DNA of 41,052 bases from Candidatus Latescibacterota bacterium (GTDB taxonomy: Bacteria; Latescibacterota; UBA2968; UBA8231), in the NCBI GenBank assembly GCA_965205655.1, contig CBDBIJ010000103.1, positions 1 through 41,052 of the forward strand, in the 5' to 3' direction. A program made the position numbers and the translations under genes. Numbering within the stretch: position 1 is the stretch's first letter; every line of letters begins with the position of its first letter. Under the pieces are notes generated by a model. The model was not told where the DNA came from and did no database searches. It was given only the letters and a program-made list of their open reading frames with translations. Positions 1-41,052 of the stretch are shown in pieces.

Positions 1-6
1 AAACAT

Positions 7-42
7 ATAGATTAAAAGCTGAAGATAGATTAAAAGCTGAAG
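7..42. repeat. 18-bp tandem duplication ATAGATTAAAAGCTGAAG x2
   Basis: Exact copies at 7-24 and 25-42; AT-rich relative to the window. Confidence 0.9.
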
Positions 43-67
43 ACCACATGACTTGAAGACCGGAGCG

Positions 68-889
68 ATGACGCCGACCGAAGGCACTAAGGCAATCTCA
101 CAGTGGAAGCTGGAGCGCTACCTGCTCGAGGAGCTGCCGCGGCACGAGATGGAGCAGATTCGCGAGGCTCTGGAGCAGGATGCGTCGCTGAGCGAGCGTC
201 TCGAGGCATTGCGGATGTCGAACGACGATGTCCTCGAGAAGTACCCGGCCGCCTGGATGGCGCGCCGCATCGAGCAACGGGCTCACACCGCTCAGGCAGC
301 TCGGGGAAAGCGCGGGTGGCTGGCGCAACTGTGGCCGGCGCCGGCGGCGCTGGCGGTAGCGGTGGCGGCGATTGTGCCCTTGCTCGATCCACAGGAACGG
401 GCGGAGGAGGTAGTTGATGGGCCCAGCCTCATCCGCGCGAAGGGCCTCGAGCCTCACCTCATAATGCACAGAAAGACCGAGTCCGGAGCCGAGCTTCTGG
501 AAAGCGCCGCGGCGGTGGAAAAGGGCGATCTGATTCAGATCCAGTACGTCGCCGCCGGACGCGGTTACGGCGCCATCGTATCGATCGATGGGAGAGGGAG
601 GGTGACGACGCATCTTCCCGCTACTGGAGGCGAGGCTGTTGCGCTGACGAAGACGGGCGCCGTGTCGCTGCCCTTCGCCCTCGAGCTCGACGATGCGCCG
701 CGCCGGGAGCGATTCTACTTCGTGACGTCGAGAGCGCCCTTTTCGATGAGCACGGTGATCGCCGCGGCGCAAAGGCTGGTGAGTGCGGAGGTGGAGGGCA
801 GTGGGGGAAGTGATTCGCTGAGCGTGCCCACACTACTGGAACAGTCGGTGTTCGTACTGACCAAAAACCGGAGGGTGAGCGAGCGATGA
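68..889 (+). CDS. ActD-like putative anti-sigma protein (N-terminal helical domain, TM segment, DUF4384-like C-terminal domain)
   Basis: N-terminal 'WKLERYLLEEL' anti-sigma-like helix, hydrophobic APAALAVAVAAIVP segment, 'RAKG' linker, 'GDLIQIQY...SIDGRG...LDDAP..ERF' C-terminal domain; stop overlaps the next ATG (ATGA); ATG at 68 preferred over TTG at 53. Confidence 0.6.
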   Translation: MTPTEGTKAISQWKLERYLLEELPRHEMEQIREALEQDASLSERLEALRMSNDDVLEKYPAAWMARRIEQRAHTAQAARGKRGWLAQLWPAPAALAVAVAAIVPLLDPQERAEEVVDGPSLIRAKGLEPHLIMHRKTESGAELLESAAAVEKGDLIQIQYVAAGRGYGAIVSIDGRGRVTTHLPATGGEAVALTKTGAVSLPFALELDDAPRRERFYFVTSRAPFSMSTVIAAAQRLVSAEVEGSGGSDSLSVPTLLEQSVFVLTKNRRVSER

Positions 890-2628
890 CGGGAAGACGG
901 CTTCTCGTCGCGGTCGCGGCAATCCTTCTGAGCGGCATCGAAGGCACAACGGCAGCAGAGGAGCTGCACCGCTTTGTGCTCTCGGCCGGAGCCAACTGGG
1001 GTGGCGCCGATCGCGTGAAGCTGCGCTACGCCGTTTCCGATGCTCAAAGGTTCGCCGAGGTGATGGTGCGAATGGGCGGAGTGGAGGAGGACCGGCGGGA
1101 GCTCCTCGACGAGCCGGACCTGCAGCAGTTCCGCGACGCCATGGAGCAACTGGGCACGCAGGTGGCGATGTCGAGCGGCGGTAGAGTTGAGGTCGTCATC
1201 TACTACTCGGGACACGCTGACGAAAACGGACTGCTGCTCGGGGAAGATCGGTTGAGCTACCGAGAGCTGAGGCGGTTGATGGATGCCATCGACGCCGACG
1301 TGCGAATCGCCGTTCTGGACGCCTGCGCCTCAGGCGCCATCACGAGAATCAAGGGCGGACAGCGCCGCGAGGCGTTTCTCGTCGATGTTTCGTCAGACAC
1401 GCGAGGGTATGCCTTCCTGACATCGAGCTCGGCTTAGGAGACGGCGCAGGAATCGGACCGTCTGCAAGCGTCCTTCTTCACTCACTACCTCATCTCGGGC
1501 ATGCTCGGCGCGGCGGATGTCTCGAAGGACGGCAAGGTGACCTTGAGCGAGGCGTATCAGTTCGCCTTTCACGAGACACTGGCGCGCACGGTCGACACCC
1601 AGGGCGGAGCCCAGCATGCGGCATACGATATCAATCTGTCGGGCACGGGTGACGTGGTGCTGACGGACGTGCGCGAAACATCGGCGGCATTGCTGCTCGA
1701 CGAGCACCTGGCAGGGCGTCTCTACGTGCGCAACAGCGAACACGACCTGGTCGCCGAGCTGTTCAAGCCGGAGGGCCGCACAATGGAGCTCGGTCTGGAG
1801 CCCGGGCGCTACGACATTCATCTCGAACGCGAGGAGGAGCTGCTGCTGGCCAGCGCCGAACTGACGGATGGATCGCAGGTCACCGTCAGGTCGGATCAGT
1901 TCGAGCCGGTGCCGAGGCAGCCGACGGCCCTGCGCGGTGGTGGATTTCCGCCACTCGGGCAAACGGGCCTCGGGGGACTGGAGCGCCGATCGCGAATCGA
2001 GATTCACATCGGCAGAGTCGGGCCGCGGCCGCGGGATCCCTCATTGCGGCAGCTGGAAGCGGCAGGAGCGCCGGAGGCGACGGAAGCGGATGCGGCCTTC
2101 GATCGCATCGAAGCTGTGGCCCTGCCGACTGATGTGGAGCCATGGAGTCTTCTGGCGGGGCTCACGTTCGGCTACTGGATACGTGAGGACGTGGCGCTCA
2201 CACTCGGCTTTTCAGCCTTGGAGAGTAGCGTCAGCAACATCACGGGGCCGGATGCAGTAGACAATGCGCTCAGCACCGAGGATATAAGCTTGAAGTCAGT
2301 CATGCTCGGCGCGAGTCGCTACTTCAGTGTGCCGGCACTTCCTCCATCAGTGCGGGTGCACGCCGCGGCCGCAATAGGGACGTTCATGGGCACAGTCGAG
2401 GGCAGGACTGTCGGGGGAAACGAGCTCACCTGGAAGGAGACGACGCGATCTTACGGCGGGCAGCTTGGGGCGGGCATCGACGTGCAGTTGAACCGCCATT
2501 TCATGCTCGGCGCCAGGGGGGGTTACAACATCATGGCGGATTTCGATAAGGCGCTGGGCGGCCGCAGCAACTACGGCGGCCCAGAGTTCAACTTGAGTGT
2601 GAGCTGGCTACTGGGGTCGGGATCATAG
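886..2628 (+). CDS. Secreted caspase-family (peptidase C14) protein with C-terminal outer-membrane beta-barrel-like domain; one in-frame TAG at 1435-1437
   Basis: Signal-peptide-like N-terminus; YYSGH and VLDAC catalytic dyad; after the TAG the same frame continues as ETAQESD...SFFTHYLISGMLGAAD; ORFs 886 and 1501 share a frame; C-terminus has amphipathic strands ending FNLSVSWLL. Confidence 0.8.
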
Positions 2629-2633
2629 GAGCC

Positions 2634-3956
2634 TCAACGGGCTCCCAGATGACATCTGCACTGCGGTCGGGTCGAGTGAACGCCGATTCGGTCGGTCCTG
2701 GCGCGACTGTCGTACTCCCAAATCCCTTCGGGCACGTTACCAGCCAGCAGCTCGCGGACCGACCACGCCATCAGTGCGCCCGTGATGGCGTTGCTGGTGA
2801 CGACGGATGTCTCCACGTGCACGGTGCAGCTGATCGTGTGGGTCTCCTGGATGGCGAGCCGGTCGATGTCCGTAAGGCACGATAGGCAGCTGGTGTGCCC
2901 CGGCACATAGGTCGCGGAGGAGCCGCCCATGGCTGAGGTGCCTCCCGATATGAGGATCGCCCTCCTGCTACCGGCGACGCCGTTGAGAAAGGCCCGCACG
3001 GCGAAGTTGTCGGGGCAGGCGGCCAGCAAGGCCCGGCCCGGTACGTGCTCGACAGTGCCTTCGTCTACTCTCATGCCGTAGCCGTTGATGGCGATGCTCG
3101 GAAACAGGGCCTTGAGCCTGGAGGCGAGAGCTATCGCCTTCGATTTTCCGACCGAGTCGAAGAACAGAACCTGCCGATTCAGATTCGTTTTCTCCACGGT
3201 GTCATCATCGTAGATGTGCACCGGCAGGCGAATTCCCAGCATACCAGTCGCCAGTCCGAACCACGTGCCCAGGGCGCCGGCGCCGATGACAGCGAGGCCG
3301 TCACAATGAGGCCGGAACGGGCGTTTGTGCTCGGGCTCGCAGACTCCCGGGAGCCGGGAGAGGGCGATGAGATGACGCTCGGTTGTGCGTCCGGCTTCGT
3401 TCGACAGCGGCAGCACGACCTTGCGGATTTCGTCGACGAGCAGGCCGGCGATGATCTGGCTCATCAGCGGCCACTCCTCGTGCTGGCAGACTCGCAGCGT
3501 CAACGGATCTGTCGCCGGGACTCCCCAGAATCCGACTGCACCGGCAGCGCCACCGGCGACGACCGGAAAGCTCGTCTCCCGCGCCAGCTCGCGAGCCAGC
3601 AGCAGATTGTCGACGTCGTTGCCGGCCACGATGACGCCGCCGAGGTTGGGCAGTTTGCCGATCAACGCGGCTGACACCCGCCTTTGCAACGGGTAGATCT
3701 TTACTTCGGGATTGACGCGGCGCAGGAGCGAGGCCCAGGCTTTGTTGGAGGAGCGAAGCAATACGTCGAGGCTGTTGATGCCACTCTCGCGCCGCTGCGC
3801 ACAGCCGAAAAGCGCTACGTTGCCGAATCCCATGGCGGTAGCCATGAGAGCGGCCAGAAAGGCGGTGGGGCCGGAGCCGACGACCGCGAGGGTCGCTTCC
3901 GTCAGCCGGCTCTGATCCCAGCCGTCGATCGCCTGTTGTCGGGCGTAGCGCTCCAC
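2634..3956 (-). CDS. Tandem ThiF/E1-like ubiquitin-activating enzyme (degenerate N-terminal plus intact C-terminal adenylation domain)
   Basis: Domain 1: ERYARQ..I.GWDQSRL..ATLAVVGSGPTA. Domain 2: VIGAGALG, DDDTVEKTNLNRQ, VGKSKA, CPDN..R, CLSC...CRCH Zn ligands, candidate catalytic Cys in TISCT, SVVTSNAITG. Confidence 0.9.
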   Translation of the reverse strand: MERYARQQAIDGWDQSRLTEATLAVVGSGPTAFLAALMATAMGFGNVALFGCAQRRESGINSLDVLLRSSNKAWASLLRRVNPEVKIYPLQRRVSAALIGKLPNLGGVIVAGNDVDNLLLARELARETSFPVVAGGAAGAVGFWGVPATDPLTLRVCQHEEWPLMSQIIAGLLVDEIRKVVLPLSNEAGRTTERHLIALSRLPGVCEPEHKRPFRPHCDGLAVIGAGALGTWFGLATGMLGIRLPVHIYDDDTVEKTNLNRQVLFFDSVGKSKAIALASRLKALFPSIAINGYGMRVDEGTVEHVPGRALLAACPDNFAVRAFLNGVAGSRRAILISGGTSAMGGSSATYVPGHTSCLSCLTDIDRLAIQETHTISCTVHVETSVVTSNAITGALMAWSVRELLAGNVPEGIWEYDSRARTDRIGVHSTRPQCRCHLGAR

Positions 3957-3968
3957 AGTCGCCGCCTC

Positions 3969-5239
3969 TCACGCAAACATCGACATCACTTTGGAACGGA
4001 TGCCGCGTCGCGGGCGATCGTACCAGTACACGGGCAGACTGCGCTTGCGCGCTTCGTTGAGGCTGATCGTACGTCGCCCTGTCGCCTGGATGGGGTGCAG
4101 GACGGCGTTTGACGGTTGATATCCGGCACACAATGTCAGCCGGCCGGACTCCAGGTGACGGAGGAGGGCCTCCTCGAGGGGGAGGCGGTAGAGCTCATTG
4201 AAATAAGGGAGGCCGCGCGGCATGCAGACGAAGTGGCCGTTACCCATGAAGCTGACGAACATGTGGCGATAGGCGTGCAGCACTTGCACCGCCTGCGAGG
4301 TGATGACCTGCCGTACATCAATAGAAGTAATGGCGATACCGATCTCAGCGCCGTCGAAGTGGTAGAGTTTGCGGTCGACGCCCTCGATGACATAGGGGGG
4401 CAGCCGGTAGCTCAGGAAGTGCCGACCGCCCGGAGTGCGGATGACGCTGTAGCGGTCGTCGTGGTAGAGATCGCAGTGCTCGCGGCTGCCGATCTGGTGG
4501 GAAGGGAGGGCAGCGCAGACGGCGTCCCTCAACAGCGAATCGTAGCGCCCGACCGCCGCCCGCGTCGATTCGGTACGCAAGCCGATGAACTGCTGATCTT
4601 GAAGCCTAAAGACGAAGCTGCCGCGCCCGCTCGAGCCGAAGAAGGGAACGAGTTGATACCAGCGTTCAGCGATGAACGCGAAGCGGTCGTCCAACTCGGG
4701 CACGAGCGACGGCTCGAGTGCCGCAGCGGCGGGAGGTCGCTTTCTTTCAGGTCGCTGATGTCGCAAGTCCTTCAGAAATGGAATGAGCCTGTCGTAAACG
4801 AAGGCGTCGACGCGGTCCGCGATGATGGCGGAGGGTGTTAGACCCGGTCTGTCGAGCTCGGCATAGGCACTTCCCGCCGAAGCGGCGGCCCAGTGCCTCA
4901 GGCTCGGCTGGCGCAGGCGGACGGCGCGCGCCAGCAAGCTGCCGAGCGTTCCGACGAAGTGGACGTAGCCGCTGAAGGTGTCGAACTCGACAGACCGATC
5001 TTCGGGTGCGTGACTTTCGGAAACGACGAGGCCGACGCGTCCATCGACGACGACAACATTCCGATGGCGTTGCAAGCCGAGGACGGAGGCGACGCTGAGG
5101 GGGAAGGGAATCGATCGGATTTGCTGGTCATGGTGCAGGCAGCGCGGTTCGGGTGGGGGGCGGTAGTGGCGCGGAGTCGGCCGGCAGGCGCATGGGAAGC
5201 GCTCCAGAGGCGACCGCCGGGTCGAGCGCCGCTGTCATG
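3969..5239 (-). CDS. Uncharacterised protein with C-terminal E2/UBC-like motif; probable frameshift in the G run at 5155-5160
   Basis: The 368-aa ORF frame stays open upstream to about 5235; removing one base of the G6 run joins it to ATG 5239 (or ATG 5373); YRHMFVSFMGNGHFVCM at 4221-4272 resembles the UBC HPNV...GxICL signature; lies between the Ubl and E1 genes. Confidence 0.6.
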
Positions 5240-5376
5240 ACGCCGCCATGCTGGCGGTAGACGCCCATGCGGGAATACAAATCTCCTCGCCGTACCCGCT
5301 GTGGGCGCCGGACGAGGTCTTCCCGGGTGCGGCGCTCCCTGTGGATGCGACGAACCGTGGCCCCACCGTTCATTCG

Positions 5377-5669
5377 TCAGCCACCGACGTGAGGCTGACT
5401 CACCGTGATCTCGACGTTTTCACCTTCGGGAGGCATCAACTCCCTCAGCGGCATGTCGGGCGTTGCCGTCTGCACACTCTTTCCGGATCTGACCTCTATG
5501 GTGGACTGCGGATCCCTCATGGCCTGGCGGATTTGACTCGAGACCTGGGCGTCTTCGGACTCGTCGAGCAGGTATTCGATCTGTTGGCCCACCGTGGTTC
5601 GAAGCTCCGTCGGCTCGACCTCCGTCTCCGTCGCTTTCTGGATGCCGTAACGCAAGGTGTCTGGAACAT
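5377..5669 (-). CDS. Ubiquitin-like (beta-grasp) small protein with C-terminal diglycine, about 97 aa; probable 1-nt deletion near the start
   Basis: Ends ...VEITVSQPHVGG-stop; GAGGAGGA Shine-Dalgarno (5677-5684) lies 7 nt before ATG 5669, which is 14 nt from the in-frame TTG 5655; restoring one base gives MFQ(x)TLRYG; first gene of the operon containing the E1. Confidence 0.75.
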
Positions 5670-5725
5670 GGTGATTTCCTCCTCGTGGGGGGGTAATTAG
5701 GCGAATAGCTGATTATTCGCGGCAC

Positions 5726-5754
5726 AGGGTAACATATCTATTGACATAAGTCAA
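5726..5754 (-). promoter_or_regulatory. sigma70-type promoter for the Ubl-E2-E1 operon
   Basis: Minus strand TTGACT(5754-5749)-N17-TACCCT(5731-5726) with an extended -10 TG. Confidence 0.55.
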
Positions 5755-5770
5755 CCGAAAACGTTACAAT
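5741..5770 (+). promoter_or_regulatory. sigma70-type promoter overlapping palindrome TTGAC-N4-GTCAA
   Basis: TTGACA(5741-5746)-N18-TACAAT(5765-5770). Confidence 0.55.
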
Positions 5771-5784
5771 TGTGGCTAATTCTG

Positions 5785-5813
5785 TTGACTCGCCTCGCGG
5801 CGGCGGGTATCTT
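5785..5813 (+). promoter_or_regulatory. Second sigma70-type promoter upstream of the HTH gene
   Basis: TTGACT(5785-5790)-N17-TATCTT(5808-5813), followed by AAGGAGG at 5824-5830. Confidence 0.55.
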
Positions 5814-5847
5814 CAAGCCTTACAAGGAGGAACGAACCGAGCCATTG

Positions 5848-6396
5848 ATGACGTTCAAACTGAAGGAACAGCTCGACCGTCCAGGGGCGCCGACTCAGGC
5901 GGAGCTGGCGCGCAGAATCGGCGTGCCGCGACAGCAGATCAACCGGCTCGTCAACGGTGATATCGAGCGCATCGACCTGAAAACACTGGATCGAATCTAC
6001 CGGGCGTTAGGTTGCAGAAGTGTCGAAGAATTAATCGGTTATGAGCCAGAGGAGCCGGATCCCTCATCCTTTCGGGAGCGCTTTGTGGCGCAGCTGATAT
6101 CACTGACGCTCTCCCCGGTCCAGCGCGACAGCCGAGAGATCTTCACCGATCCAGCGGTGAGAAAGGCGGCGGAGGATTTCTTCGACCAGCATATCGCCAA
6201 GGACCTCGAAAGTGGGAGTATTCTGGCCAGCCTCCACGCCCGGCTCATGCAGGGGATGCGTGACTTCGTGACCAAGTTCGGCGCCAAGTCGGTCGGCAGG
6301 TCCACGAGGGTAGAGGACCTTCCGAGCGCCCAGGCCGAGGAGATCGAGCGCCTCGTCAGAGAGATCCCACTCGAGGGAATGGACCAGCGAGGCTGA
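5848..6396 (+). CDS. XRE/Cro-C1 family helix-turn-helix regulator with unknown C-terminal domain
   Basis: TQAELARRIGVPRQQINRLVNGDIERIDLKTLDRIYRALGC..EELI; start at ATG 5848 or TTG 5845 downstream of the SD. Confidence 0.85.
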   Translation: MTFKLKEQLDRPGAPTQAELARRIGVPRQQINRLVNGDIERIDLKTLDRIYRALGCRSVEELIGYEPEEPDPSSFRERFVAQLISLTLSPVQRDSREIFTDPAVRKAAEDFFDQHIAKDLESGSILASLHARLMQGMRDFVTKFGAKSVGRSTRVEDLPSAQAEEIERLVREIPLEGMDQRG

Positions 6397-6707
6397 CCGG
6401 ATCCATGTCTTTCACTCCTCCCAACAACGCTCGCGCCCTTTCTCTTGCCCTGTTCTTTACCTGGCTTTACATCGCCTGTGTCTTGTGGTGGCATGTCGCC
6501 TCGCGCGAGCAGCTCGACGTGCTTTCTCTGGTGGGCGGCAGCATGAGCGTGGGAATTCTCGTCTACGGCGCCTCCGTCATTCACCGGATGTTCCTGGCAA
6601 ACCTGCTCCCCTTCGGCTATAACCTCTTCGGCACAATCTGGGGAATACCGGTAGCCCTCGTGTGGATTCTGCACATCCTGGCCGGTGTGATCGTCGTGGT
6701 ATCGCTA

Positions 6708-7863
6708 GTGCTCTGTTAAAGAGTCGGCATTGAGTTTTGGACTTTGGTCAGCTTGGAGTTGTCCGTGTTCTTGTTTCGCCATCTCAGGTACTCCTGGATG
6801 CGCTGGCCGACTTCTCGATGATCGTTGGGATCGCTGTTTTTGATGACGAAATAATGGGCTGCCGTGAGGTGACATTCGAGCCGATTCATCCATGACGCGT
6901 TGGTGGCGGTGAAGACCGGCGAGACCTGGTTTCGTCTGCACCACTGCAGGATCGGCGGTGTCTTGTGCGTCGACAGATTGTCCATGACGACGTAGATCCG
7001 TTTCGCCTTGGGATAGCGCAGCCGAATGGCCTTGAGAAAATCGAGTACGATCGATGCGTGCTTCTTTGGTTTGTGATGCATCCACAGGATGTCCTCATGG
7101 ACGTTATAGGCTCCGAAGAAATAGCTGACGCCGCCGTGGCGGCTGTAGGTTGCCCGATGCCGGACCGGGCGCTTCTGCGGGGCCCAGGAAGCGCCGGCAT
7201 GCGGCTTGATCTGGACCGGTCCCAGTTCGTCGAAGCAGACTACGACCGTGCCTTTCGGCGCCCGCTTGTAGAGTCGGTTGATGCGTTTTTTTTAGAGGCA
7301 AACTCCGGGTCCTTGGATTCCTTCCAGGTGCGCGTCCGTTGATAGGTCACCTTATGCTGATCCAGGATTTTCCCGATGGTCACATGCGAGACCTCAGGAA
7401 TCATCTGCCGTCCCACCAGGCAGTCGGTCAGCTTGCGCAACGACCACTGATTGAACGGCTGACCGAACGCACGGGGAGGCATCTTGGCGATTTCCACCAC
7501 CACGGATTCGTCTTCCGGCGTCAATTTCGAAGGACGCCCCGGACGTGCCCGCGTGCGCAACGCCGTCAATCCCCCTTCGTTGTATTGGCGAATCAACTGG
7601 CGAACGTACTCCTCGTGCAGATGCAGCGTATCCGAAATCTCTTGGACCCGCATTCCCTGGACGCTGAACGAGATCAACTGCCCACGGCGCATCTGCACGG
7701 CGCTGCGAGGCCGCTTCAGCCATCGCACCAGTTCCTTCGACTCCGCCACGTTCGGTGAACGAGCATGAAGACACATAGCTTGACCCTCCTGAAGAATTCG
7801 CCATATATCTCCATGATACCACGACTTACGACAAAGTACAAGCTCCATTTCTTAACGGAGAAC
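6708..7863 (-). mobile_element. IS630-family insertion sequence (1156 bp)
   Basis: TA duplication at 6706-6707 and 7864-7865 within CTAG; imperfect terminal inverted repeats GTGCTCTGTTAA / GTTCTCCGTTAA; encloses a transposase. Confidence 0.92.
6716..7776 (-). CDS. IS630 transposase, OrfA (HTH) plus OrfB (DDE) joined by a -1 shift at A8 (7286-7293)
   Basis: SD AGGAGG then ATG 7776; RPGRP and WSLRKL in OrfA; CFDE, VMDNLSTHK and SWMNRLE DDE motifs in OrfB. Confidence 0.9.
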
Positions 7864-8038
7864 TAGCGGTCATCGTCTGGGCCTGGTTTCACGCCCATCG
7901 GGAGAAGTTCAACCTCGAGACCGGTCTGCCATTGGCACTCGTCCTGGCGACTCCGATTGTCACCTACGAACTCATCCGCGTTGTGTTCGGCGTCGATGTC
8001 TTTGCCGACTTCGTGGGCGCTTTCATCACCTCCCTGTA

Positions 8039-8054
8039 ACACACACACACACAC
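8039..8054. repeat. (AC)8 dinucleotide microsatellite
   Basis: ACACACACACACACAC between the stop at 8039 and the SD of the next gene. Confidence 0.9.
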
Positions 8055-8071
8055 CCATCGGAGAATCAGTT

Positions 8072-8734
8072 ATGCGGAACGCTATACGAGCGGCGCTCGT
8101 CATCGCGCTTTCCTCAGGTCTGGCACATCCTGCAGCGGCTGCGGGGAAGAGGACCAGCGAGGTCTTCGACGACAGCGGCGTCATCGTGGATGTGCACAGA
8201 TTCTTCACGGCGGCAGCGCGAAACGCCGGCGACAAGGCATTGGAGGTGGCCCACAAATCTACGGCCGGCTACGCACTCGTCACCGAGCAGGGCGTCTTCG
8301 CTTTCCTGGAAACGCCGCAGAACGAAAAAGCGCTGGCCGAGGCCGAACACGGGTCAGTAGTGCGATTGCGGGGAAAGCTTCTCAAGGAGGGGGCGCTGCT
8401 GCACGTGAACGAGCTCGAATATGTGACGAAGGTGCCTCTGATCGATTTCGCGCGCTTCCGGAACGACGAGGGCCAGGCTGTCGAATTGGAGGGTGTGAAC
8501 AAGTGTCAGTGCGGGCTGGACGTCGCCGATCTGCCCCACTCCTGCAAGCTGGGCCATCTTCACCATCTGGAAGCCACCGACGGCAAGATCTACAACTATC
8601 TCCAGTTTGCCCGCGGACGGGAGGTCTTTGTCATGGGTGACGCTCACTTCAAGCCTGTGCGGCTGACGGCGCGGGCCCTTCCCGGAAACTTCCTCGTGGT
8701 CGACGAAGTGCAGATCGCCGAGGCCTCCGAGTAG
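8072..8734 (+). CDS. Exported hypothetical protein with two OB-fold-like halves and a Cys/His cluster
   Basis: Signal peptide (AAAA cleavage region); VVRLRGKLL...LHV and PVRLTARAL...LVV repeats; CQCG...HSCKLGHLHH. Confidence 0.7.
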   Translation: MRNAIRAALVIALSSGLAHPAAAAGKRTSEVFDDSGVIVDVHRFFTAAARNAGDKALEVAHKSTAGYALVTEQGVFAFLETPQNEKALAEAEHGSVVRLRGKLLKEGALLHVNELEYVTKVPLIDFARFRNDEGQAVELEGVNKCQCGLDVADLPHSCKLGHLHHLEATDGKIYNYLQFARGREVFVMGDAHFKPVRLTARALPGNFLVVDEVQIAEASE

Positions 8735-8945
8735 AGGGCTGCCCAAGCGCGTGGCGGGACTATAGATTCATTGCGCGGAGCAAAATTTGCGAGTACTTTT
8801 GTATCGAGTACGTCCCGGCGACAGGCGCCTGGACATCGCACCAGTTGGAAGTAGTTCTTAGTGCCCTGAGTTGGTCCTTACCCCCAGTTCGGCCTAAGCA
8901 CGTGTTCCAACGAAACACCTCCACGCAAGGGGGAAAGGAATACTC

Positions 8946-9158
8946 ATGGCAGACCGTGAAACCGGCTCCGTGAAGTGGTTCAACGACGCCAAGGGCTTCG
9001 GCTTTATCGAGCGAGCCGACGGCGGCGACGTCTTCGTCCACCACAGCGCCATTAGCATGGAGGGTTTCCGCACGCTGACCGAGGGTCAGCAGGTGGAATT
9101 CGAAGTTGTGCAGGGCCAGAAGGGCCCGGCCGCGGAGAACGTGACCATGGCCACCTGA
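8946..9158 (+). CDS. cspA: Cold-shock protein (CspA family)
   Basis: [15 protein letters not shown] (RNP1), DVFVHHSAI (RNP2), [15 protein letters not shown] upstream. Confidence 0.97.
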
Positions 9159-9181
9159 GGTTTCGGCGACGCAAAATAGAG

Positions 9182-9216
9182 AGGCGGTGCGCGATCGTGC
9201 GCACCGCCTTTTTTTT
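9182..9216 (+). terminator. Rho-independent terminator of the csp gene
   Basis: 11-bp stem AGGCGGTGCGC/GCGCACCGCCT followed by a T tract. Confidence 0.9.
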
Positions 9217-9219
9217 GGG

Positions 9220-9591
9220 TCATTTTTCCGACGGGCTCCCGGACAGGAGGAGCTCGACTGTGGACAGGAAGGAAGCGGCCTGGATCGGTTTCTCCAGGAC
9301 CCGGTCCGCACCCAGAGCCATGAGGCGATCCATGTCCTTGGACTCCAGGACGCCGGTGAGAACGACAATCGGCGTGGAGATCCCCTGCTGACGAACAGCC
9401 TCTATGACGCGCTCGCCGGGTGTGGGCATGGCCAGATCGGTAAGGATGAGGTCTGCCGTTTCCAGATCAGCGGCTTCCAGCGCCGGAGCGCCGTCGTCGA
9501 ATTCGACGACATCGTAGCCATCGCGCTCGAGTAAATTGGCAATGACCTCCCTGACGATGTCTTCATCATCTATGGCAACAACCCGAGACAT
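9220..9591 (-). CDS. Single-domain response regulator (REC)
   Basis: VVAIDDE, LILTDLAMP, VVLTG, LEKP; ATG 9591 with GGAGA SD. Confidence 0.9.
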   Translation of the reverse strand: MSRVVAIDDEDIVREVIANLLERDGYDVVEFDDGAPALEAADLETADLILTDLAMPTPGERVIEAVRQQGISTPIVVLTGVLESKDMDRLMALGADRVLEKPIQAASFLSTVELLLSGSPSEK

Positions 9592-9686
9592 TGGCAGCCA
9601 CTCTCCGTTTCCGCGGTCGTGTGTAGCACCGTCCAACGGACAATAATACGCCGGCAGACTCGCGATCGCCAGGGCGGTTGATTCAA

Positions 9687-11525
9687 TCAAGCAGGTGGGC
9701 CGGTGGCGGACACTCGCTTCAGGGCGAAGCGCTCACGGTCAAAACCCTTCAAGGTGGCATCGAGGCGTTCGATCTGCAGGCTGGAGCGATTCGCCGCCAA
9801 GAACGAGGCGACTTCCTCGTCACCGTAGACGCTATCCGAGATGACCACATCACCGCCTTCGGACAGTTTTTCGAGGCGTGAAGCGATATTGACGGTGGAG
9901 CCGAAGTAGTCCAGGCGGTCGTTCAGGGTCACGGCGATACAGGGGCCGAAGTGGATTCCCGCCTTCAGCTTGAATGCGGCGACCTTGTCCCCAGCCGAGG
10001 CGAGCGCGGTCTGGGCCTCGAGAATGGCTTTCACTGCACTCAGCGGCCTCGGGAAGACGGCCATGACAGCGTCGCCCATGGTCTTGATCAGCGTCCCGTC
10101 GGCCCCTGCGATCGCCTCCCTGACCACGTCGAAGTGGCTCATGACGAGACCGAAGGCCGTGGCGTCGCCGATCTCATTGTAGAGCTGGGTCGAGCCGTAG
10201 AGGTCGGTGAAGACGACGGTGAGGCTACCTACACTAATGCGTTCGCCGGGGCGCAATGCTTCCGAAGCGAAAAGATCACGAAAGCGCTGCAGTGCGGTCA
10301 CTTCAGCTCCCGTGACCGCCTGATCGCTCAGGGCGAGCCGCTCGAGAATGAGCAGCTGCTCTTCTTCGGTTTCATTCCTGAGCACGAGGTTCGCCCCTCG
10401 GTGCACCGACAGCTCATCGGGCGACCATCCCTCTCGCACGCTGACCGCCGCCTCCGCCTCTCCACCCGATGTGCAGGCGATGTACTGGCCTCCAGCCAGT
10501 CGCAGCGCCCGCAGACGGTGGCGTCCGTCTTCCAGTTCCACTTCCACTTCCCGAGACTCTCCAGGTTCGAGCAACTGCTGCACCACGACGTGAGGCGTGA
10601 CGCGCGGCCCGGCGATGCAAAACTCACCGATCAGGATGTGACGGATAGAGGGATTGGGATGAAAGGTCAGCTCGACAGCACGATCGAAATTGATCTCGAA
10701 ATCGATGTTGCACGTATCGCAATGCACCTTCGGTTCGACGCCCGCCAGAGAGGGGGTCTTCGCCTTCGCGCCACGGCACAGTGGACAGAGAAGGTGCCAT
10801 TCGAACTCGAGTAGTCCAACTCGAGTGGCCACGAGGCAGGCCTCGAGCACGGTGCGACGGGGAAGACCCCACACATCGGCCAGCTCGTAGGGGCGCAGCT
10901 GGCTGGCGGTCATGTCGTCGGCGTGTCCGACCAGATCGGCCAGCGGCTGCGTGATGGTGGTGGGAACACCTTCTGCAACGAGCCGCTGAGCAGCCACCTC
11001 GAGCCGTCTTCGTCCGCCCTCGGTGAACTCAACGCTCGCCGTGCGCGAAGAGGGCCCCGCGGAAACCGGTCCCTGCGCCGCCGCCTGGTCATAGCGCCTG
11101 AAAACGGCCGAAAAACTGCGGGCGCCGAGAATGCCGATCTGAACGGGAATGGCAAGGCGCCCGAGAATGTTGCGCGGTGTCGCCCAAACCTCGTAGGTCA
11201 ACCGGGTGCCACCGTCGGGCAATGTTGCCAGGACGGCGCGAACCCGCATCTCCTCGACGGGACCACGACTGTAGCGGCGAACGACTCCGAAAGAGCTGGG
11301 TTCCACCCACTGGAATGGCTCTTCCTCCCATTCCACCGTGATCCCGAACTTGGAGAACCTCAGGTTGCGCCGGGCATTGAAGAGTGTTTGCCCGGGGCTC
11401 GGGTCCAGGGCCGGCAGCCCGGTATCCATGTTGAACCGGTTCGTATCGGCGACGAGCGGCCACAGGGCTTCGCGGCTGGAACGAAGCGTCCACTGCCAGT
11501 GATAGTGGTATTCTTTCAGTTTCAT
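9687..11525 (-). CDS. Class III adenylate/guanylate cyclase with N-terminal SRPBCC-like and DUF5939-like Zn-ribbon domains
   Basis: VVFTDLYGST, IKTMGDAVMA, GIHFGPC, DYFGSTVNIASRLE; CPLC...CDTC. Confidence 0.9.
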   Translation of the reverse strand: MKLKEYHYHWQWTLRSSREALWPLVADTNRFNMDTGLPALDPSPGQTLFNARRNLRFSKFGITVEWEEEPFQWVEPSSFGVVRRYSRGPVEEMRVRAVLATLPDGGTRLTYEVWATPRNILGRLAIPVQIGILGARSFSAVFRRYDQAAAQGPVSAGPSSRTASVEFTEGGRRRLEVAAQRLVAEGVPTTITQPLADLVGHADDMTASQLRPYELADVWGLPRRTVLEACLVATRVGLLEFEWHLLCPLCRGAKAKTPSLAGVEPKVHCDTCNIDFEINFDRAVELTFHPNPSIRHILIGEFCIAGPRVTPHVVVQQLLEPGESREVEVELEDGRHRLRALRLAGGQYIACTSGGEAEAAVSVREGWSPDELSVHRGANLVLRNETEEEQLLILERLALSDQAVTGAEVTALQRFRDLFASEALRPGERISVGSLTVVFTDLYGSTQLYNEIGDATAFGLVMSHFDVVREAIAGADGTLIKTMGDAVMAVFPRPLSAVKAILEAQTALASAGDKVAAFKLKAGIHFGPCIAVTLNDRLDYFGSTVNIASRLEKLSEGGDVVISDSVYGDEEVASFLAANRSSLQIERLDATLKGFDRERFALKRVSATGPPA

Positions 11526-11580
11526 CGCAGGAAATTTAAGAACTTCGATAATCGTTGACTATCGACATTGGAGTGAACGG

Positions 11581-12514
11581 ATGAGCAGAAAATTGCGCAT
11601 GGGTGTGGTCGGGCTCGGCATGGGCCGCGGTCACGCACTGGGGGTTTCAGTCCCATCCCGACGCCGAGCTCGACGCCGTTGGCATCGCAGTTCCCAACAA
11701 ACTTCACGCGCCCCTGACGATCGCGGCTCTGAAGCGGGGTCTGCACGTGCTGTGCGAGAAGCCGATGTCGATGTCGGTGGCAGAGGCGCGGCGGATGAAC
11801 GCCGCCGCGGCGAAGGCAGACCGCAATCTGATGATCGACTTCTCGCATCGATTCACGGCCATTGCCGTTGCACTCAAAAAGCAAGTGGAGGCCGGTGCCG
11901 TCGGCGACATCTATTTCGGACGCACAGTATGGCACCGCAGGCGCGGGATTCCCGGTTTCGGCGGCTGGTTCGGTATCAAGACGTTGTCGGGCGGAGGGCC
12001 CCTCATGGATCTGGGGGTCCACATGATCGACCTGGCACTGTGGTTCATGGGCTATCCGGAACCCGTGACCGTGAGCGGTTCGACCTACGATGCCATCGCC
12101 GGCACAATGGCCAGACGTCGACGCCAGGAGTTCACGGTGGAGGATCTGGGATGCGGCCTTATGAAGTTCGCCAACGGCGCCAGCCTCATCGTCGAATCCA
12201 GCTGGGCCGCGAATCTGCCTGACAATGAAGATATCCAGACAACGTTGTGTGGCGATCGTGGGGGGCTTTCCTATAGACACGCGAGCGGAGGATGGATAGC
12301 CGAAGTCTACACCGAAGAAAACGGGGACCTTTTCACCAAGAGGCTCGACGCGCGAACGGCCGACACAACATCGGCATTTCACGAATTCATCGACAGCATT
12401 CTCGACAGTCGCCCACCGTTGGCGAACGGGGAGCACGGGCTCAAGGTGATGAAGATTCTCGAGGGAATCTACCGCAGCGCCGCGACGGGAAAAGAGGTTC
12501 GGTACCGACGATAG
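11581..12514 (+). CDS. Gfo/Idh/MocA family oxidoreductase (frameshift at the G run 11640-11644; apparent internal deletion)
   Basis: MGVVGLGMG Rossmann start in one frame; HVLCEKP and GGGPLMDLGVH in the next frame. Confidence 0.85.
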
Positions 12515-12654
12515 CCGGGATGAAGAAATTTGACGAGCCCAAATCTGTAAAACCCAAATCAAATGGATAAGATACGGCGTTCGCGCGGCCTTTCTCAATT
12601 GACTTGCGTGCCTACTGAGGCGCATTTTTTTCGGTTAGCTGCCAGCGGCAACTA

Positions 12655-13906
12655 GTGGTTCAACTAGGTAGCAGTGCGGGGTAGAGACGCTTGAGCTTGA
12701 TTCGTGCATCCGCCGTCGTGAAACGCCAATTGATGACGGGCGGGTTTTCGAGGCGCTCCGTGAGCCAGGCCTTCACGTGTTTTCCCAACTGCTGGATCGT
12801 CGCGATGCGACGATTGAGACATTGCCGAAAGAGCACGTTCAGTCCGATCTCGGCCATGTTGAGCCAGCTGCCGTGTGTCGGGGTGTAGTGGATGTCGAGT
12901 TTGTCAGCGATGCGCTTGGCTTCCTCCGGTTCGAAGACCTCGTAGAGGGCCGCCTTCTTATGAGTGCTCAAGTTGTCCATCACCAGCGTGATCTCCTCCG
13001 CCTCAGGGTAGTGGACGTCGACGAGATCTCTGACGGTGTGAGCCCAGTCTCTCATCGTGCGCCGTTCGCTCACTCGGACGTGGGAGCGACCCGTGAAGGG
13101 CTCCAGCATCATGAAGACGTTGGCGACCCCGTTGCGGACGTATTCATGGTGATACCGTGCCGGACACCCCGGCGCCACCGGCAGGGGCCGCTGCGTTTCG
13201 CCGATCAACTGCTTGCTTGTCTCGTCCAGACAAACCAACGGGTGCTTCGGGTCGTACGGCCATTGATAGACATCCAACACGTCCTCCATCGCGCAGACGA
13301 ACTCGGCACTGGGTTTGCCCGGCAGGCACCACATCTCCCGCCGCCAAGGCTTCAGCTCGTTTTTTTTAACGTCTTGCGGACCGTTTCCGGGCTGACACTG
13401 TCAACCAGCTCCAAGGCCACGAGGCGGTCTGCCAGCAGCTTCAGGGTCCAGTGCTTCCTCCCATCGGGGGGCTCACTGCAGGCCAGAGCCACCAGATGGG
13501 CTTCGGCTCTGCCGTCGATCTTGTTCGCTTTCCGATTCTTCTGCTCGTTGCGCAGCAGCGACGCCTCGAAGCCCTCTTCCACAAACCGCTGGCGCAGACG
13601 CTCCACTGTGCTCGGATGCACGTCGAGCGCGTGCTCGATCTGCTCATCGGTCCAGTGCTCACCATGCGGACCCTGGTCCGTCTTCAGCAGGATCCTCGCG
13701 TGCCGTTGTTTGTAGGCCGCCGCCTTCCCCCTCGAGATCAAACCGCGCAGATGAGCTCGCTCCTCTGCTGTCAGCGTGACGATGTACTTCTTCTTAGGCA
13801 ATGTCGATCTCCTCCTCTCCTGACAAAGGGGCCTCAGGAGAAGGATACGAGCCCCGGCCTCAAAACGCTAGTTCCAATGTCCCGCAATCCTAACTGGATG
13901 AACCAC
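12655..13906 (-). mobile_element. IS630-family insertion sequence (1252 bp), distinct from the first
   Basis: TA duplication at 12653-12654 and 13907-13908 within ACTAGT; inverted repeats GTGGTTCAACTAGGTAG / GTGGTTCATCCAGTTAG. Confidence 0.92.
12660..13801 (-). CDS. IS630 transposase, OrfA plus OrfB joined by a -1 shift at A8 (13360-13367)
   Basis: KKYIVTLT..ER, WTLKLLA, LKK(N)ELKPW; CLDETSKQL, VMDNLSTH, SWLNMAE. Confidence 0.92.
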
Positions 13907-13986
13907 TAGTTCAGGGCAACTATATCGTGCGGGTAATTCAGAGCATGCGAAAGCGGTCCAGCGGCGTGTTGAGGCGGGTGCGCTCC

Positions 13987-16900
13987 ATGGCACGCAAGAA
14001 TGCGGATGTGCCCTCTCTTCAGGAGCGTGTGGACCGACTGGAGTCCGAGCTCCATCGGGAAACGGAGCGACTCGACTTCCTCGTCAACTTCATGCGCGAC
14101 CTCAGCCTCGATCTGAACACTCTCCTAAGCAACATCTTGAAGGATATGGCACAGGTCCTGCCGGCTGCCGACATGGGGGCGATCTTTCTCTACGATCACG
14201 AAGCGGACGCATTGCGAGTTCGATCGTGCTATGGCTACGCCGACGAGGAAAGCCTGCGTCGAGTTACGCTAAAGCCAGGCGATTCGCTGTCCGGCAAGGT
14301 ATTTGTCAGCGGCCGGCCCCTGCTGGCGCGCAGTCCGCAGGAGATCATGGAGGAACTGCAGGATGTGGGGCCCCAACACATCGAAATCTACGCCAAAGCC
14401 ACTCGGGGCAGGATAGGGGAGAGTATCATGAGCGCTCCCCTGCGCACCTCTACGGCGGGTGTGATCGGGACGATCGCGATGACCTCGACGCACACTTCCT
14501 TCAACGAGGAGGATCTGGCCTTACTCGAAGGCGTGGGCGGACAGATCGCGCAGGCAGTCGCCAACGCCCAGCTGTTTTCGGACCTGTCCTCCAGCGAGGA
14601 CCGCTACCGCAACCTGGTGGAAGACATTTCCCTCGGCGTGACCGAGTCCACCTCGGACGGAGAGTTGCTCTACTTCAACCCGCGGGCCTGTGAGATACTT
14701 GGCGTCGATCTAGGTGAACTCGAAGGACTTCGAAGCGAGAGCTTCTGGTTCGAAAAGAGTGACAGGGCAGCTCTGTTGGAAAAGATCGAAAAGAACGGCT
14801 TCCTCAGGTTCGAAATTCCGCTGCGGAGGGCAGATGGTCGCAAGATCTGGATCGCCGGAAGCGTGAGGACAAGTCCGGATAAGGAAGGTGAGCCGGCCCG
14901 ATTCAACTCGATTTTTGACGACGTCACCGAACGCCACCAGATGGAGGCGCGTACTGCCGCACTGAACGACGTGCGGAAGGAAGTGTGGCGGATGAGGACG
15001 GAAGAAGACATCGGCCAGGTGCTGACAGCTGTACACGACAGCCTCAGAACGCTGGAGATTCCCTTTTTCCGTTGCGGACTCGCCGTCGTGGACGGGTCCG
15101 GCGCGCTTCCTTCCTCCGTCCACTTCCACAACTTGACCAGTGCCGGCAAGCGTTCCATCCCGAGCGGGAAACCACCGTCTGACCATCGAGAAGCAGCCAA
15201 GTTGATTGTCAAATTCTGGACTGACGACGTACCGGCGTATCGACCCGACCTGAAGGCGGCGGACCCCTACGGTGAGCGCGAGAGATTGGGGGACCTGCGG
15301 TGCGTGCTGGACGTACCGTTCTCGCACGGGACTCTGGCCTTGAACAGCAAGGAGCAGAATGCGTTCTCGGAGGAGGACATTCAGTTTGTCCAGCACCTGG
15401 CCGAGGTGCTTTCGGACGGCTTCCATCGCATGGATGACCTGCATCGTTTGACCGAGGAGCGCGAGCGGCTCGTCGTCACATTGCGCAGCATCGGGGACGG
15501 TGTTATCACGATAGATGGGGACGGGAAAATCTCGCTCATCAACCGCGTCGCCGAGGATCTGACCGGCTGGACTCTTGCGGAGGCGGTGGGCTTGCCTCTC
15601 GCTGAGGTGTATCGGATAAGGGATGAGGAATCCCGCACGCCGGCCGACGACACTGTGACCAGGGTGATGGAAGTTGGAATAGCCGTCAGTCGCACGAAGA
15701 TGTTGTTGATGGCGAGGGATGGCTCACAGAGACTCGTCGCCGACAGCAGCGCCGCGATACGCGACCGCGAAGGCGGCACTCTCGGAATGGTTGTCGTGTT
15801 CCGCGACGTCACCGATCAGCGCCGACGTGAAGAAGAGCATCAGCGTTCCGAGAAGATCGAGTCACTGGGCGTGCTCGCCGGCGGCATCGCTCACGACTTC
15901 AACAACATCCTGACAGCGATCATCGGCAATGTCAGTCTGGCGAAACTCGATCTCGATCCGAGCGACCGTTTCTACGAAAATCTGGTTCAGGTGGAAGAGG
16001 CGTCGCAGCAAGCTGCGGCTCTGACGCAGCAGCTACTCACTTTTTCCAAGGGAGGTGCGCCGATCAGACGCCTGGCCTCGATCGGCGAGCTGATACGAGA
16101 TTCAGCGACCTTTGCCCTGCGAGGGTCCAATGTGCGCTGCGAGTTCGACATCGCCGATGACCTGCGGCCGGCGGAGGTCGATTCGGGCCAGATGAGTCAG
16201 GTCATTCATAATCTCGTGATCAACGCGAACCAGGCCATGCCCGGAGGAGGCGTCATTCGCCTCGAAGCGGGCAACAGAAAGGTGAGCGAGCGGGACAGCT
16301 TGCCCGTGAATCCCGGTCCGTACGCGAGGATCGCCGTTGCCGACGAAGGGGTGGGTATCGCCCTGAATAATCTGCAGCGAATCTTCGAACCCTACTTCAC
16401 CACCAAGCAGCAGGGAAGCGGGCTCGGTCTTGCGACCGTGCATTCCATCGTGACCAATCACTGCGGTCACATCACGGTGTCGTCGCGGCAGGGTCAGGGG
16501 ACGACCTTCACCCTGTTTATTCCCGCATCCACATCCGGGTCGATGGAGATACAGGAAAGAGAGCTGTCGCTGCTGAAGGGAGAGGGCAAGGTACTCGTGA
16601 TGGATGACGACGATTCGATTCGGGCATCGATCGGCAAGATGCTGCGACGGCTCGGGTACGAGCCAGAATTCGCCGAGGACGGGGCGCAGGCTCTCGCTCT
16701 CTACGCCCAAGCAGCGAAACGGACAGCCCGTTCGACGCTGTCATCGCCGATCTGACAATACCGGGCGGCATGGGGGGCAAGGATCTGATCGGCGAGCTAC
16801 GCCAGATGGATCCGCAGGTGAGGGCAATCGTCTCGAGTGGCTATTCGCGGGATCCGGTAATGGCGCAGGCGAGCAGCTTCGGCTTCAGCGGCGTCATGGC

Positions 16901-17006
16901 CAAACCCTTCACGCTCACAGAGCTGGGAAGGGTTCTGCACGAGGTGATCGACTCGAATGGCTCGCACGCCGCCGCCGTCGGCAGTGCGCATCCTCAATCG
17001 GCGTAG
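13987..17006 (+). CDS. Hybrid sensor histidine kinase GAF-PAS-GAF-PAS-HisKA-HATPase-REC (frameshift near 16715-16730)
   Basis: GGIAHDFNNIL, NLVINA, DEGVGI, FEPYFTTK, GSGLGL; REC VLVMDDD continues in the shifted frame as FDAVIADLTIPGGMGG...SSGYS...KPF; start uncertain (13927, 13945 or 13987). Confidence 0.9.
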
Positions 17007-18372
17007 TAGTAGCCGTACAGAATCATCATTTCGTCTTCGCTCAGCAGCCCGAAGTTCAACTCCCTGTCAGTCCAGTTGTCGTAGGTCGCCTCCAGACGGA
17101 ACCCCTGTCCCTCGTCAAGGACGATGGGGGGATCGAGCTCGAGGATGGGTGGGTGCTCCCAATCGAGGGCGAAGTAAACGAGCTCACCGTCTGTGGGCCC
17201 ACCGATCACCTCGACCCTGAATTCCGTCATGTGCTCGTGGGCGTGCGAAACCAGCTGAAACACGTGCCGGCGCTCGGTAAACAGGAAGTCGCGGCGCAGG
17301 GTCGTCACCTCTCCGGGCGGCAACTCGATCTCGAAGTTGCTCATGGCGAAGATGTGAGCTTCCCGCTCGACGGCGCCGGCTTCCATCGTGTGCAGGTTGA
17401 CAAACACTTCGCCCTCGATCGGCTCGCTGGTTCGATTGATGTAGTGCGAGTTGAGGTCGAGCCCTGAATCGGCGGGCATGCGAAAGGCCGTGCCGGGAGG
17501 AAGCTGACATTCATGCGCGGCCATTGCGTTCCAGCCACGGGGACGTGCTGCAACATCAGCCGGATATTTTGTAGTATGTAGCTGCCATCCAGATTGCGAA
17601 TGTCGCGCAACTCGTCGGGGTCGGGCACGAGCTCGGTGGGCATGCCGTCGCGGAAGGCGAGCAGCAGCAGGTGGTGGCTGCCGGGACGCATGGCGACTTC
17701 GAGGCGTGAAACGAAGATGTCTTCGGGGTTCTCGAGCGGCTTGTAGGAGAACAGCTCGCGCTCGAACGACGGCGCCACCTCGAAGGGGCCGAGGTGTAGC
17801 TGAATGCCCTGTGCCGGCGGTGATAGAGGCGCGAATTCAGTCGGCTGATAGCGCTCTTCGTCCTTCAGGAGTGCGGGGTCGACTACCTCGCCAGTCTCGG
17901 GGGCGCCGGCCACGATCCAGCGTCGAATGAACTCGAGCTCCCCATGCGTCAGCGGCCTGGCCCCCAGCGGCATCTGGGAGCCGTAGTAACGGTGATCGGC
18001 GTAGAAATGCTCCTGGTCGGGGGCGTTGATCTTCTCCCACAGAAAGCTCTTGAACAGTCCGGGCAGACTTTCGGTGCTGACTCTCACGAGCCCGTTGTCG
18101 TCAGCCGCCCTGTTGTTGACGCTTCGATTGACGAGTTGCTCGTAGGCCACGTCAGCGGTGAGCAGGAGATCGGACTGGCTGGCAAAGGTTGTTCCGGCGG
18201 AGTGGCAGTTGACGCAATTCGGCGCCAGGATGTCATCCCGGATGATCTGCCAACTGGAAGTGGAGGATGTGTCCGGACCGGCTGGCCCGGAGTCGTCTCC
18301 GCAGCCCGGGAGTGAGAGCCCGGCAGCCAGGAGGATGGCAGAAGCGCCCGATTTCAGTTTGCAGGAGATCAC
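16994..18372 (-). CDS. Lipoprotein with c-type heme motif and copper type II (PHM/DBH-like) monooxygenase domains (frameshift near 17500)
   Basis: Lipobox-like LPGC; CVNCH...MP heme c; GSHH and NSH (CuH-like), SHAH and DEM (CuM-like) motifs. Confidence 0.8.
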
Positions 18373-18440
18373 GCCGCAGTTAGTGCCCCGTCAGCCGTTC
18401 CCAGATCACATAACCCAGCCGGACGTGCACCTTCTGGCCT

Positions 18441-19816
18441 GAGCTATAATCAGAAGGTGTGGAAATAGACAGACGGCGATCCTACCCTTCCTTTGTAATT
18501 AGCCATCACAAACGCCGGGGCTATCCCGGCAGGAAGAGGAGAATCGCCATGGCACAACCTAAGCCGAGCACGACGGAAATGTCCATGCCCACGTTCGAAA
18601 CGCTGGAAGAGTGGACACGCTCGCAGATTCAGTCGCTGATGCAGTCGGTTCTGGATGAAGAAGTCACCCATGCGCTGGGACGGTCACGGTACGAGCGACA
18701 GGCACCGTTGGACGCAGCCGGCGGCTACCGCAATGGGTACGGGAAGCGGCGGCGACTGTCCTTGACCTCGGGCACGATCGAGGTGAAACGCCCTCGGGTG
18801 CGGGGTCTGGAAGAGCGATTTGAGAGTGCGGTACTGCCGCTGTTCGCCCGGCGCACCCAAGAAATAGGTCAGCTGCTGCCAGAGCTTTACCTGCACGGTT
18901 TGTCTCAGGGAGACTTCGAGCTGGCGCTGCGCGGCCTGCTGGGCAAGGGAGCGCCTTTGTCGGCGTCCTCGATCGCTCGTTTGCGTGAGAAGTGGATCGT
19001 CGAATACAACGCCTGGCGCAGCCGACGACTGGATGACCGCGAGCTCGTCTACGCCTGGGCGGACGGGATCTACGTCAAAGCCGGTCTCGAGAAGCAAAAA
19101 GCCGCTCTCCTGGTGGTCATCGGCGCGATGAGCGATGGGCGCAAAGAAGTCCTGACGATTGTCCCGGGCTATCGCGAATCGAAGGAGTCGTGGACGGGCG
19201 TACTGCGCGATCTGCGTGACCGCGGACTGAGCGTAGCGAAGTTGGTGGTGGCGGATGGGCACCTGGGTATCTGGGCGGCACTGGCGGAGATCTGGCCGGA
19301 GACGGCTGAACAGCGATGCTGGAATCACCGCATCCTGAACGTGCTGGATAAGCTGCCAAAACGCGTGCAGGTCGAAGGGCGGCACCTGCTGACACAGATC
19401 CCGTACGCGCCGACCCGTCAGGAAGCGACGAAACGTCGCGATCAATTCGCCAAACGGTTTCGCCGCGAGTGTCCAGACGCCGTCGATATCCTTGAGCACG
19501 ATTGGGACCGTATGGTGACATTCTACGACTTTCCCGAGGCCCACTGGCAACACCTGCGCACCACCAACGTCGTCGAAAGTCCCTTCGCTTCGGTACGGTT
19601 GCGAACCAATGCGGCCAAACGATACAGGAAGGTGGCCAATGCCACCGCCCTCATTTGGCGGGTACTGATGGTGGCCGAGAAACGATTCCGGCGACTCAAT
19701 GCACCGCATCTCATGGCTGACGTCTACGCCGGGGAGTGCTACGAAAACGGATCACCCATCGCGCAAAGGAAGAAGATCGCCGCCTGAGTCGTTTACACAC
19801 CATTTGACCCTAGCTC
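18441..19816 (+). mobile_element. IS256-family insertion sequence (1376 bp)
   Basis: 8-bp TSD TCTGGCCT at 18433-18440 and 19817-19824; inverted repeats GAGCTATAATCAGAAGGTGTGGAAA / GAGCTAGGGTCAAATGGTGTGTAAA. Confidence 0.95.
18549..19787 (+). CDS. IS256 (mutator) family transposase
   Basis: YRNGY, PRVR, WADGIY, VADGHLG, QRCWNH, LRTTNVVES. Confidence 0.95.
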   Translation: MAQPKPSTTEMSMPTFETLEEWTRSQIQSLMQSVLDEEVTHALGRSRYERQAPLDAAGGYRNGYGKRRRLSLTSGTIEVKRPRVRGLEERFESAVLPLFARRTQEIGQLLPELYLHGLSQGDFELALRGLLGKGAPLSASSIARLREKWIVEYNAWRSRRLDDRELVYAWADGIYVKAGLEKQKAALLVVIGAMSDGRKEVLTIVPGYRESKESWTGVLRDLRDRGLSVAKLVVADGHLGIWAALAEIWPETAEQRCWNHRILNVLDKLPKRVQVEGRHLLTQIPYAPTRQEATKRRDQFAKRFRRECPDAVDILEHDWDRMVTFYDFPEAHWQHLRTTNVVESPFASVRLRTNAAKRYRKVANATALIWRVLMVAEKRFRRLNAPHLMADVYAGECYENGSPIAQRKKIAA

Positions 19817-20055
19817 TCTGGCCTTTCATCAGCCGCTTCCACATTTCCGCCCGCATCGTGTCATCGTGAAAATCGACTTCGATGATGTGCCTCGCCTGGC
19901 CCTCGGAGATTTCCTGAGGCGCGTCTCTGTCTTCGTAGTGCATGTAGAACGGCATGACCAGTGTCCAGTCCTGTTGTGGACTAAAGATAGAAAGGCCACG
20001 ACTGTCATGCTAAAGGCGATTCTCACCGCAGGCTGGCGTACACGAGCCTGAGCGA

Positions 20056-21585
20056 TCAGTCATCGCGGTCGAGAACCTCCCTCACCTTGGCGACCAGGTT
20101 GGCGAGGGTGAAGGGTTTCTGCACGATATCGTCAGCGCCCTCGAACTCGTCGACCTTGACGGCGAACCCGGTGAAGACGATGACCTTCAGCTCGGGGGCG
20201 GCTTCCCGGAGTTTGACGAGCACATCCTGACCGGACATGCGCGGCATCGACTGATCGAGAAGCACGAGGTCGATGGCGCCTGCCTCGCGGTCGAAAACGT
20301 CCAGACCCTCCTGGCCGTCTGCGGCGGCCAATGCGGTGTAGCCCCTAAGCTCGAGCATCTGCTGCGCCGTGTTGCGCACCATCTCCTCGTCGTCGATGAC
20401 GAGGATGGTCTCCGTTCCCCGAACTGAAGCGGGTTGTGGTCGGTCGGGTTCCTGCGCCGCGCGCGTCGCCACGGGAAGGTAGACGCAGAACCGCGTCCCC
20501 GACCCCGACTCGCTGTCGCATTCGATCCATCCTTTGTGATCCCGCACGATTCCAAAGGCGGTCGATAGTCCCAATCCGGTACCCTTGTCGACGCTCTTCG
20601 TGGTGAAGAAGGGCTCGAAGATCCGCTTCCGCGTCTCTTCGTCCATGCCGTCTCCGTTGTCGCACACGCGGACGAGGAGATAAGGGCCCGGCGCGGTCTC
20701 GGGGTATGCGTCTTCTGCGGAGATTTCGGCCGCGTCCAGCTCGATCTGAATGGCCGGTGCAGACTGATCTGACTCCTCGAGTGCGTCCCTGGCGTTGATG
20801 CACAGATTGAGGAACACCTGCTGCAGCTGCATCGAGTCGCCCACGGTTGGCGGCATGGGCCGCCAATCCACCGTCATGGAGATCTTGCGATCGAAGGTTT
20901 CGAGGCAGATGGCCTCGGTGTCGCGGATCACCTTGACCATGTCGACGGTCCGATGACTGGCGCGCACTCCCTGTCGCGAAAACATGAGAAGCTGCTGCAC
21001 CATCTCGGCGGCGCGCTGGCTGGATTGCAGGGCGTTGTCGAGGGTGACCTTGATTTTCTGCCCGGCTTCGAGTTGAGCCAGCTCGAGGTTGCTGACGATC
21101 CCCTGGAGCATGTTGTTGAAGTTGTGTGCGATCCCGGCGGTCAGCTGGCCGATGGCTTCCATTTTCTGAGCCTGTTGCACCGCCTGCATGCGGATACTCT
21201 CTTCGGAGTTCACCCTGGCAGTGATGAGGGCGCCGTTGACGTGCCCATCGCAGTCGGTGATGATCTCAAGCTGCGCCTGGCCCAGCGCCTCCCCTGTCGG
21301 CTCGCCGTCGAACAGCGTGGTCAGGGTAGCTGACTTGCCAGCGCCCAAAGCCTCTGCAGTTTCGGCTCGCGTTCGCTCGATGTGCTGGCGCGGTGCCAGA
21401 TCAGCGAGGTGGCTACCGACACAATCCTGCTTGCGAATCGGTCGACTCTCGTCCGAGACGCGGGCCGCGAAGGCCTGATTTGCGTCTTGAACCACGCCCC
21501 CCGGATCGATGAGCGCGCAGGGCGTATCGATGGCCTGGAAGGCCGCAATGTAGTCGGGAGTGGATGGATGGTCTTTCCGAGTCAT
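20056..21585 (-). CDS. Hybrid sensor histidine kinase PAS-HisKA-HATPase-REC
   Basis: QAQKMEAIGQLTAGIAHNFNN, NLCINARDA, FEPFFTTK, GTGLGL, ILVIDDE, LLDQSMP, QKPF. Confidence 0.93.
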   Translation of the reverse strand: MTRKDHPSTPDYIAAFQAIDTPCALIDPGGVVQDANQAFAARVSDESRPIRKQDCVGSHLADLAPRQHIERTRAETAEALGAGKSATLTTLFDGEPTGEALGQAQLEIITDCDGHVNGALITARVNSEESIRMQAVQQAQKMEAIGQLTAGIAHNFNNMLQGIVSNLELAQLEAGQKIKVTLDNALQSSQRAAEMVQQLLMFSRQGVRASHRTVDMVKVIRDTEAICLETFDRKISMTVDWRPMPPTVGDSMQLQQVFLNLCINARDALEESDQSAPAIQIELDAAEISAEDAYPETAPGPYLLVRVCDNGDGMDEETRKRIFEPFFTTKSVDKGTGLGLSTAFGIVRDHKGWIECDSESGSGTRFCVYLPVATRAAQEPDRPQPASVRGTETILVIDDEEMVRNTAQQMLELRGYTALAAADGQEGLDVFDREAGAIDLVLLDQSMPRMSGQDVLVKLREAAPELKVIVFTGFAVKVDEFEGADDIVQKPFTLANLVAKVREVLDRDD

Positions 21586-21594
21586 CTCGCGCCC

Positions 21595-23617
21595 TCAATC
21601 ACGCACTATTCTGAACGCGGTGCCGCCGGAGCGATCGAGCTCGATTCTCGCTTTGAGTTGAGCGACGAGGGTGTGGATGAGTCTCAGGCCCAGCGTGCTG
21701 GGGTCCTGGTGATCGATGTCTTCGGGAAAGCCGACGCCGTCATCTGCGACAGATAAATCGAAGGACTCACCTTCGCGGGCCGAGAGCTCGATCCGAATGC
21801 GGCCGTTCCTGTCGTCGGGAAAGGCGTACTTGAGCGAGTTTGAAACGAGATCGTTGACGATCAGACCCAGGGGTATGGCCTTGTCGATGGTGAGCAGCAC
21901 ATCGTCAATCTCGATGGTGAGGTCGATGCGCTGCGCGTCGATGCCGAACGACTCGAACAGGTGTTCGGCGAGTCGCCGGATATAGCCGACGAAATCGATA
22001 CGGGCCAGATCGGCTGACATGTAGAGCTCTTCATGGATGAGAGCCATGGTGCGGATCCGGTGCTGGCTGTCGTCGAACGCTTTGAGGGATTCCCCGTCCG
22101 CGACTTTCTCAGACTGCAGATGGAGAAGGCTGGAGATGATCTGGAGATTGTTCTTGACGCGGTGATGGATCTCCTTGAGCAGCACCTCCTTCTCGGCCAG
22201 CGATGAACGAATGGCCTCTTCAGCCTCTTTGCGATCGGTGATGTCCTGAACGACGACCTGCAGCATGCTCACTTTGTTGACTTCCTCGTCTTCCGCGTTC
22301 TCGTAGATCGGGAAGACGGAGCCCGAAACCCAAAGGTATCTGCCATTCTTGTGGCGCCACCGGTATTCCATCGTCCGCACCGCCGAGGCGTGGCGGATGT
22401 GGTGGAGGGCCTCGGTGGCCGCCGCATCGTCGGGATGCATGATCTGGGTGCGAATGTCTGAGTCGCGGTAGAACTCCCGCGGCGAATACCCCAACCAGGA
22501 TTCGATCTGGGGACTCACATAGAGGTAGTTGCCCTCCGCGTCCAGCAGCATGACGACAAAGTTCGGGGTCTCCACGAGGGTGCGGTAGCGCTGTTCCGAA
22601 AGGGCGAGCTGCTGAAGGTCCTCCATGCGCCTGAAACCATCGGAGAGGGCCTCGGCGAGCTCCTGAAAGAAACCGATATCGCGGTCTGAAAAGGCGTCGG
22701 CCACAGCGCTGTTGATCGTCAGCGTTCCGAATGAAAAGGGCACGTCGACGATCGACCGCACCGGTCCGTAGAGCTCGACGAGGCGCTGGCGCTCATTGTC
22801 AGGATCGTCCGTGACGAGATCCCGACGATAGGCGAGCTGCCCGGTGCGCCAGATTGAGGCGATTCTCGGGGCGTGGCTCTGGGTATCGGCGATCATCCAC
22901 TCCCCGTGCTTGGTGATGCCCGCCGAGCCACGGGAGCTGTAGGAGCGCAGCATCGCCGGCTCCATCATTTCGATCACGTTGACGGCGCAGTGCTGGAACG
23001 GAATGCGCATCGTCTCCAGGCCGCGGCGGATGCTCTCGAGCACCTTGTTTATGTCGTCGGCGCCGACCATGCTCCACACCGCCTCGCGCACCTGTTGCAA
23101 GACGGAGCGTCGCGTTTCGTGGTATTTCCGCTCTGTGATGTCGCGAGCGACACCGTGGGTCCCGACGAAGTTGCTGTCCCGGTAGAGCCCGCTGGCGCTG
23201 ATGGAAAAATGGCGCACATCCATTTCCACCTCGCGCATGTCGCCGCCCTTGGATTGGAGCCGCACCTCGACACGCCGGGTGGCGCGATCCCCGGTGCGAC
23301 GCTCGTGGAAGGCCCGGCCGAGCGTCTCCACATCTGTGGGATGCAGGATGTCGCTGTAATGCCTGCCCACCAGCTCTTCCGGGTCATAGCCGAGGAGATG
23401 ACCGACTTCACTGTTGGCGAACGTGAACCTTCCGTCGCTGTCGAGCAGGTAGATGAAATCGACACTGCCCTCGATGAGGGCGCGATAGCGAGCCTCGGAC
23501 AGAGCCAAGTCGTTGACGGAATCCCGACTCTGCAGCTGGCCCGAGTTGATCTCGCAGAGCGCCCACTTCGGCGACCAGCTCCGCCTTCTTCCATTTGCCG
23601 ATATTCTGATCAGCCAT
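21595..23617 (-). CDS. PAS-GAF-PAS HisKA_2-type histidine kinase (frameshift near 23541)
   Basis: KEIHHRVKNNLQIISSLL, NSLKYAF, DDGVG, TLGLRLI; upstream MADQNIGKWKKAEL joins after removing one G. Confidence 0.9.
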
Positions 23618-23684
23618 TCTAGGACCTCGACAAAACGCAGCTATCATCTGCAAAAATACGAGGATAGCTGAGGCGCGACAACGC

Positions 23685-25062
23685 TCACACGATGTGGGGG
23701 GCGCCCTCCAACTCGCTCACCACCTCCACAGACAAGCTGTCGAGGAGTCCGAGCTCGCCGCACAGGTGCAAGACGGTGTACCGAGGCCGCACATAGCGGC
23801 TGAACTGAATCGCGGCGCGGGCTCGGGCAGGGGTGACGCCGATGTCGGCAAAGCGGATCGCGCAGCCGGCGTCGAGCAGCTCCTGTCGAATGACGTCCGA
23901 TGGTCGCAGGCGATCGCGAAGCCCCGCCCAGATCTGTTCCCAGTCGCGGCGAAGGACTTCCAAGCGCCGATCCAACTCGTCCTCAGAGGGATGGAACTGA
24001 CGGGCATGGGCCAGGAGGCGATCCGCCAGCTCTCCGAAGTGCTCTCGCAAGGCGCCCTCTACTTCAGGCCAGGCGGGCAAGGTCCGGCGCACCTGCGCGG
24101 GCCAGATGTCGGTGGGCTCTATCGCGGCGAGCCGTTCGTAGAGCGCGGAGGTGACCAGCGTGGCAACGCCGACCTGTCGTCCGTGCAGGTCCGTAGGCTC
24201 GCCGCGCGGTGGCCCGGTCATGTCGAGGTAGTGGCTTATCAGGTGCTCGGCGCCGCTGACGGGGGCGGAGGAAGACCGCATACTCAGGCCGGAAAGGCAG
24301 AGGGCGGCGATGAGTCGGGCGACAGCCTGGGGCTGTCGCTGCGGCAATCGCTTCGCGATTCCCGAGACCAGGTCTCCGCTGGCGTCCACGAGCTCGAGCA
24401 ACTGTGGATCGAAGTCGGTACCGAATAAGCGCGTGACTGAGGTACCAGTCGGCGGTGCTCACTGGGCGCGACACGAGGTCTCCGAAGCCGGCGGCGATCA
24501 TATCGTTGGGGGCGCCGGTCATCAATGACAGATCGGCGAGGCAGGCGACCGGGGGGCTGCAGGGAACGCTCTGCTTCACACCCTCGCTCATGATGGCGGC
24601 GATCCCCGAGGTGTAGCCGTTCATGGAGGGAGCGGTGGCGACGACGGCATAGGGGAGCCGGCAGCGCCAAGCGGTGAGCTTGGCGATGTCATTTACCGTT
24701 CCGGCGCCGACGGCGACGAGAGCGCTCACCTGGCTCGACTGGCGAATTCGAAGGGTCAGTGCGGCGATCTCGTCGTCGCCGGCGACCGGCTTTGCGCCAG
24801 CGATCGCCGGCTGCAGGATGAAGTGTTCTGAATCGAGCTGCTGCCGCGTCAGTGAGGCTTTGAGACGCTCGCCGACGAGCGGCCAGGTAGTGTCGTCGGC
24901 TACGAGAAGCCAGCGACCGGCAGGCAGGAGCTGGCGCAGAGTGTCGGCGGCGACAGCGAGGATATCGCTGCGCAGGAGAATGTGGCGGGGTGTCGAACTC
25001 TTGGGATGAAGCGCCAGCTGCGCCTCGAGCGCGGAGGAATCGAATGACGAGGTGCTCTCCAT
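23685..25062 (-). CDS. egsA: sn-glycerol-1-phosphate dehydrogenase (EgsA/AraM family; frameshift near 24427)
   Basis: VGAGTVNDIAK, TAPSMNGYTS, AGFGDL, SGAEHLISHYLDM, LHGRQVGV. Confidence 0.85.
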
Positions 25063-25196
25063 TTTCGAGAGAATCGAGGATTGTCTCCGGTTACCGCAAG
25101 TTGAACAATGACATCATCCCCGATGGACAGGGGCTGGCGATTTTCGTATCAATATGCCTCGCGACAAGAGCGAGCACTAATCCACGTCTAGTCAGA

Positions 25197-25238
25197 TAGT
25201 CGACACGAGGAGGTAGGTAGTCGACACGAGGAGGTAGG
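25197..25238 (+). repeat. 21-bp tandem duplication TAGTCGACACGAGGAGGTAGG x2 containing the ribosome-binding site
   Basis: Exact copies at 25197-25217 and 25218-25238, 5 nt before ATG 25244. Confidence 0.9.
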
Positions 25239-25243
25239 CACCC

Positions 25244-26242
25244 ATGAAAAGGCGATCCCAGTCGCGGCCCGCAGTGTATGCATGCTGTCTGGCGATTCTT
25301 CTGGCCCTCGACGCCGATGCCCAAACCCGGGAGAAGGGACCGTGGTGGCCGCACCCAATCTGGGGGGCGGATGACGAGGCCGGAGGATCGAACTGGATCA
25401 CGCCGGACAAGGTGAAGGAGGCCCTCAAGCTGGTGAAGACGGGCAAGGTCTACGAAATCGGCCAGGTCTACGAGCAGGGAATGCCGCTTTTCGGCCAGCG
25501 GACATACACCCTGATCATTCCGGGATCCCCGACAGGCGGACCCTTCGGCGACAACCGCATCGTCTGGCACGACGAGTTTGTGGCAGGTGAAATCGGCCAG
25601 GTGGGCACGCAGTTCGACGGCCCGGGGCACATCGGGATGCGGACGAAGATGGCGGACGGTTCGGAGCAGGATCTGTTCTACAACGGCACACCGATCGAGG
25701 AGATGCGGGGCGCCTACGGCCTGCAAAAGCTGGGGGTCGAGAATATCAAGCCATACATCACCCGGGGTATTCTCATCGATATCGCCGGGTCCAAAGGCGT
25801 GGAGGCTCTCGATCACAGCTACGAAGTGACACTGGCGGACGTGAAGGCGGCACTGAAGCGTCAGGGGATGTCGGAGAAGGACGTGAAAGACGGCGACGCT
25901 GTATTCTTCCGCTACGGCTGGTCGACGCACTGGACCGACACCGATACCTACAACTCGAACCCGCCCGGGATCGGCCTGGAAGTCGCAGCGTGGGTCAACG
26001 AGCAGAACGCCTCGATGTGGGGCTCGGATCAGTGGAACGGCGAGGTGACGCCAAACCCGGACCCGAACCTGGCTTTTCCCGTGCATACGGAGCTGGTCGC
26101 CAAGCACGGCATCTGGAACCTCGAGAACATGGTCTTCGACGAGTTGATGGCGGATGAGGTGTACGAATTCATGTTCGTCTTCACTCCCATCCGCTTCAAG
26201 GGTGCTACGGGTTCGCCGGGCAGACCGATAGCGATCCGCTGA
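25244..26242 (+). CDS. Exported cyclase-family (kynurenine formamidase-like) metallohydrolase
   Basis: Signal peptide; GQVGTQFDGPGH, RGILID, PPGIG, GSDQW, FPVH, NLEN, GATGSPGRPIA. Confidence 0.88.
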   Translation: MKRRSQSRPAVYACCLAILLALDADAQTREKGPWWPHPIWGADDEAGGSNWITPDKVKEALKLVKTGKVYEIGQVYEQGMPLFGQRTYTLIIPGSPTGGPFGDNRIVWHDEFVAGEIGQVGTQFDGPGHIGMRTKMADGSEQDLFYNGTPIEEMRGAYGLQKLGVENIKPYITRGILIDIAGSKGVEALDHSYEVTLADVKAALKRQGMSEKDVKDGDAVFFRYGWSTHWTDTDTYNSNPPGIGLEVAAWVNEQNASMWGSDQWNGEVTPNPDPNLAFPVHTELVAKHGIWNLENMVFDELMADEVYEFMFVFTPIRFKGATGSPGRPIAIR

Positions 26243-28648
26243 ATGCTCAGCGCCTTCGTCCCGGTACTGCTCATGTTGCTCGTATCGGGATGTTGTCGGC
26301 AGCCGGTAGACGCACGACCGCCGTTTCGAACGCTCGAGGACTTCGAGCGCGAGGACGCCCTCGACGCCTGGCAATTGCGGCAGTTAGATGCTGCCGTCGA
26401 AGTAGATTCCGCCAGCGCGCACAGACGAGCGCGCCTCACCTATCGGAAGTGGACACCAGGTTCGAGCAAGTGGCCGTCGGCGAGACTGGCGCTCGGAGAC
26501 GGCATCTTCGACATCGAGGACTGGCGTGACTTCTCATCGCTGAAATTCGACGCGTGGCACAGTCACGCGAGAGCCATACCCCTCAAGATCAGGATCGACG
26601 ACGCCGACGGACGCCGGTCGGTGGCGCTCACGTCCGTTGCCGCCCGGCAGCGGACGACATGCGAGATTCCTCTGAGACAGCTGGCGGCAGACATCGACCT
26701 GGCTCACATCAGTAAGATTGACCTCTACATGACGCAACCGATGGCCGATCGCGAAATCGGCGTGGACGAGATCCGGCTCGAGGCGGGTGCGCTCGTCGTC
26801 GTGGAAGAAGAACTCTCGGTCGATCCCTTCGGAGCAGGTAGATTTTCGGCAAAGGTCGGGTTCAATCGCCGGGCACTGGCATCGATCGAGGTCGTGCGGG
26901 ACGAGTCTGGAACCGTCATTCGGCAGTTCGGAGAAACCGCGTCGCAACTGTCGTGGCAGCACGACGGCGTCGGTCTGCAACCGGGGCGGTATCGGGTGAG
27001 ATTGCGGGCGACAGAGCTGCCGGACAGCTCGACTGCGATTGAGTCGACCGCGATCGAGCGGCATCTGGGATCGTTCGAGGTGCTGCGACCCTCACGGCAG
27101 CCAGAGCTGGTGGCGTGGACGGAGCCGTCGACGCGAAAGGTTCTGCTTCACAGCAGGCCGGCTGCCGGCCAGGTCGTCTACGATCTTGCCGACTCGAGCG
27201 CGGATGGGCTCGCGCCGGCGCGGCTGGAGATGGCGCGCAACGAGCACGAGGCCATTCAGGTAGTGCTGCTGAGTCGCACGCAGCCACTGGAGCTCAGCGT
27301 CGCGGTAGGGGAACTCCGCCGCGACGGAACCGGCTCGGTACTTGACTCGAGCTCAGCAAAGGTATTCCAGGTGGGCTACGTCGAGACCGAGCAGCCTGAG
27401 GACTACGCCGTCGAGTTCGCGGGTTGGTGGCCGGATGCGCTTCTGCCAAAGGACAGCATGGCAGCGCTGCCGGGCGAGTGCATGCCGGTGTGGATCTCTC
27501 TTCGAACGACGAAGGAGATGGAGCCGGGTACCTACAGCGGCTCCGTGAGGATGGAGATTCGCAGACAGGAGGGCGCAGTCGACTGGCAGCTGCCGCTGGA
27601 GGTCATCGTGCACGAAGCGACGCTCCCTGATACGACCACCATGCGCACGGCGTTCTCTCTGCGCCGGTTCATGTTGGACAGGATCTACGGCGAGCGGCGC
27701 GCCCGCGCGCTGGACCGGCAGTACCGGGACTTCGTGGCCGCTCATCGCCTCAATGTCACCGATCTGTATCGCAATTCGGTGCCGGCGCTGGACGAGGTCG
27801 CTTCCGGCGCCGGCGCCGGTACGCTCAACGCCTTCAACCTCATCCAGCTGAGCTCCGACGACGCCGACAGCGTTCGGCTGGAAGAGATTTCGGCGCATCT
27901 CGATCCGTTCGTCAGCCTTCTCGAGGAGCTGGGCATCGTCGACAGGGCATACATCTACGGGTTCGACGAGGTGACTGGGGACGACGAGTTCGAGAAGCTG
28001 AAACGGGTGTTCGGCTACTTCAAGGATCGCTACCCCGAAGTCAGGACGATCACAACGGCAAGGGACCCGAGCTTTGGGATCGATACGGGCCTGAGCGATG
28101 TGGTCGATGTGTGGGTGCCGTCGATGGCCTACTTTGACCCCGCGGCGGCGGCCGAGGCGCGGGCGGCGGGCTCTGAGGTATGGTGGTACGTCTACATTTC
28201 GCCTCCGCACCCCTTCGCGAACTGGTTCGTCGAATACTCCGCCCTCGAGGCCCGGCTGCTGTGGTGGATGAGCTACCAACAAGGCGTCACCGGTTTTTTG
28301 TATTACTATCTGAATCGGTGGCCGAACCAGGAGACACCGTTGAGCCTGGGTGATCCGCACAACAGAACGAACTGGAACCCCGCCTCATTCGGCACGGCGA
28401 ACGGCGACGGCTGCCTGATTTACGCGGGCCCCGATGGACCGATTTCAACGTTGCGACTCGAAAACATCAGGGACGGAATCGAGGACTTCGAATTGCTTCA
28501 TATGCTGGCGGCCCGCAGGGGTGATGGGGGCGCCGAGAGCCGCGCTCTGTGCAGCTCGCTCGTCGAAAATTTGACGAGCTACACCGATGATCCGAAGCTG
28601 TTCGCCGAAACGAGAAACCGTTTGCTGCGGACACTGGACGAGCCCTGA
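26243..28648 (+). CDS. DUF4091-containing glycoside hydrolase-like (GH123-like) lipoprotein with N-terminal carbohydrate-binding-like domain
   Basis: Lipobox-like VSGC; ARNEHEAIQ, WWPDAL, YGFDE, WWY, GFLYY, NGDGCLIY, RLENIRDGIED. Confidence 0.8.
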   Translation: MLSAFVPVLLMLLVSGCCRQPVDARPPFRTLEDFEREDALDAWQLRQLDAAVEVDSASAHRRARLTYRKWTPGSSKWPSARLALGDGIFDIEDWRDFSSLKFDAWHSHARAIPLKIRIDDADGRRSVALTSVAARQRTTCEIPLRQLAADIDLAHISKIDLYMTQPMADREIGVDEIRLEAGALVVVEEELSVDPFGAGRFSAKVGFNRRALASIEVVRDESGTVIRQFGETASQLSWQHDGVGLQPGRYRVRLRATELPDSSTAIESTAIERHLGSFEVLRPSRQPELVAWTEPSTRKVLLHSRPAAGQVVYDLADSSADGLAPARLEMARNEHEAIQVVLLSRTQPLELSVAVGELRRDGTGSVLDSSSAKVFQVGYVETEQPEDYAVEFAGWWPDALLPKDSMAALPGECMPVWISLRTTKEMEPGTYSGSVRMEIRRQEGAVDWQLPLEVIVHEATLPDTTTMRTAFSLRRFMLDRIYGERRARALDRQYRDFVAAHRLNVTDLYRNSVPALDEVASGAGAGTLNAFNLIQLSSDDADSVRLEEISAHLDPFVSLLEELGIVDRAYIYGFDEVTGDDEFEKLKRVFGYFKDRYPEVRTITTARDPSFGIDTGLSDVVDVWVPSMAYFDPAAAAEARAAGSEVWWYVYISPPHPFANWFVEYSALEARLLWWMSYQQGVTGFLYYYLNRWPNQETPLSLGDPHNRTNWNPASFGTANGDGCLIYAGPDGPISTLRLENIRDGIEDFELLHMLAARRGDGGAESRALCSSLVENLTSYTDDPKLFAETRNRLLRTLDEP

Positions 28649-28657
28649 AGAGGACGA

Positions 28658-29420
28658 GTGGCAGAGCTGAGTTTCAAAGCGAGGGTTCCCGTCATCGACG
28701 CCAACGTGGGTGTTGGCAATCCGCGCCAGGAGATGTCACCGTTTCAGCAAGCCGACGAGCTGCTGGCGGAGATGGAGCGACACGGTGTCGGTCGAGCCAT
28801 CGTCTACCCACCGCGCGGGCGAGGCCCGCAGCGCCGTCGAAGGCAACGAGGGGCTCGAAAAATTCGTCGCAGGGAGAGACGACAGCCTGGCGGCCCAGTG
28901 GATGGTCGACAGTTGGCCGAGCTCGCTGCAGCAGCTGAAGGAATATCACGCGTCGGGCACCGTTACGAGTGCGCGGCTCCACGACACCGCCGCCTTCGCG
29001 TCCCCGCTCTCTGACTGGATCTACGGCGAGGCGCTCGAGTGGCTGAGTTCCGAGAAGATTCCGCTGTGGGCCTCGATCCAGGACAGCGATGTGGCGGATC
29101 TCGTGGCGCTGCTGCGACAGTTTCCCGATCTGGACACCGTGCTCGTTGGAGCTCACCAGAATCACGCTGCGAGCGTTCGTCCGCTACTCAAGATATTGCC
29201 CAGGGCCCGTCTCGAGCTGAGTCGCTATGAGGCGCTGGGGCAGATCGAGGCGCTCAAGGATGAGTTCGGCATCGGGCGCCTCATCTACGGTTCCTACTAT
29301 CCCCGCTACGCTATGGGACCGATGTTGTTTTCGATGCATTGCCAGGAATTCGACGAGGCGGAGCTGGCTCTCGTATGCGCGGGCAATTGTGAACGAGCTT
29401 CTGGGAGGGCAGTGGGATGA
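28658..29420 (+). CDS. Amidohydrolase_2-like TIM-barrel protein (frameshift near 28808; degenerate metal motif)
   Basis: VIDANVGVG, L..M..HGV.RAIV, FPDL..VLVGAH, GIGRLIYGSYYP, GN. Confidence 0.75.
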
Positions 29421-30166
29421 TTGACGGAACGGAGGTTATCGACTTCCACGGTCACTCTGGCCGGTGGGAGGTGTTCGGCATGATCGACGATGCCGATACC
29501 ATGCTCAGGACGATGGATGCGGCAGGAGTCGACAGGGCCTGTGTTTTCAACATCTTCGATCCGGACAGTCGCGAAAGCAACGACCGCAACGCCACCTTTG
29601 CGGCGCAGCATCCGGATCGATTCATCCCCTTCGCCTATATCTGGCTAAACGACCCCGAGTCGATGGTGGCAGAGCTGGCGCGGGCAATCGACGAGCTCGG
29701 CTTTCGCGCGGTCAAGACCTATCCGCCCTACACGACAGTTACCATCAGCGATCCGACATGGGATCCGGTGTACGAATTCGTCGAGGAGCGCGGTCTCACC
29801 CTCATCACGCATACGAGCAGGGAATGGCAGTCGGAGCCGAAGTACCTCGGAGAGGTAGCTGGGCGGTTCCCCGGAGCGAACTTCGTGGCCGGACACAGCG
29901 GCAACCTGCCCGAGCAGCGCCGCCAGGCGATCGAGGCGGCGCAAAAAAACCCGAACTACTATCTGGAAACGTGCTCGACCTTCCGCACGCCCGGTGTCAT
30001 CGAGGAGTTGGTGGCAGAGGCGGGTGCCGACCGTGTTCTCTACGGATCGGACGTGCCGCTGATGGATCCGCGCTCGCAGATCGGCAAGATCATCACCGCC
30101 GATATCAGCGACGAACACAAACGGCTTATCCTGGGCGACAACGCCCGCCGCTTGCTGGGACTGTAA
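29417..30166 (+). CDS. Amidohydrolase_2 family metal-dependent hydrolase
   Basis: IDFHGH, ITH, AGHSG, RVLYGSDVP, ILGDNARRL. Confidence 0.9.
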   Translation: MIDGTEVIDFHGHSGRWEVFGMIDDADTMLRTMDAAGVDRACVFNIFDPDSRESNDRNATFAAQHPDRFIPFAYIWLNDPESMVAELARAIDELGFRAVKTYPPYTTVTISDPTWDPVYEFVEERGLTLITHTSREWQSEPKYLGEVAGRFPGANFVAGHSGNLPEQRRQAIEAAQKNPNYYLETCSTFRTPGVIEELVAEAGADRVLYGSDVPLMDPRSQIGKIITADISDEHKRLILGDNARRLLGL

Positions 30167-30198
30167 TTCGACTGCCTTTGCCCCGGAGGCAGGGCCAG

Positions 30199-31185
30199 TC
30201 AGATCTTCAGTGCGACATCGACGTCGAGCCGGCCGTCGTCGACGGCCTGCCTGAAGAAATCTACCGTGTCCCGGACCCCGTCGACGAAGGTCCTGTAGTG
30301 GACGCGACCGAGAGCGGCGTCGAGGGCGCTGTCGTCGATGCTGGAGGGGTGGGGAAGTGGTGTGGGATCGTGCCGTATTTTGCCTCTGACGTCGGGAACG
30401 ACCTGCTCTATGGCAGCGACGATCTCTTCCATCGAGACAGTACTGCCGCCCAGGTTGTAGACGGGGGCCCCTTCGAGTCGAGTTCGGGCCGCCGAGATCA
30501 TAACGGCGGCGACGTCGGCGGCGTGGTGGTAGACGATGGTGCCGCCGAAGGTGATGTGCCACTCTCGACCGAGGGCGGCGGCGAGCATGGCCTTTGTCGG
30601 GCTAGAGGTGAAGCCCTGATCGCGGCCGGGACCATAGACGATGCAGGGTCTGAGCCCGATGCTGTAGACCTCGCTCTCTTTCCAGAAGATGCGGGCTGTG
30701 CCCTCGTTGGCCTGTTTGTAGACCCCGTAGTGGCTGGGGGGGATCAGTGGGGCATCGTAGGCCAGTGGCCCGGGCGAGTAGAGTTCCGGCTCGCCGTAGA
30801 CGCCGAAGGAGCTGACGAAGACGAGGCCTTGAATCTGGTCGAGGTGCCGCTTGACCGTTTCGAAAACGACGGTCGTGCCGACGACGTTTACCTGCGCTCC
30901 GAGCACGGGATTCGTCCGGCATTGAGGGGTCTGCAGCGCGGCGAGGTGGATGATGTGAGTGATGTCGTTGTCGACGACGGCTCGCTCGAATGACTCGAGA
31001 TCGGTGACGTCCCCGGCGAGGAAGGTTACCTTCGAAACGTCGTCATCGCTCATGACGAGATGAAGACGGTAGGGGTCGCCGGCCAGATCGTAGGTGCAGA
31101 CGGGCACACCTTCGCCAACGAGGCGACGCACGGTCCAGGCGCCGATACAACCGAAGGCGCCGGTGATCAGAAAGCGCTCAGTCAC
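30199..31185 (-). CDS. NAD-dependent epimerase/dehydratase (extended SDR)
   Basis: LITGAFGCIG, IHLAA, VSS, YGVYK, LRP.IVYGPGR. Confidence 0.92.
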   Translation of the reverse strand: MTERFLITGAFGCIGAWTVRRLVGEGVPVCTYDLAGDPYRLHLVMSDDDVSKVTFLAGDVTDLESFERAVVDNDITHIIHLAALQTPQCRTNPVLGAQVNVVGTTVVFETVKRHLDQIQGLVFVSSFGVYGEPELYSPGPLAYDAPLIPPSHYGVYKQANEGTARIFWKESEVYSIGLRPCIVYGPGRDQGFTSSPTKAMLAAALGREWHITFGGTIVYHHAADVAAVMISAARTRLEGAPVYNLGGSTVSMEEIVAAIEQVVPDVRGKIRHDPTPLPHPSSIDDSALDAALGRVHYRTFVDGVRDTVDFFRQAVDDGRLDVDVALKI

Positions 31186-31246
31186 AGGTCAATGCCGTAG
31201 CTTCCGATTTAACTGGTGGGAATCATACATTCAGGGAGATTAAGCA

Positions 31247-32179
31247 ATGAACGACGCATCGACACAATATGAATTCAAGCTCGGCATGTCTCTCAACGAG
31301 CTGCAGCTCCCGTTCGAGGAGTCCCTCGCCAAGGCCAAGGAACTGGGTGCGCGCTATGCATGGGGCGGCACCCATTCGGAGGGACGGCGGCTGTCGGAGC
31401 TGCCGGACGCTGAGATAGACGAGGTGGCCAAGATGGTCGACTCGCATGGTCTCGAGTTCCTGTTCATCGACAACGCGGCGCTGTTCAAGCACGTTCACGT
31501 GGCCGAGCTCGAGCTCGGCAAGATGCTCGAACACCCGCAGTTCAAGGAGCACCTCGACACCCTGACGCAATCGATGGAGGTGTCGGCCCGGTTGGGTGTC
31601 GGGGCCGTCGCCATCTCCAGCTTTGCATGGCCTGCGGAGTACACCGCCGGCAAGCCGACGTGGCCGATGCGCTGGGCGACACGGGGAGGCATCATCGCGG
31701 ATGTGGACATGGAGAAACTCGTGGAGGCATTCTCGATAATCGTGGAGCGGGCAGAGCAGTACAGCGTCGATGTGGCCCTGCTGATGATGCAGTGGAACTA
31801 CACGAACACGACGGGGAACTTTCGCCGCATCGCCGAGGCCGTAGGCTCGCCGCGACTGAAGGCCATATGGTGCCCGGCGGACAACTCCAACTGCGGCGAG
31901 ACGGACGTCGCCACCGCAGGCTTCCAAAACCTGCGTCCCTATCTCCACGCCATTCACGCCAAAGATCTGCACACCATCGACGGATCGAAGCTTGAGTTCG
32001 ACTACCTGCCGATCGGGGATGGCGACGTCGACTACCCGACGCTGCTCGGCAATCTGCGCGACCACGACTGCGATGTCGTCGTCTCGGTGGCCACACACTT
32101 CACGCCTCCCAGTGGTTCGCATATAGAGGCGATGGAGACGAACGTGAGGAATCTGAACCGCCTGATCTCCAACCTCTGA
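31247..32179 (+). CDS. Sugar phosphate isomerase/epimerase (xylose isomerase-like TIM barrel)
   Basis: IHAKD and IGDGDVDY motifs, TIM-barrel length; SD GGGAG. Confidence 0.8.
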   Translation: MNDASTQYEFKLGMSLNELQLPFEESLAKAKELGARYAWGGTHSEGRRLSELPDAEIDEVAKMVDSHGLEFLFIDNAALFKHVHVAELELGKMLEHPQFKEHLDTLTQSMEVSARLGVGAVAISSFAWPAEYTAGKPTWPMRWATRGGIIADVDMEKLVEAFSIIVERAEQYSVDVALLMMQWNYTNTTGNFRRIAEAVGSPRLKAIWCPADNSNCGETDVATAGFQNLRPYLHAIHAKDLHTIDGSKLEFDYLPIGDGDVDYPTLLGNLRDHDCDVVVSVATHFTPPSGSHIEAMETNVRNLNRLISNL

Positions 32180-32192
32180 TGGAGATCAGGCG
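32159..32192. terminator. 13-bp perfect hairpin overlapping the stop codon (terminator-like or stabilising)
   Basis: CGCCTGATCTCCA / TGGAGATCAGGCG; lacks a strong U tract. Confidence 0.5.
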
Positions 32193-32263
32193 CCCTTATC
32201 TCTAGTCTCGCCTAGAGATCGTGCAACTAGCTTAAAAAACAACCTCTAGCCCTAGATTTCTGC

Positions 32264-32292
32264 TTGACAGAATTTGGCGATCTAAGTAGTAT
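32264..32292 (+). promoter_or_regulatory. Near-consensus sigma70 promoter
   Basis: TTGACA-N17-TAGTAT. Confidence 0.75.
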
Positions 32293-32298
32293 TGGGAC

Positions 32299-32376
32299 CA
32301 GAAACCGCTGTCACGCTCAGTGGTGCGGAGTTATAGGCCGACAGGACGGAGGCGATCCTGCCGGCCTTTTTATTTT
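32299..32376 (+). ncRNA. Candidate small RNA 1 (about 75 nt)
   Basis: Bounded by the promoter and an intrinsic terminator (AGGCCGaCAGGA/TCCTGcCGGCCT followed by TTTTATTTT); 5' hairpin at 32305-32328; no ORF. Confidence 0.5.
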
Positions 32377-32381
32377 CACTC

Positions 32382-32410
32382 TTGACTTCCCCCGCCGGGG
32401 CTCATACCGT
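32382..32410 (+). promoter_or_regulatory. Second sigma70-type promoter
   Basis: TTGACT-N17-TACCGT. Confidence 0.55.
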
Positions 32411-32416
32411 TCTGCC

Positions 32417-32636
32417 AATCCCCACCATCCGCTGATGGCGATCATCTCCCCAGATGCTCGGTTCATCAATGGATGACCTCGTTGTTTAAAGCGAGGAGGT
32501 CCTCGGCATGCCGAGGATCGCCGGCCATCCGGTAGGCGCCTCGTATCGGGAATCCGGCATTGTCGGGCGGGCCTCTCATCTCCCCCGCCCGATCAAATTT
32601 TCTCCCTAATGGGGGGCTTCGGCCCCCATTTTTTTT
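32417..32636 (+). ncRNA. Candidate structured transcript 2 (about 220 nt; sRNA or small-peptide mRNA)
   Basis: At least six hairpins, repeated UCUCCC motifs, own promoter and terminator. Confidence 0.5.
32608..32636 (+). terminator. Rho-independent terminator with cUUCGg loop
   Basis: AATGGGGGGC-TTCG-GCCCCCATT followed by a T tract. Confidence 0.88.
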
Positions 32637-32661
32637 ACTCAGCTCACCGAGGCCCGAGACA

Positions 32662-33682
32662 ATGAGAGCCTCCTATTACCACGGAAATCGCACGATGAAA
32701 GTCGACGCATGCGTGCCGGGCCGGCCCGAGGCGCACGAGGTCCGCATCGAGGTGGCCTACGCCGGCGTCTGCGGCACCGATCTGCACATCTTCCAGGGTC
32801 ACATGGACCAGCGGGTAAAGACGCCGCTTGTGATCGGCCACGAGATGTCCGGCAGCGTCGCCGAGGTGGGCGAGGGCGTGGATGGATGGAGCGCCGGTGA
32901 CCGCCGTCGTCGTGCGGCCGCTCGAGCCCTGCAACGAGTGTCCCGGGTGTCGGGCCGGCCACAGTCACGTCTGTCAAAACCTGAACTTCATCGGTATAGA
33001 CAGTCCCGGCGCCTTTCAGGCATCGTGGACGGTGCCGGCACAGACACTACATAAACTACCTGACGGAATTTCCATGGAGGTTGCGGCTTTGGTCGAGCCG
33101 CTGGCCGTCGCCTGTCACGACGTGCGACTCGGTGAGGTACAGGCCGGCGAGCAGGCCGTCGTCATAGGTGCCGGCCCGATCGGCACGCTCGTGGCTCTCG
33201 TCGCCCGCCACGCGGGGGCGAGCGTGCTCGTGTCCGAAGTGAATCCGTTTCGAATCGAGTTCGCCAAAGACCTGGGGTTCGATGCGGTGAATCCGGAGAA
33301 GAAGGACCTAACAACCCTCGTGGAGGAGCGAACCGGCGGAGCAGGCGCCGACGTCGTGTTCGAAGTGTCCGGCACTCAGGCGGGGGCGCAGATCATGACA
33401 GAGCTGGTGCGCATCCGCGGCCGGATGGTGGTGGTGGCCATGTTCGCCGAGGCGCCGAAGCTGGATCTGTTCCGCATCTTATGGCGGGAGCTGAGGCTGT
33501 GCGGCGTGCGGGTCTACGAGCCGGAGGATTACGACCGCGCCATCGAGCTGGTCGCCGGCGAAGAATTGCCGTTGGAGCAACTCATCACAGCGCGTCGCTC
33601 CCTCGGCGACCTGCAGGAGATCTTCGAGGAAATAGGCTCTGAACCGGAGATGATGAAAGTGCTGGTGGACGCGCAGAATTAG
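32662..33682 (+). CDS. Zn-dependent alcohol dehydrogenase (MDR, sugar/threonine dehydrogenase-like; frameshift near 32904)
   Basis: GVCGTDLH, GHE, CNECPGC...C, EPLA, GAGPIG. Confidence 0.92.
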
Positions 33683-33728
33683 GGAGACTTGGTTCCAACC
33701 ACCTGCCAGAATATCTTGGAGGGCGCAT

Positions 33729-36221
33729 ATGGAAGACTACGAGCCACTCGACCTTTCTGGTCACTGCAATGCCGGGGTCTCACTCCTGGACGAGACGATT
33801 CCGCTCGGCAGCCAGACCCTTCACGGACTCCCTTTCCAGATCGGGGCGGCACAGCCGAAGACGGACCACTGTCTGCTGTCGTTCGGACCCGACGCGGCAG
33901 GGGGAATGGAAATCGAAGTCGGCTCCCAGGCGAGCAGGATCGTCTTCGCGCACCGACTGCTCGAGTCCAAGATCGGCGAGGGAGGCCCCATCGGTGAGCA
34001 GGTGGGCGAGTACGCCTTTCATATAGACGGGGGCGAGGAGTTTCGAGTGCCGGTGCGAGAGCGATTCGAGATCTGCGCTGTCCCCTACGGCCGCGCCACT
34101 CCCTTCCTTGCCTTTCCGGATCACGGCGACAAGGTGTTACCGCGTTACGAAGGGGCCTGGGAGCAGGCGGGCAGACGCCAGACCGAAGGAGAGCGAGCCG
34201 CACCGCGCTGGTTTGCGCTGTGGGTGTGGAGGAACCCCACACCCGACAGGCCGGTCGAGAAAATCACCGTCACGGCTGCCACTCGAGCTTTCGTCATCGG
34301 CGGCATCACCATCGGTCACGTCGACGAGGATCCGATCTGTCGCGACGGGCTGCGGGATGTGATGATCACGCTGCCGAAGCAGGAGGACGCCGATCGCCCG
34401 TTCGATCTCGAAGTAGAGGTAGACAGGGGAGTGGCGACGTATCCGTATCCGCTACCGGAGATGTCGACGGATGAATTCCTCAACGACGACCGCAAGGGAT
34501 GGGGTGAGGCCCAGAGTCAGAAGAGCAGCCCCAGCCAGGTCGAGATCGCCGCGACTCCATCGGCAACGGTCACCGTCAAGCACGGCGGCGAGACCGTAGG
34601 CGACGTGCGCTGGGGAGATGTGCTCGAAAAGGGGAGTGCGGAGTCGAACTCGAGGCTCAAGGTCGAAATCGTCGATCGCGGCAGAAACTGGGTGCACACG
34701 ACGATCGTGGACGACGACACTGGCAAACCAGTGCCGTGCCGCATCCACTTTCGATCGCCGGAGGGGATCGCCTACGCCCCCCACGGCCACCACGCCCACG
34801 TCAACTCCAACCTCGGGAGCTGGCACTTCGATGTCGGGGGTGACGTGCGACTGGGCCAGGCCACCTACGCCTACACCGACGGCACCTGCCAGGGCTGGCT
34901 GCCGCGGGGCGAGGTGATCGTCGACGTGGCGCGGGGGTTCGAGTACGAGCCGCTGCGGGCGAAGCTGCAGGTCAAGCCCGGTCAGCGCCAGCTGGAGCTC
35001 AGACTCAAACGCTGGTGCCACATGAACGAGGACCGGTGGTTCAGCGGCGATTCGCACGTCCACTTCCTGTCGCGGCAGGGAAGCCACATGGAGGCGAACG
35101 GCGAGGATCTGAACGTGGTGAACATGCTGCAGTCGCAGTGGGGCAACCTGTTCACGGATACCCAGGAGTTCACCGGCGAAGCGAGTGTCTCGAACGACGG
35201 CAAGAGCATCGTCTACGTGTCACAGGAGAACAGGCAGCATTTTCTCGGGCATCTCATTCTGTGGGGACTGAAAAAGCCCGTCATGCCGTGGTGCTCCGAC
35301 GGCCTCGGGGAGGCGGAGCTGGGCGGCTCCCTCGAGATCACCATGTCGGACTGGGCCGACCAGACTCACGAGCAGGGCGGCACCGTCGTCATCCCGCACC
35401 TGCCGAACCCAAACGGAGAGCCTGCGACGCTGATCGCCACCGGCCGCGCCGACGCCATTGAGATGCTGCGACACGGCGAATACGAGCACAACGAATGGTA
35501 CCGCTACCTGAACTGCGGCTACAAGCTGCCGCTCGTGGGCGGCACGGACAAGATGTCGAACGACGTGCCGGTGGGCATCTACCGGACTTACGCCTACGTC
35601 CCGCCCGATGAGGAGTTCACCTACGACAACTGGTGCAAGAGCGTGGCGGCCGGCCGCACCTTCCACAGCGGCGGACCGATGATTCGCTTTTCGGTCGAAG
35701 GCCGCCGCGTCGGCGATACCATCGATCTGCCCGGCAACGGCGGCACCGTTGAAGTGGAAGCAGAAGCGGAATCGATCCTACCGATCCACACTCTCCAGGT
35801 GGTGCAGGAGGGTCGGGTCGTGGCGTCAACCGAGGATGCGAAGGGCGCGCGCAAACTGAGCTTGCGGGCCCAGGTGAAGGTGGAAGGGCATTCATGGCTG
35901 GCGGCGCGCTGCAGCGGGCCGAACTACAACTCTTTGCCGCATCACGACAGCTGGGGACGCGGCATCTTCGCCCACACCTCGCCCATCTACCTCGCCTGCG
36001 GTGGGGAGTGGTGGATGTTCGACGAGGAGACGGCGCAGTACATGCTCACTCTCATGGATGGCTGCATTCAGTATGTAAGGAATACGAGCCGTCAGCTTCC
36101 GGCGGATTCGGCGACCCATCACCACGGGGAGGAGGATCACATGGCCTACCTGGAGCGGCCATTCCAACAGGGTATCGAGGCGATACACAAGCGGATGCAC
36201 AAACTCGGAATACAACACTGA
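33729..36221 (+). CDS. CehA/McbA-like (PHP-fold) metallohydrolase
   Basis: ARGFEY, WFSGDSHVH, QENR, GHL, WYRYLNCG..LPLVGGTD, AGRTF.SGGP, FAHTSPIY. Confidence 0.8.
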   Translation: MEDYEPLDLSGHCNAGVSLLDETIPLGSQTLHGLPFQIGAAQPKTDHCLLSFGPDAAGGMEIEVGSQASRIVFAHRLLESKIGEGGPIGEQVGEYAFHIDGGEEFRVPVRERFEICAVPYGRATPFLAFPDHGDKVLPRYEGAWEQAGRRQTEGERAAPRWFALWVWRNPTPDRPVEKITVTAATRAFVIGGITIGHVDEDPICRDGLRDVMITLPKQEDADRPFDLEVEVDRGVATYPYPLPEMSTDEFLNDDRKGWGEAQSQKSSPSQVEIAATPSATVTVKHGGETVGDVRWGDVLEKGSAESNSRLKVEIVDRGRNWVHTTIVDDDTGKPVPCRIHFRSPEGIAYAPHGHHAHVNSNLGSWHFDVGGDVRLGQATYAYTDGTCQGWLPRGEVIVDVARGFEYEPLRAKLQVKPGQRQLELRLKRWCHMNEDRWFSGDSHVHFLSRQGSHMEANGEDLNVVNMLQSQWGNLFTDTQEFTGEASVSNDGKSIVYVSQENRQHFLGHLILWGLKKPVMPWCSDGLGEAELGGSLEITMSDWADQTHEQGGTVVIPHLPNPNGEPATLIATGRADAIEMLRHGEYEHNEWYRYLNCGYKLPLVGGTDKMSNDVPVGIYRTYAYVPPDEEFTYDNWCKSVAAGRTFHSGGPMIRFSVEGRRVGDTIDLPGNGGTVEVEAEAESILPIHTLQVVQEGRVVASTEDAKGARKLSLRAQVKVEGHSWLAARCSGPNYNSLPHHDSWGRGIFAHTSPIYLACGGEWWMFDEETAQYMLTLMDGCIQYVRNTSRQLPADSATHHHGEEDHMAYLERPFQQGIEAIHKRMHKLGIQH

Positions 36222-36230
36222 GAGAGGCTG

Positions 36231-37565
36231 ATGACTGTCGCGACGAAAACAGATGTCACCGAAACACTGGAGGCGCAATACCGCGCCGCGACCCCGCGCT
36301 CGCGTGAGCTGTTCGAGCAATCGCTGAAGGCCACGCCCGGCGGCGCCAAGGGGGCGTACTACTACAAGCCATATCCGCTGTCGATGGAGCGGGGGGAGGG
36401 ATGCCATGTCTGGGACGTGGACGGGCGCGAGTACGTCGACTTCGTCAACCATCACACAGCCCTCATCGTCGGACACCGAAACGCGGCGGTGATCGAGGCC
36501 GTCGAGCATCAGTTGGAGCGGGGGATCATCCTCGGGGCGCCGGTGGGTATCGAAAGCGAGTATGCCGAGGAGCTGTGTAGTCGTGTGAAGTCGCTGGACA
36601 AGGTCCGATTCTGCAACTCCGGCACCGAGGCGACGCTGCACGCAGTTCGGCTGGCGCGAGGGTTCATGGAGCGGCCGAAGATCGCCAAGTTCGAGGGTGG
36701 CTATCACGGCACTCACGACGCCGTGGAGATCAGTGTCGTCCCGCCTCTCGACAAGGCGGGCCCCGCCGATGCACCCCTGCCGGTGCCCGGGGTGAAGGGA
36801 ATGTCGCCTGGCACGACCGAGGAGATTGTCATCCTGCCGTACAACGACGAAGATGCGGTGGAGCGACTGGTGCGCCAGCACAAGGACGAGCTCGCCTGCG
36901 TCATCTACGACCCCAAGGCGGGAGTCATGCCGCAGCGGCCGGAGTTCGCGCAGTTCGTCAGGGAGGTGACGGCCGCGAATGATATACTGCTCATTTTCGA
37001 TGAGATTGTCGGCTTCAGCGCCGCGAGAGGCGGACTTCAGGAACGGCTCGGCATTGCGCCGGACTTGACCGCTTTCGGCAAAATTGTGGGCGGCGGATTT
37101 CCCGTGGCCGCGTTCGGGGGTAGAGGCGACATCATGAACCTGCTCGACCCCGTCAGGGGGGTCAGCGGGTTTGGCCAGAGCGGCACCTTCAGCGCTCACC
37201 CCCTCGGCATGGCCGCCGGCCACGCCACATTGAAGCAACTGACGCCGGAGGCGTTTACTCATCTCGAAAGCCTTGGCGCGCGGCTCTGCAATGGACTGAA
37301 TGACCTCTTTGCGGAGGAGAATGTGGAGGCGCAGGCGGTCCGCGACGGGTCGATCTTCAGCATTCACTTCACCAAAGAAGAGCTCCTCAACTACAGAGTC
37401 ATGACCCGGGCGAACAAGCAGATGGCCTACCCCATCTTCCTGTCGCTGGTAGCGGACGGCTACTACCTGGGCGCGGGACTGGGGATGCTCGGCATATCGC
37501 TGCCGACCCAGGAGAGCCACATCGACGGCCTCATCGAGGCGGTGGGCCGAGCCCTACAGGGCTGA
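36231..37565 (+). CDS. Class III aminotransferase (glutamate-1-semialdehyde aminomutase-like)
   Basis: WDVDGREYVDF, NSGTEA, KFEGGYHG, LIFDEI, FGKIVGGGFP, SGTF. Confidence 0.9.
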   Translation: MTVATKTDVTETLEAQYRAATPRSRELFEQSLKATPGGAKGAYYYKPYPLSMERGEGCHVWDVDGREYVDFVNHHTALIVGHRNAAVIEAVEHQLERGIILGAPVGIESEYAEELCSRVKSLDKVRFCNSGTEATLHAVRLARGFMERPKIAKFEGGYHGTHDAVEISVVPPLDKAGPADAPLPVPGVKGMSPGTTEEIVILPYNDEDAVERLVRQHKDELACVIYDPKAGVMPQRPEFAQFVREVTAANDILLIFDEIVGFSAARGGLQERLGIAPDLTAFGKIVGGGFPVAAFGGRGDIMNLLDPVRGVSGFGQSGTFSAHPLGMAAGHATLKQLTPEAFTHLESLGARLCNGLNDLFAEENVEAQAVRDGSIFSIHFTKEELLNYRVMTRANKQMAYPIFLSLVADGYYLGAGLGMLGISLPTQESHIDGLIEAVGRALQG

Positions 37566-37582
37566 AATAAGGAGCAAGAGCA

Positions 37583-38512
37583 TTGATCACCGACAAAGTG
37601 CTGGGTGCGTACGCGGCGGTTGGTTCACTGTCGCCGGCAGAGCAGGCGCACTGGTATCGCACAGCGGCCGGCGACTGGGGTCTGAAGGTTTTCGAAATCC
37701 CCGTCCTGGCCGGCGTGCCGATGGCGCCAGAGCTCATCGAAGCTCTCGCGGACGTGTCCGCCTCACTCGTCGTCACCTGCGTGGCCCAATGGGCGACGAA
37801 GGGACAGGGCAATCCCGCCTACGGCCTGTCCTCGCTTGACGAAGCCTGCCGACGCGAGGCGATCCTGGATATCCAGTCAATCCAGGAACAGTGTCAATCG
37901 CTGTCCCGCAGTGGAGTCGGCATCCGCAATGTAGCCGTACACACCGGACAGCGTGTCGGAGCGATCGAGGCTCACGCCAGCGCCTTTCAAAAGAGCCTCC
38001 TCGAGCTGATCGAAGCGACGACGAGCGTCCTGCCGGACAGCGAACTCACCGTCGAGGTGTGCGACAACCTGCCGCCGGACCACCCGATCTCATTTCCGGC
38101 GGCGAAGAAGCAGTCCCTGCCGCTAGGCGATCTGCTCGACACGGTCGCCAGTGCGAATGGCGCCAGCGGCACCCGCCCGACGTCGGTGATGCTCAACTGG
38201 GGCCGAATGCTCATAAACGGCGATCAGCCGCTTCAGGTTGTCGACCAGGTCGAGACGTCCGACGTCCCCCTCGCCGGCGTCATCATGTCGGGCGCGGGGT
38301 CGACACCGGATGGCTTCGCCGATTCCCACAACTCGCACCTCGACCCCGACAGCGGCTTCACCGCCGCAGACGGCAAGGCGTGCGCCGCTGCCCTTCAGTC
38401 GAGCGGGGATTCAGTTTTTCTGGGGATGAAGTGCAGTGTGGCGACAACCGGTGATGCGCTTTCGGTCGAAGAGGTGTTGGCGGCCGAGGCGGAGTTGCTG
38501 AACAGCCTGTGA
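37583..38512 (+). CDS. DUF4862-like TIM-barrel protein
   Basis: N-terminal GAYAA, YGLSSLDE..R, VEVCD, KQSL.L, NWGR; TTG start after an AAGGAG SD. Confidence 0.6.
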   Translation: MITDKVLGAYAAVGSLSPAEQAHWYRTAAGDWGLKVFEIPVLAGVPMAPELIEALADVSASLVVTCVAQWATKGQGNPAYGLSSLDEACRREAILDIQSIQEQCQSLSRSGVGIRNVAVHTGQRVGAIEAHASAFQKSLLELIEATTSVLPDSELTVEVCDNLPPDHPISFPAAKKQSLPLGDLLDTVASANGASGTRPTSVMLNWGRMLINGDQPLQVVDQVETSDVPLAGVIMSGAGSTPDGFADSHNSHLDPDSGFTAADGKACAAALQSSGDSVFLGMKCSVATTGDALSVEEVLAAEAELLNSL

Positions 38513-38533
38513 TTTTCCAGGCACGCCCGCTAT

Positions 38534-39451
38534 TCAGGCGGGGACTTCCGCCTTCGCGAGGCCGAGAGCCTCGAGCCCGGCGACGATCTGCTGGCGCTGC
38601 TGCTCGGTAAGAGGCAGGGCTGGAGGCCGTGGTTCACCGCAATCGACGCCGAGACGCTCGGACATGACGAGCTTGAGGACGGCGTGGAAGTGCGGTCTGC
38701 CGAGCGACCTGATCAACTGCTTCACGCCACGGGTCTTTTCATGGGCGGCCGCGGCTCCTTCCGGGTCGCCGTCTCGGTACAACCGATAGGCTTCCACAAA
38801 ATATTCCGGTGCGACGCCGGGATCGCCGTCGACGCACCCCACCGCGCCGATGGTCAGGCCGGGCAGCAGCAGGGCGGCGCTGCCGATGAAGCAGGTCAGA
38901 CCCATCGAGGCGAAGTCGCCGGCGTACGAAAAGGTCAATGCCGAATGCTTGAGCCCGGCGAGCTGCGGCACGGCATCCTGGATCTTCTTCATCAGCTCCG
39001 GCGTAAGCTCCACGCCAGTGCACTGAGGCAGGTTGTAAGCGAAAAGGGGTAGATTAGCCGCCGCTGCAACGACACGGTAATGCTCGACGATCTCCTCGTC
39101 TGAGCGGTCGTAGAAGAACGGGGGCACGCAGCAGATCGCGTCTGCTCCGACAGTGGCCGCGTGCTCCGCCAGCGCGGCAGAGCGTCTTGTCGTAGCAGTG
39201 CCCACGTGCATGATGTTGACGGCTCGCCCTTTCACTTGATCGGCGGCGATCGAGGCGATCTGCCGATTCTCATCGTCGTCGAGCATGACGCTCTCGCCGC
39301 TGCCCCCGGCGAGCCAGAACCCGTTGACGCCGGCTTCCACGTTGAACTCGAGGACCTGCCGGAAGGCATCCTCCGCAAGGGACCCGTCGGCGGACATCGG
39401 CATGATGACGGCGGAGACAATTCCTTTAAAGCGGCCTTCAAAGCGACTCAT
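38534..39451 (-). CDS. Dihydrodipicolinate synthase / N-acetylneuraminate lyase family protein
   Basis: GGSGES, VPPFFY, AYNLPQCTG, GLKHS Schiff-base Lys. Confidence 0.92.
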   Translation of the reverse strand: MSRFEGRFKGIVSAVIMPMSADGSLAEDAFRQVLEFNVEAGVNGFWLAGGSGESVMLDDDENRQIASIAADQVKGRAVNIMHVGTATTRRSAALAEHAATVGADAICCVPPFFYDRSDEEIVEHYRVVAAAANLPLFAYNLPQCTGVELTPELMKKIQDAVPQLAGLKHSALTFSYAGDFASMGLTCFIGSAALLLPGLTIGAVGCVDGDPGVAPEYFVEAYRLYRDGDPEGAAAAHEKTRGVKQLIRSLGRPHFHAVLKLVMSERLGVDCGEPRPPALPLTEQQRQQIVAGLEALGLAKAEVPA

Positions 39452-39641
39452 GAACTCTCCTGAAGTATCGGGAAGCGCGCCTAGCTAAACGACGTCGTTG
39501 GCGGAAATGACGAGAGTGCTCCCGCTGGCGTCAACCGACAGTGTCCAAGGGAGTCTTTTCACGGCAGCGGGAAATACCGATACTGTGCGCCATCAACGAC
39601 GGTGAGATTGGACGCTAGCTTCAATAACAGCAGGAGGAGAG

Positions 39642-40379
39642 ATGGCACCAAAAAAGGAAAAAGAGTTGCTTCAAGGGCTGCGCGGCATCGACACCCCCTC
39701 AATTACCAATGTCGTGGCTACGTATCCATCGAATGAGACATGCATCGGCCTGTACAATCCCTGGACCGGGAATTGGTACACTGATACGTCGGTACGCTGC
39801 ATCTACCCCGAGCTCGGCCGAACTGTCGGCTACGCGGTCACGTGCGTGTTCTCATTACCCGATCCCAACTTCAAAAGGCTCAGCTTCATGGACGTGGCGG
39901 ACGCGCTGGACGCATCGAAGCGACCGAGCATACTCGTCATCGAACAGAAATTCCCGCCCGAGCTGGCCGACAAGGTGGGTCTGGCAGGGGGAATCATGAC
40001 CACGGTCGTCAAGACACTGGGATGTGTCGGCGTGATATCGAACGGTCCATCGCGCGACATCGACGAGATACGCCCCATGAAGATCCAGTACCTGCTCGGC
40101 GGCGTTACCCCAGGGCATGGCGATATGGCGGTGCAGGCGGTGAACGTTCCCGTTTCAGTGGCCGGCATGGACGTCGCCCCGGGAGACATGATTCACATGG
40201 ACGAGAACGGCGCCTGCAAATTCCCCGCCGACAGGGCAGGGGATGTACTCGAGAACGCCAACAAGCTGCTGGCAGATGAAGAGGCGAAGATCGCGGTCAT
40301 AAAAAAGGCCAAGAGCGCCGCCGATGTGCGCCGAATCATGAGCGGGCACTCCTACGCGGACAAGAAGAAGAAAAAGTAG
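39642..40379 (+). CDS. RraA / HMG aldolase-like family protein
   Basis: DTPSITN, VGYAVT, GGIM, NGPSRDIDE, V.VAGMDVAPGDMIHMDENG; SD AGGAGGAG. Confidence 0.88.
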   Translation: MAPKKEKELLQGLRGIDTPSITNVVATYPSNETCIGLYNPWTGNWYTDTSVRCIYPELGRTVGYAVTCVFSLPDPNFKRLSFMDVADALDASKRPSILVIEQKFPPELADKVGLAGGIMTTVVKTLGCVGVISNGPSRDIDEIRPMKIQYLLGGVTPGHGDMAVQAVNVPVSVAGMDVAPGDMIHMDENGACKFPADRAGDVLENANKLLADEEAKIAVIKKAKSAADVRRIMSGHSYADKKKKK

Positions 40380-40406
40380 CACCGCCGATCGCAGGAGAAT
40401 GGGCGC

Positions 40407-41052
40407 ATGCCCGAGCTACCAGACGTACTCGTCTACATCGAGGCGCTGAAGCGACAGATCGGCGGCAGGCGCATCGACAGCATCGAGCTGCGCAGTCCCT
40501 TTCTGGTGCGCTCGGTCGAGCCGGAACTGTCAGCGGCGGAAGGCCGCATCGTCAAAGGCTTCCGCCGTCTCAGAAAGCGGATCGTCTGGGAGCTCGAAGA
40601 GGAGTTGTACCTCGTCTTCCACCTGATGATCACCGGTCGTTTCCACTGGAAAAAGACCGGGTCGAAGCCGAGGCGAAAGGTCGATCTGGCCGCCTTCCAC
40701 TTTGAGGATGGCACCCTGATGATGACGGAGGCGGGGTCGAAGAAACGCGCTTCCCTGCACGTGCTGGCCGACGCCGAGCAGCTGGACGAGCACGATCCGG
40801 GCGGACTGGAGGTCATCGAATGCGGTCTCGGGGAGTTCCGCGAGGCCATTCAGCGCGAGAATCACACGTTGAAACGCTCTCTCTCTGACGCCCGTCTCTT
40901 CAGCGGCATCGGCAACGCCTATTCGGATGAGATCCTTCATGCGGCCACGGCTGTCACCGGTGAAATGGACGAGCCGACTCAGCGAGGAGGAGGTCGAACG
41001 CCTCTACGAAGCGACGCGATCGACCCTGCAGCTATGGATCGAGCGGCTGCGG
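40407..41052 (+). CDS. Fpg/Nei family DNA glycosylase (absent from the ORF track; runs off the window; frameshift near 40945)
   Basis: ATG 40407 gives MPELPDV; RLRKRI, FHLMITGRF, H2TH motif FSGIGNAYSDEILH. Confidence 0.92.
   Translation, partial: MPELPDVLVYIEALKRQIGGRRIDSIELRSPFLVRSVEPELSAAEGRIVKGFRRLRKRIVWELEEELYLVFHLMITGRFHWKKTGSKPRRKVDLAAFHFEDGTLMMTEAGSKKRASLHVLADAEQLDEHDPGGLEVIECGLGEFREAIQRENHTLKRSLSDARLFSGIGNAYSDEILHAATAVTGEMDEPTQRGGGRTPLRSDAIDPAAMDRAAA

Follow-up and report, generated by a model that had tools for sequence, protein, structure and literature searches.

A candidate E2-fold conjugating enzyme with duplicated modules in a probable ubiquitin-like conjugation operon of a Latescibacterota bacterium

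Can a bacterial ubiquitin-like protein (Ubl) conjugation operon do without a peptidase and still choose its targets without an E3? The described bacterial Ubl-conjugation operons (Bil, Bub and class 6a-6e) have a peptidase, and for them the choice of targets in the absence of any E3 is still an open question. In the parts of the class survey drawn on here (PMC1779556), the E1s of classes 6a-6e always have a JAB that is fused or adjacent, and one report on Bil (10.1101/2023.09.04.556158) describes its DUB as essential. The stretch of DNA analysed here, referred to as the window, comprises positions 1 to 41,052 of contig CBDBIJ010000103.1 from Candidatus Latescibacterota bacterium. In the window, a gene for a large protein lies between the gene for a small protein ending in GG and the gene for a two-domain E1. 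This position, together with a predicted E2 fold and a conserved cysteine, Cys284, makes the large protein the likely conjugating enzyme in a Ubl pathway of three genes, which would tag protein lysines with neither a linked protease nor an E3. Residue numbers throughout are those of the 368-aa ORF 3969-5075 on the minus strand, to which 99 is added for full-protein numbering.

Reading frames and gene order of the operon

The preliminary description of this DNA, made from the sequence alone, presented the large protein as an orphan with a cryptic E2/UBC-like C-terminal domain and a start at either 5239 or 5373, depending on an indel in a run of six Gs. All of the segments that it cited are found inside ORF 3969-5075 (minus strand), and codon 4224-4226, which it gave as a Cys codon, is TGC and encodes Cys284. 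The start does hinge on the G6 run (5155-5160): when a one-base frameshift there is read through, the gene occupies 3969..5373 (minus strand) and encodes 467 aa. Dropping one base anywhere in 5128-5237 produces this single frame, which aligns end to end with homologue P0002 (52% identity over its length). The full-length homologues P0002-P0006 and P0008 begin with MNGG.TVRR, which in the window is encoded by the short ORF 5128-5373, and they start at the position equivalent to 5373. That start was chosen and the one at 5239 is ruled out. A near-identical strain (run X2, one record over the stretch; 46 substitutions and 7 gaps in 4001 bases against the window) has one G fewer, lacking the base at 5155. 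It also shows a private indel at 4813, and an additional base after 5658 with which the upstream small gene would extend to its ATG at 5669. Run X1 is the same as the window at these sites and may be the window's own source. No RNA holder was listed.

The E2 and Ubl genes are each frameshifted in the window, and it could be argued that the family is functional but that the genes here have decayed into a cluster of pseudogenes. Both one-base frameshifts are matched by run X1, and IS630-type genes lie close by. Against decay, X1 may be the source of the window itself, X2 restores both frames while having its own indel at 4813, single indels occur at other places of the operon in genomes G098, G099 and G105, as expected of long-read errors, and the catalytic residues are all intact. 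We regard a pseudogene cluster as very unlikely, and both window frameshifts are most likely long-read errors rather than decay.

The Ubl candidate lies immediately upstream, at 5377..5669 (minus strand), and would have 97 aa were a base missing from the sequence near 5658; the called ORF, 5377-5655, has 92 aa. It ends in HVGG followed by the stop codon. The GG-stop ending is found in 10/10 of the Ubls and a His-x-Gly-Gly ending in seven of the eight that were aligned. Searches of Pfam, NCBIfam and PADLOC gave no match for it and a profile search of PDB sequences was empty; its sequence pattern is one that we take to resemble a beta-grasp. The E1 gene, 2634..3956 (minus strand), starts 13 bp after the E2 stop and encodes a 440-aa tandem-ThiF protein with RYxRQ, GAGALG, a CxxC at 358/361, Cys375 and a C-terminal CxC. 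Its RYxRQ is N-terminal and there are two ThiF stretches, which by sequence suggests an IAD-AAD layout, inactive followed by active. Cys375 aligns with the crossover-loop cysteine of ThiF/MoeB with no inserted domain, and it is present in five of the six E1 rows covering the site, the exception (L020) being frameshifted.

The order Ubl, E2, E1 is found in the window and in loci L002-L005 and L018-L022, which are not all independent, L002 and L005 being near-identical and L019 and L020 belonging to one genus. Two further loci, L006 with E2 and E1 and L023 with Ubl and E2, are ended by contig edges. In related loci there is no gene between E2 and E1, and the genes downstream of E1 vary. The Ubl and E2 profiles match the same 7 of 168 genomes of the phylum, one of which, G099, belongs to the same family as the window's genome. 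A predicted complex of E1 with E2 (ORF residues 1-362) scored 0.54 (runs 0.02, 0.71 and 0.54) against 0.00 for the best control. The mark was reached by 116/157 solved and 2/215 mismatched pairs, and at scores up to 0.60 by just 18 solved pairs and both mismatches; agreement between runs is at least 0% of contacts, the partner has a pLDDT of 65 or more, the output gives no interface, and E1:E2 pairs may pass through likeness to solved complexes. This model-based score lends weak support to the pairing.

Could the operon instead serve a sulfur-carrier pathway, with the small protein as a ThiS/MoaD-like carrier that E1 converts to a thiocarboxylate, and the large protein as a sulfur-accepting enzyme of E2-like fold? 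ThiF and MoeB are the best profile matches of E1, its crossover loop is short and ThiF-like, and GG-ended carriers need no JAB. Yet genes for rhodanese, desulfurase, ThiG and MoaE are not conserved in the loci, and the partner has a predicted E2 fold with His-x-F...Cys. The E1 is moreover an inactive/active tandem, as are BilD and eukaryotic E1s in the part of 10.1101/2023.09.26.559546 drawn on here. These points make a sulfur carrier highly improbable, and we retain the conjugation reading.

Three ORFs at 53-2628 (plus strand) converge on the E1 gene of the window and were not seen near the operon in other loci: an anti-sigma-like/DUF4384 ORF (53-889, a weak match), a caspase-domain ORF (886-1437) and an ORF encoding a beta-barrel end (1501-2628), the latter two of which may be one frameshifted caspase-barrel gene. 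A 612-aa protein with DUF5939 and an adenylate/guanylate cyclase domain is encoded at 9687-11525 (minus strand). In genome G042, an ARPP-1 (PF20208) gene lies at L021:4482-5375, about 1.3 kb downstream of E1.

Conservation, predicted fold and layout of the large protein

The large protein is no orphan: when 1.84 billion representatives were scanned in full with an HMM, 125 relatives were found at E<=0.001, 54 of them at 1e-30, after word-based searches had returned 15 and then 21 matches. Named clusters among the 30 matches looked up comprise four Woesearchaeota, 'Euryarchaeota archaeon SM23-78', one Latescibacterota and one Gemmatimonadota. None of 24 family members had a meaningful E in Pfam, and the NCBIfam, PADLOC and PDB-sequence libraries gave no match for the E2, PADLOC having no family for either E2 or Ubl at E<=1. 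Sixty of 62 distant relatives were likewise without a Pfam match; that of P0115, to EsV-1-7 repeats, is probably spurious, and that of P0136, to GST_C_2, is under its cut-off. All ESM Atlas matches fell below 0.9 and were mainly to viral clusters lacking names, and no relatives were found on viral contigs, phages or plasmids. In the literature searched no description of the operon or of the E2 family was found; the supplementary operon tables of the Bil and Bub papers could list such loci. The predicted E2 family appears to be new, falls outside all profile libraries used and reaches Woesearchaeota.

Conservation was counted over the rows covering each position among 116 new distant relatives. 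Cys284 (4224..4226, minus strand), the predicted catalytic cysteine, is found in 25/25 close and 94/98 distant rows, and His271 (codon 4263-4265) in 91/95 distant rows. The cysteine, whose conservation in homologues had been proposed as a check along with that of the histidine, is therefore kept. Among the distant rows, F273 is present in 86/98, G318 in 96/98, F92 in 58/63, P99 in 61/62 and H327 in 55/94. A second cysteine, Cys316, is invariant among the 25 close sequences; kept in just 38/99 distant rows, it is ruled out as the catalytic residue. The spacing from His to Cys is 10-13 residues, and canonical E2s have an HPN...C spacing of 10. Position 272 is Pro in 47/98 and Met in 46/98 distant rows, so that the motif reads HPF in distant members. 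At the position of the HPN Asn, Phe occupies 86/98 distant rows and Asn none; this Asn is not universal among E2s. A profile of 24 distant members and the close profile could be aligned along 349 columns (E 1.9e-26), a span that takes in helix 1 and the two modules described below; these members had been chosen with the close profile, and the match gives the extent of homology and is not an independent detection.

To what fold does this conserved region belong? The AlphaFold2 model of the full-length homologue P0002 (56% identical), built from 24 rows, has a pLDDT of 79.3 and a pTM of 0.71. When it was used in a VIA search of 48,161 chains, a UBC/RWD/UEV fold was present in 50/50 among the matches listed, fold being assigned by our reading of PDB titles. 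The best match was Pex4p (Z 7.5, rmsd 4.2, 136 aligned), with UBE2G2 at Z 6.9, BubB at Z 6.3 and Cap2 at Z 5.0, and a Z under 8 is middling and possibly reflects a common arrangement. The result nevertheless carries weight because the list is uniform and agrees with the motif and the genomic context. Foldseek, which had been suggested as the check on the E2-like region, was not significant: against the PDB and viral models it returned nothing at E<=0.001 for the P0002 model or for the model of P0023, the 224-aa C-terminal half from G042, the best E2 rows being several to UFC1 (E 0.17-0.48) and one to Rad6 (E 0.41). Most VIA rows cover residues ~172-424 of the P0002 model with 110-136 aligned, and this region starts at ORF residue ~86. 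The UBC fold that had been proposed for the last ~150 aa is thus borne out by the VIA search, whereas its confinement to those residues is not. The tools returned ranges rather than a residue superposition, and Cys284 is placed as the putative E2 cysteine by motif order. An E2 fold with Cys284 active is very likely. Fold, conservation and the Ubl/E1 context, which the earlier proposal did not cite, agree with that proposal of a new prokaryotic E2 family with Cys284 as catalytic residue: the predicted fold is related to UBC, and homologues keep the cysteine.

From the N-terminus, the protein begins with a conserved basic helix, MNGG.TVRR.HRER (5332..5373, minus strand). A linker of low conservation comes next, for which the model of the homologue has pLDDT <50. 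The features that follow all lie on the minus strand. Module 1 (residues 5-56, 4908..5063), defined by the model and profile comparison, consists of two beta-hairpins and a helix. A helix with F92 and P99 (residues 83-109, 4749..4829) is probably E2 helix 1, judging from the structural alignments and conservation. Module 2 (residues 130-190, 4506..4688) is the repeat of module 1, and the E2 core (residues 209-336, 4068..4451), delimited by the model and conservation, would comprise a beta-meander, H271-M/P-F, C284, the crossover helix and a loop with H327. In the P0002 model the four strands and helix are present twice (91-139 and 219-279). The weak internal repeat suspected earlier is a real duplicated module of ~55 residues. 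With 25 sequences the repeat comparison scored 11.2, which 5/60 shuffles reached; the support came with 64 sequences, for which residues 5-56 match 130-190 over 52 columns (probability 87%, E 3.6e-6) and the score of 25.7, against 12.0 for the best column shuffle, was reached by 0/60. The two 12-mers first noticed are the terminal helices of the two module copies. As parts of the larger models that were searched, the modules have no recognised fold. Module 2 seems, in the model, to sit inside the E2 fold, after helix 1 and ahead of the beta-meander, as part of an insertion of ~100 residues. The idea of a sensor, substrate or E3-like region fused to an E2 holds only in part: there are extra modules, but helix 1 appears to lie within the N-terminal part that had been called unrecognisable, and a module seems to interrupt the fold.

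The E2 gene of G042 is split. Its two ORFs at L021:8087-10085, of 253 and 224 aa, are separated by ~260 bp within module 2, the first having helix 1 and the second the catalytic core; there is no HTH gene, and IS-like and integrase genes lie upstream. The split may be natural, or else the gene is broken. The model of its C-terminal half, P0023, is without the helix at ORF residues 83-109, and its VIA scores are below those of P0002. E2-fold chains make up 9/50 among the VIA matches listed (Z 5.0-5.5) and are the sole rows with >100 aligned residues, the other 41/50 being mostly helical-hairpin noise.

Proposed pathway, its control and the absent protease

A protein conjugation pathway is quite probable, and its steps may be proposed from the E1/E2 chemistry described for Bil in the part of 10.1101/2023.09.26.559546 used here. 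The active ThiF domain of E1 would adenylate the terminal Gly of the Ubl, no trimming being required, and E1 Cys375, on its short ThiF-like crossover loop, would accept the Ubl as a thioester. The Ubl would then move to Cys284 of the E2, aided by His271, and from there to a target lysine. Choosing the target, in place of an E3, likely falls to the duplicated modules and to the basic helix at the N-terminus.

Divergent from the operon is a gene for a Cro/C1 HTH protein (5770..6396, plus strand; HTH_26, E 7.5e-14), with which homologues align from residue ~25 on. About 60% identical over the whole protein, it has a conserved C-terminal domain of ~110 aa with no family match, which could act as a sensor or could itself be a target of conjugation. 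Behind it a small hydrophobic protein, probably a membrane protein and also without a family match, is encoded at 6405..6719 (plus strand). The HTH gene is present in 7/11 stretches and the small hydrophobic gene is co-conserved behind it in 6/11; both are absent from L004, L021 and L023, though the upstream DNA is present there. Two IS630-type transposase pairs (HTH_32 and DDE_3) lie at 6716-7848 and 12660-13801 (both minus strand), the first abutting the small membrane gene. In the divergent intergenic region, the palindrome TTGAC-N4-GTCAA (5741..5754) is a candidate operator over a sigma70-like -35 box. It is the single match in the window against 0.03 expected, and close variants are found at the same place in 5/11 stretches, with looser ones in L019 and L020. 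The HTH protein likely represses the operon at this palindrome.

No JAB is linked to the operon: in 6/6 genomes checked, the best Prok-JAB match is on another contig or at least 0.22 Mb away. The best JAB gene of the window's genome (L024:529-1956, G000:C105) follows a gene that we take from its translation to be cysteine-synthase-like, and is unlinked to the operon. A JAB beside such a gene is the sulfur-pathway arrangement 4c in Table 1 of PMC1779556, the part of that survey used here. Since the Ubl is already GG-ended and needs no processing, the protease can be missing. Since the DUB is essential in Bil, a protease-less operon would need another safeguard, and the divergent repressor with its promoter operator is a likely one; an irreversible tag would be controlled via induction and not removal.

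What might such a tag be for? By analogy with Bil, stress-induced or antiviral tagging would be the likeliest role, and inducible defence is our best guess, to which we give slightly less than an even chance. It is based on analogy, on the patchy spread and on repressor linkage, which is noted for Bub in the part of PMC11601596 drawn on here. Known defence genes were not among the sampled flanks, which hold metabolic, signalling or IS genes. The same chemistry could serve another end, with the E2 mainly tagging the Ubl itself or a host protein, such as the linked HTH or membrane protein, for regulation, and an unlinked protease, such as the single JAB of the genome, removing the tag. Flanks that are not defence-like, the co-conserved HTH and small membrane genes, and the Prok-JAB found elsewhere in every genome checked are consistent with it. 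The patchy spread, however, is more in keeping with an accessory or conflict locus than with a housekeeping one, and the JAB of the window's genome sits in the 4c arrangement, as far as the cited table goes. Tagging of self or host proteins for regulation is accordingly an unlikely use, and inducible tagging as in Bil is preferred.

More speculatively, and with considerable doubt, the operon could be viewed as part of a prokaryotic ubiquitination lineage, so far undescribed, of which it would be the bacterial branch and which DPANN archaea would share. The E2 would then have a eukaryote-type HPF...Cys site and in-fold target-selection modules that serve as a built-in E3. In Latescibacterota, this branch would have dropped the protease and would make an irreversible tag switched on solely by the divergent repressor and a small membrane sensor. 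Three genes, cysteine-based chemistry and a ready GG tag would make this the smallest kit for testing whether a DUB is dispensable, and the same kit would probe whether modules embedded in the E2 select targets. An E2 family that spans bacteria and Woesearchaeota also bears on the origin of eukaryote-type E1/E2 pairs.

Comparison with known systems

Types I and II of BilABCD, in the parts of 10.1101/2023.09.26.559546 and 10.1101/2023.09.04.556158 used for this comparison, share with the operon the order Ubl-E2-E1, a stand-alone E2, the lack of an E3, and an E1 that combines an inactive with an active adenylation domain and has four Zn-type cysteines as well as an N-terminal Arg. They differ in that Bil has a BilC/JAB gene between E2 and E1, where there is a 13-bp gap here; the Ubl here is GG-ended with no tail; the Bil E1 has a helical CYS domain of ~80 aa, where 13 residues separate the CxxC (C361) from Cys375 here; and the Bil E2 has CEHH, whereas this one has 467 aa, an upstream H-x-F motif and duplicated modules. 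The PADLOC match of E1 to BilD is just 16 bits. To judge from sequence, the operon would work like BilABCD and is not a member, as it has neither the DUB nor the CYS domain and lies outside the sequence families.

Bub (6E/DUF6527) also has Ubl, E2-fold and E1 genes, often linked repressors and a Type II without JAB, according to the parts of PMC11601596 and PMC11601603 consulted, and BubB is among the fold matches of the P0002 model. Those parts describe Bub as forming Tyr/Ser oxyesters with an E1 and E2 that have no catalytic Cys, unlike the E1 and E2 here, which keep their cysteines, and as having gene fusions and the DUF6527 protease, unlike the separate genes here, with no conserved extra gene seen in related loci. 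Class 6d/PRTRC (Prok-E2_D, PF14460), as far as the part of PMC1779556 used here describes it, is similar in its small Gly-ended Ubl, its stand-alone E2 and E1 and a His downstream of the Cys (here H327), and a weak language-model lead (0.84, to a cluster 39% PF14460) points the same way. The 6d E2s are without the classical upstream His, whereas this family retains H271. A JAB and an alpha-helical protein belong to 6d, the E1 of the present operon is tandem, and profile searches gave no match of the E2 family to PF14460.

The best structural matches are eukaryotic UBC E2s (Pex4p, UBE2G2, UbcH5 and UFC1), with which the family shares the order His...G-x-hydrophobic-Cys and, in about half of the distant relatives, HPF. 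Identity to them is 5-14%, Phe stands here for Asn, and they differ from this protein in its N-terminal module, its basic helix and its insertion of ~100 residues after helix 1. The operon is a new variant among bacterial Ubl-conjugation operons, with an unclassified, module-bearing predicted E2.
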